Below are positions 1 through 64,000 of a stretch of 64,000 nt of DNA, in pieces. Position numbers and translations under genes: made by a program. The stretch spans positions 225,831 through 289,830 of the forward strand of contig JAPPFB010000021.1 of the NCBI GenBank assembly GCA_028875225.1. The letters are read 5' to 3'. The stretch is from Chloroflexota bacterium (GTDB lineage Bacteria > Chloroflexota > Dehalococcoidia > Bin125). Within the stretch, counting starts at the first letter, position 1. Each line of letters starts with the position of its first letter. Below the pieces are notes generated by a model. That model did no database searches. It was not told the DNA's origin and saw nothing but the letters and a program-made list of their open reading frames with translations.

Positions 1-303
1 GGCATTATCCGTCTCATCTTCAGCGGCGAAGGTTCGGATCAGAGCATCACTTTGACGGCGAGAGCGGAGGAGCTGGGCAATCACCGCGGCCGCGTCGATG
101 CCGTGATCGAAGGAGACAACTCACGGATCGCGTACAACGTCCGCTACCTGCAGGATGTGCTGCAGATCGCCAGCGGCGCATCATCTGCGGAGATCGCCAT
201 GGAAACCAGCGGCCCCAGCAATCCCGGCGTCTTCCGGGTGGTCGGCCGCGACAACTATGTGCATGTGCTCATGCCCATGTTCGTCCAGTGGGAGGACGCC
301 TAG
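1..303 (+). CDS. dnaN: DNA polymerase III beta sliding clamp, C-terminal fragment (5-prime truncated by window)
   Basis: Frame open from nt 1; C-terminal motifs ...IAYNVRYLQDVLQ...VHVLMPM typical of the DnaN C-terminus. Confidence 0.65.
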   Translation, partial: GIIRLIFSGEGSDQSITLTARAEELGNHRGRVDAVIEGDNSRIAYNVRYLQDVLQIASGASSAEIAMETSGPSNPGVFRVVGRDNYVHVLMPMFVQWEDA

Positions 304-330
304 GCCGGCCTGAATGTCCCAGGGTGCATC

Positions 331-591
331 GTGGCTGAATGGGAGATCAAGGCGGTTGGTCGCGACCGCGTCGGCAACTCGCTCACATTCTGCGGCGATG
401 AACCGTTCAACTGGAGAGTCTGGATTCTCGACCTGATCGACGATATTGAAGGTCGGCGCCACAGCTACTTCGTCTGCGGCAGCCAGGGACAACGAGTTGA
501 GGTCATCGTCGCGGTCGAGGCGCAGGGCAAAATCGTGAGAACCCACCCCGATGCCGGAGATGATTTGCTGGCGCAGTTGCCTCGCTGTTGA
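331..591 (+). CDS. hypothetical small protein (86 aa), GTG start
   Basis: ORF between dnaN and addB-like gene, protein-like composition, overlaps next start by 4 nt. Confidence 0.4.
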   Translation: MAEWEIKAVGRDRVGNSLTFCGDEPFNWRVWILDLIDDIEGRRHSYFVCGSQGQRVEVIVAVEAQGKIVRTHPDAGDDLLAQLPRC

Positions 592-3500
592 ACGAAAGCC
601 GTATCGGCATGTCCCTGACGGTCTCTGCTCACTCGTATGGACAGGACGCAGAGCGGGCGCTGATCGAAGCGATCGATCGCCTCAAGACCGTTTCCGGCCG
701 GCGTGATCCGCTGGCGCCGGTCACGGTCGTCGTCCCCTCGCCGCTCGCCGGGTACCACATCCGTCGCTCCCTGGGTCGCCGACCCGGGGGCGTGGTCAAT
801 GTCCAGGTCAAGCCGTTGCGAGCGCTGATCGAGCTGATCGGCTCGGCGCCGTTGGCCAATCAGGGACGCAGGCCGCTGCCGGCGCCGCTGCGCGCCGAGA
901 CCATTCGCAACGTCGTTCAGGACGGCGCGTCGGTCTTCGGCGATGTGCCAATTGATGGTCCGCTCCTGGATCACGTGATGCAGCGGTTCGACGAATTCGA
1001 TGAGCTTGATCTCTCGCAGCTCGATGTCATCGAAGCTCAGGCTGGACTGCCGGCGTACCTGGTCGGCAGGTACCGTGCTGTGCTGGAACGCACCCGGGAC
1101 TACTACACGGATCGCGATCTGGCGGAATCCGCCACGCAGGCGCTGGAGAGCCAGCCAGTCGCGCTGCGCGACATCGGCGCCGTGATCGTCTATCTCCCCC
1201 GGCAGTTGAGCGCTTCGCATCGGGCATTTGTGCAAAAGCTCGCAGGCTGCGCCACTGTCGAGATCTTGCTCGGCCTGACCGCTGATCGCGAGACCGTCGA
1301 CCGACACGTCCTGGCATCCTGGGTGCAGGATCCGGACGCCGAATCCGGGGAGATTCCCCTGGCTCAGCAGGTCGTCCAGTCACCGGACGCCGAGGAGGAG
1401 GTTCGCTCGGCGATCCGCCAGATTGCGGCGTCTCTGGTTGCTGACACGCCGATCCCATTGCATCGGACGGCCATTCTCTACCGCCAGGCGGAGCCGTACC
1501 AACGAATCTGCGCCGAACAGCTCGACTCCGCCGGATTCATCTGGAACGGACCGTCCTCTCAAACCCTGGCGCAGTCAATCGCCGGGCGGACGCTAGTTGG
1601 TCTGATCGGGCTCATGTCCGAGTCGTCGATCAGTTGGTTAAGCGACGTCGCGCCCTGGTTGGCTGCTGCCCCGATCAGCGACGCCCACGGAGAACCGGCG
1701 CCGATCGCGCGTTGGAATCAACTCGCTCGCCGGGCCAATCTGCACCGCAATCCCCAGGATTGGACGACGCGCCTCAACCAGTACCGAGCGGCCTGTGCCG
1801 CCGATCTTGAGCGCCTCAGTCGCGTCGCGGATGAGAGCAAACCGGGACGCCGGGCCTGGGTCGACTCGGAGATCCGCGAGTTGGACGACTTCGCCGACTT
1901 TGTTGTTCAGGTTGCCGGTGTCGCCCTGAACACGCCTCCTCACGCGAGGTGGTCGGCATACGTCCAACAGGCGCGGAGCCTGTTGGAGCTGTTGCTCGGA
2001 ACCCGCAGCCGATTCGCCGCCCACATGCTGGATGACGAGGACATCGAACTCGCGCGCTGGGATGACGTCCAGCAGCTGTTGACCGAACTGTCCTGGCTCG
2101 ACGCCCTCGGAGACGCCAAGCCGGAGCGCTTCGCGTCCGCCGTGCGCCGAGGCCTCGGCCGGTCGGCCGGTCATCACGGCCGCTTTGGAGATGGCGTCTA
2201 CGTCGGTCCGTTGAGCTCCGCCGTCGGTCTGCGCTGGGATGTCGTCTACATCGTCGGCGCTGCCGAGAAGTCGCTGCCACAGCGCGGATCAGAGGATCCG
2301 TTACTGCCCGAACCGCTCCGCGTGCGCGCCACACTACCTGTCGCGGCGGATCAATCGCGCCGGGAACGTGCCGACTTCCTGGTCGCGTTGCACGCAGCCG
2401 ATCACCGCGTCCTGAGCTATCCGAGGGCTGACCTGCGATCCCAGAAGGCGAGGTTGCCCGGCCGATGGCTGTTGGAGTCAGCGACCGAGCTGAACGCCGG
2501 CGGACGAGTCTACGCCTCTCAGATCGATCGTGCGCCGGCTCAAGTTGTCGAAGCGACGCCTTCGTTCGAAGGTTCTGTCATCGGCGCCGCCATGCCGGCC
2601 GACCTCCAGGAATTCGATCTGAAGAGCATTCGCCGCTCTCGACGACCCCAACACCACTATCTCTCCAACAGATTCCATTCCCTGGGCCGGGGACTGATTC
2701 AGCGACGTGAGCGCTGGCGACCTCTGCTGACCCGCTGGGACGGTCTCATTGCCGAAGGCGCTTCTGAGGTCATTGCCCGGCCGCATTCAGCCGGCGCGTT
2801 GCAGGACTGGGCCACCTGTCCCTACCGCTACTTCCTTGGCCGCGTGTTGCGGATCGAAGAACGCGATGATCTTCGAGACGACCTGCAGATCACGGCTCTC
2901 GACAAGGGCTCGTTGATCCACGACATCCTCGACCAGTTTCTTCGCCAGGTGACCGCCCAACCGGCATCCGGCACCCGCTGGTCAACGGACGATCGACGAC
3001 GCCTCGAAGCCATCGCGAACAGAACGCTCGACGAGGCGCATCAGCAGGGCCTGACGGGACGTGAACTGCTCTGGCGCCGAGAACGACAGCGAATTCTCGA
3101 CGATCTGCGGACCTTGCTCGAACAGGACGACGAACACCGCAACAGATTCCATGCCGTACAGGTCGACAGCGAGTTGGTCTTCGGAGATCTGCCCGAGAGC
3201 AAGTCGCCGGTTGGCTTCAGGCTCGACGGCGGCGACATCCTCCAGCTGCGAGGCATCATCGACAGAATTGACCGATCGACAACAGGCGGCCGGCTGACGG
3301 TGATCGACTACAAGACCGGCAGCGAGCGGCCGAAACTGTCCCAGCTTCGTGATGACCCCGTGGTCGGCGGTCGCTACCTGCAGCTGCCGATTTACGCGCT
3401 GGCCGCGCGCCGGGTCTATGACCTCGCAGCTGAAGCGACCGTCGGATCTGCCTATTGGTTCATCAGTGACCGGGCCGGGTTCAAGTACAACCCCGTCGAC

Positions 3501-3755
3501 TGGGATCGGGAGAACACCGAACGATTCGAGCGGGCGATCAACCTGATTGTCGAGAACATCCGACTGGGAAGATTCCCGGCCAACCCAGGAACCGACGATC
3601 ACCGCGACCCGGGTTCGAGCTGCCGCTACTGCAGCTTCGACGCAATCTGCCCGGTTGATCGGTCAGTCCGCTGGAAGCAAACCAGGCGCGATCCGGCCCT
3701 TGCCGAGTATCTCGAGCTCGCAGAAGGGCCGACCGAAGTGGAGGAAGAGGCATGA
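588..3755 (+). CDS. addB: AddB/RexB-like helicase-nuclease subunit (RecB-family PD-(D/E)XK nuclease with C-terminal Cys cluster; no Walker A seen)
   Basis: C-terminal VIDYKTG nuclease motif and CRYCSFDAIC Cys cluster; stop overlaps addA-like start (ATGA); alternative ATG start at 609. Confidence 0.7.
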   Translation: MNESRIGMSLTVSAHSYGQDAERALIEAIDRLKTVSGRRDPLAPVTVVVPSPLAGYHIRRSLGRRPGGVVNVQVKPLRALIELIGSAPLANQGRRPLPAPLRAETIRNVVQDGASVFGDVPIDGPLLDHVMQRFDEFDELDLSQLDVIEAQAGLPAYLVGRYRAVLERTRDYYTDRDLAESATQALESQPVALRDIGAVIVYLPRQLSASHRAFVQKLAGCATVEILLGLTADRETVDRHVLASWVQDPDAESGEIPLAQQVVQSPDAEEEVRSAIRQIAASLVADTPIPLHRTAILYRQAEPYQRICAEQLDSAGFIWNGPSSQTLAQSIAGRTLVGLIGLMSESSISWLSDVAPWLAAAPISDAHGEPAPIARWNQLARRANLHRNPQDWTTRLNQYRAACAADLERLSRVADESKPGRRAWVDSEIRELDDFADFVVQVAGVALNTPPHARWSAYVQQARSLLELLLGTRSRFAAHMLDDEDIELARWDDVQQLLTELSWLDALGDAKPERFASAVRRGLGRSAGHHGRFGDGVYVGPLSSAVGLRWDVVYIVGAAEKSLPQRGSEDPLLPEPLRVRATLPVAADQSRRERADFLVALHAADHRVLSYPRADLRSQKARLPGRWLLESATELNAGGRVYASQIDRAPAQVVEATPSFEGSVIGAAMPADLQEFDLKSIRRSRRPQHHYLSNRFHSLGRGLIQRRERWRPLLTRWDGLIAEGASEVIARPHSAGALQDWATCPYRYFLGRVLRIEERDDLRDDLQITALDKGSLIHDILDQFLRQVTAQPASGTRWSTDDRRRLEAIANRTLDEAHQQGLTGRELLWRRERQRILDDLRTLLEQDDEHRNRFHAVQVDSELVFGDLPESKSPVGFRLDGGDILQLRGIIDRIDRSTTGGRLTVIDYKTGSERPKLSQLRDDPVVGGRYLQLPIYALAARRVYDLAAEATVGSAYWFISDRAGFKYNPVDWDRENTERFERAINLIVENIRLGRFPANPGTDDHRDPGSSCRYCSFDAICPVDRSVRWKQTRRDPALAEYLELAEGPTEVEEEA

Positions 3756-6700
3756 CGCTCGCCGACCAGGAGGCACGCGAGCGCATTGAACACAGCCTCG
3801 ATGAGACGTTGTTCGTCGAAGCCGGTGCGGGCACCGGTAAGACGCATCAACTCGTGCAGCGCATCGTCAATCTGATTGCCAGCAGCCAGGTACAGGCAAA
3901 CGAGATCGCCGCGATTACGTTCACCGAAAAGGCGGCCTCCGAACTCTACGACAGAATCCTGGAGGAACTGGATCGGCAGCGCGAGGCAGCGACCGATCCG
4001 GATCAGGCCGCGCTCTACGCGGTCGCCGCCGAACAGCTCGAACAGGCCGCGATCGAGACGCTGCATGCGTTTGCCGCACGCATCCTCAGGTTGCATCCGC
4101 TCGAAGCCGGATTGCCCCCGGGCTTCCGAATCCTCGATGAGTCGGAGGCGTTGCTCTCGTTCAACCGCCGTTGGCAGGACGCATTGGACGAGATCCTTGA
4201 GGACGAGTCATTGGCCGAACCGCTGCTGGCCGCGCTCGATCAGCGCATGACGCTTGAGCACCTGAAGGAACTGGCCGCGGCATTGCACTCCGACTGGGAT
4301 CGAGCCGAATCACAGTCCGCGGAGCTGCAGCCGCCTGATTTGCCTCAAACTGTCGTTGAGATCTCAGCGCCGCTTCGATCGATTACATCGTTGCGGTTCG
4401 ATTGTGACGAACCGGGAGACAAGCTGGCGCAGAATCTGGAGCGCATGGAACGCGTCCTGGATCAGGTGCGGATCATGGCCAATCGTGATCCATCGGGCGC
4501 GGAATTGAGACGCTACCTCCGCAAAGCAGACTTCAAGGTGGGCCCGGGTCGCGGAGGTCGCGCGGCCGCCTGGGGCGGAGCCGAGCGAGTCAAGGAGATC
4601 AAGGAGCGTCTCACAGCGCAGAAGCAACTTCCGGGCCTGTTGTTGGCAGCGGCCTTCGAGCCCGTGCTCGCGCCGATTCACAACGCCCTTCGTGCCTTCG
4701 TGATCGCATACGCCGATGAACGAAGGCGCATGGGTGAGCTGGAGTTCCAGGATCTCCTGATCCGCGCCAGCCGGCTGCTGGAATCGCATGAGGGCGTCGC
4801 GCTCGCCGTTCGCAGTCGTTTCAAGCGCCTGCTGATCGATGAGTTTCAGGACAACGATCCGCTGCAAACGCGAATCATCGACGCCATCACGCAACACGAG
4901 CATGGACGTGCCTTCTATGTCGGCGATCCCAAGCAATCGATCTACCGATTTCGCCGCGCCGACATCCAACAGTTCAACCGGGTCAAGCACGATCAGCAGG
5001 ACGGCCTGACGAAGCTGACGCAGAACTTTCGCTCCGCGCCGGGTGTCACGGCGTTCGTCAACGCAGTCTTTCGGCCCCTGATGGCCGAAGGCGCACCGGA
5101 CCAGGCCGCCTGGGAAGACCTGAACCCGGACCGCGGGCCGATGGCTGACGTTGATCACGCGGTCACCGTGGTTGGCACAGATTATGAGGGTCCGGTCGAC
5201 GCCACCCGTGTCTTGGAGGCCGATGCGCTCGCGCGGATCATCGCCGACATCACCGCATCGCGCTGGCAGGTCTACGACCGGGCCGTCGAAGCATGCCGCG
5301 ACGCGCGGTTCGCCGATACCGCCGTCCTCGTGCCCACCAGAACCGGACTCAGACATCTGCTGCCTGCGCTGGAGGAACGCGACATTCCCTATCGACTGGA
5401 GAGCCGCTCGCTCGTTTACGGCACACGGGAGATTCGCGATCTGTTGAATCTGCTCCGCGCCATCGACGATCCGACCGATCAGATAGCCCTCGTCGCCGCG
5501 TTGCGCTCTCCGGCGTTCGCCTGTGCGGACGATGATCTTCACCGCTGGCGACAGGCGGGCGGGCACTGGGACTACCGTCGGCCGACTCCAACGGGCGTGC
5601 CTGACGACGATCCGGTCGCCGACTCGCAGCGTTGGCTCGGTCGACTGGCCGGCCGGCGCTGGCAGTTGTCGGTCAGCGAACTCGTTGGTCTCTGTATCCG
5701 AGAGCGCCGACTCATGGAGCTGGCAGTGGCCGAACGCCAGCCGCGGGAATCGTGGGCTCGCTATCGCTTCCTGCACGATCAGGCGCGCGCCTTCTGCGAC
5801 GGCGGCGGTTCCACCCTCGGCGAGTTCCTCGACTGGGCTGAACACCAGGCTGAGGCCGACACCCAGGTGATCGAGTCGGTCGTGCCGGAGGAAGACCACG
5901 ACACGGTGCGGATCATGACGATTCACGCGGCGAAGGGTCTCGAGTTCCCAATCGTCGTCTTCGCCGGACTCAATACGCAGCCGCGAAGCGATCCCCCGCG
6001 GCTGCTCTGGAGCCAGGACGGGCGTCCGGAGATCCACCTGAGCGGCGACCTCCAGACCTCCGGCTTCGCCACGCTGAGGAAGCGCGAAGACAAGCTGCAG
6101 CAAGACGAGTACGTACGCCGCAACTATGTGGCCGCCACGCGGGCGCGGGATCACCTGATCGTCAGTCTCTATCGCAAGACCGGCCAGCGTTGTGACGCTC
6201 GAGTCATTGCTGACGTACTTCAGGAGTTCGCTGTTCCCTGCCATGTCCTGGAGCCGGATCAGATTCCCGATCCACCGAGACCAGAGACGTCGTCCTCAGC
6301 GGAACCCGAGTCAGACACATGGGCGGATCGCGAGAAGTGGATCGCGCAACGCGCTGATGCGGTCCGGCGTCTCTCGATCCTGCCTCACGAATCGGCGACC
6401 GGCGTCGTCCGGCTTGCGAGTGGAGAAACGGAGCAACGGGAACGTCAGCCGAATCACGAACCGGACGACGGCCTGCCGCCGTGGCGTCGAGGCCGAGCCG
6501 GCACGGCAATCGGACGTGCGACGCACGCGGTCTTGCAGGTGGTCGACCTACGACATCCAGACGATGCGGAGATACGCCAGGCGGCGAACGCCCAGGCGGC
6601 GGCCGAGTCGCTGAGCGGCCCGGCCGCCGACGCGGTGGGACGCCTCGCGTTGCGTGCGACCCGCAACACCGTGGTCAGGCAGGCGGTCTCCGCCGATCGA

Positions 6701-7054
6701 TACTGGCGCGAACTCTACGCCGCCGCCGAGGTCGACGGCGTCCTGCTCGACGGCTTCATCGATCTTCTCTACGAGTTGCCCAACGGCAATCTCGTCGTCG
6801 TCGACTACAAGACAGACGCGCTGCAGGCGGGTGAATCGCTCGCCGCAGCTGTCGAGCGCTATCGCCTGCAGGCCGCCGCGTACGCGCTCATTCTTCAGGA
6901 GTCGTTGGGCCGAACGGTGGAGCGCTGTGTCCTGCTGTTTCTGGAACCGAACGAGACCGTGGAGATCGCCAACCTGTCTGAATCGATCGCGGACGCGCGC
7001 GCCGCCCTGGCGACGCTGGCCGCGCCTGACATTGGGCGTCGCGCTACCGGGTGA
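3752..7054 (+). CDS. addA: AddA/RexA-like UvrD-family helicase with C-terminal RecB-type nuclease
   Basis: Walker A AGAGTGKT, DEFQD, QNFRS, TIHAAKGLEF, VAATRAR helicase motifs; C-terminal VVVDYKTD nuclease motif. Confidence 0.8.
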   Translation: MTLADQEARERIEHSLDETLFVEAGAGTGKTHQLVQRIVNLIASSQVQANEIAAITFTEKAASELYDRILEELDRQREAATDPDQAALYAVAAEQLEQAAIETLHAFAARILRLHPLEAGLPPGFRILDESEALLSFNRRWQDALDEILEDESLAEPLLAALDQRMTLEHLKELAAALHSDWDRAESQSAELQPPDLPQTVVEISAPLRSITSLRFDCDEPGDKLAQNLERMERVLDQVRIMANRDPSGAELRRYLRKADFKVGPGRGGRAAAWGGAERVKEIKERLTAQKQLPGLLLAAAFEPVLAPIHNALRAFVIAYADERRRMGELEFQDLLIRASRLLESHEGVALAVRSRFKRLLIDEFQDNDPLQTRIIDAITQHEHGRAFYVGDPKQSIYRFRRADIQQFNRVKHDQQDGLTKLTQNFRSAPGVTAFVNAVFRPLMAEGAPDQAAWEDLNPDRGPMADVDHAVTVVGTDYEGPVDATRVLEADALARIIADITASRWQVYDRAVEACRDARFADTAVLVPTRTGLRHLLPALEERDIPYRLESRSLVYGTREIRDLLNLLRAIDDPTDQIALVAALRSPAFACADDDLHRWRQAGGHWDYRRPTPTGVPDDDPVADSQRWLGRLAGRRWQLSVSELVGLCIRERRLMELAVAERQPRESWARYRFLHDQARAFCDGGGSTLGEFLDWAEHQAEADTQVIESVVPEEDHDTVRIMTIHAAKGLEFPIVVFAGLNTQPRSDPPRLLWSQDGRPEIHLSGDLQTSGFATLRKREDKLQQDEYVRRNYVAATRARDHLIVSLYRKTGQRCDARVIADVLQEFAVPCHVLEPDQIPDPPRPETSSSAEPESDTWADREKWIAQRADAVRRLSILPHESATGVVRLASGETEQRERQPNHEPDDGLPPWRRGRAGTAIGRATHAVLQVVDLRHPDDAEIRQAANAQAAAESLSGPAADAVGRLALRATRNTVVRQAVSADRYWRELYAAAEVDGVLLDGFIDLLYELPNGNLVVVDYKTDALQAGESLAAAVERYRLQAAAYALILQESLGRTVERCVLLFLEPNETVEIANLSESIADARAALATLAAPDIGRRATG

Positions 7055-7082
7055 CTTGACGGCGGCTCGCTAGGCTCATGCC

Positions 7083-8078
7083 ATGGCGGTCTATCTGTTC
7101 CACGGCGAGGATCGGTTTGCCCGGCTGGAGGCCGTGGCCGCATTGCGGCGAGAACACGACGCCGACGGCGCGCTGGCGAACAACTCGGTCAGCTTCGACG
7201 GGGCACGACTCTCTGTGGGCGAGCTGGGCGCGGCCGTCTCGGCGGCGCCATTTCTTGGTGGCGTCCGATGGGTGCGAGTCGACGGGCTCTGCGCGCGATT
7301 CGGCGTGGCGCGGCGCGGCGGCCGCCAGCTGGGTGAATGGGATGGGCTCTCCGGCATGTTGGAGCAGATTCCGCCGACGACGGTCCTCGTCTTCGTCGAA
7401 GACGTCTTGCGGCGCGGCAATCCGATGCTCCAATTGCTCGAGCCCATCGCCGATACGCGAGAGTTTGCCCGGCTCAAACCCGAGGAAGCGTTTGAATGGC
7501 TGCGCGGCGAGGTGCGCCGCCGCAACCTGCATCTGACCCGCAACGCGGCCCAGGCGTTGGTCGAACGCACAGGCGGCGACCGAGGATCGCTGACCCAGGC
7601 CATCGACAAGCTCTCGCTCTACGCGGGCGACGCGAATGTCGACCAGACCATTGTTGAAGCGATGGTGCCGGCAACCCGCTCGGTTTCGATATTCAACCTG
7701 GTCGATGCCGTGGCTGAGCGACGCCTCGCCGATGCCATGCGGGCCCTGGACGGCGTCAGAGCCGAAGGCGAGCCGGAAGCGCGAATCATCCAGATGTTGG
7801 CGCGTACCTACCGGCAAATTGTCGTCACCAGGGAAGTGATCGATCGGGGCGGTTCCAATGAAGAGATTCAACAGGCGGCCCGGGCAAACTTCGCCTGGCT
7901 GGCTCGACGCTTGCGACGGCAAGCACAGTCCTACACGCAAGCATCGGCCGATGCGGCGTTGGCGCGGATCCTTGAGGCTGAAGAGGCGATCATCGACTAC
8001 CGACGTGCCGACGGGGGCCTGCCCGAGGATGTGGCCGTGGAACTGCTGATTGCCGATCTGGCCGGCGCCGAGCGCTGA
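7083..8078 (+). CDS. holA: DNA polymerase III delta subunit
   Basis: N-terminus VYLFHGED..., about 330 aa, delta-like layout. Confidence 0.6.
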   Translation: MAVYLFHGEDRFARLEAVAALRREHDADGALANNSVSFDGARLSVGELGAAVSAAPFLGGVRWVRVDGLCARFGVARRGGRQLGEWDGLSGMLEQIPPTTVLVFVEDVLRRGNPMLQLLEPIADTREFARLKPEEAFEWLRGEVRRRNLHLTRNAAQALVERTGGDRGSLTQAIDKLSLYAGDANVDQTIVEAMVPATRSVSIFNLVDAVAERRLADAMRALDGVRAEGEPEARIIQMLARTYRQIVVTREVIDRGGSNEEIQQAARANFAWLARRLRRQAQSYTQASADAALARILEAEEAIIDYRRADGGLPEDVAVELLIADLAGAER

Positions 8079-8086
8079 GAGCGGCC

Positions 8087-9079
8087 TCAGACCTCGAGCA
8101 CCGGGTTGTAGCAGGCCACCCGTTGCCTGATCCGGCCGCCGACGACCTCGCTCAGGGCCGGCTCGCCGTCGGTCCGGCACTTGGTCAGTGCCTTGGGGCA
8201 GCGATCGAGATAGGCGCAATGTTCACCGATCTCCGCGCTGGTGAGGTCGGGCAATCCGCCCGGGATCTGACGCAGCCGCGACCCGCGCCGCCGGTCCAGC
8301 CGCGGCAGCGTATCCAGCAGCGCCCAGGTGTACGGATGACGCGGCTGACGATAGAGCGGAATCACGTCGTCCACTTCCATCATGCTGCCCGCGTAGATGA
8401 TCGCCACCCGTTCGGCGATCTGCGCGACGACGCCCATGTCGTGCGTGATCAGCAGAATCGCCGTGCCGCGTTCGTCCCGCAGCCGCTCGAGTTCGTAGAG
8501 AATCTGGGCCTGGACGGTGACGTCGAGCGACGCGGTCGGTTCGTCTGCGATCAGTACCTGCGGATCGAGCGCCGTAGCGATCGCAATCATGATCCGCTGG
8601 CACATCCCGCCGGACAGCTCGCCCGGATACGATTTCGCCACCCTGATTGGATCCGGTAGTCGCATCGCGTTCAGCGCCTCGAGCGATCGCTCGCGGGCTT
8701 CGTTCTTGGTCACCGTGCGGTGCGACGTGATCACCTCTTCCACCTGTTGTCCGACGGTGATGATCGGATTCAGCCCGGCGATGGGATCCTGGAAGATCAT
8801 CGAGATCTGGTCACCGCGGATGCGTTGCAACTCCTGCCGGTCCATCTGGCCGACGTCGCGATGCTCGTAGCGAATCGTCCCGCTGGTCTGGTTGGCGTTG
8901 CGCGGCAGAATGCGCAGGATGCCCAGTCCCAGGGTGGTCTTGCCGGAACCACTCTCACCGACCAGGGCGACAATCTCGCCCCGTTCCAGCGACAACGACG
9001 CCCCGCGCACGGCCCGCACTGGGCCTTCGCGCGTGTTGTACTCAATGCTGACGTCGTCGATGGTCAGGACAGGCGGCAC
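8087..9079 (-). CDS. ABC transporter ATP-binding protein, OppD/DppD-like, orphan (no permease adjacent)
   Basis: Walker A GESGSGKTT, ABC signature LSGGMCQR, Walker B ILIADE; long ORF N-terminus (to 9310) is Arg/Cys-rich and likely untranslated; GTG start near 9079. Confidence 0.8.
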   Translation of the reverse strand: MPPVLTIDDVSIEYNTREGPVRAVRGASLSLERGEIVALVGESGSGKTTLGLGILRILPRNANQTSGTIRYEHRDVGQMDRQELQRIRGDQISMIFQDPIAGLNPIITVGQQVEEVITSHRTVTKNEARERSLEALNAMRLPDPIRVAKSYPGELSGGMCQRIMIAIATALDPQVLIADEPTASLDVTVQAQILYELERLRDERGTAILLITHDMGVVAQIAERVAIIYAGSMMEVDDVIPLYRQPRHPYTWALLDTLPRLDRRRGSRLRQIPGGLPDLTSAEIGEHCAYLDRCPKALTKCRTDGEPALSEVVGGRIRQRVACYNPVLEV

Positions 9080-9128
9080 GCCATCAGTGTATGCACTTGC
9101 CGGAGTAGCAACACCGGGAAACGGTCGC

Positions 9129-9854
9129 CTACTGCGGTCGACGAATGATCGAGACGACCCGGCCCTGGATCTGCATGTTCGATTCGTCGGTGAACATCGG
9201 ATCCATGGTTGGGTTCTCGGGTTGGAGTCGCACCTGGCCCTGTTCGTAGTACAGGCGCTTGAGCGTGCAAATGTTCTCCTCGCGCAACCAGACCGCGGCC
9301 ATCTGACCATTGGAGATGTGTTGCGCCTCTTCCAGGATCACGGTGTCGTTGTCCGCGATCAGGGCGTCGATCATCGAGTCGCCGCGCACGGTGAGCGCGA
9401 ACACACTCTCAGGATCGCGGCCGGCCAGCATGTCCGACGTGACGGCGATCTTGCTTTCGGCGTGTTCAACGTCAACACCCTCGGGAACCAACGAGCGAGT
9501 GCCGGCCGCGATCGATCCGAGCAACGGCACCGCGAGCGAGGCCACGCTCGGCTCCAGCTGGGCCGGCTGCACCGGATCGACCGGCTGGGTCAGCGAGATC
9601 GTGCGCGCCCGCTCGCGGTCGCGGCGAATGTGACCCTCGCGTTCGAGGATCTTCAGGTTGTAGTCGGCCACCGAGGTTGAAGACAACTGGCAACCCTCGA
9701 CGATGTCGCGCACCGAGGGCGGATAGTGATAGCGGGCGAAGTAGTCCTGCAGAAAGGCCAGGATGCGCTCCGGCTTGTCCGATCGCGGACCGCGCTTGCC
9801 GCGCCGACGCGCCTGTGGTGCATCGGGACTATTCGAGGTGGGCTGGTCTGACAT
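9129..9854 (-). CDS. lexA: LexA repressor
   Basis: wHTH N-domain, AVPLLGSIAAGT cleavage-site region, VRGDSM...K S24 peptidase motifs; ATG at 9854 preferred over ORF-track start 9914. Confidence 0.85.
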   Translation of the reverse strand: MSDQPTSNSPDAPQARRRGKRGPRSDKPERILAFLQDYFARYHYPPSVRDIVEGCQLSSTSVADYNLKILEREGHIRRDRERARTISLTQPVDPVQPAQLEPSVASLAVPLLGSIAAGTRSLVPEGVDVEHAESKIAVTSDMLAGRDPESVFALTVRGDSMIDALIADNDTVILEEAQHISNGQMAAVWLREENICTLKRLYYEQGQVRLQPENPTMDPMFTDESNMQIQGRVVSIIRRPQ

Positions 9855-9964
9855 GTTCAAGATCTCCTGTTCAATGGAGCTGTGCCGGGCGTTCGCACAG
9901 TGACGGCGATGCATAGCCGCTTAACGACATAACTGAGTATAGCATCTCTCCGAGCAGGTGTGCG

Positions 9965-9976
9965 GAACGGCCGTTC
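9965..9976. promoter_or_regulatory. Candidate SOS (Cheo-type) box GAACGGCCGTTC in divergent lexA / PIG-L promoter region
   Basis: Perfect GAAC-N4-GTTC palindrome, 111 bp upstream of lexA ATG and 82 bp upstream of the divergent gene. Confidence 0.55.
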
Positions 9977-10057
9977 TGTACTTTCCTGTCCATTGTGCGC
10001 CTATACGCTGGTGATGTCAAGCCCACGCCCCGTGTTTCGCCCGGAAAGACCAGCTTC

Positions 10058-10810
10058 ATGAACATGCCTCCCGAAACCGACAACAGAGTCGGCCTGGTGA
10101 TCGCCGCGCATCCCGACGATCCGGACTTCGGCGCAGGCGGCACCGCAGCGCTGTGGACCACGCTGGGCTGGGAGATGCACTATCTGGTCGTGACCAACGG
10201 CGCCAAGGGCACCGCCGACCCGGAGATGACCTCTGAACGTCTGGTCCCGATGCGTGAAGTGGAACAGCGAAACGCGGCCGAGGAACTCGGTGTCGTCAGC
10301 TGCACATTCCTCGGTGGCGAAGACGGCGAGCTGGAGTACACGCGCGAGTACCTGGGCGGCATCGTCAGGGCAATCCGCCAGATTCAACCGCACGCGGTCT
10401 TCACCCACTCGACCGACATCATCCATCGCCGGGCGTTGGAGGCCGATCCGTCCGATCCGCTCTCTGAGTGGCGTGGATTCATCAATCACCGCGATCATCG
10501 CTGCACCGGCGAGATGACGATCGACGCCGTCTATCCGACCGCGCGCGACCGGCTCAACTTCCCCGAGCACCTCGATGAGGGCCTCGAATGCCACAAGGTC
10601 GCCGAACTGTTCATCTGGGGCAGTATGGCGGCCAACTACGACATCGATATCACCGACGTGATTCAGACCAAGATTCGCGCCTTGACCCGGCACGTCTCGC
10701 AGTTCGGTGATCGCGGCGAGGACTTCATTGCCAACGTCGAAAAGCGCTGGAGTTCGGCCGATGGCCGCTACTACGAACACTTCGAGCGGGTCTCGCTGCC
10801 GGTCTTCTAG
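10058..10810 (+). CDS. PIG-L/LmbE family deacetylase
   Basis: AHPDDPDFGAGGT motif; start uncertain (9995 GTG or 10058 ATG). Confidence 0.7.
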   Translation: MNMPPETDNRVGLVIAAHPDDPDFGAGGTAALWTTLGWEMHYLVVTNGAKGTADPEMTSERLVPMREVEQRNAAEELGVVSCTFLGGEDGELEYTREYLGGIVRAIRQIQPHAVFTHSTDIIHRRALEADPSDPLSEWRGFINHRDHRCTGEMTIDAVYPTARDRLNFPEHLDEGLECHKVAELFIWGSMAANYDIDITDVIQTKIRALTRHVSQFGDRGEDFIANVEKRWSSADGRYYEHFERVSLPVF

Positions 10811-10850
10811 CCTCTGGTCCTTTGGCCGCTGAGTGGTCCGGCGCGACGAC

Positions 10851-11333
10851 ATGCCGCCTCCGCCCAGGTTCTGTCCCCAATGCGCTGCCTCGTTAAGGGT
10901 GACGACCGGTTGCGATGCATGTGGGTGGATCAACTACGTCGATCCCAAGGTCGCCGCCGTCGTCCTGGTCTCCGACGAACAAGGCCGCTTGCTCTACATT
11001 CGCCGGAACCACGAGCCGGCGATGTATCGGTGGAGCTGGCCGTCAGGCTTTGTCGACGCCGGCGAGCGGGTCGAAGACGCCGCCGTCCGCGAGGTGCGCG
11101 AAGAAACCGGCGTAGAAGTGGAGATCGCCGATCTCCTGGGTGTCTGGTCCAGGACCGGCGATCAGGTGGTCGTCATTGCCTACCGTGCCCGGGAGAGTGG
11201 CGGCGAGTTGCGGCCGGGGCCGGAAGCGCTCGCTGCCGCCTGGATCCCCGTCCGGCCGTCCCGGCGGCGTCCTCCGCCCGTGTTTGCGCACGACGAAGCG
11301 ATTCTCAGGTCATTCCTCGGCCCAGAGCGGTAA
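10851..11333 (+). CDS. NUDIX hydrolase with N-terminal zinc-ribbon
   Basis: Nudix box GFVDAGERVEDAAVREVREETGV; CPQC...CDAC N-terminal. Confidence 0.8.
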   Translation: MPPPPRFCPQCAASLRVTTGCDACGWINYVDPKVAAVVLVSDEQGRLLYIRRNHEPAMYRWSWPSGFVDAGERVEDAAVREVREETGVEVEIADLLGVWSRTGDQVVVIAYRARESGGELRPGPEALAAAWIPVRPSRRRPPPVFAHDEAILRSFLGPER

Positions 11334-11735
11334 TCGAGACCGGCAGTGGTCGCACATCGCCACTGCTTCGGTCTGCAACTCGCCACCCCGTGGAATGGTC
11401 ATGATCACTTGCCGGACGTGCTCAGCGCAGTAGCGGCAGCTGCAGCGTTCGCAGTTCAGGACCAGGGGCTGCAGACACTCGGGCTCGCCGCAACGTTGCG
11501 CCTGATTCAATGTCTTCGCGGCGGCCTTGAACTCCAGGTGCCGCTCGACATCGGTCTGCAGCCGCTGGCAGCGATCCTCAACACAGACTTCCTGTCCGTC
11601 GTCGTGAACGCGTCCGTGCCGAGCGCAGAAGCCGCGGGCGCAGTACTGGCACTGGCCCAGCAGCGGTTCGCGACATCGGCGAAGTCGGGCCCGATGGTCG
11701 CAGTGAGTGGCCTTGTGATACTCGCGGATTTCCAC
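11310..11735 (-). CDS. hypothetical cysteine-rich protein (15 Cys, several CxxC)
   Basis: ORF with four CxxC pairs; convergent 24-nt overlap with NUDIX gene. Confidence 0.45.
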   Translation of the reverse strand: MEIREYHKATHCDHRARLRRCREPLLGQCQYCARGFCARHGRVHDDGQEVCVEDRCQRLQTDVERHLEFKAAAKTLNQAQRCGEPECLQPLVLNCERCSCRYCAEHVRQVIMTIPRGGELQTEAVAMCDHCRSRLPLWAEE

Positions 11736-11867
11736 GCATCCAGCCCCGGTTGCACCTCGGTGGCCCGCCAGTCAGGCCGAGGCGCACCGAAATCAGGCTA
11801 GCGCGGAGGGGCAATTGCTGGGCCTGGAATCGGCGCAGCGAGGAGACCAGTAGGTCGGCGGTGTGAG

Positions 11868-12077
11868 CTAGAGGCGGAGCTTGCCGTGTGACGGCTGGCG
11901 TCGCCGCTGGCGGCCCTCTTCGACGGCCTGTTCACGCTCAAGCTCGAACACCGAGATGATGTTGCTCTCGTAGACGTACCCGCACGACAGGCAACTCGAA
12001 TAGACGCTATGGGCGTCGGACTCGACAAGCATCATGCCTGAGCAGCGCGGGCACTTCGACGGAGGTGTAACGGGCAT
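11868..12077 (-). CDS. hypothetical small zinc-ribbon protein
   Basis: CPRC...CLSC motif; ATG at 12077 (ORF track extends to 12137). Confidence 0.4.
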   Translation of the reverse strand: MPVTPPSKCPRCSGMMLVESDAHSVYSSCLSCGYVYESNIISVFELEREQAVEEGRQRRRQPSHGKLRL

Positions 12078-12329
12078 CTGGCCGACTCGCTTTCCAACTC
12101 GACCGGCGGTGCAGTCCGACTTTGTGAATGACTGCACAATTGGGAGTTTGTGAAACGATGCACATTATGCGCTACCCATGCCTCGCTTGTCAACTTTTTC
12201 ACGAACTCCCCCTCTGTTTCCTCACGTTCCAGTGGGCAACCTTGACGCAACCACCCCAACACAGCCATTCAATGTGAACCAAGACACACTTGAGGCCGCA
12301 GCCGAGGCGGCGGATATGCTCAAAGACCA

Positions 12330-13256
12330 ATGCGACGCGTTGCCGATCGACTCTCAGTGTTTGGCTTGGCCCTGGTCATCCAGGCTCTGGTCAACTACCT
12401 CCTCGGCCCGCCACCGGACGGTCGGCCGACCTGGCTGGCCTGGGTCCTGGCGCAGAGCCGACAACTCGCATCCTTGCCGCCCCGGCTGCGGGTCTTCGCT
12501 CCGTTCGCCGCGTCGTTGGTGATCATCCGCGCCGCCGCATTCGTCGAGCGCAGCCGTCCCCCGGGAGGCGGACGTCTGGTGTCGATTCTGATCCAGGCGA
12601 CCGTACTGGCCCTCACCTACGACATCTGGCGCGGCGTGCGTGCGTCCGACGTCGTGCAACGCCAACTGGCCGATGCCCCCGTCGACGCCGATGGTCGACC
12701 GGTGGCCGCGCTGGACAGCGAACGAATCGAGGCAGAGATCGGCCGGCTCGCCAACGCGCCCAGCGAGAGCGTCGTCGGCCCCTGGGCCGCTTACGCCGCC
12801 TTCGACCTCTCCGGCGCCGTGGCCTACGCCGCGGTCGAGTCTCTGGGCGGACCCATGGCCGGGCCCGGGACTGAGGGACCGCTGACCGCCATGCTTGATC
12901 CCGCTCGGCGACTGGTCTCGGTACGACGCGGCCGCGACGCCATCGCCGCGGCCGCAACGCTTGCGGCTCGCGGCCGTTCCGACCTGCAACCACCCGAGCT
13001 GGAAGAGTTGGCGCTGGGGTCGGAAACACCGATCCCCGTCACCGCGATGTCTGTCGCCCTGGACCGTCGGACATCCTGGAATGGCCGTGCAGTCGGCTGG
13101 CAACGGCCGGCTCCCGACATCAACGATCTGGGCCGCGCTCGCCGGCTGCATCTCAAGGCGCTCGGCCTGCTGGCGCTCACGGCTGCCGGCGTGGTCGCGC
13201 TCGGAGATCTGTTCCGCCCGCCTCGGTCATCGGACGACGATGATTGGACTGAGTGA
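12330..13256 (+). CDS. hypothetical membrane-anchored protein (Ala/Leu-rich, N- and C-terminal hydrophobic segments)
   Basis: Protein-like composition; opposite-strand ORF 12354..13151 is Gly/Arg-rich and rejected. Confidence 0.45.
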   Translation: MRRVADRLSVFGLALVIQALVNYLLGPPPDGRPTWLAWVLAQSRQLASLPPRLRVFAPFAASLVIIRAAAFVERSRPPGGGRLVSILIQATVLALTYDIWRGVRASDVVQRQLADAPVDADGRPVAALDSERIEAEIGRLANAPSESVVGPWAAYAAFDLSGAVAYAAVESLGGPMAGPGTEGPLTAMLDPARRLVSVRRGRDAIAAAATLAARGRSDLQPPELEELALGSETPIPVTAMSVALDRRTSWNGRAVGWQRPAPDINDLGRARRLHLKALGLLALTAAGVVALGDLFRPPRSSDDDDWTE

Positions 13257-13323
13257 CTGGTTCCGAGCTTCTGCAAGTGGTTGCTAAGATCAGCGTCGTA
13301 CCAACAAACAACATCCACCGGAG

Positions 13324-13755
13324 ATGATCATGCCGCAGTTCCCATCGGTCGAATGGTTTGAAGCGCTTCGCGACACCGTGCAGGACGACCCGCATTGGCG
13401 CGACTTCGGAATGATGGATTGCGCCATGGGCGTCAACGTCGGCGAGACCACAATCAAACTGGTCTTCGACGGCTACGAGATTCCGGAGATCGCCGACATC
13501 TCGTCCTCGACCGCTGACGAAGATCTCGACTTCACCCTGGTCATGCCCGAAGACCGCTGGCGAGAGATGATCGAGAACATCAGGAGCAACGGCCACGCCG
13601 ACCTGCACCACACCCTGAACACCATCGACCTTGAGAGCCCCGAGGAGTTGGCCAAGGGTGAGGACTACAACCGCCGCGACCTGTTCTATCGCTTCAACCA
13701 GACCTTGCAGGACTTCTTCGACGCTTCGTCCTCGGTCGAGACGACGTTCGCCTGA
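13324..13755 (+). CDS. hypothetical protein (143 aa)
   Basis: GGAG RBS before ATG; balanced composition; somewhat lower GC. Confidence 0.55.
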   Translation: MIMPQFPSVEWFEALRDTVQDDPHWRDFGMMDCAMGVNVGETTIKLVFDGYEIPEIADISSSTADEDLDFTLVMPEDRWREMIENIRSNGHADLHHTLNTIDLESPEELAKGEDYNRRDLFYRFNQTLQDFFDASSSVETTFA

Positions 13756-13786
13756 CCACTCGCTGCCGCCTTTCCTCGGTCAAGCC

Positions 13787-14101
13787 ATGAAGATTGCAGA
13801 ACCGCGAGTGCGTGAGATCCTGCGCGCCGCCGGATGGCCTCACGACGAACTGGAAAACGCCCTGACGATCGCCTACCACGAAAGCCGTTGGGATCCCCGC
13901 GCGGTCAACAAGGACGACCCGTCCGGCGGCAGCTACGGTCTCTTCCAGATCAACGCCTGGTGGGCGTACTTCGGTGAAGAGGAGATCGGCGAGCGCCTGG
14001 ATCCGGTGCTGGCCATGCGACCGCTCTACAACGCCCGATACGCCCTGCGCATCTGGCGCAAGAGTGGCTGGCAGCCCTGGACCACGGCGCGCTACATCTG
14101 A
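13787..14101 (+). CDS. small lytic-transglycosylase (SLT/lysozyme-like) domain protein, no signal peptide seen
   Basis: AYHESRWDP...SYGLFQIN catalytic-Glu and GLFQI motifs; ORF track start 13631 is an Arg-rich extension. Confidence 0.55.
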   Translation: MKIAEPRVREILRAAGWPHDELENALTIAYHESRWDPRAVNKDDPSGGSYGLFQINAWWAYFGEEEIGERLDPVLAMRPLYNARYALRIWRKSGWQPWTTARYI

Positions 14102-14189
14102 GCCGGCTGATGTCAGGCTCGACCCTCCCTCCGCTATATTCAGTTGACATATTCACCAGCCATCTGGCGCGCCCTGAGAACAGGTAAAC

Positions 14190-15023
14190 GTGGCAATCTC
14201 CGTCAAACTGATCGACCACACCAAGGACCCGATCCGCGCCCTCTACATGGCCTATCGGGTCTGCTATTCGGCTCTGACGCCGCAGCAGGTCCTTGATCGA
14301 ATCGACGACGAGCGCATCTCTCAGGAGAAGATGCTCGAATTCGTCGAGGCCCGGCTGCTCACCGGCCACATGTCGCCGCTGGAACAGGTCCACTTCGAGT
14401 TCGGAATCTCGGGCGTGTCGCGCGCGTTCTCCCACCAGTTCGTGCGCCATCGCATCGGGATCAGCTTCGAGCAGCAGAGCCAGCGCTACGTCACCTACAA
14501 GGGCGGCGCCTTCCCCTACACAGTGCCCAAAACGGTCGAACGGGCCGGACTCGGCGACGACATGACGGCGCTCTTCGCCCAGGCTGGCGCGCTCTATGAA
14601 AAAATGGTCGAGGCTGGCGTCCCGGCCGAGGACGCCCGCTTCTTGCTGCCCAACGCGACGAACACCAACTTCAAGATCACCGTCAACTTCGCCTCGCTGC
14701 TGCACATCTCCGACCTGCGCCTCTGCACCCGAGCCCAGTGGGAGTTTCGCAAGGTCGTCTCGCTGATGCGGGCAGAGGTGGTTAAGGTCGCGCCCGAGTT
14801 GGGCCGCCAGCTCCAGCCCAAGTGCGGCGAGCGGCGGCTCGGCTACTGCGACGAGGACTACGAGGCCTGGGAAGAGTGCCCGATCGGCCGCAAGCGTCCG
14901 CACAAGTCGGAGCTCTTCAACCTCTACGACGCCTACCGCAAGGGCGAACTCGACGACCTCGACGCCGACGACATGGCCATCATCGCCGCCGACAACGACG
15001 ACGCACCCGCCTTCATCCGCTAG
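14190..15023 (+). CDS. thyX: FAD-dependent thymidylate synthase ThyX
   Basis: RHRIGISFEQQSQRY ThyX signature (RHR-x7-S-x-RY); GTG start. Confidence 0.85.
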   Translation: MAISVKLIDHTKDPIRALYMAYRVCYSALTPQQVLDRIDDERISQEKMLEFVEARLLTGHMSPLEQVHFEFGISGVSRAFSHQFVRHRIGISFEQQSQRYVTYKGGAFPYTVPKTVERAGLGDDMTALFAQAGALYEKMVEAGVPAEDARFLLPNATNTNFKITVNFASLLHISDLRLCTRAQWEFRKVVSLMRAEVVKVAPELGRQLQPKCGERRLGYCDEDYEAWEECPIGRKRPHKSELFNLYDAYRKGELDDLDADDMAIIAADNDDAPAFIR

Positions 15024-15033
15024 CCGTCTCCAC

Positions 15034-15075
15034 GCTCCCCCTCGCAGGGGGAGCTGCCGAAGGCTGAGGGGGTCC
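15034..15075 (+). repeat. REP-like structured repeat, copy A (subfamily GCTGCC..GGCTGA)
   Basis: gctccccctcgcagggggagctgccgaaggctgagggggtccc. Confidence 0.8.
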
Positions 15076-15090
15076 CGCTGCCTCGCAGTG

Positions 15091-15516
15091 CTACTCCTCC
15101 TCGATCACCCGCTTCAACGCCGCAATCTGACCCCCGTCCGTGCGCCGGATCGCGAGACGGATCAACGGTCCCAGCAGCAGGTACTGCAAGCCTCTGAACT
15201 GGCAATCCGCCTCAAGACTGACCCGACAGCTCGATTCACCCGTCGGCTCAATCGAATACGTGTAGTCCGCCGTCACGCCCCCCTGCTGGGATCGAAGCGT
15301 CACCGACCGTCCGCGCTCACAGTGCGTGATCACTGACTCACGGTCTTGCCCCCGCGTGAAGAAATGGATCCGAGCCCCCTCGACCGTCTCGCCATCGATC
15401 GACATCGACTCGATCCCGTTCATCCAGCGCACCGCCCCGGGCCAGTCGGTCAGTACCGCCCAGACCTCGTCGGGCGGGCGATCGATCGTCTCACTGACCG
15501 AAATTGTCCGCGCCAT
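15091..15516 (-). CDS. SRPBCC (polyketide cyclase/START-like) family protein
   Basis: About 140 aa; N-terminal ...DEVWAVLTDWPGAVRW... fold signature. Confidence 0.65.
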   Translation of the reverse strand: MARTISVSETIDRPPDEVWAVLTDWPGAVRWMNGIESMSIDGETVEGARIHFFTRGQDRESVITHCERGRSVTLRSQQGGVTADYTYSIEPTGESSCRVSLEADCQFRGLQYLLLGPLIRLAIRRTDGGQIAALKRVIEEE

Positions 15517-15576
15517 GCGATTGCTCCCTCCGTTCGCCCTGGACGCGCCCGGTCTCTCGACCGACAGTTTGGCGAC

Positions 15577-15834
15577 CTACCCAAACAGGTCGTCGTCTTC
15601 GTCCCAATCATCGAGATACTCGGTGAGGTCTTCGTCCGGACCGAACGGCAAGTCCTGCTCAAACAGCTCGACGCCGATGATGCCCAGGCCGACCAACGGA
15701 ATGATGTCATGGTCCACGTGCCTCTGCGCCCGCTCCTCAATCCGCCTCTCAGCCGCCTCGTCGCTGCCGGAGAACAGGAGGCGGGCGATCGCGATGACCG
15801 CGACAACAACCACGATGAGGATGATTGCCTCCAC
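15577..15834 (-). CDS. small membrane protein with acidic C-terminus
   Basis: GTG start with GGGA upstream; TM helix IILIVVVVAVIAIA then DE-rich tail. Confidence 0.4.
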   Translation of the reverse strand: MEAIILIVVVVAVIAIARLLFSGSDEAAERRIEERAQRHVDHDIIPLVGLGIIGVELFEQDLPFGPDEDLTEYLDDWDEDDDLFG

Positions 15835-15889
15835 GTCCCTCTCTCTCTCCGCCGTGCCCGCCGTCCATGGCGCGCGACAGACGCCCGCC

Positions 15890-16249
15890 CTACACCAGTT
15901 CCAGCAACTGAACGAAGTTGCCGTCCGGATCGAGCAGAGTAGCGACTTCGCCGCCCCACGATTCCCGCTCCGGCCGTCGTTGAACCCGGACGCTTGGATC
16001 AGCCGAAACGACCCGCTGGAACTCACTCGAGACATCGTCGACGAACAGATTGATCTGCATCCGCGCGGGCTCCAGCGTCGGGCCGGAGATCTCCGAGTGA
16101 TCGAGCAGGCGGATGAACCCGGCCGCGGCTTCGAACACCGGATCGCGGAACTTCGTGACCCGCTCCAGTCCCAGCGTCGCGCCGTAGAAGCGGGTCATCG
16201 CCTCAATCTGGTCCGTGCCGACCATGATCGTCAGCTCGCGCACTCGCAT
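15890..16249 (-). CDS. VOC/glyoxalase-bleomycin resistance family protein
   Basis: About 119 aa; VOC-like motifs. Confidence 0.65.
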   Translation of the reverse strand: MRVRELTIMVGTDQIEAMTRFYGATLGLERVTKFRDPVFEAAAGFIRLLDHSEISGPTLEPARMQINLFVDDVSSEFQRVVSADPSVRVQRRPERESWGGEVATLLDPDGNFVQLLELV

Positions 16250-16257
16250 GACCGACC

Positions 16258-17082
16258 TCAGACCTCCAGGGACATTCCGTCCGTTGCGACCACGATCGTC
16301 CCGTCATACGCCCGCCGCGCTTCCTCGACCAGCTCCCAATCGCGCTCCAGCGACATGATATGGGTCAGGACCAGCGTTCCCACGCCGGCGTCCCGGGCGA
16401 TCCGGCCCGCCGACTCCGCCGTCGAGTGTGTCCCTGCCACCCCTCGGAAGAGGCCCTGCCGACCCGCTTCAGACAATCCCTCGGCCATACGCTCCAGGCA
16501 CGACTCCGTGTACGCCTCGTGTACCAGCACATCGGCGCCGTCGGCCAGTGGGACCAGGGCCTCTGGCGCATACGTGGTGTCGCCCGTGTAGACCAGCGAT
16601 CGCCCACCCGCCTCGAACCGCCGCGCCAGGCACTCCAGGTACGGCGCGTGGGGCACCTCGACCGAGCGCACCTCCATCCCCCCGATTTCGCGCTCATCGC
16701 CCGGCCTCGTCAACTCCACCGACACTCCGTCCAGCCATCGCCGGATGAAGTCGCTCGTCGCATTGACCCGTGCAAACGCCAGCGCCGCCTCCATGTAAGT
16801 GTCCGTATCGCGCGGCCCGAACACCGTCACCGGCGCTCCCCGGCGAACGATCAGCCGGGTGAACAGCTCCACCACGCCCATCGCATGGTCAAAGTGAAGA
16901 TGAGACAAGACCACGTCCGACACCGCGTCCGCATCCAGCCCCGAGTCCACCATCCGCTCCATGAACCCCGGCCCCGCATCCACCAGGATCCGAGCATCAC
17001 CATGAGCCAGATGGATCGACGCCGCCCCCCGCCGAGGGTTCACCGACCCCCCTGCCCCCGACCCACAAAACGTAATCCGCAT
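16258..17082 (-). CDS. MBL-fold metallo-hydrolase
   Basis: SHLHFDH metal-binding motif. Confidence 0.8.
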   Translation of the reverse strand: MRITFCGSGAGGSVNPRRGAASIHLAHGDARILVDAGPGFMERMVDSGLDADAVSDVVLSHLHFDHAMGVVELFTRLIVRRGAPVTVFGPRDTDTYMEAALAFARVNATSDFIRRWLDGVSVELTRPGDEREIGGMEVRSVEVPHAPYLECLARRFEAGGRSLVYTGDTTYAPEALVPLADGADVLVHEAYTESCLERMAEGLSEAGRQGLFRGVAGTHSTAESAGRIARDAGVGTLVLTHIMSLERDWELVEEARRAYDGTIVVATDGMSLEV

Positions 17083-17534
17083 AACTCAAACTCCTCGCCG
17101 CAGGCTACCCCTACAAAACGTCCGACACCCAGTTCCCTCGCCCGTACCGCCCGCATCTCGGACCGTTTGCGACTTCACACTTGCTGCCTGCTTCATCGAA
17201 CACATGTGCATCTAAGATTGTTTCCAGGCTCATCTCAACCCCCACGAAGGACCCCGGCCATGTCCCTTCAGAACTCGCCGACCACGATCGAACCCTTCCG
17301 ACCAGGCCTGCACCGGCCCGACCAGAGCCGACCAGGGCCGTCCAAAATCGTACAAATCCGAACAAATCCGTACAAGGTGAACCGAAAAAACCCGAAAAAA
17401 CCTGAAAGTGCAAACGCACGATCTCCAGTGTTTCACGCGGGATCGTGCTCTGTCCCGTCCCCGAAAAAAGTTTCGCCAAAACCTGAAACCGGCCAACCTC
17501 GACCGATCCACACGAAAGGCAAACACAACCTAGA
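17083..17534. promoter_or_regulatory. Unusually long (452 bp) lower-GC intergenic region with A6 tracts, short direct repeats and an imperfect inverted repeat
   Basis: ccgaaaaaacccgaaaaaacc, gtacaaatccgaacaaatccgtacaa, gcacgatctccagtgtttcacgcgggatcgtgc. Confidence 0.3.
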
Positions 17535-18783
17535 CTCCCAAACCATGCCGCCTCTCTCCGTGCTCCGCGTCCTCGACCATGGCCATGTGTGGGCCGGGCC
17601 TCTGCTGGGCATGTTTCTTGCGGACCTGGGCGCGGAAGTGATCAAGGTGGGCGCGCCTCACCGGCTGTCGGGGGTCTCCATTGGCGGGCAGCGGGCGCCG
17701 GTGGGCTCGATCGGCGGCGACCGTGGCTCGACGTCTCCCGACGATCCGCGCGCCTTCCACGGCCTCGACCGGGGGAAGAAGTCGATCTCGATCCACCTCG
17801 GCGACCCCCGTGGCCGTGAGCTGTACCTCAGACTGGTCGAGCAATCGGACATTGTCCTTGAGAATTTCTCGCCGCGCGTGATGCCATCGCTGGGGCTCTC
17901 CTACGACGTGCTTGCGGAGGTCAACCCGAGGATCATCATGGTTGCCCTGTCCGCCTCTGGAGCGACCGAGAGTCCATGGCGCAACCTGGTGACCTATGGG
18001 CCGTCGCTGGCGGCGCTCTACGGGCTCAAATCGTTGCTCGGTTATCCCGACGACCCGCAACCGCGCGAAGACACCGCCGATCTTGACCCGACCGCCGCCG
18101 GGCATGCCTTCATCGCCGTGCTGGCCGCGCTCGAGTATCGCGAGCGGACGGGCCGCGGTCAGTTCATTGACCTCGCACAGGGAGAAGCCACGCTGCAGCG
18201 GGCGGCGCAACCGCTGATGGACTGGCTGCTCAACCGACGCGACGCCGGACCGCGCGGCAATCGTGGTTCGGCGATGGCGCCGCACGGCGTCTATCCCGCG
18301 CTGGAGGAGGACTCGTGGCTGGCTATCGTGGTCCGCTCGGACGATGAGTGGTCATCGCTCTGTGGTCTCGCGCCACACCTGGATCAGCCGCAATGGTCGA
18401 CCATGCGAGGCCGACTCAATGACCAGGACGCGCTAGACATCGCCGTCTCGAACTGGACTCGCAGCCACGAGGCGATGGAGTTGAGCATCGAGCTCCAGGG
18501 CGTGGGCGTCCCGGCCTTCCCGATGATGGATCCGACCGCCCTGCTAATCGATGAGGACTACGCCGCCCTGTCGAACGCTGGCATCGACCTCAGCGCCGAA
18601 GCCGCCGAGCCTTTGCGCGGCGGCTCGCTGTACACCGGCACCCCCTGGAAGATGGCTCGCACACCAGCAGCGCTCACCGCGCCGATTCCCAACCGAGGTG
18701 AGCACGACGACGAGATCTACGGCGATCTGCTGGGCATTGGCGAAGCAGCACGCACCGAACTTCGCGATTCCGGAGTGATTTGA
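17535..18783 (+). CDS. CoA transferase family III (CaiB/BaiF)
   Basis: N-terminus LSVLRVLDHGHVWAGPLLGMFLADLGAEVIKV; ORF-track N-terminal extension from 16360 rejected. Confidence 0.85.
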
Positions 18784-18862
18784 TCATGCTCCTTCACGTG
18801 CCGGAGCCTGCGGGCGGTTATCCTCGCAACGCTGAACCAGACAGCCAGAGAGGACATCCATT

Positions 18863-19621
18863 ATGTGCCACCGATACGAAGCGCTGCCCGCCATCACGCC
18901 GATCGCCGGAGCAGCGGTTGACGTCGAAGACCTGACCCTGACCGCCTCCGACGGGACCGAGTTCGCCGCCTTCCATGCGCGCGCCGAGTCGCCCACCGGA
19001 CCGGGCATGGTGATCCTGCCCGACGTGCGCGGCCTCTTCCGCTTCTACGAGGAACTCGCGATTCGCTTCGCCGAGATCGGCGTCGACGCCGTCGCGATCG
19101 ACTACTTCGGCCGCACCGCCGGCAACTCCAAGCGCGACGCCGAGTTCGACTTTTGGCCCCACGTGCGCAGCACGACGGCCGAGGGCATCGTCGCCGACAC
19201 GGCCGCCGCTGTGGCCGTGTTGCGCGCCAACGATTCCGAACGGGCCGTCTTCACCGTCGGCTTCTGCTTCGGCGGCAGCAACAGCTGGCTGCAGGCCTCC
19301 GCCGGACACGGGCTGGCCGGCGCGATCGGCTTCTACGGACGACCAACGGCCGAGGGTCTCAATGGCGCGCCGGCGCCGTCGGCCACCGTCTCCGAGATCG
19401 AGTGTCCCATCCTCGGCCTGATGGGCGGAGCCGACGAGAGCATCCCGGCCGAAGCCGTCGCCGAGTGGGACGCCGCTCTTGGGGCCGGCGGCGTCACTCG
19501 CGAGATTGTCACCTACGAGGGCGCCCCGCACAGCTTCTTCGACCGCAGCTACGACGAACACGTCGACGCCTGCAACGACGCCTGGCAGCGAATCCAGAAC
19601 TTCATCGCAGCCAATAGCTAA
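18863..19621 (+). CDS. dienelactone hydrolase family protein
   Basis: DLH-like length and motifs, nucleophile region FCFGGS. Confidence 0.75.
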   Translation: MCHRYEALPAITPIAGAAVDVEDLTLTASDGTEFAAFHARAESPTGPGMVILPDVRGLFRFYEELAIRFAEIGVDAVAIDYFGRTAGNSKRDAEFDFWPHVRSTTAEGIVADTAAAVAVLRANDSERAVFTVGFCFGGSNSWLQASAGHGLAGAIGFYGRPTAEGLNGAPAPSATVSEIECPILGLMGGADESIPAEAVAEWDAALGAGGVTREIVTYEGAPHSFFDRSYDEHVDACNDAWQRIQNFIAANS

Positions 19622-19633
19622 ACCTCATCCTCC

Positions 19634-19680
19634 CTCTCCCCCGCGAAGCAGGGGGGGAGATGCCGAAGGCAGAGTGGGGC
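19634..19680 (+). repeat. REP-like structured repeat, copy B (subfamily GATGCC..GGCAGA)
   Basis: ctctcccccgcgaagcagggggggagatgccgaaggcagagtggggc; its internal ATG creates a false ORF start at 19660. Confidence 0.8.
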
Positions 19681-19707
19681 ACTCGGACAGAATCACGAAA
19701 GGACCTT

Positions 19708-20097
19708 GCCATGCGAGTCACGAAATCATCCGACGGCGACACCAACCAGGCCAACGCGCCCATCTTCACCGGTGGCAACGTCTGGGTCCGGGCCCTGGCC
19801 GGCTCGATCGGCGGACAGAACGCGGCCGACGACGCCGACTTCAACCTGGCGATCGTCCAGTTCGGCGCGGGAGCTCGGACGAAGATGCACACCCACTCGT
19901 CTGAGCAAATGCTGTACGTCGTCTCGGGCATCGGCAAGGTCGGCACCTCCGACGAGGAGCACACCATTTCGGTCGGTGACTTCGCCATCATCCCACCGGG
20001 CGAGGAGCATTACCACGGCGCCGCCGACACCGGTTCGCCCATGTCGCATCTCGCGATCACCCGCCGCGACTCCGTCACCGAGGTCACCGAGGACTGA
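19708..20097 (+). CDS. cupin domain protein
   Basis: Cupin His motifs (MHTHSSEQ...GEEHYH); RBS gaaagga before ATG 19708. Confidence 0.7.
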   Translation, partial: AMRVTKSSDGDTNQANAPIFTGGNVWVRALAGSIGGQNAADDADFNLAIVQFGAGARTKMHTHSSEQMLYVVSGIGKVGTSDEEHTISVGDFAIIPPGEEHYHGAADTGSPMSHLAITRRDSVTEVTED

Positions 20098-20136
20098 TAG
20101 TATCGGTACCATGATGGCGCTTGGCTGGAGTACATC

Positions 20137-20508
20137 ATGGTGACCGAAGAACGCCCAACCGAAGCATGGGGCCCGCGCCCGGGAGAAGACTGGCGCGCCC
20201 ATCGCATGCGCGTGTTCGCCGACTACCCGGAGCATCTCGCAGTGCTCCGAGTCGCCGAATCGCGCGAGCACGAAGCCGAAATCTGGCGGGAGTGGCATGT
20301 CGCGAGCTCGGACAGCGATCCTGATCTGTTGGAGCTGGCTCGCAAAGCGAGATACGACCTGGAAGCGCCGCCCGAGGAAGATGAGGATGACATCCGCTTC
20401 ATCAGAAGCAAGCGAGGCGGAGCAGACGAACGCGTCATGCAGAAATTCTGGAGCTGGTTTGAGAAGAGGTTCCCTGACCAGGTCTATGGGCGCGCCGCAG
20501 ACGCATGA
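20137..20508 (+). CDS. hypothetical acidic protein, candidate atypical antitoxin partner of downstream ParE/RelE-like toxin
   Basis: Stop overlaps toxin start (ATGA); 123 aa, longer than usual antitoxins. Confidence 0.4.
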   Translation: MVTEERPTEAWGPRPGEDWRAHRMRVFADYPEHLAVLRVAESREHEAEIWREWHVASSDSDPDLLELARKARYDLEAPPEEDEDDIRFIRSKRGGADERVMQKFWSWFEKRFPDQVYGRAADA

Positions 20509-20852
20509 GCTACACCGTCGATTTTGACCCGGAAGCTCGGCGGGAACTCAGCCGGTTAGGTCCTCGTCCAAAGGAACAAGTCAACAAGGTGCTCAAGCGC
20601 CTTCGAGCCGGACCCGACTACGCACTGGATGTGCGCCTACACGGCCAGAACAGCATGTGGCGCGCAACTGCTGGCCGCAGGTGGCGGGTCGTCTACGAGG
20701 TGCGGCCAGATCGGCAAATTCAGATCATGCGGATTCGACGCCGGCGCGACGTGTACGAGGGCATCGAACACCCCGGTCCACGGGACATTCGAGAACCGAA
20801 AGTGATCTACCAGGGAGAGGCAGCCTCAGTACCCGCTGCGGCGGCCGATTGA
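20505..20852 (+). CDS. RelE/ParE-family type II toxin
   Basis: WRVVYEVRPDRQIQIMRIRRRRDVY matches RelE/ParE consensus (RvvYxv....I.ilRI.hR.dvY). Confidence 0.7.
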   Translation: MSYTVDFDPEARRELSRLGPRPKEQVNKVLKRLRAGPDYALDVRLHGQNSMWRATAGRRWRVVYEVRPDRQIQIMRIRRRRDVYEGIEHPGPRDIREPKVIYQGEAASVPAAAAD

Positions 20853-21299
20853 GCGCACGTCCCAGGCGGCGATCGCAACTCCAACAAGCAGGAAGAACGC
20901 GATCAACCCCAGCAAGATGTTACCGCCCGCGCCTTCGATCCCGGCGAGTTGGCGCAGCGCGATCATCACGCCGGCGCTAACCACGGCCAGCGAGATGTAG
21001 ATCCAGTTGTGGATCCACTCGGCCGCGAAGTTCACGGCGATCGCGACCACAACCGCCGCATTGACCACGATCAAGAGGTGCACGTCCGCGTGTCGGCTCC
21101 AGCCGCCCCAGGCCGTGCCCGTCAGTTCATTCAACTCCACCGCCGTACCGCCGCGGATCGCCAGAAACAGCACCACGATCGCCGCCCCAACCGCGCCGCC
21201 GATCAGCGGCCGCAGCATCCGCGGCCCCATCGTGTCCCAGGCGCGTGACGGCAATGCTCCCAGGCGAGTCCGGCTGTGCTCGTAGCGGTGTTCGGCCAT
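20826..21299 (-). CDS. hypothetical membrane protein (4 TM)
   Basis: Hydrophobic helices, protein-like composition. Confidence 0.5.
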   Translation of the reverse strand: MAEHRYEHSRTRLGALPSRAWDTMGPRMLRPLIGGAVGAAIVVLFLAIRGGTAVELNELTGTAWGGWSRHADVHLLIVVNAAVVVAIAVNFAAEWIHNWIYISLAVVSAGVMIALRQLAGIEGAGGNILLGLIAFFLLVGVAIAAWDVRSIGRRSGY

Positions 21300-21320
21300 G
21301 ACCCTCTCCCAGTCCTCAGT

Positions 21321-22100
21321 CTAGATGTTGGATCGGGTCTGCCCGCCGTCGACGTTGAGGCAGGCGCCGGTCACCCAGCTCGCCCGTGGCGAGGCCAGGA
21401 AGGCAACCACGTCGGCGACCTCCTCCGGCCGTCCGAATCGGTTGAACGCGATCGTATCGAGCACGCTGCGCTGGATGCCCTCCGGGTCAGACTCGTAGCG
21501 CGTTTGCCAGCGTGAGTTCGGCCAGGCAATCGATCCGGGCGCGACGGCGTTGGCGCGAACGTTCTGCGGAGCCAGCTCCAGCGCCAGTGACTTGGCGTGA
21601 CTGTGCATGGCCGCTTTCATCGCGTTGTACTGCGCCGAGCCACCCGCTTCGCGTCCGAAGATCGAGCCGATGTGAATGATCGACGAGCTGTCGGCATCCT
21701 CTCCCGACGCTGCCGTCGCGAGATGCGGCAATGCCGCCCGGGTCGTACGTACCGCCGCCATCAGATTGAGGTCGAACATGTCCTGCCAGACCTCGTCGCC
21801 CTCACCGCGCAGCGAGACCCCCATGTTGTTGATCAGGATGTCGAGGCCGCCCAGAGCCTCGACCGCGCCCGCGACCGCGCGGTCGGCCGCGTCCGGCTCG
21901 CCCAGGTCGGCCACGGTCCAGTGCGCTCGCGCATTGCCGGCCGCTTCAATCCGTGCAGCCCCCTGTTCGAGCGCCTCGGCCCGACGCGAGCAGATCGATA
22001 TATCGACGCCCTCTGCCGCCAGCGAAAGCGCACAGTACAGGCCGATCCCTTCAGAGGCTCCGGTGATCAACGCTCGTTTGCCCTCGAGACCAAGATCCAT
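21321..22100 (-). CDS. SDR family oxidoreductase
   Basis: GKRALITGASEGIG Rossmann motif; YxxxK region. Confidence 0.85.
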   Translation of the reverse strand: MDLGLEGKRALITGASEGIGLYCALSLAAEGVDISICSRRAEALEQGAARIEAAGNARAHWTVADLGEPDAADRAVAGAVEALGGLDILINNMGVSLRGEGDEVWQDMFDLNLMAAVRTTRAALPHLATAASGEDADSSSIIHIGSIFGREAGGSAQYNAMKAAMHSHAKSLALELAPQNVRANAVAPGSIAWPNSRWQTRYESDPEGIQRSVLDTIAFNRFGRPEEVADVVAFLASPRASWVTGACLNVDGGQTRSNI

Positions 22101-22156
22101 GGCCGCCTCCACCCTCGTTATGGCCGATTCGCCGGGACCGCTTCGGCGATCATTCT

Positions 22157-24589
22157 ATGACCGCGTACGCTCAGGGCATGAGCGACTCTGGACGCAATCA
22201 GATGTTTGGCGTCGACTGGCGCGGGTTGTCCCTGTCGCTTCGCCAGGGTGGATCATTGTTGCGCGCCCTCGCGGGCACAACCCTCGCGAACGCCCTGCAA
22301 ATGCCCCAGACCCACAAGCGGCGCGGGAAGACGGCGGTCGCCGGGCTCGATGCTCCGGTCGAGATTATCCGCGATCGATTCGACATCCCCCATTGCTTTG
22401 CGGAGTCGGCGGACGACGCGCTGTTCGCGCTCGGCTATGTGCAGGCCCAGGACCGACTCTGGCAGATGCAGTGGAGCCGTCGCGCGGCGATGGGGCGCCT
22501 GGCCGAGATCGCCGGCCCCGCTGCATTGCCGGTTGATCGATTCTGCCGGACGCTCGGCATCGGCCGCGCTTCAGAGCGTGCCTGGGACGAGACTCCCACG
22601 CTACGACGCGACCAACTCTTCCCCTTCATCGCCGGCATCAATGCTGCGATCGCGCGCGCCCCGCGACCGTTTGAAGCGCAAATGCTGGGCGACAGGATCG
22701 GGCCGTGGTCGCCCGCCGACAGCGTCGCCTGGGGCAAACTGCTGTCGATTCTGCTCTCGCCCGCCTGGGAGCAGCAACTGATCCGCGCGCGCGTTGTCGA
22801 AGCGGCCGGGCTGGAAGCGCTGCACGAACTCGATCCGCCGCTCTCACCTGACACGGTGGCTGCCGTTCCGCCCGATGCGCCCTACGAGGAACTCGCGCGA
22901 CCGCTTCAGGCAGCCGCCCAGGCGGCGTCCGAGTTGTTGGGCTTGCAACAGGGCGCCTCCAACAACTGGGCCGTCGATGGCCGCCACACGGCGGACGGCG
23001 TGCCGCTATTCGCCTGCGACCCGCATCTCAATCCGGTGACGCCTCCGCACACCTACTTCGTCCATCTGCATTGTCCCGAGTTCAATGCCGCCGGCGCCAG
23101 CGTCCCCGGACTGCCGGGCATCGTCTGGGGCTTCAACGATCACATCGCCTGGGGACCAACCGCGGCCATGATGTCTATGAACGTCGCCGTCGTGGAACAG
23201 CTCTCGGACGACAGCAGCAAGTCATTGACGCCCGACGGATGGGTCGACATTGCACAGCGAGATGAGACGATCCGTGTTCGCGGGCATCCCGACGAGCCGC
23301 TGACGCTGCGCGAAACCGTTAACGGTCCCATCGTCAGCGAGGTCTTGCCCCCGGACATCGATCGACAATGGAACGGCACGTGCGCCATTTCGCTGCACTC
23401 GCGCATCCTCGCGCCCAGTCATGGCGGCGGTGGGATCGCCGACATGCTCTCGGCCCGCAACTGGGATGAGTTCAGCGCCGCGGCCGGCGACATGGCCGAC
23501 TTCAACCTCTGCTATGCCTACGCCGACAAACGACGCGTCGGACTACGGGTCAGCGCCGACGTACCCGCCGGCGACATGGCGACGATGCGATTCCCGGCCG
23601 CCGGCTGGGCCCCGATCGATCGGGGCGGCGCGCCCACTCGGGCGCTCAACGGAGACAGTCTGCCTCACGTCGTCGATCCTCCCGGCGGTATTGTTGTCAG
23701 CGCCAATGCGCCGCTGGCGCCGTTCGAGGACAGTCGCTTCGGGGCGGAGTACCTCGATCCCGCCCGTGCAGCACGTATTCGCGAACTGCTTGATGAGACG
23801 GGCCCGCACACCACAGAGACCTTCGCCGCCATCCAGTCCGACAACACCTCATTGCCGCTGCGGGAGTTCGCTCGTCATCTTCCAGAAAACTCGTTCACCG
23901 AGTGGGATGGGGAAATGAACGCCAGTTCAGTCACCGCTGCAATTGTCGCGGCGACGTTGATTGAGTATCGGCGCCGCGAACTGACCGAATTGCTGGGACC
24001 GAGTGGTGAGGATTTGCTTTCACCATTGCTGGCGATACCGACCCTGGACATCTTCGCCGCGCACGCAACCTCATGGGCGCTCAAGCGAATCGCCGCCAAC
24101 CCCGAAACGGCCGGCGAGCGCCTGGGAGCGGCTCACAACCGCGCGATCGATGCGTTGCGGCGTCGGTTCGGACCGGACCGTTCCGCCTGGACCTGGGGTC
24201 GCTGTCGCCGCCTGATCCTCAAGCACAGCCTCTCCGACGCGCCGGTCGTTGGTTCCCTGCTCTCACCTGGCCCGTTTGCCTATGGCGGCGAGGCCGACAC
24301 CATCTCACAGTCCGGCGTACTCGGACTGCGCCACTTCGACGCCGCCAGCGCGATCCCGGCGCTGAGGCTGATCGTCAAGATGAGCGATCCGCCACAAGCT
24401 CAGTTCGCCCTCGCCGGGGAACAGATCCACGATCCGCTGCACGCAAACGGCCCGCTGACCGATGCCTGGCTCAAGGACCGGCACCTGCCGCTGCTCCGTG
24501 ATCGGGCGGAGATTGAAGCGGCATCAAAGGCCTCTGCGACCAACCGGGCGCAGCGCCTGCGGCTCGTTCCCAGGGCTTCGGTACACTGA
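22157..24589 (+). CDS. penicillin acylase family Ntn-hydrolase (possible acyl-homoserine-lactone or beta-lactam acylase)
   Basis: alpha-subunit motifs, then SNNWAV nucleophile at beta-subunit N-terminus. Confidence 0.85.
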   Translation: MTAYAQGMSDSGRNQMFGVDWRGLSLSLRQGGSLLRALAGTTLANALQMPQTHKRRGKTAVAGLDAPVEIIRDRFDIPHCFAESADDALFALGYVQAQDRLWQMQWSRRAAMGRLAEIAGPAALPVDRFCRTLGIGRASERAWDETPTLRRDQLFPFIAGINAAIARAPRPFEAQMLGDRIGPWSPADSVAWGKLLSILLSPAWEQQLIRARVVEAAGLEALHELDPPLSPDTVAAVPPDAPYEELARPLQAAAQAASELLGLQQGASNNWAVDGRHTADGVPLFACDPHLNPVTPPHTYFVHLHCPEFNAAGASVPGLPGIVWGFNDHIAWGPTAAMMSMNVAVVEQLSDDSSKSLTPDGWVDIAQRDETIRVRGHPDEPLTLRETVNGPIVSEVLPPDIDRQWNGTCAISLHSRILAPSHGGGGIADMLSARNWDEFSAAAGDMADFNLCYAYADKRRVGLRVSADVPAGDMATMRFPAAGWAPIDRGGAPTRALNGDSLPHVVDPPGGIVVSANAPLAPFEDSRFGAEYLDPARAARIRELLDETGPHTTETFAAIQSDNTSLPLREFARHLPENSFTEWDGEMNASSVTAAIVAATLIEYRRRELTELLGPSGEDLLSPLLAIPTLDIFAAHATSWALKRIAANPETAGERLGAAHNRAIDALRRRFGPDRSAWTWGRCRRLILKHSLSDAPVVGSLLSPGPFAYGGEADTISQSGVLGLRHFDAASAIPALRLIVKMSDPPQAQFALAGEQIHDPLHANGPLTDAWLKDRHLPLLRDRAEIEAASKASATNRAQRLRLVPRASVH

Positions 24590-24620
24590 CTGACTTAGAC
24601 GCACAGAGACGACCGACTGG

Positions 24621-25328
24621 ATGTCCGCCTTGTCCCAGCTCAGCCTCGAGCGCCACGACGACATCGCCGTGATCAGCGGCGGCGTCACGCTGTCGGCCGA
24701 TTTCATCGGTCGACTGGCCGACCTGAGCTCGGCCGTCGCCGATGACGTGCGTGTGGTCGTCCTGCATCCCGACAAGCGCGTGTGGTCGGGATTCGACGGC
24801 GTAACCGACGCCGGTGATCTGTTCGCCGGACTCGCAGAGATCGCGCAGCCGACGATCGCCGTGCTTGACGGACCAACTTTCGGCGGAGGCCTGGAGCTGG
24901 CTTTGACGGCCGACATTCGCGTCGCCGCAACCGACTGCCAGATCGGTCTTGCCGCGTTGACTGACGGATTCCCTCGGGCAGGTGGCGTGCAACGCCTGAC
25001 TCGCGCGGTTGGCCGTTCTCGGGCAACTCAGCTATTGCTTCTGGAAGACCAGATCGATTCGGCGACCGCCTGTGAGTGGGGGCTGGTTAATCTCGTGGCC
25101 GACGACGCGCTTGAGGCCGCCTGGCAGGTCGCGGGCTCGATCGCATCCCGAGGGCCGATCGCCACGCGCTACGCCAAGGACGCGATCCGCCACGGCCTCG
25201 AGATGCCGTTGGCCCAGGCGTTGCACTACGAGACCGAGCTCACCATTCTGCTCCAGGACACGAACGACCGAGCCGAAGGCGTCGACGCCTTCGTGAACAA
25301 ACGAGCACCACAATTCAGCGGAACGTAG
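24621..25328 (+). CDS. enoyl-CoA hydratase/isomerase family protein
   Basis: Crotonase fold motifs GGGLELALTADIRVA. Confidence 0.8.
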   Translation: MSALSQLSLERHDDIAVISGGVTLSADFIGRLADLSSAVADDVRVVVLHPDKRVWSGFDGVTDAGDLFAGLAEIAQPTIAVLDGPTFGGGLELALTADIRVAATDCQIGLAALTDGFPRAGGVQRLTRAVGRSRATQLLLLEDQIDSATACEWGLVNLVADDALEAAWQVAGSIASRGPIATRYAKDAIRHGLEMPLAQALHYETELTILLQDTNDRAEGVDAFVNKRAPQFSGT

Positions 25329-25356
25329 TGACGTACCCGCAGGGAAGGCACATGAG

Positions 25357-25605
25357 ATGCGACTGATTCTTGATGAAGAAGAGACCTGGTCGTTGATGAC
25401 CCTGATCACGGCCCAGGTGTTGGATCAGGTCGAACTCTCCGACGAGGCGGTCCAGGCGATTCGCGACTGGCGCGCCGGCGTCGTCGAGGGCAATGCAGCC
25501 ATGGAAGCCGTGGCCAATGGCGTCAACGAGGCCCTGGGCAACACGATCGACGAAGAGTTGACCCGCCAGATTCGCCGACGCGACTACTACCGGACGGTCC
25601 GTTAG
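25357..25605 (+). CDS. hypothetical small acidic protein, tandem paralog 1
   Basis: 82 aa; clear similarity to next ORF (LxLDxEExW...AIRxW). Confidence 0.55.
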   Translation: MRLILDEEETWSLMTLITAQVLDQVELSDEAVQAIRDWRAGVVEGNAAMEAVANGVNEALGNTIDEELTRQIRRRDYYRTVR

Positions 25606-25642
25606 CCGTCCACACTCCGCGAGGACAGAGGGGAAGACGATC

Positions 25643-25885
25643 ATGGTCAAAGTAGAGCTCGACATCGAAGAGGCCTGGGCAATCTTCAGCCAGGTGGTCA
25701 ATCACATGCTCGAGGAAGTGGAGATTGACAAGTCCGATCGCGCCGCCATCCGCCGCTGGAAGTCCAGCGAGATGCGACCCGGCCGCGAAGAAATGGACGC
25801 CCTCCACGAGAAGATCAACGACGACATCGAGCGACTCTGGGAAGTCCGCCGCAAGAGCGAGATCCGAAGGCCCGACTGGCGCTAG
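25643..25885 (+). CDS. hypothetical small acidic protein, tandem paralog 2
   Basis: 80 aa; GAGGGG RBS; paralog of 25357..25605. Confidence 0.55.
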   Translation: MVKVELDIEEAWAIFSQVVNHMLEEVEIDKSDRAAIRRWKSSEMRPGREEMDALHEKINDDIERLWEVRRKSEIRRPDWR

Positions 25886-26241
25886 CTGAGAGCGTTCAGC
25901 TTCTCGATGAATCGCTCGACATGGGCGAGATAGAGGGCAACCGTCTCGTTGTCCAGCCAGCCTTCATAGAAGTTCATATGCAGGTCGTTGGCATTGCCAA
26001 AGTAGGTGCGCATCTCGTCGTCGTCAGCTTCCCGCGCAAGTTCTTGCACCACCTGCCGAAGCTGGTAATGCGACGCATGATTGAGCCCGCGAGTCGTCGC
26101 GACGGCTTTCACCGAGACGGCCGCAGCACCCCAGCCCTTCTCGGATGCCTGCGTCAGGTCGCCCTCCGACAGGTATGCCCGCGCCCGGCGCAGATATTCT
26201 GAGCTCAGGTCCTCGTAGCGTTCAAGTCTTGGCGTCGTCAT
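25882..26241 (-). CDS. HEPN-like (PaREP1-type) domain protein
   Basis: ...QASEKGWGAAAVSVKAVATTRG...SHYQL...LHMNFYEGW resembles the PaREP1/HEPN family (recalled from memory; PaREP1 identity unverified); ATG at 26241. Confidence 0.45.
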   Translation of the reverse strand: MTTPRLERYEDLSSEYLRRARAYLSEGDLTQASEKGWGAAAVSVKAVATTRGLNHASHYQLRQVVQELAREADDDEMRTYFGNANDLHMNFYEGWLDNETVALYLAHVERFIEKLNALS

Positions 26242-26323
26242 GGCGCGAGCGTAGCAACAAAATTCGCACATACGCCCAGAAAGGAAACGAGCGGCGTTTG
26301 CGCTCAGGAACGTCAGCCCCCAT

Positions 26324-27058
26324 ATGTCCGATCCACTGATCCTCTATGACAAGCCTCTCGACGGCGTTGCCAGCATCACGCTGAACCGTCCTGAGGCGCT
26401 CAATGCGATCAACATGGCCATGAGGGACGACCTCTGGACGTTCATCCACGCCGCCCAGCTGGATCCCGACGTGCGCGTCCTGATCTTCCGAGGCGAAGGT
26501 CCGCGAGCCTTCTCAGCCGGCGCAGACATCTCCGAGTTCGGCAGCGCGCCATCATTGCATGAGTCGCGCGAAGCTCGCCGCCTGCGCGATCTCTGGGCGC
26601 TGCTGGAAGATCTCCCTATGCCCACGATCGCCGCGCTACACGGCTTCTGCTTTGGCGCCGGCATCGAACTGCCGCTCTATTGCGACCTGCGCATCGCCGC
26701 CGAGAACACGCGAATCGGGCTACCCGAAGTCACTCTCGGCTACATCCCCTCCGCCGGCGGCACACAGATGTTGCCGCGAATCGCACCGCCTTCCGCCGCC
26801 AGCGGCATGATTCTCAGCGGCGACCCGATTGACGCCGGACAGGCGTTGCAATGGGGAATCGTGCATCGCATCGTTCTCGCCGAGGACCTGGAGCCCACGG
26901 TGTTCTCGGTCGCCGAGCGGCTTGCCGATGCCGATCCTGCGGTCGTCGCCGCGCTCAAACGCAGCATCCGCCGCGGACTCGATCTGCCTATGTCTGGTGC
27001 GATTCGTCAGGACACGCAGACCGCACGCCGATTGGCCAATAGACTGTCTGATCGTTAA
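26324..27058 (+). CDS. enoyl-CoA hydratase/isomerase family protein
   Basis: ITLNRPEALNA...FSAGADISEF...FCFGAGIELPLYCDLRIAA. Confidence 0.85.
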   Translation: MSDPLILYDKPLDGVASITLNRPEALNAINMAMRDDLWTFIHAAQLDPDVRVLIFRGEGPRAFSAGADISEFGSAPSLHESREARRLRDLWALLEDLPMPTIAALHGFCFGAGIELPLYCDLRIAAENTRIGLPEVTLGYIPSAGGTQMLPRIAPPSAASGMILSGDPIDAGQALQWGIVHRIVLAEDLEPTVFSVAERLADADPAVVAALKRSIRRGLDLPMSGAIRQDTQTARRLANRLSDR

Positions 27059-27118
27059 CCCCTTCACATCCGCATTCGGCCCGAACCATGCAACCGGCCG
27101 GGCCAGGGAGACTGAGAC

Positions 27119-28690
27119 GTGAATACCGCCGATTTCCTCGAACTGTCCGCCGCCGTTGTCCCTGACCGCGCCGCCCTGATCTGTGAAGACACGGTCAAAA
27201 CGTACGCCGATCTACAGGCCGAAGTGACGCGCCTCGGCAACGCCCTGCAAGGCCTGGGTCTGACCCGCGGCGATCACGTCGGCGTCATGTCGGTCAACTC
27301 GGCCGAGTACGTGATCATCTACTACGCCTGCGCCAAGATTGGCGTCACCTTTGTGCCGCTCAACTACCGGGCCAAGCGCGAAGAGCTGACCTACATGATC
27401 AACACGGTCGAGGCCAGGGCGATCTTCGTCTCCGACCGCTACCAGGACCTCGTCCGCGCGATCAAGGACGACTGCCCCACCGTCCGGAACTACATCGCGC
27501 TTGAGCACGACGTCCCACTGGGTCAACAGCACTACCGCGATTTGATGGCCTCCGGCTCCGACGACTTCCTCTGGGCGGAGGTCGACGACAAGGACCCGAC
27601 CGTCATCATCTACACCTCGGGCACCACGGCGATGCCCAAGGGTGTCCAGGTCACCTACCAGGACCTCACGGTCTACGTGACCAATACGATGTCGCCCGCC
27701 GATCCCGACATGCCGCACGAGAAGACGCTGCTCTCGGTGCCGCTCTTCCACATCGCCGGGGCGACCACGATGGTTTCTTCGGTCTGGGGCGGTCGGACGC
27801 TCGTCATCCTGCCGCAGTTCTCGCCGCACTCCTGGATCGACGCGGTCGACGGACACGGGATTACCCACTCGATGGTCGTCCCGACCATGCTCAAGCGGAC
27901 GATGGAGGATCCCCACTTCTCCAACTTCAATGGCGAGACCCTCCAATTGCTCACCTATGGCGCCGCGCCGATGCCCTATGACGTGATCCGCGCCGCCGTC
28001 GATGTCTTCCCCCAGAACGTCGGCTTCATGAACGCCTACGGCCAGACCGAATCGACCAGCTCGATCTCCTTCCTCGGCCCCGACGACCACCGCCTCGACG
28101 GCTCGGCCGAGGAGGTCGCGGTCAAGGAACATCGGTTGCGTTCGGTCGGCAAGGTCATGCCCGACATCGAAGTCCTGATCATGGACCCGACTGACCAGGT
28201 CGTCGGTACGGGCGAAGAGGGCGAAATCTGTGTTCGCGGCGACCGGATCATGGCCGGGTACTACAAGCAGGAGGAGGAAACCGCCTCCGCCATCCGCGAC
28301 GGCATTCTGCACACCGGTGACGTCGGCTACCTCGACGACGAGGGCTACCTCTTCATCACCGGCAGGACCAAGGACCTGATCATCCGCGGCGGCGAGAACA
28401 TCGCGCCCGGCGAGATCGAACAGGTCCTGGAAGCTCACCCGGCCGTCGCCGAGGCGGCCGTCATCGGCGCGCCCGACCTGGAGTGGGGGGAAGTCGTCAA
28501 GGCCGTGGTCATCCTTCACGAGGGCGAATCACTCTCCCTCGACGACGCGGTCGCCCACACCAAGAGTCAGTTAGCCAGCTACAAGGCCCCCACGTACCTC
28601 GCCGTCGTCGACACCCTCCCTCGCAACCACATGGGCAAGGTCCTCAAGAACGACCTCCGCAAGACCCACGGCGAGGCCAAGAACGGCTAG
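27119..28690 (+). CDS. AMP-dependent acyl-CoA synthetase/ligase
   Basis: YTSGTTAMPKGV AMP-binding motif; GTG start. Confidence 0.85.
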   Translation: MNTADFLELSAAVVPDRAALICEDTVKTYADLQAEVTRLGNALQGLGLTRGDHVGVMSVNSAEYVIIYYACAKIGVTFVPLNYRAKREELTYMINTVEARAIFVSDRYQDLVRAIKDDCPTVRNYIALEHDVPLGQQHYRDLMASGSDDFLWAEVDDKDPTVIIYTSGTTAMPKGVQVTYQDLTVYVTNTMSPADPDMPHEKTLLSVPLFHIAGATTMVSSVWGGRTLVILPQFSPHSWIDAVDGHGITHSMVVPTMLKRTMEDPHFSNFNGETLQLLTYGAAPMPYDVIRAAVDVFPQNVGFMNAYGQTESTSSISFLGPDDHRLDGSAEEVAVKEHRLRSVGKVMPDIEVLIMDPTDQVVGTGEEGEICVRGDRIMAGYYKQEEETASAIRDGILHTGDVGYLDDEGYLFITGRTKDLIIRGGENIAPGEIEQVLEAHPAVAEAAVIGAPDLEWGEVVKAVVILHEGESLSLDDAVAHTKSQLASYKAPTYLAVVDTLPRNHMGKVLKNDLRKTHGEAKNG

Positions 28691-28704
28691 GCTTCTTGCG
28701 CCTA

Positions 28705-29919
28705 ATGCGGCGCTCAGCACACGTGTGGACGCGCACGCCTCGACTCCTGTTAGGCGCCGGGGCTATGGCGGCGATCCTGTTGGTGGCAGCTGGCGTTTCG
28801 AGTTCCGGCGCACAGTCGAACGAACTTGAAGTGCGGATCAGTGCACGCCTGTCGGAACGAGGCCAAGTGGAGTTTGCGCTTCAGGAACGCGGCGACTCAG
28901 GCGAATGGGGTCAACGCATTTTGCCGCAGCGCCGGTACTTTCCGAACGTCACCCACACAACGTGGCTGAAGAGCACCGCTTTCGAACTTAGTTTGCCCAA
29001 CGTCTTTGCGCAGATCATCGCTCGCAGGACAACCAGCGGGCAGATAGAGTTCGGTCTCCAGTGGGTTGAGGCGCAGATAGACGGCACACAAGTTCACGAA
29101 GCACTACCCCGCCAGCGCTTCTTTCCCGAAGTCGACCACCACCGCTGGCTCAACAGCAGCGCAATAGCGATCGTCCTTGGAGCGTTCGGCGATATCGACG
29201 CTCTTGGGGTCAGAACGATCAACGTCCTGCGGAACGTTTCCGACGCTGATGATCAGGGCCCGATCGTGGCGCGATACCGACTTGACGGAGGCGGCCCTAC
29301 TTCCATCGGCATCCTGGACTGGAAGTCGCCTGAGTTCACGATTCCCGACGGAATCACCCTATACATGGAACCTCGGTTCCTCGACGGCTTCATACCCGAC
29401 TGGGGCATCGTCTTGATTTTCCCGAGCGGATTTGAACTCGTGCTGCATCCCCAGACAATAGATGCGCTCCTGGCGCGGACGGACATTACTGATCCAGTCG
29501 CGGCAGCGGTCGTCGAGTCAATGCGGCAGTCCGGTGCCTCGCGAGCAGGTCCTGCCACCACCGAGGTGACGGAACAGGTACTGGCCTGCACTAACGTCTC
29601 AAGCCCGTTCCCTACCTCCACAGTGGAGTTCCCTTCTGATCAGTGCATGCACATTTCCGGCTCCGGAACATTGACGATCGCATCCCGCGGACGCCAACTG
29701 ACGCTGGACCTCCCGGACATTCAGGCACCGTGGTTGATGATTGTCATTGACGAAGGCTCAGCTGGCGCTCATCGTCTCTACATCGCGCCAGGTGGGTCTG
29801 ACCATCTGGAAGTCGATTGGCGTACGGGCGCCGAGCGATCGCGGAGTGTCGCGAGCGGGGTCGATTCCAGTCGGATCCATGCCGTCTTCGACGCCATCAT
29901 CGCCTCAATCAGTCGGTGA
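28705..29919 (+). CDS. secreted hypothetical protein with signal peptide and two or three about 50-aa tandem internal repeats
   Basis: Signal-like N-terminus LLLGAGAMAAILLVAAGVSS; repeats ...GQVEFALQ...LPQRRYFPNVTHTTWLKS... / ...GQIEFGLQ...LPRQRFFPEVDHHRWLNS...; GC lower than surroundings. Confidence 0.55.
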   Translation: MRRSAHVWTRTPRLLLGAGAMAAILLVAAGVSSSGAQSNELEVRISARLSERGQVEFALQERGDSGEWGQRILPQRRYFPNVTHTTWLKSTAFELSLPNVFAQIIARRTTSGQIEFGLQWVEAQIDGTQVHEALPRQRFFPEVDHHRWLNSSAIAIVLGAFGDIDALGVRTINVLRNVSDADDQGPIVARYRLDGGGPTSIGILDWKSPEFTIPDGITLYMEPRFLDGFIPDWGIVLIFPSGFELVLHPQTIDALLARTDITDPVAAAVVESMRQSGASRAGPATTEVTEQVLACTNVSSPFPTSTVEFPSDQCMHISGSGTLTIASRGRQLTLDLPDIQAPWLMIVIDEGSAGAHRLYIAPGGSDHLEVDWRTGAERSRSVASGVDSSRIHAVFDAIIASISR

Positions 29920-29996
29920 GGGCATCCGCTGATCGACAGTAGGGCCCATCCGCTAGTTCACACCGCTACGTGCGATAATGCCCTCCGACGAACACG

Positions 29997-32231
29997 ATGG
30001 TTGGGGGTGCTGCGGTGACAAGATCGGCTGACTCCAAACGCCAAACCAGCGCAACGTCGACAAGCAAGCGCGTTTCGGCCCTGGCTATCCCTGCCTGGTT
30101 GCCGTTGGGCGGCATCCTACTCGTCTCCGGCGCCGAGACCGTCCGGGTAACCGGCGCGCACCGCGAACTCTTTTTCAACATCGATCACTTCTGGGTGCTG
30201 TACATGCTGCTCCCGTTCGTGATCGGGATCATCATCTACGGCCTGGTCCGACGCTCTCGCGTCTGGCGATTGGGCAAACCGACGTCGCTGCTGAAGGGCA
30301 ATTTCGACAACCTGCCCGTCAGAATCGGCCGGTTGGTCAAGGGCGGTGGCGGTACCGAGCGCGTCCTCCTCGACCCGTACTCGGGCGTCATGCACCTCTG
30401 CATCATGACCTCGATGATCGTCCTCTTCCTCGTCACCGCGCTACTCGCCATCGACGACTACATTCCCGTCGACATCCTCGTCGGACCGCGCTACCTCGGC
30501 TACTCGCTGGTCGCCGACATCTTCGGCCTCGTCGGCATCATCGGCGTCGCGATGGCGGTTGCTCATCGCTGGGTCCGGCCGCGAACGGCCTGGCTGCCGA
30601 CCTGGGAGGATTGGCTGATCCTCGGCGGCCTCGGCATGCTGTTGATCACCGGCTTCATCGTCGAGGGTCTGCGCATCCACACCTCCGAGATCGACGTCAA
30701 CCCGGAATGGTCCTACTGGTCGCCGGTCGGCTACATCGTGGCCCTGATGTTCTCAGGTGTGAAAGTCTCCGCCGCGCTCGACATCCACACCACGTTCTGG
30801 TGGATCCACATGGTCGGCGCGCTCTCCTGGATCACCCTGCTCGGCTATTCCAAGCTCAACCACCTCGTTCTCGCGCCGGCCAACGCCTTCCTCAAGCGCA
30901 CTTCGGCCCCGGGCAAACTCGACATGATCGAGAACATCGAGGAGCAGGAGCACTTCGGCGTCTCCCAGCTCGAGCACTTCACGATGAAGCAGATCTTCGA
31001 GCTCGACGTCTGCGTGCGCTGCGGCCGCTGCACGGACAACTGTCCCGCAGATATCGCCGGCCAGCCGCTCTCGCCGATGCACATCATCCAGGACCTCAAG
31101 TCCTACGCGACCGCCGTCGGCGAACAGAAAGTGGCCAATCTCGTCCAGGGCAACGACCTCAACTTCGGCCTCGACGATGAAGCGCCGATGGTCGGAGGCG
31201 TCGTCCGCGACGAATCGCTCTGGGCCTGCCGCACCTGCGGCGCCTGCGTCGAGGCGTGTCCTGTCTTCATCGAGCACGTGCCCACCATCGTCGACATGCG
31301 CCGCTCTCTCGTCATGGAAGAGGCACGCATGCCCGACACCGTCCAGGGCACGCTGGAGACGCTCGAGCGTCAGGGTCACCCCTGGCGCGGAACGCCCTAC
31401 ACCCGCGACTCCTGGATGGAGGGCATCGAAGACCAGATCCCCGAGTGGACCGGCGAGCAAGACTACCTCTACTTCGTCGGCTGCACCGGCGCATTCGTCG
31501 ACCGCGCCCAGGAGATCACCCGCTCCGTCGTCTCACTGCTGCGCGAGGCCGACGTCTCGTTCGGCGTCATCAAGGGCATGGAGTCCTGCAACGGCGATCC
31601 GGCCCGCCGACTCGGCCACGAGTACCTCTACCAGATCCTCGCCGAGGGTCTGATCGAACTGTTCAACGAAACCGGCGTCAACGACGAGCAGAAGACCGTC
31701 ATCACGCACTGCCCGCACTGCTTCAACACATTCCTCAACGAATATCCCGACATGGGCGCGAAATTCCAGGTCATCCATCACACCCAGCTCCTGGAACAAC
31801 TCGTCAACGAGGGCCGATTGGTCCCGAACAACGAGGTCCCCAAACAGACCATCACCTACCACGACAGTTGCTACCTGGGCCGCCACAACGACATCTTCGA
31901 GGCCCCGCGACGCATCCTTGAGCAGGTGCCCAACGTGACCCTGATTGAGATGCCGCGCAACCGCGAGCAGGGCCTCTGCTGCGGCGCTGGCGGCGGCAAC
32001 ATGTGGATGGAAGAGCAGGGCAAGAGCCGCGTCAACGAGGTCCGGGTTGAGGAGGCAGTCGCAACCGGCGCCGAGGCCGCCTGCACCGCCTGCCCCTTCT
32101 GCATTCAGATGTTCGACTCCGGCATCGGAACCGTGCAACTCGACGTCGAAGACGACGACAAGCTCAAAGTCCTCGATGTCGCGGAGTTACTTCAGGCGGC
32201 AGCGGTCACCGAGAATCACAACGCTGTCTAG
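29997..32231 (+). CDS. membrane-bound Fe-S oxidoreductase: N-terminal polytopic (cytochrome-b/NarI-like) domain fused to 2x[4Fe-4S] ferredoxin and two CCG (HdrD/GlpC-like) domains; candidate ETF:quinone oxidoreductase
   Basis: 5-6 TM helices; CVRCGRCTDNCP and CRTCGACVEACP ferredoxin motifs; ...CTGAF... and CCGAGGGNMW CCG motifs; immediately upstream of etfBA. Confidence 0.8.
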   Translation: MVGGAAVTRSADSKRQTSATSTSKRVSALAIPAWLPLGGILLVSGAETVRVTGAHRELFFNIDHFWVLYMLLPFVIGIIIYGLVRRSRVWRLGKPTSLLKGNFDNLPVRIGRLVKGGGGTERVLLDPYSGVMHLCIMTSMIVLFLVTALLAIDDYIPVDILVGPRYLGYSLVADIFGLVGIIGVAMAVAHRWVRPRTAWLPTWEDWLILGGLGMLLITGFIVEGLRIHTSEIDVNPEWSYWSPVGYIVALMFSGVKVSAALDIHTTFWWIHMVGALSWITLLGYSKLNHLVLAPANAFLKRTSAPGKLDMIENIEEQEHFGVSQLEHFTMKQIFELDVCVRCGRCTDNCPADIAGQPLSPMHIIQDLKSYATAVGEQKVANLVQGNDLNFGLDDEAPMVGGVVRDESLWACRTCGACVEACPVFIEHVPTIVDMRRSLVMEEARMPDTVQGTLETLERQGHPWRGTPYTRDSWMEGIEDQIPEWTGEQDYLYFVGCTGAFVDRAQEITRSVVSLLREADVSFGVIKGMESCNGDPARRLGHEYLYQILAEGLIELFNETGVNDEQKTVITHCPHCFNTFLNEYPDMGAKFQVIHHTQLLEQLVNEGRLVPNNEVPKQTITYHDSCYLGRHNDIFEAPRRILEQVPNVTLIEMPRNREQGLCCGAGGGNMWMEEQGKSRVNEVRVEEAVATGAEAACTACPFCIQMFDSGIGTVQLDVEDDDKLKVLDVAELLQAAAVTENHNAV

Positions 32232-32251
32232 ACTGAGTACTGGAGTGACGA

Positions 32252-32593
32252 ATGGCAACACCTGAGCCCGAGCCAACCGCTCGCGAAATCGCGCAGCGAA
32301 CCCGCTCGCGCTTGCCCAGTTCACTAACGGGCAGCGAGCGGCGCATTTCGGATGTTCTGGTTGATGCTCTCGCTCCCGAATTCCATTCCCTCCATCGCCG
32401 AATCGGCGGTGTCGAGCAACGCTTGAGTGAGCGCATCGACGGCGTCGAGCAACAGCTGAACGGGCGGATCGACGCACTCGATGCCAAGATTGATCGCCTG
32501 GGAGAGCACGTGATCAACCGGCTCGGCGATATGGACGCCAAACTTGACCGGTTACTCAGCAGAACTGACAACGGTCAATCGCCAAGCAGCTAG
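32252..32593 (+). CDS. hypothetical coiled-coil protein with about 11-residue repeats
   Basis: RIDGVEQQLNGRIDALDAKIDRLGEHVINRLGDMDAKLDRL. Confidence 0.45.
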   Translation: MATPEPEPTAREIAQRTRSRLPSSLTGSERRISDVLVDALAPEFHSLHRRIGGVEQRLSERIDGVEQQLNGRIDALDAKIDRLGEHVINRLGDMDAKLDRLLSRTDNGQSPSS

Positions 32594-32741
32594 GCGTTGG
32601 ACGGGCTCGAGGGCGTCAATCTGTATCCCATCTGACTGCCCAGCTACCTTGGGCGCGACACAATGCGCAATTGGACGCGCGACCTGATTCCCGTCCGCTC
32701 GTGGTTACTTCGAGCTCATTTTCCCAGTCAGTGAGGAACCG

Positions 32742-33545
32742 ATGGATGTCATCGTCTGCGTGAAGCAGATTCCCGACCCCGAAACGCCCGCCGCCGCCTT
32801 CAAGGTGGATGAGGCGGCCATGCAGGTGTTGCCCGCCCAGGGCATCTCGCCTGTTATCTCCCCCTTCGACGCCCAGGCCGTCGAGGCCGCGCTGCGGATC
32901 AAGGACGCCTCCGGCGATGGCACGGTCAACATCATCTCGCTCGGGCCCGACTCGGCCCGCGACGCGATCAAGCACTCGCTCGCGATGGGCGCCGACGAGG
33001 GCTACCACCTCAAGGACGACGCCTTCGAGGGTGGCGATGCCTGGACTACGGCGCTGGCCCTGTCTAAAGCGATCCAGCACCTGGGCGTCCCCGATGTCCT
33101 GATCTTCGGCCGCCAGGCGGCCGACTGGGACCAGGGCACGGTGGGCAGCATCGTCGCTGAGCTGCTCGACCTGCCTTCCGCGACCGTCCTGCGCGCGGTC
33201 GAGCTCAATGGAGGCAGCATCACCGTCTCGCGCGTCGTCGCCGACGGCTTCGAGAACATCGACCTGCCCACGCCCTGCGTGCTGACCATCTCCAATGAGT
33301 TCGGCGATCCGCGCTACCCGCAGCTCCGCCAGATCATGCAGGCTGCGAGAAAGCAGGTCACTGAGCTGACCGCCTCCGACCTCGGTCTCGACCCCTCCGA
33401 AGTCGGAGCCGCCGGCTCGCGCGTCCAGATGCACGCGCTGTTCCAGCCGACCAGTGACGTCGAGGTCGAAATCATCGAGGGCGACACTCCCGAAGAAAAG
33501 GCCGCCGGCCTGGTCAACGCCCTGCGCGAAGCGAAGATTCTCTAG
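32742..33545 (+). CDS. etfB: electron transfer flavoprotein beta subunit
   Basis: MDVIVCVKQIPD... typical EtfB N-terminus and length. Confidence 0.9.
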   Translation: MDVIVCVKQIPDPETPAAAFKVDEAAMQVLPAQGISPVISPFDAQAVEAALRIKDASGDGTVNIISLGPDSARDAIKHSLAMGADEGYHLKDDAFEGGDAWTTALALSKAIQHLGVPDVLIFGRQAADWDQGTVGSIVAELLDLPSATVLRAVELNGGSITVSRVVADGFENIDLPTPCVLTISNEFGDPRYPQLRQIMQAARKQVTELTASDLGLDPSEVGAAGSRVQMHALFQPTSDVEVEIIEGDTPEEKAAGLVNALREAKIL

Positions 33546-33555
33546 CCCCACATTC

Positions 33556-33603
33556 CTTCTCCCCCCTCTGGGGGGAGATGCCGAAGGCAGAGGGGGGTGC
33601 CCT
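33556..33603 (+). repeat. REP-like structured repeat, copy C
   Basis: cttctcccccctctggggggagatgccgaaggcagaggggggtgcc between etfB and etfA. Confidence 0.8.
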
Positions 33604-33631
33604 CGCTGCCTAGCAAGTTAGGAACCTTGAA

Positions 33632-34606
33632 ATGGCCTCCATCCTCGTCTTTGGCGAAACCGACGACACCGGCCTCACCGCCCCGACCCTCGAGATGCTG
33701 GGCGCGGCGTCGCGACTCAGCGGTGACCTCGGTGGCGGAGTCGCCCTCGCCCTGCTCGGCTCGGGGCTGTCCGGCGCCGCGGCGGCGGCCGGACCAGCCG
33801 GCGCCGACACCGTCTACACCGCCGATTCGGACGCGCTCGCCTCGTACCAGACCGATAGTTACCTGCCGGTTGCTCAGGCGATCGTCGAGCAGGATTCCCC
33901 CTCGGTCGTGCTGATGTCCCAGTCGAGCATGGGCCGCGACCTCGCCCCGCGTCTTGCCACTCGACTCGGCACCGCCGCGATCATGGATTCGCTCGGACTC
34001 GAAGTCGACGGCGATCGGGTCAAGGCCACCCGAAGCTGCTACGGCGGCAATGCCCGACAGGTCGTCACCGTCCAGACCGACCCTCAGGTGATCACCGTCC
34101 GGCCCAAATCGCAAGACCCGCTTGAAGCGGATTCCTCTCGATCAGCCGAAGTGGTTGCCGTTAACGTGGCGGAGCCCACCCTGCGCGCTCGAACAACCGG
34201 CAAAGAGCAGGCCGAGTCAGAAGGCATCCGCCTCGAAGACGCCGAGATCGTCGTGTCCGGCGGCCGCGGGTTGGGCGGACCGGAGGCCTTTGCCGACCTG
34301 GAAAGCCTCGCTGGCGTGCTTACCGCTGCTGTCGGCTCTTCGCGCGCCGCCTGCGACCTCGGCTGGTACCCGCCGTCGCAACAGGTCGGACTCACCGGCA
34401 CGGTCGTCTCGCCGACGCTCTACATGGCCATCGCCATCTCCGGCGCCAGTCAGCACATGGCCGGTTGCGGCGGCTCGAAGAACATCGTCGCGATCAACAA
34501 GGATCCCGACGCGCCCATCTTCAGCTTCTCCCGCTTCGGCATCGTCGACGACTACAAGAAGGTCCTGCCCGCCCTCGAAGCCGCCTTCGCCAAGGCGCTC
34601 GACTAA
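33632..34606 (+). CDS. etfA: electron transfer flavoprotein alpha subunit
   Basis: FAD-binding C-terminal motifs PTLYMAIAISGASQHMAG...IVAINKDPDAPIF. Confidence 0.9.
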   Translation: MASILVFGETDDTGLTAPTLEMLGAASRLSGDLGGGVALALLGSGLSGAAAAAGPAGADTVYTADSDALASYQTDSYLPVAQAIVEQDSPSVVLMSQSSMGRDLAPRLATRLGTAAIMDSLGLEVDGDRVKATRSCYGGNARQVVTVQTDPQVITVRPKSQDPLEADSSRSAEVVAVNVAEPTLRARTTGKEQAESEGIRLEDAEIVVSGGRGLGGPEAFADLESLAGVLTAAVGSSRAACDLGWYPPSQQVGLTGTVVSPTLYMAIAISGASQHMAGCGGSKNIVAINKDPDAPIFSFSRFGIVDDYKKVLPALEAAFAKALD

Positions 34607-34700
34607 GCGGAGCGCTCTGGCACAGAGCGGGTCATACGCGCGGGGTCCTCGCCACGCGCGGTCAGTGCAGAGTCAAAGTGAATTGCTTGCGAGACCGGCC

Positions 34701-35180
34701 TCACACGCCCTGAGTCTTGCGCCAGGTGCGGATCTGGCCGGCGTGCTCCATGTCGTGTTCGATCAGGCCGTCAACCAGCTCGTTGACTGAGAGCTGCACA
34801 TCTTCGACCGTCATCGTCTTCTCGTCCCGCTCGTCGTCAGTCAATTGGCTGACGCGGTCAGACAGCGTGTCGCGGATACTGCGCAACATGGTCAGCAACT
34901 CGTCGATCGGCCGCCCAGACCAATCGCTAGGCGCAGCGTCATTGATTTCTCGCTCGGTCGGGAACGGGCCCAGCGGCATTCCGGCGGCGGATCGTTCGAG
35001 TGCATTCACGGCCCAGGCGTCCCAACCAACCAGATGCGCCAGGCAATCTCTGACACTCCAGTCACCGATCACGTCGGGGATGTCAAATGACTCCGGCGGC
35101 AAGCCATCGACCGCTTCGAGCAAACAGCTGCGTCCGTCCGTGCAATCGGTTGTGTCAGACTTGGCCTTGGCGACAACCAT
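34701..35180 (-). CDS. DinB/YfiT-like (mycothiol maleylpyruvate isomerase N-terminal domain) family protein
   Basis: DCLAHLVGWD motif; ATG at 35180 preferred. Confidence 0.6.
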   Translation of the reverse strand: MVVAKAKSDTTDCTDGRSCLLEAVDGLPPESFDIPDVIGDWSVRDCLAHLVGWDAWAVNALERSAAGMPLGPFPTEREINDAAPSDWSGRPIDELLTMLRSIRDTLSDRVSQLTDDERDEKTMTVEDVQLSVNELVDGLIEHDMEHAGQIRTWRKTQGV

Positions 35181-35565
35181 CGGGGCTCCTCGCAGGCGCA
35201 GTGAACTGTGTCGTTCGGAGTGCGCGGTGGTTGCGGAAGACGCCGGAGGCGTTGCCCCGACATCTCCCCACATCGTGATGGCGGACGCGCACCGACATGT
35301 TCAGGCGGCATCCGCAAAATCGTCAACTGATTGTTAACCCTAGCAATCTGGTCAGAGGCGCCCTGCTGACCGTGACACAGTTCGCACTCAGGTCACGCGT
35401 GGCGCGGCGTTTGCCTGGTTGGCGCGTCGGTTGACCACTCCAACGCCCGCCAATAGTCTGTGGACTCAGCGTGCGTCCGCGAGGCCGGTTGTCCTTCCCT
35501 CGGTGAACGGTCAGTTGGTTAGAGGCGGTTGGACGACGCGACACATGCGGAGACGCACACCGATC

Positions 35566-36162
35566 ATGCGCTCGATTGGACTCACCGGCGGAATTGCCTC
35601 TGGCAAGTCGACCGTCGTCAAACAGCTCCAGGAGCTCGGCGCCGCCACCATCGATGCCGACATTCTCGGCCACCAGACCTACGAACCGGGTACCGAGACC
35701 TTCAACCAGGTCGTGGCGGCCTTCGGCGAAGACCTCGTCGCCGAAGACGGCACCATCGACCGAAGCAAGCTCGGTCCCAAGGTGTTCGGCCACCCCGACG
35801 GGATGAAGCGCCTGACCGATATCGTCTGGCCCGGCATCCGCGCCCTGGCCGAGACGGAGCTGGAGCGTCTGGCGGCCAACGGCACGGCCGTCGCCGTGCT
35901 TGAGGCCGCCGTCATGATCGAAGCCGGCTGGCAGGACCTCGTTGATGAGGTCTGGGTCGTCGCGGTCAGTCGTGACACGGCCCGTGAGCGTCTTATGGCC
36001 CGCAACAACTTCACCGCCGAGGAAGCGGACAAACGAATCGACTCTCAGATCACCAACGACGAGCGGCTCAAGCACGCCGACGTGATGATCTCCAACGACT
36101 GCAGCATGGATGTCGCCGCCGAGCGCGTCGCCCGCGCCTGGGCCGGTATGCAGTCCAGATAG
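35566..36162 (+). CDS. coaE: dephospho-CoA kinase
   Basis: MRSIGLTGGIASGKST P-loop; ORF-track N-terminal extension rejected. Confidence 0.85.
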   Translation: MRSIGLTGGIASGKSTVVKQLQELGAATIDADILGHQTYEPGTETFNQVVAAFGEDLVAEDGTIDRSKLGPKVFGHPDGMKRLTDIVWPGIRALAETELERLAANGTAVAVLEAAVMIEAGWQDLVDEVWVVAVSRDTARERLMARNNFTAEEADKRIDSQITNDERLKHADVMISNDCSMDVAAERVARAWAGMQSR

Positions 36163-36248
36163 CGTCGAGCAATAGGCTGGAACCAGACACCACCATCACC
36201 ACTTGTGCACACACTCGCCGCTGACGATGCGGCAGAGCGGGAGAGCGT

Positions 36249-37148
36249 TTGATGACTACTGCCACCGAAGCGATCACCGAATACCGTAGCTGGGCTGTCG
36301 AGGAATTCCGCGCCGAAGAAGAGCCGTACTACGTGCCCGTCGCGGACGAGATTGAGGTCTTCGAGGCCGCCTGGAACAGCAAGATTCCCGTCCTCCTCAA
36401 GGGCCCGACTGGCTGCGGCAAGACTCGTTTTGTTGAGTACATGGCGTATCACCTCAACCGCCCCTTGGCCGTCGTTCGCGACGGCCGGACCGAGATTGAG
36501 GATGAGACCAACCTGCCGCTCGTGACCGTCGCCTGCCACGAAGACCTGACCGCCTCCGACCTCGTCGGCCGCTACCTGCTCGAGGGCAACGAGACCGTCT
36601 GGATCGACGGCCCGCTGACACGCGCCGTCAAGGCCGGCGCGATCTGCTACCTCGACGAGGTGGTCGAAGCGCGAAAAGACACCACCGTCCTCATCCACCC
36701 GCTGACCGACCACCGACGCATCCTGCCCGTCGAGAAAAAGTCGCAGCTCCTCCAGGCCCGCGACGGGTTCCTGCTGGTGATCTCCTTCAACCCCGGCTAC
36801 CAGTCGGCGCTCAAGGACCTCAAGCAGTCGACCCGCCAGCGCTTCATCGCCGTCGAGTTCGACTACCCGCCGCGCGAAACCGAGGCCGAAATCGTCCAGC
36901 ACGAATCCGGCTGCGACCCCGATGTCGCCCTCAACCTGGCCAAGATGGCCGAGAAGATTCGCAACCTGCGAGAACACGGCTTGGCCGAGGGCGCCTCGAC
37001 GCGCCTGCTGATCTACGCCGGCCGAATGATCGCCGAGGGCGTTTCGCCGCGCCGCGCCTGCCAGGTTTCGATCGTCTGGCCGCTGACCGATGACGGCGAA
37101 GTCCAGCGCTCGATCGAGGAAGTCGTCTCCTCAATCTTCGAGGACTAG
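36249..37148 (+). CDS. CbbQ/NorQ/NirQ-type MoxR AAA+ ATPase
   Basis: Walker A GPTGCGKT, Walker B YLDEVVEA, about 300 aa single AAA+ module. Confidence 0.85.
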
Positions 37149-37166
37149 GACCGAGCAGACCTCCCA

Positions 37167-37742
37167 GTGCGGATCGGCATCGTCTCGGACATCCACTGCA
37201 ACGCGGCGGCGCTTGATCGCGCCGTCGAGCAGATGGGTGACATCGACGAACTGCTCTGCGCCGGTGACGCCTGTTACCAGTACCGATTCTCCAACGACGT
37301 CGCCGAACGCCTGCGACAGCTCGGCGGACGCTACGTGCTCGGCAACCACGAGGAAATCCTGCTCTCCGAGGCCGGCGCTCGCGCCCAGGCTTCGCCCAGC
37401 GTCGACAAATCGCTGCTCGAGTGGACTCGCGCACAGCCCTTTCTCCTGCGCACCGAGATCGGCTCGAAGAAGCTGCTCATGTTCCACGCGACCCCATGGG
37501 CGCCGTATCGCGACTATCTCTTCCCCCACGACCCGCAACTCCAGCGTCTGGCCGAGGAAGAGGCCGATTTCATCATCTACGGCCACACCCACGCGCCGCT
37601 GGTCAAGCGGATCGGCCCTGCCCTGATCGTCAACCCCGGCTCGGCCGGAGAGATGCGGGGCACTGAACAGGTCCTGACCTATGCTGTGCTCGATACGTCC
37701 GACGATCACGCCGAGATCCACGAGATTCGCTTCAACGATTGA
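37167..37742 (+). CDS. calcineurin-like metallophosphoesterase (YfcE-type)
   Basis: GIVSDIHCN, GD..., GNHE, IYGHTH motifs. Confidence 0.8.
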   Translation: MRIGIVSDIHCNAAALDRAVEQMGDIDELLCAGDACYQYRFSNDVAERLRQLGGRYVLGNHEEILLSEAGARAQASPSVDKSLLEWTRAQPFLLRTEIGSKKLLMFHATPWAPYRDYLFPHDPQLQRLAEEEADFIIYGHTHAPLVKRIGPALIVNPGSAGEMRGTEQVLTYAVLDTSDDHAEIHEIRFND

Positions 37743-37748
37743 TGACAT

Positions 37749-37795
37749 CTCCTCTCCCCCCTCTGGGGGGAGATGCCGAAGGTAGAGGGGGGCGC
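37749..37795 (+). repeat. REP-like structured repeat, copy D
   Basis: ctcctctcccccctctggggggagatgccgaaggtagaggggggcgc; translated as false N-terminus in ORF-track start 37739. Confidence 0.8.
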
Positions 37796-37831
37796 TCACC
37801 AGCCCGGAAGCCCCCACGAAACGAGACGCCC

Positions 37832-40800
37832 ATGACCGCACAACTGATCGAAGAGGCCCGCGAGGGATTGCGCCAGTTCCCGCCCGCCCTGGCCCAGGAA
37901 TTCGAGGCGGCGGTCGAAGCGGCCCAGCCGATCCTCGAGCCCGACGAACTCGGCCAATGGCTGCGCGACGGCCTCGACATCGCCCGTCATTCCTTGCGTA
38001 GTTGGGAAGCCTCCTCCGAGTACTTCCGCGCTTCGGGCCCGGTGCTGGAGCAGATCACTTACGACCAGATGCGTGAATGGTGCGCCGTCGGTATTGACTT
38101 AATGGAGACCTCACCGGCCCTCTCGGGCGCCCTCTTCCGCGCCTCGCCCGCCGTGTTGCCGCATCTCTCGGTGACGCAGGCCAACGACTGGGCCGCCCAG
38201 GGCAAATCGCTCTACAAGGGAACCTGGAAGTCCGGATCCCTCTCGGCCCAGTACTTCGATGTCTCACCTCAGATTCTTCCCCACCTGCCGCTCTCTCAGA
38301 TGCGGCTCCTGGTCGATCTGATCGACTCGCTCGCCTCGCATTCCTACGAACTGGCCTCGGCCTGCCTCGGCATGGCGCCGGGTGTCCTCGCGCAACTCGA
38401 CCGCGCTGACCGCGCGCCGTTCCTCGAGTTCGGCGGCATCGTCGCGCACACCGCCTGGGTCGACGCTCGCGTCTACTTTGAGCGTGGACCCGGTGCCCTG
38501 CGCCAGGTCTCAGATGAGCAGCGGCCTCGCTACCTCTCCCTGGCCGGACAGGTGGCCATGCAGGTCGGACGCCTTGGCCATCCCTACTTCATCGAGGCCG
38601 CCCAGGCCTTCTCCGAGGTCGACAAGGACATCCACGAGGGCCTGCTCGAACTGGCCGAACAGCTCGCCCAGCACTCCGGCGACGCCGCCATGGAGTTCAT
38701 CAAGTCCTCGCCCCGTGTGGCCCAGCGCCTCGGCATCGACGACATCGCCCGCTGGCAGGAGTTCGGACTGCAGATTCTTCAGCAGTCGCGCGACGGCGGC
38801 GAGGCTTTCTTCCGCCTCGAATCCGCCCGCGGCGAGGAAGTCATGGAGGCGCTCAGCAGCCGAGTTGACCTCGACCGCGTCTCCGAACTCATCCGCATGT
38901 ACTGCAAGGCTCTGACCGGCGTTGATGTCGGCGTGAAAGCCTCTGAGGAGTTGACCGCCAAGGGCGTCGGCTGGGTCGACGAAAGCAGCCCAACCACCGA
39001 GGGCACCACGATTTATCTGCCCGAGAACGTCGAACGTTACCCGACGAAGGAAGAGAACTTCTCGGTCTACAAGGTCTTCGCCACCCACCAGGCCGGACGC
39101 CTGGAATTTGGCTCGTTCGAGTACCAGTCGGAACTCGATCCGAACCTGTTCCCTGCGGCTCAGAACGGTTCCTCGAACGGTCACGGCAACGGGGTCGTTC
39201 CGACCGTCGTCGAAGAAGAAGAACAGATCCACACCGACATGGAGCTGTTCTTCGACCGCTTCGACGACCGGCGCCTGGCGCACGACCTGTTCACGATCGT
39301 CGAGGACACGCGAATCGACACGATCGTCAAACGCGAATATGCCGGCGTGCGCCGCGCCTTTTCGCGTCTCCAGCAGGCCGCCATCGACCGCCGCCGGCCC
39401 GTCGAGGACATGCCTGCCCGCCAGGCGATGGTTGAAAATCTGCTGCGCGCCTCGCTCGACGAGATTGGTCGTATCCGCTGGCCCAACGAACTGGCCGAAG
39501 AAATGCGCACCCCGCTGCGGATCCTTAACCGCATCCGCAGCGAAGGCGCGACCGTCCAGGACAGCGCCGCCGCCACCGCGTTGCTCTACGAGTGGCTCTC
39601 GCAGATTCCCAACGTCGAACTCGACACTGAAGACTGGTCCGACTTCGAACAGGAAATGTCGGGCGACCCGGACGGCGGCGAAGACTCCGACATGATGCCC
39701 GGTTCCGGTTCATCCGGGCTCGAAGAGTCCTTCATGCCCTTCATGCCCGGCTCCGAGGAGCAACCCTACGACAGCCCCGATCCGGTCGACTTCCGCGGCG
39801 ACTTCAAGCCCGAACTCGTCCAGTTGCTGATGAAGCTCAAGGGCGAAACTGGCACCGGCGACGCCCCGCCAATCCCGCTGACCAAGGAACAGCTCCAGGA
39901 ACTGCTGGAGAAGTCGGTCGAGATCTCGATCAATGAGCTGATGGACATGGACCTGGCCGAGTCGTCGGGCATGTTCCTCGACAACCTGCTCAAGGAAGTC
40001 AACCAGATCCAGGGCGAGCGCCAGGAGGGCCAGCAGGCCATGGGCGACGACTCCACCGGCGCCGACGACGGTGAGGAACTGCCGGTCGAAGCCGCGTCGT
40101 TCTACTACGACGAGTGGGACTTCCGCGCTGCCGACTACAAGCCGCGCTGGTGCCGCGTGCAAGAACAACGCGGCGAATCTGGCACGTCCAACTACTACAC
40201 CGAGACCCTGCACGAGCACACACAGCTCGTCCAGGAGACCCGCAAACAGTTCGAGATGCTGCGGCCCGAGATGTTCCGCAAGATGAAGCGCCTGACCGAC
40301 GGCGAGGACTACGACCTCGACGCCGTGATCGAGTGGTACACCGAGAAGATTGCCGGCGCGACCTCCGAGACCAAGCTCTTCTATCGCCGCAACAAGGTCG
40401 ACCGCGACGTCGCCGTCGCCTTCCTGCTCGATGTCTCCGCCTCAACCGACGAGGAGATCCAGAAGCACCACGACCAGCGCCAGGACGACCAGTTCGACGA
40501 CGACCCGCGCAAGTACCTGAGCTGGTGGGCCCAGCGCCGCGCCGAGGCCGCCCGACACCCCGGCAAGCGGATCATCGATCTCGAGAAAGAGGCCACCGTC
40601 CTGTTAATCGAGGCGCTCGAGACCATCGGCGACAAGTACGGCGTCTACGGCTTCTCCGGCTACGGCCGCGACAACGTCGAGTTCTTCGTCTATAAGGACA
40701 TGGACGAGCCCTTCGGCGACCGGATCAAGGAGCGCATCGACAAGATCGCTCCCGTCCGCTCGACCCGCATGGGCCCCGCCATCCGACACTGCATCTGGAA

Positions 40801-41092
40801 GCTGCAGAACACCGACGCCAAGGTCAAGATCCTGATGTTGCTCTCCGACGGGCGTCCGCAGGACCACGGCTACGGCCGCGACCGCACCGAGAAGGAATAC
40901 GCGATCCACGACACCAAGATGGCGCTCACCGAGGCGCGCCGCGAGGGCATGGTCCCGTTCGCCCTGACCGTCGACCGGGCCGGCCACGATTACCTCAAGC
41001 AGATGTGCCAGGACATGGCGTACGAGGTCGTCGCCGACATCGAGTCCCTCCCACGCCGCCTCCCCGCCCTCTACCGCCGCCTCACCGGCTAG
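37832..41092 (+). CDS. giant CbbO/NorD-like protein with C-terminal von Willebrand factor A (MIDAS) domain
   Basis: C-terminal VAFLLDVSAST (DxSxS MIDAS); N-terminal repeated SP.(V/I)LPHL motifs; acidic linker; ATG 37832. Confidence 0.75.
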   Translation: MTAQLIEEAREGLRQFPPALAQEFEAAVEAAQPILEPDELGQWLRDGLDIARHSLRSWEASSEYFRASGPVLEQITYDQMREWCAVGIDLMETSPALSGALFRASPAVLPHLSVTQANDWAAQGKSLYKGTWKSGSLSAQYFDVSPQILPHLPLSQMRLLVDLIDSLASHSYELASACLGMAPGVLAQLDRADRAPFLEFGGIVAHTAWVDARVYFERGPGALRQVSDEQRPRYLSLAGQVAMQVGRLGHPYFIEAAQAFSEVDKDIHEGLLELAEQLAQHSGDAAMEFIKSSPRVAQRLGIDDIARWQEFGLQILQQSRDGGEAFFRLESARGEEVMEALSSRVDLDRVSELIRMYCKALTGVDVGVKASEELTAKGVGWVDESSPTTEGTTIYLPENVERYPTKEENFSVYKVFATHQAGRLEFGSFEYQSELDPNLFPAAQNGSSNGHGNGVVPTVVEEEEQIHTDMELFFDRFDDRRLAHDLFTIVEDTRIDTIVKREYAGVRRAFSRLQQAAIDRRRPVEDMPARQAMVENLLRASLDEIGRIRWPNELAEEMRTPLRILNRIRSEGATVQDSAAATALLYEWLSQIPNVELDTEDWSDFEQEMSGDPDGGEDSDMMPGSGSSGLEESFMPFMPGSEEQPYDSPDPVDFRGDFKPELVQLLMKLKGETGTGDAPPIPLTKEQLQELLEKSVEISINELMDMDLAESSGMFLDNLLKEVNQIQGERQEGQQAMGDDSTGADDGEELPVEAASFYYDEWDFRAADYKPRWCRVQEQRGESGTSNYYTETLHEHTQLVQETRKQFEMLRPEMFRKMKRLTDGEDYDLDAVIEWYTEKIAGATSETKLFYRRNKVDRDVAVAFLLDVSASTDEEIQKHHDQRQDDQFDDDPRKYLSWWAQRRAEAARHPGKRIIDLEKEATVLLIEALETIGDKYGVYGFSGYGRDNVEFFVYKDMDEPFGDRIKERIDKIAPVRSTRMGPAIRHCIWKLQNTDAKVKILMLLSDGRPQDHGYGRDRTEKEYAIHDTKMALTEARREGMVPFALTVDRAGHDYLKQMCQDMAYEVVADIESLPRRLPALYRRLTG

Positions 41093-41100
41093 CAATCAAG

Positions 41101-41146
41101 ACCTCCCCCTCTGGGGGAGGTGCCGCGAAGCGGCGGAGGGGGCCGC
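41101..41146 (+). repeat. REP-like structured repeat, copy E (hairpin 2 re-paired as GCCGC-GAA-GCGGC)
   Basis: acctccccctctgggggaggtgccgcgaagcggcggagggggccgc. Confidence 0.75.
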
Positions 41147-41164
41147 TCCGGCTACCATGACCGC

Positions 41165-41509
41165 ATGTCATTCCTCGCCGCCACCCTGACCACCGCGGGC
41201 ATCGCCGCCGCCTTCGTCGCGACCCTGATCGGTCGTGAATCGCTCAGCCTCTACATCGTCTGTGCCGTGGTTGCCGCCGCCGGCCTCCTCCTGATGCTGC
41301 TGCACATCGCCCGACGCCGCCGCGACGCCGCTCCCTGGTACGCGCTCGCGCCCATGGCGATCGTCGTGGCGCTGCTCGGAGTGGCCGCCTCCGGAGCCAC
41401 TTGCGGAGTCGCCTGCATCGCCTGGGGCAGCCCGGTTGCCGCCGCAACCCTCGTCATCCCCGACATCCGCGGCTGGTTCGACCGCAAGCGACCGCTCAAA
41501 CGCGTCTAG
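41165..41509 (+). CDS. small hypothetical membrane protein
   Basis: 3 hydrophobic helices; ATG 41165 after repeat copy E. Confidence 0.45.
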   Translation: MSFLAATLTTAGIAAAFVATLIGRESLSLYIVCAVVAAAGLLLMLLHIARRRRDAAPWYALAPMAIVVALLGVAASGATCGVACIAWGSPVAAATLVIPDIRGWFDRKRPLKRV

Positions 41510-44500
41510 TTCGTCAGCCGCAGCTCGCGATTCAGCTCCAGCTTCAGGAACCAGCGCCAGGTCGCCAGCACGCCGACCACCAGCACTCCGATCAGTACGG
41601 CAAACGCGATCCCCAGGATCTGCCAGTCCGTCTCAATCTGGAAGGGCGGCAACACGGTGCGCCCGTTCTCGTCGATCTCCAGGTAGCCCAACAGCAACAG
41701 CGAGATCCGGTTGCCCAATAGCACGCCGAGCACCAGACCCGTGCCCACGATGATCGCGTACTCGAAAAACAGCTGGATCAGAATGCTCACGTTGCCCACC
41801 CCGACCGTACGCAACAACGCCATCTCCAGCCGCCGCTGACGCGCCGACACCGCCATCGACACCAGAAACGCCAGCGCCAACAGCAGCGAGATCGCGATGA
41901 AGGCCACCAGCAGAATCCCGGAGCCGCCCGCGGTGGTCAGTGGATCGCGTCCGCTGTCGTCAAGCCGCTGTTCGCGGTCGAAGAATGTGCCCAACGAATA
42001 GCGTGGACGCCTCAGTTCCTCTTTGGCCGCCTCACGCAGCGCCGGATCCTCTGCCAGGTCCAGCCATACCTCCGTCGGCGTCACCGTCGGGCGCAGCGCC
42101 GTCACCGATCCCATGTGGAACAGCGCGTCGTAGTCGGCCACGATGAATGACAGGACATCCGGGCGTAGCGTCGGGAACAGCTCCACGATGCTGGCCACGC
42201 GAGCCGTGATCACGACCGTATCGAGGCGCAGTGGATAGCGGTCACCGACGTCGAGGCGTTGCCGCTCGGCGAAGTCGGCGCTGACGATCGTGGGCAGCGT
42301 GCATCGGGTGTTGGTGCAGAACGACGGATCGGCAAAGTGCGCGGCGCGAAGTCCCGGCGATTGGCCGACTCCTGGCCGAAACGCCATGACGTACTCACCC
42401 GAAATCGGATCCTCGTCGCGCTCGAACTCAATCTCGTCGCCGGTGCCGCGTCTCTGGACGAACTCCAGCCAACGTCGATTCTCGAAATCCTCAATGATCA
42501 GCTCGCGTCCGTCCGGTTGAATCGCCGTCACCGCGTCGAAGTACACCGTGGCCGGCTCCGACACGAATAGACCAAACGGTTCACTCATGGTGATCGCATG
42601 CAGCGAATACGGTGGCGCCGCCCCCGAGCCGACGATCTCATTTTGGAAATCGATGTCGATTGCGGTCCAGGGACTCTCGGCGGCCGGCATCTCGAGTCCG
42701 CCGGCCGTGATGTACCGGCCGTCACCATCGCGCACACGCAGCCAGAATGATTGATCCGTCTCGCCCTCGCCCATCCGGACCCAGACCCGAAGCGTCTCGG
42801 TCTCCTCGGGAATGCCGACCCCGCGTCCGACAGGCGGCACATCGATCGCGCCGATCAACTCCTCAAACGTCAGTAACGACATGTCCTCGCGGAACCACAT
42901 CATCTCGACGGCGGCCTTCGGCTCGAGACCCAGGATCGTCACACTCGTGGTCGTTCCAACGCTGCGGCCCGCCGACACTTTGCTCCGATGAATCGAGGCA
43001 ATGCCCTCGACGCCCTCAATTGGCCCCAGTCGATCACGCACTCCGTTGGCGCTCGAATACCCGCTCTCTCCCAGCTCGACCCTGAACTCCACCCCGTTGT
43101 CGTATTCGATTCGTTCCTCGAGCGAGAGCTCGACCGTATCCGCGTACGAGGCCGCGAACGTGCCAAGCGCGGCGCCAAGCATCAGCAGGATGGTGAGGCG
43201 CGCCGCCGGGCCAACCGTGCGGCTGACGTACCGCAGCGTGGACGCGATCGACAGCGGGAACCGGTCGTAGGTCAGCCACGCGAAGAATCGATACAGATAC
43301 GGCAAGAATCGCAGAATCACCAGCGTCGCCGCCAGCGCGAACAGGATCGGGGTGCTCAACAACAATGGATCAGCCGAGAGTCCGCCCACGCTGTCCCGTT
43401 CAAACACGGTGCCCTTCAGATCCGCTTCGAAGATCAGGCCGACGGCCACGAAGACGAGTGCGACATCCAGGAAGTAACGCTGCAGCGCATTCGGACCGGC
43501 CGGACGCGACACGCCGCGCAGCCGTTCCGACAGCACCCGCGTACGACTCGCGATTACCAGCGGCGCCAGGGTGAACAGCACCGCCACGATCGCCCCCGCT
43601 GCCGAGAGCAGGAACGCCATGTCGGTCAGCGTCGTCGGAATCGTCTCCCCGCCGGTCAACGGTTCAAAGACCGGCGTGAAGCCAAGCAATCCGATCACGC
43701 CCATCGAAATGAACGGGGCCACCGCCGCCGCGACGATCGCGAGCAGAATTCCCTCGATCGCCGTATGCGAGATCACCTGAACGATCGATGCGCCGCGTGA
43801 ACGCATCGAAAACAGTTCTTCTCGACGCTGCGCGACCTGCACTCCCGACACGATCACTACATAGAACAGCGCGATCCCGACCACCTGCGCCAGCAACATC
43901 AGGATCGGTACCTGCGTGAAGTTCAAGTCCTTGACGAACGATTCCAGGCGCGGTTCGATCGGCGAACGCAGCGATGCTCCCACCGATCGCAGATCGGCGC
44001 GCAATAGGTCGAACGACTCCCGCGTATCGTCGAGCACCGCCACGTTCAGTTGGTCGGTGTCCAACTCCGAGATCCACATGGTGTTGAGCAGATATCCGCT
44101 CATCACTCGCGAGAGCGTGCTGTCGAACGTCTGCGAGGGAATGATTAGCGGAGCCGTGATTGGCCGAGCTGGTCCCGAATACACGCCGAACGTGATCTCG
44201 CGCGGTACCCGCGTCCAGTAGGAACTGACCGTGTTGTCGGGTTCCACGATCCCCGTGACCACGACGGGGATCAATCGCGTGATCGCCATGGTCGGCTCGC
44301 ACGGTGGTCGCGGAGGTGGGGGCGGTCCTCCGGGCGGAGGATCGGGTTCGCGGTCGCACTCGTCGTATCCGTCGATGATCTGCCATTCCGACCCCACCCC
44401 TACCCCGAACATCGCCGACCCACGCGGCGTGATGGCGACTTCAATCGGAGCGTCGAGCCAACCGGACTCGTTCAACTCCGGCGGACGCGGAAACCGCCCT

Positions 44501-44925
44501 TCGACCACATTGACGTTGTCCTCGGCCTCGTCCAGTGCGGCGAAGAACGCAGTCGTCGGGAACACCTGGCTCGGCCTCAGCGGGAAGTTGATCTCCGACG
44601 GCACGGTCGTCCGAAAACGCAAGCGTCGCGTCTCGAGATCGCCGAAACGGTCGCCAATTGAATCACTCGTGTAGTTGCGGGCAGACTCGTTTGGCCCGCC
44701 GGCGATCGGCAGTCCGTTGAGGAACGTAAACATCTGCCGACGTTCGGTCAGATCCTCACGCAAGCTGACGGTCAGTGACAGGTCGGACACGGCGCGCGTA
44801 TAGATCGTGGTCGAGGACATCAGCACGGCCGCAACCAGGATCCCTGCCGCGATCACCAATTGCAGCCGCCAGCTATCGCGCATGCGACGCAACACGAACC
44901 CCAGGACGGCGCCGAACGACTCCAC
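41506..44925 (-). CDS. giant FtsX-domain ABC-type permease (two FtsX/MacB-like permease modules), paralog 1
   Basis: 1139 aa, N-terminal TM then large extracytoplasmic region, repeated 4-TM FtsX-like blocks. Confidence 0.75.
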   Translation of the reverse strand: MESFGAVLGFVLRRMRDSWRLQLVIAAGILVAAVLMSSTTIYTRAVSDLSLTVSLREDLTERRQMFTFLNGLPIAGGPNESARNYTSDSIGDRFGDLETRRLRFRTTVPSEINFPLRPSQVFPTTAFFAALDEAEDNVNVVEGRFPRPPELNESGWLDAPIEVAITPRGSAMFGVGVGSEWQIIDGYDECDREPDPPPGGPPPPPRPPCEPTMAITRLIPVVVTGIVEPDNTVSSYWTRVPREITFGVYSGPARPITAPLIIPSQTFDSTLSRVMSGYLLNTMWISELDTDQLNVAVLDDTRESFDLLRADLRSVGASLRSPIEPRLESFVKDLNFTQVPILMLLAQVVGIALFYVVIVSGVQVAQRREELFSMRSRGASIVQVISHTAIEGILLAIVAAAVAPFISMGVIGLLGFTPVFEPLTGGETIPTTLTDMAFLLSAAGAIVAVLFTLAPLVIASRTRVLSERLRGVSRPAGPNALQRYFLDVALVFVAVGLIFEADLKGTVFERDSVGGLSADPLLLSTPILFALAATLVILRFLPYLYRFFAWLTYDRFPLSIASTLRYVSRTVGPAARLTILLMLGAALGTFAASYADTVELSLEERIEYDNGVEFRVELGESGYSSANGVRDRLGPIEGVEGIASIHRSKVSAGRSVGTTTSVTILGLEPKAAVEMMWFREDMSLLTFEELIGAIDVPPVGRGVGIPEETETLRVWVRMGEGETDQSFWLRVRDGDGRYITAGGLEMPAAESPWTAIDIDFQNEIVGSGAAPPYSLHAITMSEPFGLFVSEPATVYFDAVTAIQPDGRELIIEDFENRRWLEFVQRRGTGDEIEFERDEDPISGEYVMAFRPGVGQSPGLRAAHFADPSFCTNTRCTLPTIVSADFAERQRLDVGDRYPLRLDTVVITARVASIVELFPTLRPDVLSFIVADYDALFHMGSVTALRPTVTPTEVWLDLAEDPALREAAKEELRRPRYSLGTFFDREQRLDDSGRDPLTTAGGSGILLVAFIAISLLLALAFLVSMAVSARQRRLEMALLRTVGVGNVSILIQLFFEYAIIVGTGLVLGVLLGNRISLLLLGYLEIDENGRTVLPPFQIETDWQILGIAFAVLIGVLVVGVLATWRWFLKLELNRELRLTN

Positions 44926-45103
44926 CCGAACCCTCGCTGCCTGCTCAGTGTTCGCCGCCGCCGACTACCCGGTGGGACGCTGGAATTTGCCCGATCCCTA
45001 GTAGTCTACGAAGGCGGCGCGGTCGAACATACCCCCTCCAACCCCATCCGCCCCATCGGGCGGCTGCCACCGCTGGAAGCGCGACAGGGCGGCACCAAGC
45101 AGC

Positions 45104-48100
45104 ATGGGCGACATCTTCAGCTCGTTCCCCACGGCCTTCCGAATCGCGGTTCGGCGTCTCAACGGCAACCGTCGGCTGATGGCTGCCGTCGCCGTCGGCG
45201 TGATCCTCGCCGTGGCGCTGATGGCGTCCACGACGATCTACCGCAACGCGCTCCAGGACCTCGGTCTGCAGACTGACCTGCGCCGAGTCTCCGACGCCGA
45301 GCTCGACGTTCGCATCCTCAACGCCGCCCACGGGCTCTCCAGCGGCCTGGCCGATCAATCGTTCGAAGTGATTGATCGCCGGCTCAGAATCCCCCGCGAC
45401 TACATCTCTGAGACGAACCACTCGCTCACGACCGCCACCTTCTTTATGACCGCGGTGGGCGAAACGCCACCGGACGAAGATCCGCGTGATCGTGCCCGTG
45501 TGCTCTGGTTTGAAGGCATCCGCGACCATATTGAACTCGTCGATGGCCAATGGCCCGATCCGACTCCCGCCGCTACCCCTGACGAACCGCCAATAGTCGA
45601 TGTCGCGATGGGAACCGAGGCGGCCGCCTCGGGCGGCTTCAGCCTCGGCCAAATCCGGGACATCCATGCCTCCTGGCGAGACGATGCGCGACCGATCCAG
45701 ATCCGCGTCGTCGGACTCGTCCGGCCCATCGACTACAACGACCGCTACTGGGGCGTGCGCCGCGACCATTTCCACGTGCCGGTCGAGAAAACCGACGCGT
45801 TCGCATTCTTCGCGCCCAGGTCCACGCTAATCGACGCCATGGCCGGCTACATGCCCGAGCTGCGCGCCAGGCTGGAGGCCTACGCGCAGGTGGATCGATC
45901 GGCCTTTGTCGCTGACGACGCCGGCCTGGCCGCGATTCGCTTCCGCGCCGCCTTTGAGGCCATCGCCAAGGAGATCGAGCGAACCCGCGTCGAGACCGAG
46001 ATCGTCAACGTCCTCAACGACTACGAGACCAAGGAGTTTTTCTCCTCGATCCCGCTGCTCGTGTTGACCCTCCAGATCGTGGGGATCGTGCTCTTCTATC
46101 TGGTGCTCGTCTCCACCATGGTGGTCGACCGTCAGTCCGGAGAAGTCGCGTTGCTCAAGTCGCGCGGGGCCGGACTGGGACACATCATGTCGATCTCGAC
46201 GATCGAGGGACTGCTGCTGGTCGCGCTTGCCTTGGGAGTGGGACCGTTCGTCGCGCGCGAAGCGATTGCCTTCCTGGGCTACTCGCCCGCCTTCGAGGGG
46301 CTAACCGGAGGCGCGCGGCTATCGGTGGAATTGACCGGCGAGGTCTACATCTATGCCGCGATCGGCGCCGCCTTGAGCTTCATCGCCCTGATCTGGCCGG
46401 CCTGGCGATCCAATCGCAGCACCGTCGTACATCATGCGCGTTCCACCTCGCGACCCGAGGACAAACCGGTGTTCCAGCGCTACTACCTCGACCTCGTGGT
46501 CGTCGGAGTTGGCGCCCTGCTCTTCTTCCAGTTGCAGGAATCCGGGTCACTGGTCACCGAGGACCTCTTCGGCGGTCTGCAGCAGGACCCGCTGTTACTC
46601 ATCGCCCCCGCCGTGTTTGTCGTCACCGTGGCGGTCCTGTTCCTGCGCCTCTTCCCGCTGTTGCTCTCTGCCTTCGGCGGTGTTGCTCGCCTGCTCGGCG
46701 GCGCTTCGACGCAAATGGTCCTCTGGCATCTGACCCGCGCGCCCGTCCAGCCCGGTCGCCTTGCGCTGCTGCTGATCATGGCGACGTCGCTGGGCATGTT
46801 CGGCGGAACCTTCGGCGCCACGCTCGACAAGTCATTCGACGATCGAGCCGCCTACCGATCGGGAGCGCCGATGCGGCTGGCCGACTTGCGCAGCAGCGGC
46901 GCATCCGCGGACATGTTGGCGGCCGATCTCGCCAATGCCCCCGGCATCGGCAGAATCTCCTATGTCATCCGACAGAATGCCTCGTTCTCTCGCGGGCCGC
47001 TCGATGTGACCGACGCCTCCGTGCTCGGAGTGGATCCCGACTCGTTCGGCGACGTGCTCTGGTACCGCGACGACTTCGCACTTGACGATGTCCGCGAACT
47101 GATCGATCGGGTCACCGCGCCCGAATTTGAGGTCGAGCAGATCGTGATCCCCGCCGACGCCACCTATGTCGGTATGTGGCTCTGGTTACCCGACACCAGC
47201 GGGTCCATCGGCCCCAGCTTGAGGATGCGCGACGGCCAGGGACGCTATCGGGATGTCCGGCTGATCGGTCTGCCGCGAAGCCGCGGGTTCGGCGGCGGTG
47301 AACTCGAAGAAGGTTGGAGATTCCTCTACGGCAATCTCACAGAAGGTACCGGCGCACCGCACGTCGGTCCTTGGACCGTGCAGAACATCTCGATTCGCAC
47401 TGGCGGCAATGCCAATTTCTCTGGCGAGGTCGGCTATGACTCGCTTCAGTACACCACCGAAGCAGCACTGCCCGACGACGTCATCAATCTCGGGTTCCGT
47501 GAAGGCGTGATCGTCGAAAGCTTCGAAGAGCAGGGGCGTTGGACCGTGTTCACCGACACGACGCGCGCCGGCGCGCTCCCGGATGACGCCCGGCTCTCGC
47601 CCGACCAGGCCCGCGACGGCGAGTTCGGCATGCGCTATCGCTGGAATCGCGAAGTGCGTTCCGGCTTGCCTCGCGGGGTGCGGCTGATAGGCCCCGACGC
47701 CGCATTGCCGGTGATCGTGAGTCGGGATTTCCTCACGGAAGCGGCGCTTGACGAGGGCCAGCTTGCCCTGGTCGGCATGGCCGGCGTCTACATACCGATG
47801 CAGATCGTCGGCGCATTCGATCTCTTCCCCACCTGGGACCCAGAGGACGCCCGTTCGCTCATCATCGCCAACCGCGACTATCTCAACTATCGGATCAACC
47901 GAAACCCCGCCACCCTCGGCGCTGGCTCCCCCAACGAGATCTGGATCCAGCCGACCGACGACGATGGGTTGCGGCAACTGCGAACCTTCCTCGAGGTCAC
48001 CCCTCCCTGGAAACACGACCTGTACGATGTCGACGCCATTCGCAACTTGCAGGACGAGGACCCGCTCGTCGCCGCCGGTTGGGAAGGCCTGCTCTTCCTC

Positions 48101-48502
48101 ACCTTCATCGCGATCGTGCTGCTCGCAGCGCTCGGCTTCCTAGTCGCCTCTGTGCTGGTGGCTCAGCAACAACAGGGCGAATTCGCCGTGCTCAGAACGA
48201 TGGGCTTCTCCCTGCCCCAGGTGTTGCTTGTCGTCGGGGTCGAGAAACTCTTGATCATTGCCGTCTCAATGGCGCTCGGTACCGCCGTCGGTCTGCAACT
48301 CGGCACGATGATGCTCGAGTTTGTCGGCTTCATCGAAACCGGCGAGTCCGTCCTCCCGCCATTCGTCACCGTCACCGACTGGGCCACGATCGGCGGCGCC
48401 TACGGAGTCCTGGGCCTTGTCTTCCTCGGCGCCATCGCCGTGATCGTCGCCCTCTACATGAGAATGACCATCGGCCAGATTCTTCGAATCGGCGCTGAGT
48501 AG
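45104..48502 (+). CDS. giant FtsX-domain ABC-type permease, paralog 2 (divergent from paralog 1)
   Basis: 1132 aa; N-terminus aligns with paralog 1 (..RRL..RLM.AVAVG..LAVALMASTTIYRNALQDL..). Confidence 0.75.
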   Translation: MGDIFSSFPTAFRIAVRRLNGNRRLMAAVAVGVILAVALMASTTIYRNALQDLGLQTDLRRVSDAELDVRILNAAHGLSSGLADQSFEVIDRRLRIPRDYISETNHSLTTATFFMTAVGETPPDEDPRDRARVLWFEGIRDHIELVDGQWPDPTPAATPDEPPIVDVAMGTEAAASGGFSLGQIRDIHASWRDDARPIQIRVVGLVRPIDYNDRYWGVRRDHFHVPVEKTDAFAFFAPRSTLIDAMAGYMPELRARLEAYAQVDRSAFVADDAGLAAIRFRAAFEAIAKEIERTRVETEIVNVLNDYETKEFFSSIPLLVLTLQIVGIVLFYLVLVSTMVVDRQSGEVALLKSRGAGLGHIMSISTIEGLLLVALALGVGPFVAREAIAFLGYSPAFEGLTGGARLSVELTGEVYIYAAIGAALSFIALIWPAWRSNRSTVVHHARSTSRPEDKPVFQRYYLDLVVVGVGALLFFQLQESGSLVTEDLFGGLQQDPLLLIAPAVFVVTVAVLFLRLFPLLLSAFGGVARLLGGASTQMVLWHLTRAPVQPGRLALLLIMATSLGMFGGTFGATLDKSFDDRAAYRSGAPMRLADLRSSGASADMLAADLANAPGIGRISYVIRQNASFSRGPLDVTDASVLGVDPDSFGDVLWYRDDFALDDVRELIDRVTAPEFEVEQIVIPADATYVGMWLWLPDTSGSIGPSLRMRDGQGRYRDVRLIGLPRSRGFGGGELEEGWRFLYGNLTEGTGAPHVGPWTVQNISIRTGGNANFSGEVGYDSLQYTTEAALPDDVINLGFREGVIVESFEEQGRWTVFTDTTRAGALPDDARLSPDQARDGEFGMRYRWNREVRSGLPRGVRLIGPDAALPVIVSRDFLTEAALDEGQLALVGMAGVYIPMQIVGAFDLFPTWDPEDARSLIIANRDYLNYRINRNPATLGAGSPNEIWIQPTDDDGLRQLRTFLEVTPPWKHDLYDVDAIRNLQDEDPLVAAGWEGLLFLTFIAIVLLAALGFLVASVLVAQQQQGEFAVLRTMGFSLPQVLLVVGVEKLLIIAVSMALGTAVGLQLGTMMLEFVGFIETGESVLPPFVTVTDWATIGGAYGVLGLVFLGAIAVIVALYMRMTIGQILRIGAE

Positions 48503-48508
48503 CCGGCC

Positions 48509-49948
48509 TCAGCCCCCGCCGCCTCCAGCGCCACCGCCACCACCGCTGCCGAGGCGCTCCTCAACCACATCTTGCTGCGGCGCCCAGCGGGCGGCCGCGC
48601 CGTTGATCACCACCGTGGCAGCGGCGCTCACCGCCGCAGAGGCCCTCGCCAACATGCTCTCCTCAACCAGTTCACCGTGCACGAAGGTGGAACGCAACCT
48701 CGGCATGCCCACGGCCCAGAGCAGCAAGGCGACAAAGAACAGGATCCCCGGAATGGTCAACAGATAGCGGACATTCACCACATCGGAAGCGAGGCCGTTG
48801 GCGAGGATCATCAGGGCCATGATCCCGCCCGCAAACATCGCATAGAGGCTCATCACCCGACCGCGAATCGCGTCCGGTACGACCGCCTGGATCATCACGC
48901 TCGACAGCGCCATAAACATCGCCTGGGTCGCGCCGACCAGCGCGGCGCCCAGGATCGCGATCGGCAAACTGCCGGCGAGTCCCAGGATCGGCATCAGGAT
49001 GCCGCTGGACAGGCCACAGAAGAGCATTAGCCGGCCTCGAATTGGCCCGGCGGGAACCATCGAGAGCGTCACGGTTGCCACCAGCGCCCCGCCCCCTACA
49101 CCCATCACCAGGTAGCCGTACTCATTCGCGCCGCCGTTGAGCACGTTCTTGGCAAACACGACCAGCAGCGCGTCGAACGACATCACCAGCATGCAGTGCA
49201 GCGCCGTCAGCGCAATCAGCATCCGCACCCCCCGAGCCCGTCCCAGGTAGGCCAGTCCTTCGCGAACGTGCGTCGCCGCGTCGCGGAGGATGCCCGACGT
49301 CGTCCCGGCCACGATCCCACCCGTCGAGCGGACCTTAATCCGGGTCATCTGCCAGACTGAAAGCGCCAGCAGGAATGACGCGCCCAGGAACACCCAGCCG
49401 GGCCCGAACTCGGCCAGCACCGGACCTGCCACCGGGCCAATCACGCGCGAGCCGAATTGCATCATCGAGGCCAGGGTGATCGCTGAGAGCAACGCCGCCA
49501 TCTTGACCGTGTTGGGCAGCAGCGCCGCCTGAGCCGGCATCTCGGCGGAACGGATGATCCCCGAGAGCGCCGTCACCAGAATCAGGTTCCAGAGCGCGAT
49601 CTCGCCGGTGAAGGCCAGGACGGCCAGGGCGAGTGCCAGGATCCCGGCGCCAATCCGGCTGAGCATCACCACCCGTGCGCGGTCAAAGCGGTCCGCCAGC
49701 GCGCCGCCGATCGGAGCCAGCACCCACGGGCCAATCGCGGCGAAGTACACCACCCCGACCGCCCAGCCGCTGTTCGTCAGGTCCCCCGCGAGCCAGCCCC
49801 GAGCCGTGATCAACGCCCACAGGGAAATCGCCGATAGGCCCGCCGCATAGAACAGCTTGCGGTACTCAAGCGACTCCATCGCCGGGAACAACCGCAGCAG
49901 GCGCCCGGGCTCCTGAGTCCCTGGCTCCATGTTCCTCAGTTGCGACAT
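48509..49948 (-). CDS. MFS transporter (EntS/MFS_3-like) with C-terminal poly-Gly tail
   Basis: 12-TM profile; ...ALADRFDRARVV...; ends GSGGGGGAGGGGG. Confidence 0.8.
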   Translation of the reverse strand: MSQLRNMEPGTQEPGRLLRLFPAMESLEYRKLFYAAGLSAISLWALITARGWLAGDLTNSGWAVGVVYFAAIGPWVLAPIGGALADRFDRARVVMLSRIGAGILALALAVLAFTGEIALWNLILVTALSGIIRSAEMPAQAALLPNTVKMAALLSAITLASMMQFGSRVIGPVAGPVLAEFGPGWVFLGASFLLALSVWQMTRIKVRSTGGIVAGTTSGILRDAATHVREGLAYLGRARGVRMLIALTALHCMLVMSFDALLVVFAKNVLNGGANEYGYLVMGVGGGALVATVTLSMVPAGPIRGRLMLFCGLSSGILMPILGLAGSLPIAILGAALVGATQAMFMALSSVMIQAVVPDAIRGRVMSLYAMFAGGIMALMILANGLASDVVNVRYLLTIPGILFFVALLLWAVGMPRLRSTFVHGELVEESMLARASAAVSAAATVVINGAAARWAPQQDVVEERLGSGGGGGAGGGGG

Positions 49949-50011
49949 CGATTGACTCCGCTCTCCGACAGACCATGCGGCAACGTCTGGCCGCCTGCTC
50001 GGCGCTGCGGG

Positions 50012-51427
50012 CTAGTCGCCGCCGCCCAGCTGTTCCTCCACCACGCTCCGTTGCGGGGCCGGACGCGACGCCAGGACCACGGGCCGCAGCGCAGCGGAAG
50101 CCGTGGCCGCCGCCTGCCGTGCCACCTCACGCGCCATCCGCCGGCCCTCTTCGACGAGTTCGCCGTTGCGAATCACTGACCGGATCCCCGGGAGGACCAA
50201 TGCGATCAGCATGATCGCGGCGAAGATAAAGCCGGGCGCAACCAACAGCAGACGAATGCTGATGTAATCCGCCGCCAGCCCATTGACCAGGATCATCACC
50301 GCCATGATCCCACCCGCGAACATCATGTAGAGGCTCATCACGCGACCGCGCACGGAATCGGGCAGAACAGCCTGGATCATGGCGCTGGTCAGGACCATAA
50401 ACATCGCCTGACTTGCCCCCGCAATCACGCTGCCGATTAGCGCCAACAGCAACGAATCCACCAATCCGACCCAGACCAGGGAAAGCCCCGAAACGATCCC
50501 CGCGACGATGAAGACACGCCCGCGGATTGCGCCAATCGGCAACATCGACAATCCCACCGACGAAATCAGCGCCCCGCTGCCGAGCGCCATCAGCAGGTAT
50601 CCGTACTCCGACTGCCCGCCGCCCAGGATCAGGTCCGCGTAGGCCGGCAACAGCGAGAAGTCGAAGGCCATCGTGAACATGCAGTGCAACGAGACCATGA
50701 TGATCATCAACCGCACTGACGGCGTACGACCGAGATAGCGCAATCCATCGCGAATATGTCCGACGGTGTCGCGAAGCAGTCCGCCCGTATGACCCGCGAT
50801 GCCACCCGTCGATCGAGTAGTCATCCGGGTCATTTGCAGAATCGACAGCATCAGGAACAACGCCGCCCCGACGAACACCCACTCGGCGCCGAATGCTTGC
50901 AGAACTGGACCCGCAACCGGGCCGATCACCTTAGACCCGAACTGCATCATCGAGGCCATCGTGACCGCGCTCAACAAGGCATGCAGCTTGACCGTGTTCG
51001 GCAACAGCGCCTGCAGCGCCGGCATCTCTCCGGAGCGAATGATGCCGGAGATCAACGTGATGATGACCAGATTCCAAATTGTCAACTGACCGCTAAACGC
51101 CAGGAAGGCAAGTCCGAGCGCGCACAGTGCCGCCCCGCAGCGGCAGATAATCACGATCCTGGCGCGATCGAAGCGGTCCGCCAGCGCGCCCGCGAACGGC
51201 GCCAGCACCCATGGAAAGATCGCCGCAAAGGTGACGATCCCGGTGCCCGATGGATTGCCGGTCAGCTCATAGCCCAACCAGCCGCTGGCGACGATCATCG
51301 CCCACAGGGAAACGGAGGACAGCCCCGCCGCGTAGAACATGCGGCGGTACTCGAGATACTGCATCGCCGGGAAGATGCGGAGTAGGAACCCTTGCGGTCT
51401 GGCCTCGACCTCGGTCTGTTGACTCAT
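50012..51427 (-). CDS. MFS transporter, tandem paralog of 48509..49948
   Basis: Collinear similarity throughout (LRIFPAMQYLEYRRMFYAAGLS...). Confidence 0.8.
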   Translation of the reverse strand: MSQQTEVEARPQGFLLRIFPAMQYLEYRRMFYAAGLSSVSLWAMIVASGWLGYELTGNPSGTGIVTFAAIFPWVLAPFAGALADRFDRARIVIICRCGAALCALGLAFLAFSGQLTIWNLVIITLISGIIRSGEMPALQALLPNTVKLHALLSAVTMASMMQFGSKVIGPVAGPVLQAFGAEWVFVGAALFLMLSILQMTRMTTRSTGGIAGHTGGLLRDTVGHIRDGLRYLGRTPSVRLMIIMVSLHCMFTMAFDFSLLPAYADLILGGGQSEYGYLLMALGSGALISSVGLSMLPIGAIRGRVFIVAGIVSGLSLVWVGLVDSLLLALIGSVIAGASQAMFMVLTSAMIQAVLPDSVRGRVMSLYMMFAGGIMAVMILVNGLAADYISIRLLLVAPGFIFAAIMLIALVLPGIRSVIRNGELVEEGRRMAREVARQAAATASAALRPVVLASRPAPQRSVVEEQLGGGD

Positions 51428-51553
51428 CCGCGCAGCCTTCGCTCAATGCTCCGCATGTTACGGCCTCTCGCACCGTCGTGACTAGCCGCTGCTCGACCGA
51501 CAGCTACGCTATCGGCGATACCGCAGTCCATCCCATCCAGAGCAGGCAGTCAC

Positions 51554-53236
51554 ATGACCTCGCAAGACCACCTCCGCGAACGCTCCAGCGTCCTCGTCGA
51601 CGGCCCCAGTCGCGCCGCCGCCCGATCTCAGTTGTACTCCGTCGGCTACGACGATGAAGCCCTTGCCAAACCGTTGGTCATGGTCGCCCACAACTGGATC
51701 GGCACCATGCCCTGCAACTTCTCCCACCGCGAGCTCGCCCAGGACGTGATGCGCGGCATCCGCGAGGCCGGCGGCACCCCGATGGAGGTGAACACCGTCT
51801 CCATCTCCGATGGCATCACCATGGGCACCGAGGGCATGAAAGCCTCGCTCATCTCCCGCGAAATCATCACCGACTCGATCGAACTCTGCGCCGTCGGCTA
51901 CGCCTTCGACGCCGCCGTCGTCATCTGCGGCTGCGACAAGACCATCCCCGCCGCCGCCATGGCCATGGCCCGGATCAACATCCCTTCCGTCGCGCTGTAC
52001 TCAGGCTCCATCGCCCCCGGACGCCACCACGACGGCCGCGGCCTCACGATCCAGGACGTCTTCGAAGCCGTCGGCCAGCACTCGGCCGGCACGATCGACG
52101 ACGACGAGCTGCACCAGGTCGCACTCAACGCCTGTCCCGGCGCCGGTGCCTGCGGAGCGCAGTACACCGCCAACACCATGGCCACCACGCTCGAGTTTCT
52201 CGGCCTCTCGCCGATGGGCTCCGCCACCGTCGGCGCCACCGACCCGCGCAAGCACAACGTCGGCGAGGCCGCCGGCCAGCTCGTCATGGACGTCCTCCGC
52301 CGCGGGGTCAAACCGCGCGACATCCTCACTCGTGAAGCCTTCGAGAACGGCATCGCCTGCGCCGCCTCGACCGGCGGCTCGACCAACGTCGTCCTCCACC
52401 TGCTCGCCCTGGCCCGCGAGGCGGGCGTCGAACTCAGCATCGACGACTTCGACGAAATCTCCGAGCGCACCCCGCTCATCGGCGACCTCCGCCCCGGCGG
52501 CCGCTACGTCGCGCTCGACATGGACCGCGCCGGCGGCACTCCGCTGCTGGCCAAACGACTACTGGAAGCCGACAAGCTCCACGGCGACGCCACAACCGTC
52601 ACCGGACAGACCATCGCCGAGGCCGCCGCCGACGCCCAGGAAACGCCCGGCCAGGACGTGATCCTGCCCGTCGACCAGGCGCTCAAGGAGACCGGCGGCC
52701 TCGTCATCCTCAAGGGCTCGCTCGCCCCGGACGGCTGCGTCGTCAAGGTCGCCGGCTACGAGCGTCAGCTCCAGACCGGCCCCGCCCGAGTCTTCGAGCG
52801 TGAGGAAGACGCGATGGACGCCGTCACCCATAACCGGATCAACGCCGGCGACATTGTCGTCATCCGTTACGAGGGTCCCAAGGGAGGCCCGGGCATGAGA
52901 GAAATGCTCGGCGTCACCGCCGCCATCGTCGGAGCCGGACTGGGCGAGTCCGTCGCCCTGCTCACCGACGGCCGCTTCTCCGGAGCGACCCGAGGCCTGA
53001 TGGCCGGCCACGTCGCCCCCGAAGCCTACATTGGCGGCCCCATCGCCCTGGTTGAAGAGGGCGACCAGATCACCCTCGACATCGCCAACCGCGAACTCAA
53101 CCTCGACGTCGACGACGCCGAGCTCGCCCGCCGCCGAGCCAACTGGACTCCACCATCCCCCAACTACGCCAACGGAGTCTTCGCCAAGTACGCCACCCTC
53201 GTCTCCGGAGCCGAACGCGGAGCCGTCACGAGCTAG
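51554..53236 (+). CDS. ilvD: dihydroxy-acid dehydratase (IlvD/EDD family)
   Basis: CDKTIP Fe-S motif, ...[12 protein letters not shown]...; 560 aa. Confidence 0.8.
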
Positions 53237-53243
53237 GAACAAA

Positions 53244-53290
53244 GAGCTCCCCCTCCGGGGGAGCTGTCGCGAAGCGACTGAGGGGGCTCG
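53244..53290 (+). repeat. REP-like structured repeat, copy F (hairpin 2 re-paired as GTCGC-GAA-GCGAC)
   Basis: gagctccccctccgggggagctgtcgcgaagcgactgagggggctcg. Confidence 0.75.
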
Positions 53291-53385
53291 CCCGCAATCC
53301 TCGTCATACCCGCGCCTGCCGCGGGTATCTCGCCGCGAACAGCACAGCCGTCGACCGGGATTACCAGGCATCGCCGCGCGGACCG

Positions 53386-53979
53386 TCACCAACCCCGACG
53401 TCGCCGACGCCTTCTCCTCCGACCACCCGAACTCGACGCCGACGCCTTCAACATCGCGACCAACACCGCTCCGAACAGCTTGAACATCCCGCCGACCAGA
53501 ATCACCCACGGCGACTCCGCCGCCTCCCGACGCTGCTTCTGCTGCGCACGCTTCGCCCGTCGATGATCCCACGGCTTGACTGATCCCTGCTGTCCCCAGA
53601 CCCCCACCCGCTCGCGCCTAGCATAACGCTCGGAGTCGTCGAAGCCAAGCTCCGCCCCGCCGTACTCGCGATACCAGTACGCCAGGCCCGACTCGACCAT
53701 CGCGTGATTGGCCGAGTCGCGAACCGATCCACCCTCTGGATACAGCACCCCGACCAACCGCTGATAGCGATCGACGTCAACCACCCGTAACCGCCACTCC
53801 CTGCGACTCCGAACGACCCGTCGCAGATGGTCGTGCGAATCACGCCCCGCCCGCTGATCCTTCTCCGGCGCGTCGATGCCATACATCCGAACCGAGTACT
53901 CGTCACCACCAGGCAGTCGCACCTTGACCGAGTCCCCGTCAATCACCCGTACCACGTGGACCGGATAGTCATCAGCCAT
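53386..53979 (-). CDS. thermonuclease (staphylococcal nuclease, SNc) homolog with C-terminal TM helix and poly-Arg tail
   Basis: VVRVIDGDSVKV...VRMYGIDAPE SNase motifs; C-terminal WVILVGGMFKLFGAVLVAMLKA then RRRRRRRRRGW. Confidence 0.65.
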   Translation of the reverse strand: MADDYPVHVVRVIDGDSVKVRLPGGDEYSVRMYGIDAPEKDQRAGRDSHDHLRRVVRSRREWRLRVVDVDRYQRLVGVLYPEGGSVRDSANHAMVESGLAYWYREYGGAELGFDDSERYARRERVGVWGQQGSVKPWDHRRAKRAQQKQRREAAESPWVILVGGMFKLFGAVLVAMLKASASSSGGRRRRRRRRRGW

Positions 53980-54011
53980 AACGGGAGGATACCTGCGGTA
54001 CGATCTCCGCC

Positions 54012-54803
54012 ATGACTCGACTTCAGATCGCCCCCGACCTCTCCCTCGATATCGCAGACCACGGCGACGGCCCACTCGTCATGCTGATCGCCGGCGGCAT
54101 GATGGACATGGACCAGTGGGCGCCCGTCGCCGACACGCTCTGCAATTCGCACCGCGTCGTCCGCTACGACCAGCGAGGCATCGGCGAGTCCGACCAGCCG
54201 ACCGATGGCTACACCGTCGACCAGTTCGCCCAGGACGCCGTCAACCTGATCAAGACGCTCGACGCCGGCCCGGCCGTCTTGATCGGCAACTCGCTCGGCG
54301 GAACCGTTGCCATGGGCGCCGCCTTCGCTGCGCCCGAGCTCGTTCGAGGCATCGTCACCTGCGCCGCGAACGCTGGACCCACCGGCCCGCCGACGCCTCC
54401 CGAGACGATGCAGCACATGATGCGCGGCGCACAGCTCCCCGTCCCTCAGGCCGCCGCTGCGATGATGGACATCCTCTTCGCCACTGACTTCATCGACGAG
54501 CACCCAGACATGCTCGACGAGGCCGTCGAAAAGCGAAGCAAGGGCGCTCCGATGATCGCCACCCTCGGCCCGCTGCAGTCCGTCCTGACCTTCGACCCCA
54601 TCGAACGCCTCAAGTCACTAGACATCCCCATGCTCGTCCTCCACGGAGAAGAGGACGTCCTCGTCCTCCCCGACCACGCCCAACTCCTCGCCGACGCCGC
54701 CGGGACCACCGCACAACTCATCCCCAACGCCGGCCACGCCCTCGTCGTCGAGCAATCGGATGCCGTCGCCGAAGCGCTGTCGGAATTCCTCGCCTCTCTC
54801 TAA
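54012..54803 (+). CDS. alpha/beta hydrolase
   Basis: GNSLGG nucleophile elbow; HG... and C-terminal His. Confidence 0.85.
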   Translation: MTRLQIAPDLSLDIADHGDGPLVMLIAGGMMDMDQWAPVADTLCNSHRVVRYDQRGIGESDQPTDGYTVDQFAQDAVNLIKTLDAGPAVLIGNSLGGTVAMGAAFAAPELVRGIVTCAANAGPTGPPTPPETMQHMMRGAQLPVPQAAAAMMDILFATDFIDEHPDMLDEAVEKRSKGAPMIATLGPLQSVLTFDPIERLKSLDIPMLVLHGEEDVLVLPDHAQLLADAAGTTAQLIPNAGHALVVEQSDAVAEALSEFLASL

Positions 54804-54885
54804 CCACTGCTCAACGCGACCTGTAGGGGCAGCCCTTGTGGCTGCCCGTCACACATGCCAGCCAGCGGGCTACAGAAGCGCGGGC

Positions 54886-56268
54886 CTACACCTCAAGCTC
54901 CGGACGCTGCATGATCCAGTCCGTCGACTGCTCATACGCATGCGCCACCCGACAGACCGTCGCCTCGTCGAAGTGCCGACCACCGATCATCAAGCCAATC
55001 GGCATCCCGTTGCGGTCATACCCACAGGGAATCGAGATCGCCGGAATGCCGGTCACGTCGTACGGAGCCGTCAATCGGGCCAGTTCCGCCGTCGGATCGC
55101 CATCCTCGATTGACGGCGCTGTCCGAGAGCATGTCGGCGAGATCAACACGTCTACGTCCTGCAACACCTCAACCGTTTCGTCGATGAATCTGCGACGCAG
55201 CCGCTGGTCGTTGATGTAATCCACGGCCGTCACCGACAGCCCGGCCTCAACCCGCTCGAGAATGTCGCCATACTCATCCCGCCGCTCCCGCAGCCACTTG
55301 GCGTGATAGGCCGCGGCCTCGGCGATGATCGTCAGCCCCCGCGGACGATCGGTCTGCAGTGGCATCTCGACCTCGGTCACCGTCGCGCCCATGCTGCGCA
55401 GGTGATCGACTGCGATCTCGCAGTGCTCGACCACATCCTCCTCACAGCCCTGCCAGAGCATCTGACGCGGTATCCCAATCCGAATGCCGTCCACGCCTTC
55501 GACCAGCGTCTCGGTGCAGTCGCCAACCGGCACGTCCGCGCTACCCGGATCCTCCGCGTCGTAGCCCGCGATCGCATTCAGCACCAGCCCGGCGTCTTCG
55601 ACCGTCTTCGTCAGCGGACCGACATGGTCCAGGGTCCACGACAGCGGCAGCACGCCCCGTCGCGAGACCCGGCCGTACGTCCCCATCAGACCGGTCACAC
55701 CACACACGCTGGCCGGAATCCGGATGCTGCCGCCCGTATCCGAGCCCAGCGCCCCCAGCGACGATCCCACAGCCACCGACGCGCCCGAACCGCCGCTGCT
55801 TCCGCCCGGCACCTTCTCCAGATCCCACGGATTGTGCACCGCGCCGTAGTGCGGATTCCGGCTGGTCGTGCCAAACGCAAACTCGTGCAGATTCAGTTTG
55901 CCCGGCATCACCGCGCCGGCCTCTTTCAGCTTCCTGTACACCACCGCATCCGTGTCGGGAATGCGGTCGCGTAGGAATCCACCGCCGCCGGTCGTCGCAA
56001 TGCCCGCCGTATTGACGAGGTCCTTCAGCGCCACCGGAATCCCGTGCAGAGGCCCCAGGTCGCGCCCGTCTCGCAACAGATCGTCCGCTGCCGACGCCTG
56101 CTCGCGCGCTAGCTCGGCGGTGACCGTGATGTACGCGTTGAGCAGCGGCTCGGTCGCCTCCAGCCTGGCAAGCACCGATTCAGTCAGCTCAACAGCCGTG
56201 AGCGTGCCGTCGCGCAGCGCGACCCCGGCCTCGACGATCGAGAGGTCATACGGCTCACGATGATCCAT
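54886..56268 (-). CDS. amidase (amidase-signature family, GatA-like)
   Basis: GGSSGGSGA...GSDTGGSIRIPA AS signature; K..S..S triad context. Confidence 0.9.
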   Translation of the reverse strand: MDHREPYDLSIVEAGVALRDGTLTAVELTESVLARLEATEPLLNAYITVTAELAREQASAADDLLRDGRDLGPLHGIPVALKDLVNTAGIATTGGGGFLRDRIPDTDAVVYRKLKEAGAVMPGKLNLHEFAFGTTSRNPHYGAVHNPWDLEKVPGGSSGGSGASVAVGSSLGALGSDTGGSIRIPASVCGVTGLMGTYGRVSRRGVLPLSWTLDHVGPLTKTVEDAGLVLNAIAGYDAEDPGSADVPVGDCTETLVEGVDGIRIGIPRQMLWQGCEEDVVEHCEIAVDHLRSMGATVTEVEMPLQTDRPRGLTIIAEAAAYHAKWLRERRDEYGDILERVEAGLSVTAVDYINDQRLRRRFIDETVEVLQDVDVLISPTCSRTAPSIEDGDPTAELARLTAPYDVTGIPAISIPCGYDRNGMPIGLMIGGRHFDEATVCRVAHAYEQSTDWIMQRPELEV

Positions 56269-56269
56269 T

Positions 56270-56482
56270 TCAGTCCTCCGCTCCGCCGCGCAGATCGCCG
56301 ACGTCGTAGCGCAGCCCTATTGCGGGCTCAGTTTCGCCCAGGTCGGGCAGCGGATCAGTCCGCAACGCGTTCTTCAGCGTGCGCGTCACGATCGGCAGCG
56401 CCCGCTCCAGATCTGCTTCGCTCGCAGACGCGCCGAGCGACTCGGCCAGCGCCGCCAGCGCTTCCAATGGTGAGTCAGCCAT
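56270..56482 (-). CDS. small (70 aa) protein translationally coupled upstream of amidase; possible GatC/AtzG-like partner subunit
   Basis: Stop 1 nt from amidase ATG; helical acidic sequence with ...DPLPDLGETEPA tail reminiscent of the GatC C-terminus; ATG at 56482. Confidence 0.4.
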   Translation of the reverse strand: MADSPLEALAALAESLGASASEADLERALPIVTRTLKNALRTDPLPDLGETEPAIGLRYDVGDLRGGAED

Positions 56483-56523
56483 ACCCGCTCCTCTCCCGCT
56501 CAATGCGTGGCGCGTCCCACAGT

Positions 56524-56610
56524 TGTCATTCCCAGCTCTGCTGGGAATCTCGTTCCCCTCTGCGCCAACCTCGACATGCGAGATTCCCAGACAAGCTGGG
56601 AATGACACAA
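56524..56610. repeat. composite inverted repeat: two about 28-nt hairpin-forming palindromes (GTCATTCCCAGCTnTGnCTGGGAATCTCG) in inverted orientation separated by 26 nt
   Basis: ttgtcattcccagctctgctgggaatctcg ... cgagattcccagacaagctgggaatgacaca; lies in divergent promoter region. Confidence 0.75.
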
Positions 56611-56695
56611 AGGCAGAAACGAGCGATTTCGGCGCCATTCTACGATGCTGCTCCTATCCTGACCTGGAATGAGACCGCCGTAAGGAGCCCAACCG

Positions 56696-57484
56696 ATGGC
56701 AGATGAAGTCCTCTTCGACGTATCCGAACGAGTCGCCACGATTACGCTCAACCGCCCCGACAAGATGAACACGATTAACAGCGCCCTCGGTTCTCAGTTG
56801 ATCGAGTCGCTGGTCGAAGTGCGCAACAACGACGAGATCCGCTCAGCCGTGATCACCGGCGCGGGCGACCGCGCCTTCTGCGCCGGCGCCGACCTCACCC
56901 AGGGCGACGGACCCGCCGCCTCCGCCGGTCCCGCCGGCCATTTCCCCACCAACGCCGCCGACCGATTCGACGAGTTCGACGCCAAGAAGCCGCTCATCGC
57001 GGCCATCAATGGCCACGCCCTCGGCGGCGGCTTCGAGATCGCCCTCGTCTGCGACCTGCGCATCGGCGCCGAGAACGCCCGCGCCCGCCTCGGCCTGCCC
57101 GAGATCACGCTCGGCTTCTTCCCCCTCGCCGGCGGACCCATGCGCCTGCCCCGCGCCATCCCGCAGGCCTACGCCAACGAGATGCTCTACCTCGGCCGCC
57201 GCCTGAGCATGGAGGAAGCCCACCAGTGGGGCGTCATCTCCCGCCTCGTGCCCCAGGACCAACTCCTTCCCACCGCCCAGGAGATGGCCGCCCAGGTCGC
57301 CGGATACGCTCCCATCGCCGTCCGAGCCATGAAAGAACTGATCAACGCCCAGGGAGACATGACCCTCGCCCAGGCCAACCGTTTCGGCGGCTCCCTGCGC
57401 TGGATCGTCGGCCAAACCGCCGACTCGAAGGAAGGCCCCCGAGCCTTCGCCGAAGGCCGCCAACCCGAGTTCAAGGGCGAGTGA
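56696..57484 (+). CDS. enoyl-CoA hydratase/isomerase family protein
   Basis: ITLNRPDKMNT...FCAGADL...GGGFEIALVCDLRIGA. Confidence 0.85.
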   Translation: MADEVLFDVSERVATITLNRPDKMNTINSALGSQLIESLVEVRNNDEIRSAVITGAGDRAFCAGADLTQGDGPAASAGPAGHFPTNAADRFDEFDAKKPLIAAINGHALGGGFEIALVCDLRIGAENARARLGLPEITLGFFPLAGGPMRLPRAIPQAYANEMLYLGRRLSMEEAHQWGVISRLVPQDQLLPTAQEMAAQVAGYAPIAVRAMKELINAQGDMTLAQANRFGGSLRWIVGQTADSKEGPRAFAEGRQPEFKGE

Positions 57485-57551
57485 GAATCCAGGGCATTGC
57501 CAGGTTCGATAGGCTGGCACCTGAGAACAACGCATCAATCGGGCCAACCCC

Positions 57552-57851
57552 ATGACCACCGCCGACCAGATCGAGCTCAACATCAGGATCGACAAAAGGG
57601 TCAAGCAACGCCTCATTGACGAGGCGTCGCGTCAAGGATTCGAAATCGATGTCTTCTGCCAGCAGGCGATTCAGCAAGCGCTTGAAGACGGCAAGGCCGA
57701 AGAATCTGTGAAGGAAACGAACCTCCAACTCTTCGAGAGACTCCTGGAAGAGAGAGACGAACAGTTCGGAGATCGACGGTTCTTGAAAACTGGCGTTGAG
57801 TTGATTCGTGAGGCCCGCGAACTCCGCTCAAAGCAGATGGACGAGTGGTAG
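57552..57851 (+). CDS. vapB: type II antitoxin (VapB-like)
   Basis: 99 aa, charged helical; stop overlaps PIN gene start; low-GC patch. Confidence 0.65.
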   Translation: MTTADQIELNIRIDKRVKQRLIDEASRQGFEIDVFCQQAIQQALEDGKAEESVKETNLQLFERLLEERDEQFGDRRFLKTGVELIREARELRSKQMDEW

Positions 57852-58294
57852 TGGCGGAGTTGGTTGTCGTCGATGCCAGCTTGGCCTTCAAATGGTTCGT
57901 CAAAGAAGATGACTCTGACCACGCTGATGCACTCGGTCGTACCTGGTTGGAACGGGATGTCCGAGTCGCAGGGCCACTCACTCTGTTGGTAGAGCTGACG
58001 AACGCTGTGCATCGTCGTATCCAATCCGGACGCCTTGAGGAGCGGGAATGGCGATTCGCCATAGGCCGCATGATGCAGTTTCCGTTCGCGATAGAAGAGT
58101 CGCAGCACCTCATCCCCCGTACCCTCGAACTGGCCAGACAGCTCGGACAAGGTGCCGTCTACGACTCCCACTATCTCGCTCTCGCAGAGTCTCTGGACTG
58201 CGAACTCTGGACCGCGGACGAGCGCTTTCAGCGCGCCGCACGAGGGCAACATCCGCGCGTACGCCTACTCGCAGAGTTCGCCCCTCTAGCCTGA
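57845..58294 (+). CDS. vapC: PIN-domain toxin VapC
   Basis: VVVDASLAFKWF..E(D)...DSHYLALAE..DCELWTAD PIN acidic residues; GTG start overlapping vapB stop. Confidence 0.8.
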   Translation: MVVAELVVVDASLAFKWFVKEDDSDHADALGRTWLERDVRVAGPLTLLVELTNAVHRRIQSGRLEEREWRFAIGRMMQFPFAIEESQHLIPRTLELARQLGQGAVYDSHYLALAESLDCELWTADERFQRAARGQHPRVRLLAEFAPLA

Positions 58295-58320
58295 GAGCTC
58301 GACACGACAGGATCCAACCC

Positions 58321-58920
58321 ATGAGAAGCCAGGAATCGCTCAACGAACTCCGCTACCTCCGACGCATCCAGGAAGACGTCGAGGACCAGTGGCGCGCCCG
58401 ACAACCCGACCTCGACCGTCTCCACCGGACCATGGCCCTGCTCTACTCCAGCCACGGCCTCGTCTGGAAATCCCACGGTTGCTCCGGCACCGGCGAGCAC
58501 GACCCCTACGCCGGCGAGATCGTCGAACTCGCCCTGCGCATCGAGTCCTCAGCCCAGCGAGGCGCCCACCGAGCCTTCAACCTCTTCGAGCAGTGGCGCT
58601 GCGAGGCCTGCAGCTGGAACCACAACGCCCTCTACACCCTCTGGGCCACCACCGCCGAGCCTGGAGCCGAGTTCCAACCCCTCGACGCCATCGACGACCA
58701 CCGCCTCATGCACGAACGCGCCGACCAGGGCCTCGACCAACCCCTCCCCGAAGCTCTCGACATCCGCAACAACGCCGCATCCATCCGCCTCGAAGCCAAC
58801 GCCCGAATCGCCGAACGCCTCGCCCACTGGACCTCGGAAGGCCTCCTCAGCAACAACGTCGACGAACGCTACGCCACCGAACTCACCGCGCCAGCCGCAG
58901 TGCCGGTCTCAACCTCATGA
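58321..58920 (+). CDS. hypothetical protein (199 aa), translationally coupled to downstream CoA transferase
   Basis: ATGA overlap at 58917-58920; protein-like composition. Confidence 0.5.
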   Translation: MRSQESLNELRYLRRIQEDVEDQWRARQPDLDRLHRTMALLYSSHGLVWKSHGCSGTGEHDPYAGEIVELALRIESSAQRGAHRAFNLFEQWRCEACSWNHNALYTLWATTAEPGAEFQPLDAIDDHRLMHERADQGLDQPLPEALDIRNNAASIRLEANARIAERLAHWTSEGLLSNNVDERYATELTAPAAVPVSTS

Positions 58921-60104
58921 CCTACCTCCCCCTCGACCACCTCTTCGTCCTCGACCTCACCCGCGCCCGCGCCGGACCCACCGCCACGCGACAGCTCGGC
59001 GACTGGGGCGCCGACGTGCTCAAGATCGAGCAGCCCGAGGTCCCCGGACAGGGCGAAGGCGTCACCGGCGCCCGCGAGTCCTCCGACTTCCTCAACCTGC
59101 ACCGCAACAAGCGCTCCCTCACCCTCAACCTCAAGGAGCCTGAGGCGGTCGAGATCTTCCTCTCCCTCGTCGAGCGCGCCGACGTCGTCGTCGAGAACTA
59201 CCGCGCCGACGTCAAGCGACGCCTCGGCATCGACTACGACGCCTGCCGCGCCCGCAACCCGCGCATCGTCTACGGCTCGATCTCCGGCTTCGGACAGGAC
59301 GGACCCTACGCCTGGCGCGCCGGCGTCGACCAGATCGCCCAGGGCCTCGGCGGGATCATGTCCGTCAACGGACTGCCCGGCTCGGGACCCGTCCGCGTCG
59401 GCATCCCCATCGCCGACCTTACCGCCGGCAACTTCCTCGCCCAGGCCATCCTCATCGCCCTGATCGAGCGGGAGCGCTCCGGCGAGGGCCAGTGGGTCCA
59501 CACCTCGCTGCTCGAGGCCCAGATCGCCATGCTCGACCTCCAGGCCACCCGCTGGACCATCGACGGAGAGGTTCCGCCGCAGGCCGGCAACGACCACCCC
59601 ACGCTGATGCCCACCGGCGTCTACGAGACTTCCGACGGCCACATCAACATCGCCGCCTCCGGCGGCGTCATGTACACCCGACTCTGCCGAGCCATCGGCG
59701 CCGAGGAGCTCCTCGACCACCCCGACTACGCCAGCTCGGTCCGCCGCTCCAAGAATCGAGTCGCACTCAACGAGGCCATCAACCAGCGCACCCGAACCAA
59801 CACCTCCGAGCACTGGATCCAGTGCCTCAACGAGGCCGGCGTCCCCTGCGGACCGATCTACGACATCCCCGGAACCTTCGACGACAAACAGGTCAAGCAC
59901 CTCGACATCGCCCGCCAGGCCCCGCACCCCGAGCGAGGCGAAATCACCGTCGTCGGACAACCGATCAACCTCGCCCGAACTCCCCAACCCGACAAGATGC
60001 GCCTCGGCACCCCCGCCCTCGGCCAACACAACCATGAAGTCCTCACCGACCTCGGCTACACCCCCGAATCCATCACCGACCTCCAAAATCGAGGAGTCAT
60101 CTAG
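58917..60104 (+). CDS. CoA transferase family III (CaiB/BaiF)
   Basis: 395 aa; DHLFVLDLTRARAGPTATRQLGDWGADVLKIE... family signature. Confidence 0.85.
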   Translation: MTYLPLDHLFVLDLTRARAGPTATRQLGDWGADVLKIEQPEVPGQGEGVTGARESSDFLNLHRNKRSLTLNLKEPEAVEIFLSLVERADVVVENYRADVKRRLGIDYDACRARNPRIVYGSISGFGQDGPYAWRAGVDQIAQGLGGIMSVNGLPGSGPVRVGIPIADLTAGNFLAQAILIALIERERSGEGQWVHTSLLEAQIAMLDLQATRWTIDGEVPPQAGNDHPTLMPTGVYETSDGHINIAASGGVMYTRLCRAIGAEELLDHPDYASSVRRSKNRVALNEAINQRTRTNTSEHWIQCLNEAGVPCGPIYDIPGTFDDKQVKHLDIARQAPHPERGEITVVGQPINLARTPQPDKMRLGTPALGQHNHEVLTDLGYTPESITDLQNRGVI

Positions 60105-60108
60105 CGTG

Positions 60109-60160
60109 CTCCCCCTGCTCCCCCTTTGCAGGGGGAGCTGCCGAAGGCTGAGGGGGTCCC
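60109..60160 (+). repeat. REP-like structured repeat, copy G1 (tandem with G2)
   Basis: ctccccctgctccccctttgcagggggagctgccgaaggctgagggggtcccc. Confidence 0.8.
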
Positions 60161-60200
60161 CCGCCGCAACCAACTCTCCCTCTCGCCCGTCCGTTTCCGC

Positions 60201-60250
60201 TCTCCCCCCGCGAAGCGGGGGGAGATGCCGCAGGCAGAGGGGGGCTCCCC
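60201..60250 (+). repeat. REP-like structured repeat, copy G2
   Basis: ctctccccccgcgaagcggggggagatgccgcaggcagaggggggctccc. Confidence 0.8.
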
Positions 60251-60300
60251 TGAGTACCAACTACCCTCCAACTAACCCGCCAACCCGCCGGAGACCCCCA

Positions 60301-61107
60301 ATGAAGAACCACGTCCCCCTCGACACCGACAAGATGCTCGCCTGGTCAGAGGACGGCATCGGCTGGATGGTCTTCAACAACCCCGACAAGCTCAACGCCA
60401 TGGGCGTCGCCATGAACGCCGCTATCCCCACCATCATGCACACCTTCCGCGACGACCCCGACGTCCGCGTCGTCGTCATGGCCGGCGCCGGCGACCGCGC
60501 CTTCGTCTCCGGCGCCGACATCTCCGAGTTCGAAGCCCAGCGCTCCAACCCCGAGACGATCAAGAAGTACGACGAAATCGGCGCCGCCGCCGGTCGCGCC
60601 TACGGCGAGCTCGACAAGCCGATCATCGCCATGATCCAGGGCTTCTGCATGGGCGGCGGCCTGCTCACCGCGCTCCGCGCCGACCTCCGCATCGCCTCCG
60701 ACGACTCCCAGTTCGGTGTCCCCGCCGCCCGCCTCGGCCTCGGCTACGGCTATGGCGGCGTCAAGACCCTCTGCGACCTCGTCGGCTTCCCCGCCGCCCA
60801 GGAAATCCTGCTCACCGGCAAACGCTTCCCCGCCGCCGACGCCGCCCGCTGGGGCCTCGTCAACCGCGTCACCACTCGCGACGACCTCGAACCCACCGTC
60901 CACGAGCTCGCCGCCACCATCGCACAGAACGCCCCCAAGACCATCCGAGCCATCCGCCGAGCCATCCAGGAAATCCCCAAAGACCCCGACCACCGAAACC
61001 TCGACGAAGTCAACGCCCTCGTCCAGGCCTGCTTCGCCTCAGCCGACTACAAAGAAGGCCGAACCGCCTTCATGGAAAAACGCCGCCCCCAGTTCCGCGA
61101 CGCCTGA
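60301..61107 (+). CDS. enoyl-CoA hydratase/isomerase family protein
   Basis: 268 aa; FVSGADISEF...GFCMGGGLLTALRADLRIAS. Confidence 0.85.
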   Translation: MKNHVPLDTDKMLAWSEDGIGWMVFNNPDKLNAMGVAMNAAIPTIMHTFRDDPDVRVVVMAGAGDRAFVSGADISEFEAQRSNPETIKKYDEIGAAAGRAYGELDKPIIAMIQGFCMGGGLLTALRADLRIASDDSQFGVPAARLGLGYGYGGVKTLCDLVGFPAAQEILLTGKRFPAADAARWGLVNRVTTRDDLEPTVHELAATIAQNAPKTIRAIRRAIQEIPKDPDHRNLDEVNALVQACFASADYKEGRTAFMEKRRPQFRDA

Positions 61108-61317
61108 CCTCCGATCCCCTCTCCCTCTGGAGAGTTGCGCGTAAACATTTGAAGAAGTCGCCCCCGCGAAGGCAGGGGCCGCCCGACCACTGCTCGCCTA
61201 ACTCCGATGCCCCGCACTTGCCTGCCCCTGGCTTGAACAGGGGATGCGGGGCCCAGACCCAGATCGCCGCCCAACCCCGTCATTCTCGCGCAAACGGGGG
61301 AATCTCGCCCCTTCACG

Positions 61318-61367
61318 CTCTCCCCCCGCGAAGCGGGGGGAGATGCCGAAGGCAGAGGGGGGGGCTC
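61318..61367 (+). repeat. REP-like structured repeat, copy H
   Basis: ctctccccccgcgaagcggggggagatgccgaaggcagagggggggg. Confidence 0.8.
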
Positions 61368-61411
61368 TACGCCCCTCAACTACGCTTGCCCTATCCCCGA
61401 TAGGACGAGCA

Positions 61412-64000
61412 GTGCCCCAAGCCGCAGCCCTCTCCGCCGCCGAGTTCGCCGCCAAGTGGCGCGACAACGCCCGACGCGAGAGCGCCTCCTCCCAGGAACA
61501 CTTCCTCGACCTCTGCCGGCTCCTCGGCGTGCCGACCCCCGCCGAAGCCGATCCCTCCGGCGAGTCCTACACCTTCGAGGCCGGTGTGGAGAAACTGGGC
61601 GGCGGCCAGGGCTGGGCCGACGTCTGGAAGCGCGGACACTTCGGCTGGGAGTACAAGGGCGACCGCGCCGACCTCGCCGCCGCCTACCGACAGCTCCTCG
61701 ACTACCGCGAAGACCTGGAAAACCCGCCCGCCCTCGTTGTCAGCGACATGGACCGCATCGAGGTCCACACCAACTTCACCAATACTCGGCCCCGCGTCCA
61801 CGAAATCACGCTCGACGACCTCGCAGCAGGCGGTGATCGCACAGGGCTTGCCCTCGACATTCTGCGCTCGGTAATGAGCGACCCGGCCAAACTGCGCCCG
61901 CGCCAGACGCCGGACGAAGTCACCCAGGCCGCCGCCACACGCTTCGCCGACCTCGCCCGCTCCATGCAGGAGCGCGGACACGATCCCGAGGCGGTCGCCC
62001 ACTTCCTCAATCGCGTCCTCTTCTGCCTCTTCGCCGAGGATGTCGGCCTGCTGCCGCGACGGCTGATGACCGACCTGGTCGAGTCGCGCAAGGACGATCC
62101 CGAGGAGTTCGCCAAGGGACTTACCGACCTCTTCCGGCTGATGTCGGATCGTGAAGCGGGCCGATTCTTCGGCACCCAGCGGATCGAGTGGTTCAACGGC
62201 GGACTGTTCGACGACGATTCCGTGCTGCCGTTCACCCGCGACGAACTGCGCACCGTCGCCGACGCCTCCAGTCTCGACTGGTCGCAGGTCGAGCCCGCCA
62301 TCCTCGGCACTCTCTTCGAGCGCGGGCTCGACCCCGATAAGCGGGGACAACTCGGCGCGCACTACACCGACCGCGAGAAGATCCTGATGGTCGTCGAGCC
62401 CGTCGTCATGACCCCGCTGCGCCGCGAGTTCGCATCAATGCAGGAGCGCGTCGCCGCGCTGATGAAGGACCGCCAGCCCAGCCCGCTCACCCGCGACGGC
62501 CTGCGCCGAGCCAACCTGCCCAGATGGGAGCGGGACGCCGAGACCGAGTGGCGCTCGTACCTCAAGCGCCTGCGCGACGTGCGCGTGCTCGACCCCGCCT
62601 GCGGCTCGGGCAACTTCCTCTACGTCACCCTGCGCCTGCTCAAGGACCTCGAACAGGAAGCCATCCGCTGGGGCGCCGAGCGGCTGCGCATCACCGGCGA
62701 GTTCCCCCGCGTCGACCCGCACAACGTGCTTGGCATCGAGATCAACCCCTACGCCAAGGAGCTCGCCGGCGTCGCCATCTGGATCGGCCACATCCAGTGG
62801 ATGCTCGACCACGGCTACGGCTTCCCCCGAGACCCCGTCCTCCAACCCCTCGACAACATCGAACTCCGGGACGCCATCCTCGCCTACGACGAAGACGGCA
62901 ACCCTACTCCGGCGACGTGGCCGGAGGCCGAGTTCATCGTTGGCAATCCGCCGTTCTTGGGAACCAAGTACATGCGCGAGAAGCTAACTGACCCATATGT
63001 AGACGACCTGTTCGTTGCGTGGGATGAGGAAGTGGCTCGGGAGTCGGATCTCGTTTGCTACTGGCACGAACAGGCGCGTCGGCGTATAGCCGCCGGCGAG
63101 TCACTTCGAGCTGGACTGCTGGCCACGAACTCCATACGGGGTGGCGCAAATCGAAGTGTGCTCGACGAGGTCAAGCGAACGGGCGACATCTTCAATGCCT
63201 GGTCCGATGAGCCGTGGATTGTAGACGGAGCGGCGGTACGGGTATCCATCGTCGGCCAAGACAATGGCAGCGAAGAGGCAAAAGCTCTCGACGGCCATGC
63301 CGTTTCCGCTATCAACTCCGACCTGACTGTTGGAGTTGATGTGACCAAAGCCCGTGCCCTTGTCGAAAACCAAGCCGTTGCGTTCATGGGCGACACGAAA
63401 GGCGGGCAGTTCAATGTCTCAGGTGGCGTTGCCCGTGAAATGCTGATCCTTCCAACCAACATCAACGGTCGTTCGAATGCCGATGTTGTTGTTCCCAGAG
63501 TGAACGCAATGGATGTCGCTCGACGGCCTCGTGACGAGTTCATCGTCGACTTCGGCACTGACTCACGGGAGGTTGCAGCAGCAGAGTACGAGGCCCCGTT
63601 CGAGTTCATCCGCGAGCATGTCAAGCCTGCTAGAGAGCAGAATCGGCGCAAAGCCTATAGGGAACGATGGTGGCTTCACGTTGAGCCCCGGCCAGCCATG
63701 CGAAGCGCTGTCAAGTCTCTACGTCGCTTCATCGCCACCCCCGCTGTAGCTAAACATCGACTTTTCGTGTGGCTTGAGGCCCCGACCTTGCCGGACCACG
63801 CCCTCTTCGCGTTCGCTCGCGAAGATGATTATGCCTTTGGCGTCCTCCACTCTGTAGTCCACGAGCTTTGGTCGTTGCGAACGTGTACTTGGTTAGGCAA
63901 GGGAAACGATCCGCGCTACACGCCGACCACGACCTTCGAGACCTTCCCCTTCCCCTGGCCGCTCAATACCCCCGACGACGCCCTGACGCCCGAACAGTGC
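61412..64000 (+). CDS. MmeI-family type IIL restriction-modification enzyme (fused PD-ExK endonuclease, gamma-class N6-adenine MTase; target recognition domain beyond window), 3-prime truncated
   Basis: No stop to window end; N-terminus AALSAAEFAAKWRDNARRESASSQEHFLDLCRLLG like MmeI N-terminus; D...EYK nuclease motif; VLDPACGSGNFL (motif I) and FIVGNPPFLG (motif IV); GTG start 61412. Confidence 0.8.
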   Translation, partial: MPQAAALSAAEFAAKWRDNARRESASSQEHFLDLCRLLGVPTPAEADPSGESYTFEAGVEKLGGGQGWADVWKRGHFGWEYKGDRADLAAAYRQLLDYREDLENPPALVVSDMDRIEVHTNFTNTRPRVHEITLDDLAAGGDRTGLALDILRSVMSDPAKLRPRQTPDEVTQAAATRFADLARSMQERGHDPEAVAHFLNRVLFCLFAEDVGLLPRRLMTDLVESRKDDPEEFAKGLTDLFRLMSDREAGRFFGTQRIEWFNGGLFDDDSVLPFTRDELRTVADASSLDWSQVEPAILGTLFERGLDPDKRGQLGAHYTDREKILMVVEPVVMTPLRREFASMQERVAALMKDRQPSPLTRDGLRRANLPRWERDAETEWRSYLKRLRDVRVLDPACGSGNFLYVTLRLLKDLEQEAIRWGAERLRITGEFPRVDPHNVLGIEINPYAKELAGVAIWIGHIQWMLDHGYGFPRDPVLQPLDNIELRDAILAYDEDGNPTPATWPEAEFIVGNPPFLGTKYMREKLTDPYVDDLFVAWDEEVARESDLVCYWHEQARRRIAAGESLRAGLLATNSIRGGANRSVLDEVKRTGDIFNAWSDEPWIVDGAAVRVSIVGQDNGSEEAKALDGHAVSAINSDLTVGVDVTKARALVENQAVAFMGDTKGGQFNVSGGVAREMLILPTNINGRSNADVVVPRVNAMDVARRPRDEFIVDFGTDSREVAAAEYEAPFEFIREHVKPAREQNRRKAYRERWWLHVEPRPAMRSAVKSLRRFIATPAVAKHRLFVWLEAPTLPDHALFAFAREDDYAFGVLHSVVHELWSLRTCTWLGKGNDPRYTPTTTFETFPFPWPLNTPDDALTPEQC

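Follow-up and report, generated by a model that had tools for sequence, protein, structure and literature searches.

How does a single gene come to consist of parts that differ sharply in base composition, and what does such a difference say about the origin of the parts? The question is raised by a predicted restriction-modification (RM) gene that runs into the end of the window, i.e., the whole stretch of 64,000 nt of DNA that was analyzed. The initial annotation described an abrupt decrease in GC content in the middle of this gene and read it as a possible domain swap, in which a recombined or imported C-terminal specificity region had been joined to the rest. The possibility of a pseudogene was also raised.

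Family and domain architecture of the enzyme

The gene and its catalytic motifs are located as follows:

61412..64000, + strand: MmeI-like type IIL/IIG restriction-modification gene, of which the window contains 862 codons from the start and two bases of codon 863
61619..61657, + strand: PD-(D/E)XK endonuclease motif D70...E80-Y81-K82, aligning with MmeI D70/E80/K82
62585..62620, + strand: methyltransferase (MTase) motif I (SAM binding) VLDPACGSGNFL, residues 392-403, aligned to MmeI FDPACGCGNFL
62945..62956, + strand: MTase motif IV NPPF, residues 512-515, aligned to MmeI NPPF 481-484; left conserved arm edge and crossover site, with mismatches to orthologs beginning directly behind it

The open frame that starts with GTG at 61412 was seen as first described, with 862 codons up to the window end and with both the nuclease and the MTase motifs. 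The full enzyme has 973 aa, the gene being expected to end at ~64,333, past the window edge, and a 973-aa protein (P0001) is 100% identical to the window protein. The assignment to the single-chain RM enzymes of the MmeI family is supported by structure, Pfam, and PADLOC comparisons. MmeI (PDB 5HR4) is the only PDB match, with an E-value of 5e-46 for a single sequence and 2e-58 for a profile. The Pfam models MmeI_Mtase and MmeI_hel score 100.5 and 56.9 bits, respectively (cut-off 27 for each), the latter over residues 194-266, which correspond to the helical spacer between nuclease and MTase. The PADLOC model REase_MTase_IIG reaches 1003.7 bits as a full-length match to type IIG RM models, and the PADLOC type IIG models cover residues 378-848. 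MmeI_TRD scores 25 bits, just under its cut-off of 27, and matches profile positions 146-205 only. MmeI_N did not reach an E-value of 0.01 in the window protein and scores 41.7 bits in the homolog P0006, while NCBIfam gives only sub-threshold PglX/MAD2 matches at motif I.

MmeI, from Methylophilus methylotrophus, has the same order of parts: a PD-ExK nuclease, a helical spacer, a gamma-class N6A MTase, and a target recognition domain (TRD). D70, E80, and K82 occupy the same numbered positions in both proteins, and their mutation in MmeI abolishes cleavage (PMC4833311). Motif I (xDPACGxGNFL) and motif IV (NPPF) are also alike, and motif I precedes motif IV, as in gamma-class N6-adenine MTases. 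Sequence identity to MmeI is low, and the TRD end (residues 788-859) is aligned by profile only, at a weak E-value of 0.079; in the same comparison, no significant alignment to 5HR4 was obtained for the C-terminal helical bundle. The motifs for catalysis and SAM binding do not vary across 46 homologs. The subfamily is large and tight, comprising proteins of ~970 aa from many phyla, and its closest members among the matches listed are mostly from Chloroflexota.

By analogy with MmeI, a single polypeptide would thus combine four parts: a PD-ExK nuclease at the N terminus, followed by a helical spacer, an N6-adenine methyltransferase of the gamma class, and a TRD. The enzyme would bind an asymmetric site through the TRD together with the MTase domain, methylate the target adenine of host DNA, and cut unmethylated incoming DNA at a fixed distance. 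For a member of the MmeI family, cleavage ~20/18 nt from the site and modification of a single strand would be expected.

Composition and limits of the internal block

In 200-nt windows, GC content is 0.63-0.73 up to ~62.9 kb and 0.54-0.605 beyond, and positions 63,001-64,000 form the lowest-GC 1-kb window of the 64 kb (0.590). The best single change point is found at codon 524, where GC content at third codon positions (GC3) falls from 0.88 to 0.63, with a 2-log-likelihood support interval of nt 62,888-62,993. None of 1000 permutations matched this step. Across the same change point, GC1 goes from 0.71 to 0.67 and GC2 from 0.44 to 0.46, so the drop lies nearly all at third positions. The abrupt mid-gene decrease near 62.9 kb, after NPPF, is therefore real, both in sliding windows and in the GC3 change point. 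Amino-acid composition was considered as its cause and rejected, the expected GC3 being 0.875 and the observed value 0.584.

The low composition does not extend over the whole C-terminal half, as had been assumed. In the full gene, the low-GC3 codons 525-833 are internal, GC3 being 0.880 before, 0.602 within, and 0.893 after them (LLR 47.6 versus a single composition). The right edge of this trough, at nt ~63,910, falls 90 nt short of the window end, which leaves a block of ~955 nt. The last 140 codons are host-like again and show 84-98% nucleotide identity to orthologs.

Maximum-likelihood breakpoints in mismatch density fall at codons 515/516 (nt 62,954-62,957) and 833/834. Together with the GC3 breakpoints, dS, and identities decoupled from the arms, they delimit the following elements:

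62954..63910, + strand: hypervariable recognition cassette, codons ~516-833
63329..63841, + strand: sub-block (TRD proper), codons ~640-810, with 86-90% nucleotide identity to the frameshifted homolog P0095
63911..63958, + strand: right conserved arm edge PRYTPTTTFETFPFPW, 48 nt without mismatch to P0016, with invariant or near-invariant columns; probable crossover site

Nucleotide identity to two close homologs, P0016 and P0003, is 0.88-0.97 before codon 510, 0.53-0.74 over codons 511-840, and 0.84-0.98 after. Divergence from P0016, the ortholog at the same chromosomal locus, amounts to 0.097 outside the cassette and 0.385 inside. The claim of a chimeric gene is consequently retained in part: the gene is a mosaic with a junction right after NPPF (codon 515/516), but the exchanged part is internal and reaches beyond the TRD alone, as it consists of the remainder of the MTase domain (motifs after IV) plus the TRD.

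Origin of the cassette and of its composition

The explanation closest to the initial one is a single recent import, in which the C-terminal specificity region of a lower-GC donor was recombined into the native gene and is still un-ameliorated. The sharp GC3 step right after NPPF and the discordant relatives of cassette and arms agree with such an event. So does the low GC of the nearby TA module, which had been pointed out earlier and is borne out by GC3 values of 0.69 and 0.63 in its VapBC genes. The distribution of the trough, however, argues against it. Every close homolog examined (P0016, P0003, P0006, P0095, and L004-L006) has the trough at the same place. Among the matches listed, 72 of 77 homologs, drawn from many phyla, show it, with a mean of -0.13 and within codons ~511-840 only; this sample comprises three close relatives and otherwise sequences of ~50% identity. 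Cassette GC3 also tracks that of the host: it follows arm GC3 with a slope of 0.87 and r of 0.74 among the matches listed, where few low-GC hosts are represented (seven with arm GC3 <0.68, with dips of +0.03 to -0.27). The amino acids of the cassette are as GC-host-like as those of the arms (R/(R+K) 0.769 vs. 0.765; GARP 0.327 vs. 0.326), and GARP, FYMINK, and R/(R+K) in the homologs show no shift toward AT-rich usage, whereas amelioration from an AT-rich donor predicts the opposite. The block is, moreover, internal rather than the entire C-terminus.

The search for a donor found none. Over the full cassette, even the best relatives reach no more than 70-81% identity, and a cassette-only protein search gave no match above 73%, which was an unfair donor search, since it returned only proteins of at most 541 aa and the parent was absent. 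A paralogous donor inside the window was rejected, there being no second copy. A recent import into this genome is therefore unlikely, and the low cassette GC3 is a standing property of the family's alleles rather than a mark of such an event.

Rapid diversification in place, driven by phages through positive selection and proceeding without DNA exchange, would likewise account for the cassette being the most divergent part among close homologs, and few substitutions can change MmeI specificity (PMC2731914). The substitution pattern speaks against it. Relative to P0016, dS is 0.345 and 0.280 in the arms and ~2.2 in the cassette, where it is saturated and partly inflated by composition differences; orthologous neighbor genes have a dS of 0.22-0.57, matching the arms. 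Silent divergence is thus raised ~6-8-fold, whereas dN/dS is ~0.14-0.17 in arms and cassette alike (0.14-0.16 in the cassette). Raised silent-site divergence with an unchanged dN/dS points to an old allele that was replaced as a unit and not to fast evolution in place. Discordant relatives for the parts of the gene, which the initial annotation had anticipated, are thus found in both identity and dS.

The same conclusion follows from the relation between cassette and arms. Over 7140 pairs from 120 homologs, median cassette identity is 0.62-0.70 whatever the arm identity between 0.70 and 1.0 (Spearman 0.02-0.04). Clustering of the 120 homologs at 85% identity gives 8 clusters for the arms and 91 for the TRD, and 106 pairs have arms at least 90% identical yet a TRD below 60%. 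Among matches to the query, N-terminal identity correlates with block identity at a Spearman coefficient of -0.42, which was set aside as evidence of discordance because matches chosen on total score force a negative correlation. The cassette itself is mosaic, as the sub-block in common with P0095 shows: the arms of P0095 are only 64-90% identical in sliding identity profiles, less than its TRD sub-block. Because cassette identity is independent of arm identity and a TRD is common to genes with more divergent arms, diversification in place is very improbable. The best explanation overall, and probably the correct one, is that the recognition region from residue 516 to residue 833, at the last base-contact loop of the TRD, acts as an exchangeable allelic cassette. 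Many anciently diverged versions of the cassette would circulate, each under purifying selection, and homologous recombination would carry them from one near-identical gene to another, the crossovers falling in two highly conserved arms, GNPPF and PRYTPTTTFETFPFPW.

Two further elements lie at the 5' side:

61316..61367, + strand: REP-like dispersed repeat, hairpin CTCCCCCC...GGGGGG then AGATGCCGAAGGCAGAGGGGGG, within the 304-nt spacer upstream of the gene
61412..61606, + strand: 5' segment of separate history, codons 1-65; 79% nucleotide identity to the otherwise identical allele P0002

An artefact, either an assembly chimera of two strains or species joined within the gene or a decaying pseudogene, might be suspected, as the source is a metagenome-assembled genome, like all sequences compared, the homolog P0095 is frameshifted, and the contigs of two other assemblies break in the upstream repeat spacer, 140-187 nt before the gene. 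These breaks, however, lie away from the cassette junctions. The complete gene is present in two other assemblies (L002 188-3109, L003 141-3062) with 0-1 mismatch to the window, so the same combination of arms and cassette recurs in three assemblies; a fourth (P0002 allele) has it from codon 66 onward. With the downstream sequence obtained, the 973-aa frame proved intact and identical across the three assemblies, and the invariant catalytic motifs and a dN/dS of ~0.15 likewise speak against decay, so the suspicion of a pseudogene falls away and an artefact is scarcely credible. The gene is intact and, as predicted from its sequence, probably active as an MmeI-like type IIL enzyme (type IIG in PADLOC terms). 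All 29 codons that differ between P0001 and P0002 fall in codons 1-65, which are 90% identical to those of the syntenic ortholog P0016, with a GTG start common to both (four-way comparison). In L088, the DNA upstream of the gene is unrelated.

A second function of the block as DNA or RNA (antisense gene, structured or regulatory RNA) that constrains composition hardly merits belief: an antisense ORF of 197 aa at 63,058-63,651 and the family-wide trough among the matches listed are in line with it, but the silent sites of the block are substitution-saturated (pS 0.71-0.79) and hence unconstrained, and the ORF spans only part of the block, such ORFs being common in high-GC DNA.

For an exchangeable cassette, the composition still calls for a cause. 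Low amino-acid conservation was rejected in this role: across the family as a whole, conservation in the block equals that in the arms, and within each conservation class the GC3 of the block is 0.12-0.15 lower. No GC3 dip shared by the family is seen in the variable segments of the arms (codons 121-150 and 331-390). Judged from composition patterns, the most likely cause would be a weaker GC-favoring pressure on silent sites in the cassette. Biased gene conversion or codon selection could exert this pressure, and it may be weaker where alleles are too divergent to recombine and are split into many low-frequency classes. It is possible, although rather doubtful, that the AT shift, which follows host GC at a constant offset, is the signature of long-term balanced polymorphism escaping the GC-favoring force to which the recombining arms are subject. 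Should this be so, GC3 troughs within genes could mark specificity modules under balancing selection from sequence alone, and the gBGC hypothesis in bacteria could be tested naturally inside one gene. A trough without an amino-acid shift is also a caution against equating a local GC drop with recent horizontal transfer, and it may give a small natural test of what maintains high bacterial GC3.

Recognition function, known systems, and neighborhood

The cassette maps to MmeI residues ~485-808. It starts inside the MTase domain and so takes in the loop that makes minor-groove base contacts in MmeI. The MmeI base-contact positions inside the cassette, placed via alignment, are K487-K489, Y642, K645, A723, F737, Y738, E751, T752, N773, L805, E806, and R808. 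R810 aligns two residues past the right edge, in a region (around residues 806-810) that is weakly aligned. A cassette swap would alter restriction and modification specificity at once, because the two activities use one shared reader, and the host would survive the change. Phage-driven frequency-dependent selection would then maintain many alleles. For type I hsdS, Sharp and colleagues (PNAS, 1992) reportedly attributed the diversity of alleles to selection of this kind.

That TRDs are exchanged naturally within the MmeI family was suggested in 2009, with the example of a Microcystis pair whose identity is 98.5% outside the TRD and 55% inside (PMC2731914). The window gene is an added example of this already known kind of exchange. 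It differs in the start of its block, which lies right after NPPF within the MTase domain instead of at the MTase/TRD border. What is new is the AT-richer composition of silent codon positions in the cassette, seen across relatives from many phyla. In type I hsdS, variable TRDs lie between conserved regions and recombination reassorts them into new specificities, according to references cited in PMC2731914. There, the specificity subunit is separate and has two TRDs, whereas the window enzyme has one TRD fused to the catalytic domains. Type III modA of Neisseria and Haemophilus likewise has conserved arms around a hypervariable central recognition region, which is replaced en bloc, is mosaic within, and has a GC content below that of the arms, interpreted as a sign of horizontal acquisition (PMC3311624). 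Unlike the window enzyme, modA encodes a phase-variable type III Mod with a separate Res subunit, and the family-wide trough with unchanged amino acids argues against applying the reading of simple import to the window gene. Models of DISARM DrmMI match residues 509-861 (E 1e-66), and BREX PglX models match the motif I region with scores far under the NCBIfam PglX cut-offs. These matches suggest a recognition module of a type common to such defense methyltransferases. No DISARM or BREX partner genes were found nearby, in the window or in the contig neighborhoods of the other assemblies.

For this genome, the gene represents a stand-alone predicted anti-phage enzyme whose specificity module is replaced relative to the closest same-site ortholog. 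As a result of this replacement, related Chloroflexota populations probably differ in their methylation marks and in their barriers to phages and DNA exchange. The locus is also a well-delimited natural cassette exchange of the MmeI family, with breakpoints at GNPPF and PRYTPTTTFETFPFPW and with the base-touching part of the MTase included. Breakpoints defined in this way are useful for engineering chimeric specificities.

In the window as in L002, the neighbors of the RM gene have metabolic functions (ECH, CoA-transferase, luciferase-like, SDR, and lactamase_B), next to one 117-aa ORF without a Pfam match. The RM gene stands alone, no separate MTase or specificity subunit being needed, and in some relatives a Uma2-family gene immediately precedes it. 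P0016 has the same four downstream genes and, upstream, a remnant of the 3' end of the ECH gene. The repeat copy noted ahead of the RM gene is confirmed by alignment and fold, with its core at 61,316-61,367, and a blastn search of the spacer against the window returned six other copies.

Gene integrity and family assignment

The restriction-modification (RM) gene begins with GTG at 61412 on the + strand, and its open frame continues for 862 codons to the window end. The translation contains the motifs named in the initial annotation:

D70...E80-Y81-K82 of the 61412 frame, + strand: PD-ExK nuclease residues
Residues 392-403, + strand: MTase motif I, VLDPACGSGNFL
Residues 512-515, + strand: MTase motif IV, NPPF

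The protein encoded in the window matches P0001 at 100% identity; P0001 is a full-length protein of 973 aa labelled at its sources as a DNA methyltransferase from a Chloroflexota MAG. Because the whole gene is found in two other assemblies (loci L002 and L003) with 0-1 nucleotide mismatch to the window, it is intact, and its end is predicted near 64,333. In the downstream sequence, the frame stays open to 973 aa, so the early stop or frameshift earlier proposed as the mark of a pseudogene does not occur. Since four assemblies agree, a pseudogene and an assembly artefact are both ruled out.

The earlier assignment to the MmeI family of single-chain RM enzymes is confirmed by Pfam, PADLOC, and structure matches. 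The Pfam models MmeI_Mtase (100 bits) and MmeI_hel (57 bits) both exceed the cut-off of 27, while MmeI_TRD, at 25 bits, falls slightly under it; PADLOC REase_MTase_IIG scores 1003.7 bits. Among solved structures, MmeI 5HR4 is the sole match (E 5e-46 for the single sequence, 2e-58 for a 46-sequence profile). In the alignment to 5HR4, D70, E80, and K82 pair with the same-numbered MmeI residues, mutants of which lose cleavage (PMC4833311). These residues and motifs I and IV show no variation across 46 homologs. The genes around the RM gene are metabolic, as had been described, and its neighbours in the window and the loci of other assemblies include neither a separate methyltransferase gene nor a specificity gene. 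The product is filed as a predicted MmeI-like type IIL/IIG single-chain RM enzyme.

An internal low-GC3 block and its ancestry

The reported mid-gene GC drop is reproduced. In 200-nt windows, GC is 0.63-0.73 until about 62.9 kb and then 0.54-0.605, and the final kilobase of the window, at 0.590, is the minimum of all 64 1-kb windows. Nearly all of the drop is at codon position 3 (GC3 0.88 to 0.63; GC1 0.71 to 0.67; GC2 0.44 to 0.46). A single change point fits best at codon 524 (support nt 62,888-62,993), a step reached by 0 of 1000 permutations. The amino acids of the block and the codon usage of the arms, the conserved gene parts flanking it, give an expected block GC3 of 0.875, whereas 0.584 is observed. 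Over the full gene, codons 1-524 have a GC3 of 0.880, codons 525-833 of 0.602, and codons 834-973 of 0.893 (LLR 47.6); uniform codon usage, which had been named as an argument against a chimera, is not found. Low GC3 is confined to an internal block, and 3' of the gene GC recovers to 0.64-0.71. The right edge of the block, at nt ~63,910, lies just 90 nt before the window end, which explains why the drop had seemed to run to the end.

A second, small dip (GC3 0.67) occurs at window 61,772-61,861 (codons 121-150), where the 5' arm is least similar to homologs (nt identity 0.64-0.74). Since homologs have GC3 of 0.80-0.90 there, this dip, unlike the main block, is peculiar to this allele.

The syntenic ortholog P0016 (locus L085) occupies the same chromosomal site, with four downstream genes in common and a leftover of the 3' end of the metabolic ECH gene upstream. 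Nucleotide identity to P0016 is 0.88-0.97 through codon 510, 0.53-0.71 for codons 511-840, and 0.86-0.98 beyond; the homolog P0003 gives a similar profile. Mismatch density, analysed without GC information, places the breakpoints at codons 515/516 (nt 62,954-62,957), the left one being the F of NPPF, and 833/834 (nt 63,910-63,913), with divergence of 0.33-0.39 in the block and 0.10-0.12 outside it. The 48 nt directly after the right breakpoint (PRYTPTTTFETFPFPW) contain 0 differences from P0016.

Divergence from P0016 by segment
5' arm, codons 2-524: dS 0.345, dN/dS 0.15
Cassette, codons 525-833: dS 2.2 (saturated), dN/dS 0.16
3' arm, codons 834-973: dS 0.280, dN/dS 0.17
Four downstream orthologs: dS 0.22-0.57, dN/dS 0.10-0.37

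These values argue that the block is a replaced allele and that the arms diverged together with the genome. The ancestry of the block is much older, and ordinary purifying selection acts on it, which excludes both fast in-place evolution and silent-site constraint from an overlapping gene or RNA. The proposed mosaic gene stands, with its breakpoint after NPPF (dS 2.2 vs 0.28-0.345), but its extension through the C-terminal region does not, the block being internal and ending at ~63,910.

In MmeI, the domains are the nuclease (1-155), spacer (156-300), MTase (301-620), target recognition domain (TRD, 621-825), and helical bundle (826-919), and the loop K487-S488-K489 makes minor-groove base contacts (PMC4833311). 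With two sequence/profile alignment anchors (NPPF 512-515 = MmeI 481-484; residues 828-835 = MmeI 805-810), the block maps to approximately residues 485-808 of MmeI and so covers the equivalent of this loop, the remaining MTase motifs, and TRD-N and TRD-C to the last contact loop (E806, R808), the R810 equivalent lying just past the right edge. The block is thus a complete predicted DNA-reading module, apparently flanked by the two stretches best suited to homologous crossover, and a cassette swap in such enzymes is predicted to change restriction and modification jointly. Residues 509-861 of P0001 also match PADLOC DrmMI (DISARM methyltransferase) models (E 1e-66), which points to a recognition module common to type IIG/IIL enzymes and DISARM methyltransferases.

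Variability of the block and the family-wide trough

The suspected discordance between the relatives of different gene parts is evident among 120 close homologs (7140 pairs): median block identity is 0.62-0.70 at any arm identity from 0.70 to 1.0 (Spearman 0.02-0.04). Clustering at 85% identity yields 8 groups for the arms and 91 for the TRD part, and 106 pairs have arms at least 90% identical yet TRDs below 60%. A negative arm/block correlation among query matches was dropped as biased by the selection of matches. The block is mosaic in its turn: P0095, the homolog closest in the TRD, has 86-90% nucleotide identity to it over codons ~640-810 but just 68-73% over codons 511-630, and 64-90% in the arms. 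No close donor for the entire block was found among close homologs or in a cassette-only protein search, whose matches were all 541 aa or shorter. P0095 (L087 4,001-6,909) carries a 1-nt deletion at ~codon 775, giving ORFs of 778 aa and 184 aa; five contigs show the deletion, so this gene is probably a genuine inactivated copy. The near-identical allele P0002 is identical to P0001 from codon 66, but 29 of the first 65 codons (window 61,412-61,606) differ, with 79% nt identity and an ATG instead of a GTG start. Together with the unrelated DNA upstream of P0002 (L088 1-3,590), this points to another recombination or rearrangement junction at the 5' end.

The initial annotation had found the GC drop consistent with a recombined or imported C-terminal specificity region. 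However, all close homologs examined share the trough (block GC3 0.57-0.68 vs arms 0.83-0.92 in P0016, P0003, P0006, and P0095), and block GC3 is lower in 72 of 77 genes among the matches listed (mean difference -0.13; Wilcoxon p 7e-14), a sample of genome representatives from many phyla, 45-78% identical, with few low-GC hosts. The family-wide trough is limited to codons ~511-840. At family depth, protein conservation of the block equals that of the arms, and per conservation class block GC3 is still 0.12-0.15 lower; it follows arm GC3 with a slope of 0.87 (r 0.74). Block amino acids lack an AT-rich shift (GARP +0.004, FYMINK +0.001, R/(R+K) +0.09; for this gene, an R/(R+K) of 0.769 in the block compares with 0.765 in the arms). 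DNA acquired recently from AT-richer donors would adjust GC3 first, with protein composition lagging, and the opposite order is seen; consequently, the low GC3 here does not indicate a recent import. The earlier interpretation is thus partly supported: family and mosaic structure were right, while the extent and meaning of the GC drop are corrected. Ongoing influx into the cassette pool from AT-richer sources may contribute to the trough. The preferred explanation is that silent sites in the block would feel a weaker GC-favouring force, because alleles would be too divergent for recombination there and each allele class would be rare.

Exchangeable recognition is classically known from type I hsdS. 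For the MmeI family, natural TRD exchange has been proposed, with a Microcystis pair as the example, in which identity is 98.5% outside the TRD and 55% within (PMC2731914). Type III modA alleles have a similar layout, including lower recognition-domain GC, which that study interpreted as a sign of horizontal acquisition (PMC3311624). The gene described here is a well-delimited further example of this type. The start of the exchanged unit inside the MTase domain may be a new detail, as may the family-wide silent-site trough without amino-acid shift, of which a literature search found no description, although novelty is not thereby proven.

Neighbourhood and possible mobility

Two earlier observations on the surroundings, an upstream repeat copy and a lower-GC toxin-antitoxin module, hold:

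61,316-61,367, + strand: REP-like element, ~40 nt, hairpin CTCCCCCC...GGGGGG then AGATGCCGAAGGCAGAGGGGGG
57,552-58,294: toxin-antitoxin pair, VapB-like (99 aa) and PIN/VapC (149 aa), GC3 0.69 and 0.63 (neighbours 0.80-0.91)

Further REP-like copies lie at about 15,047, 19,638, 33,570, 37,765, 60,131, and 60,198; all seven are on the same strand, and the element also occurs in the related loci L085, L086, and L087. The 304-nt spacer holding the element is where contigs from two other assemblies of the organism begin or end; in L085, the equivalent spacer is just ~31 nt.

In L088 (2,817-3,536) and L084 (3,224-3,964), a Uma2-family gene (PF05685, nuclease-like fold) precedes the RM gene by 36-37 nt in the same orientation; it is missing from the window and L085 and could be an RM partner or a mere neighbour. 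On the 3' side, a conserved 110-117-aa ORF adjoins the RM gene in three syntenic loci (L002 3,196-3,549, ~window 64,420-64,773, beyond the window). It gave no match in a Pfam search, has dN/dS of 0.34 against its ortholog, and does not accompany the RM gene at non-syntenic loci. The P0003 locus encodes a large serine recombinase (Resolvase/Recombinase/Zn_ribbon_recom; L084 8,544-10,211) 1.6 kb 3' of the RM gene. The RM gene family is found in unrelated contexts across different genomes, which suggests that the whole gene is mobile too.
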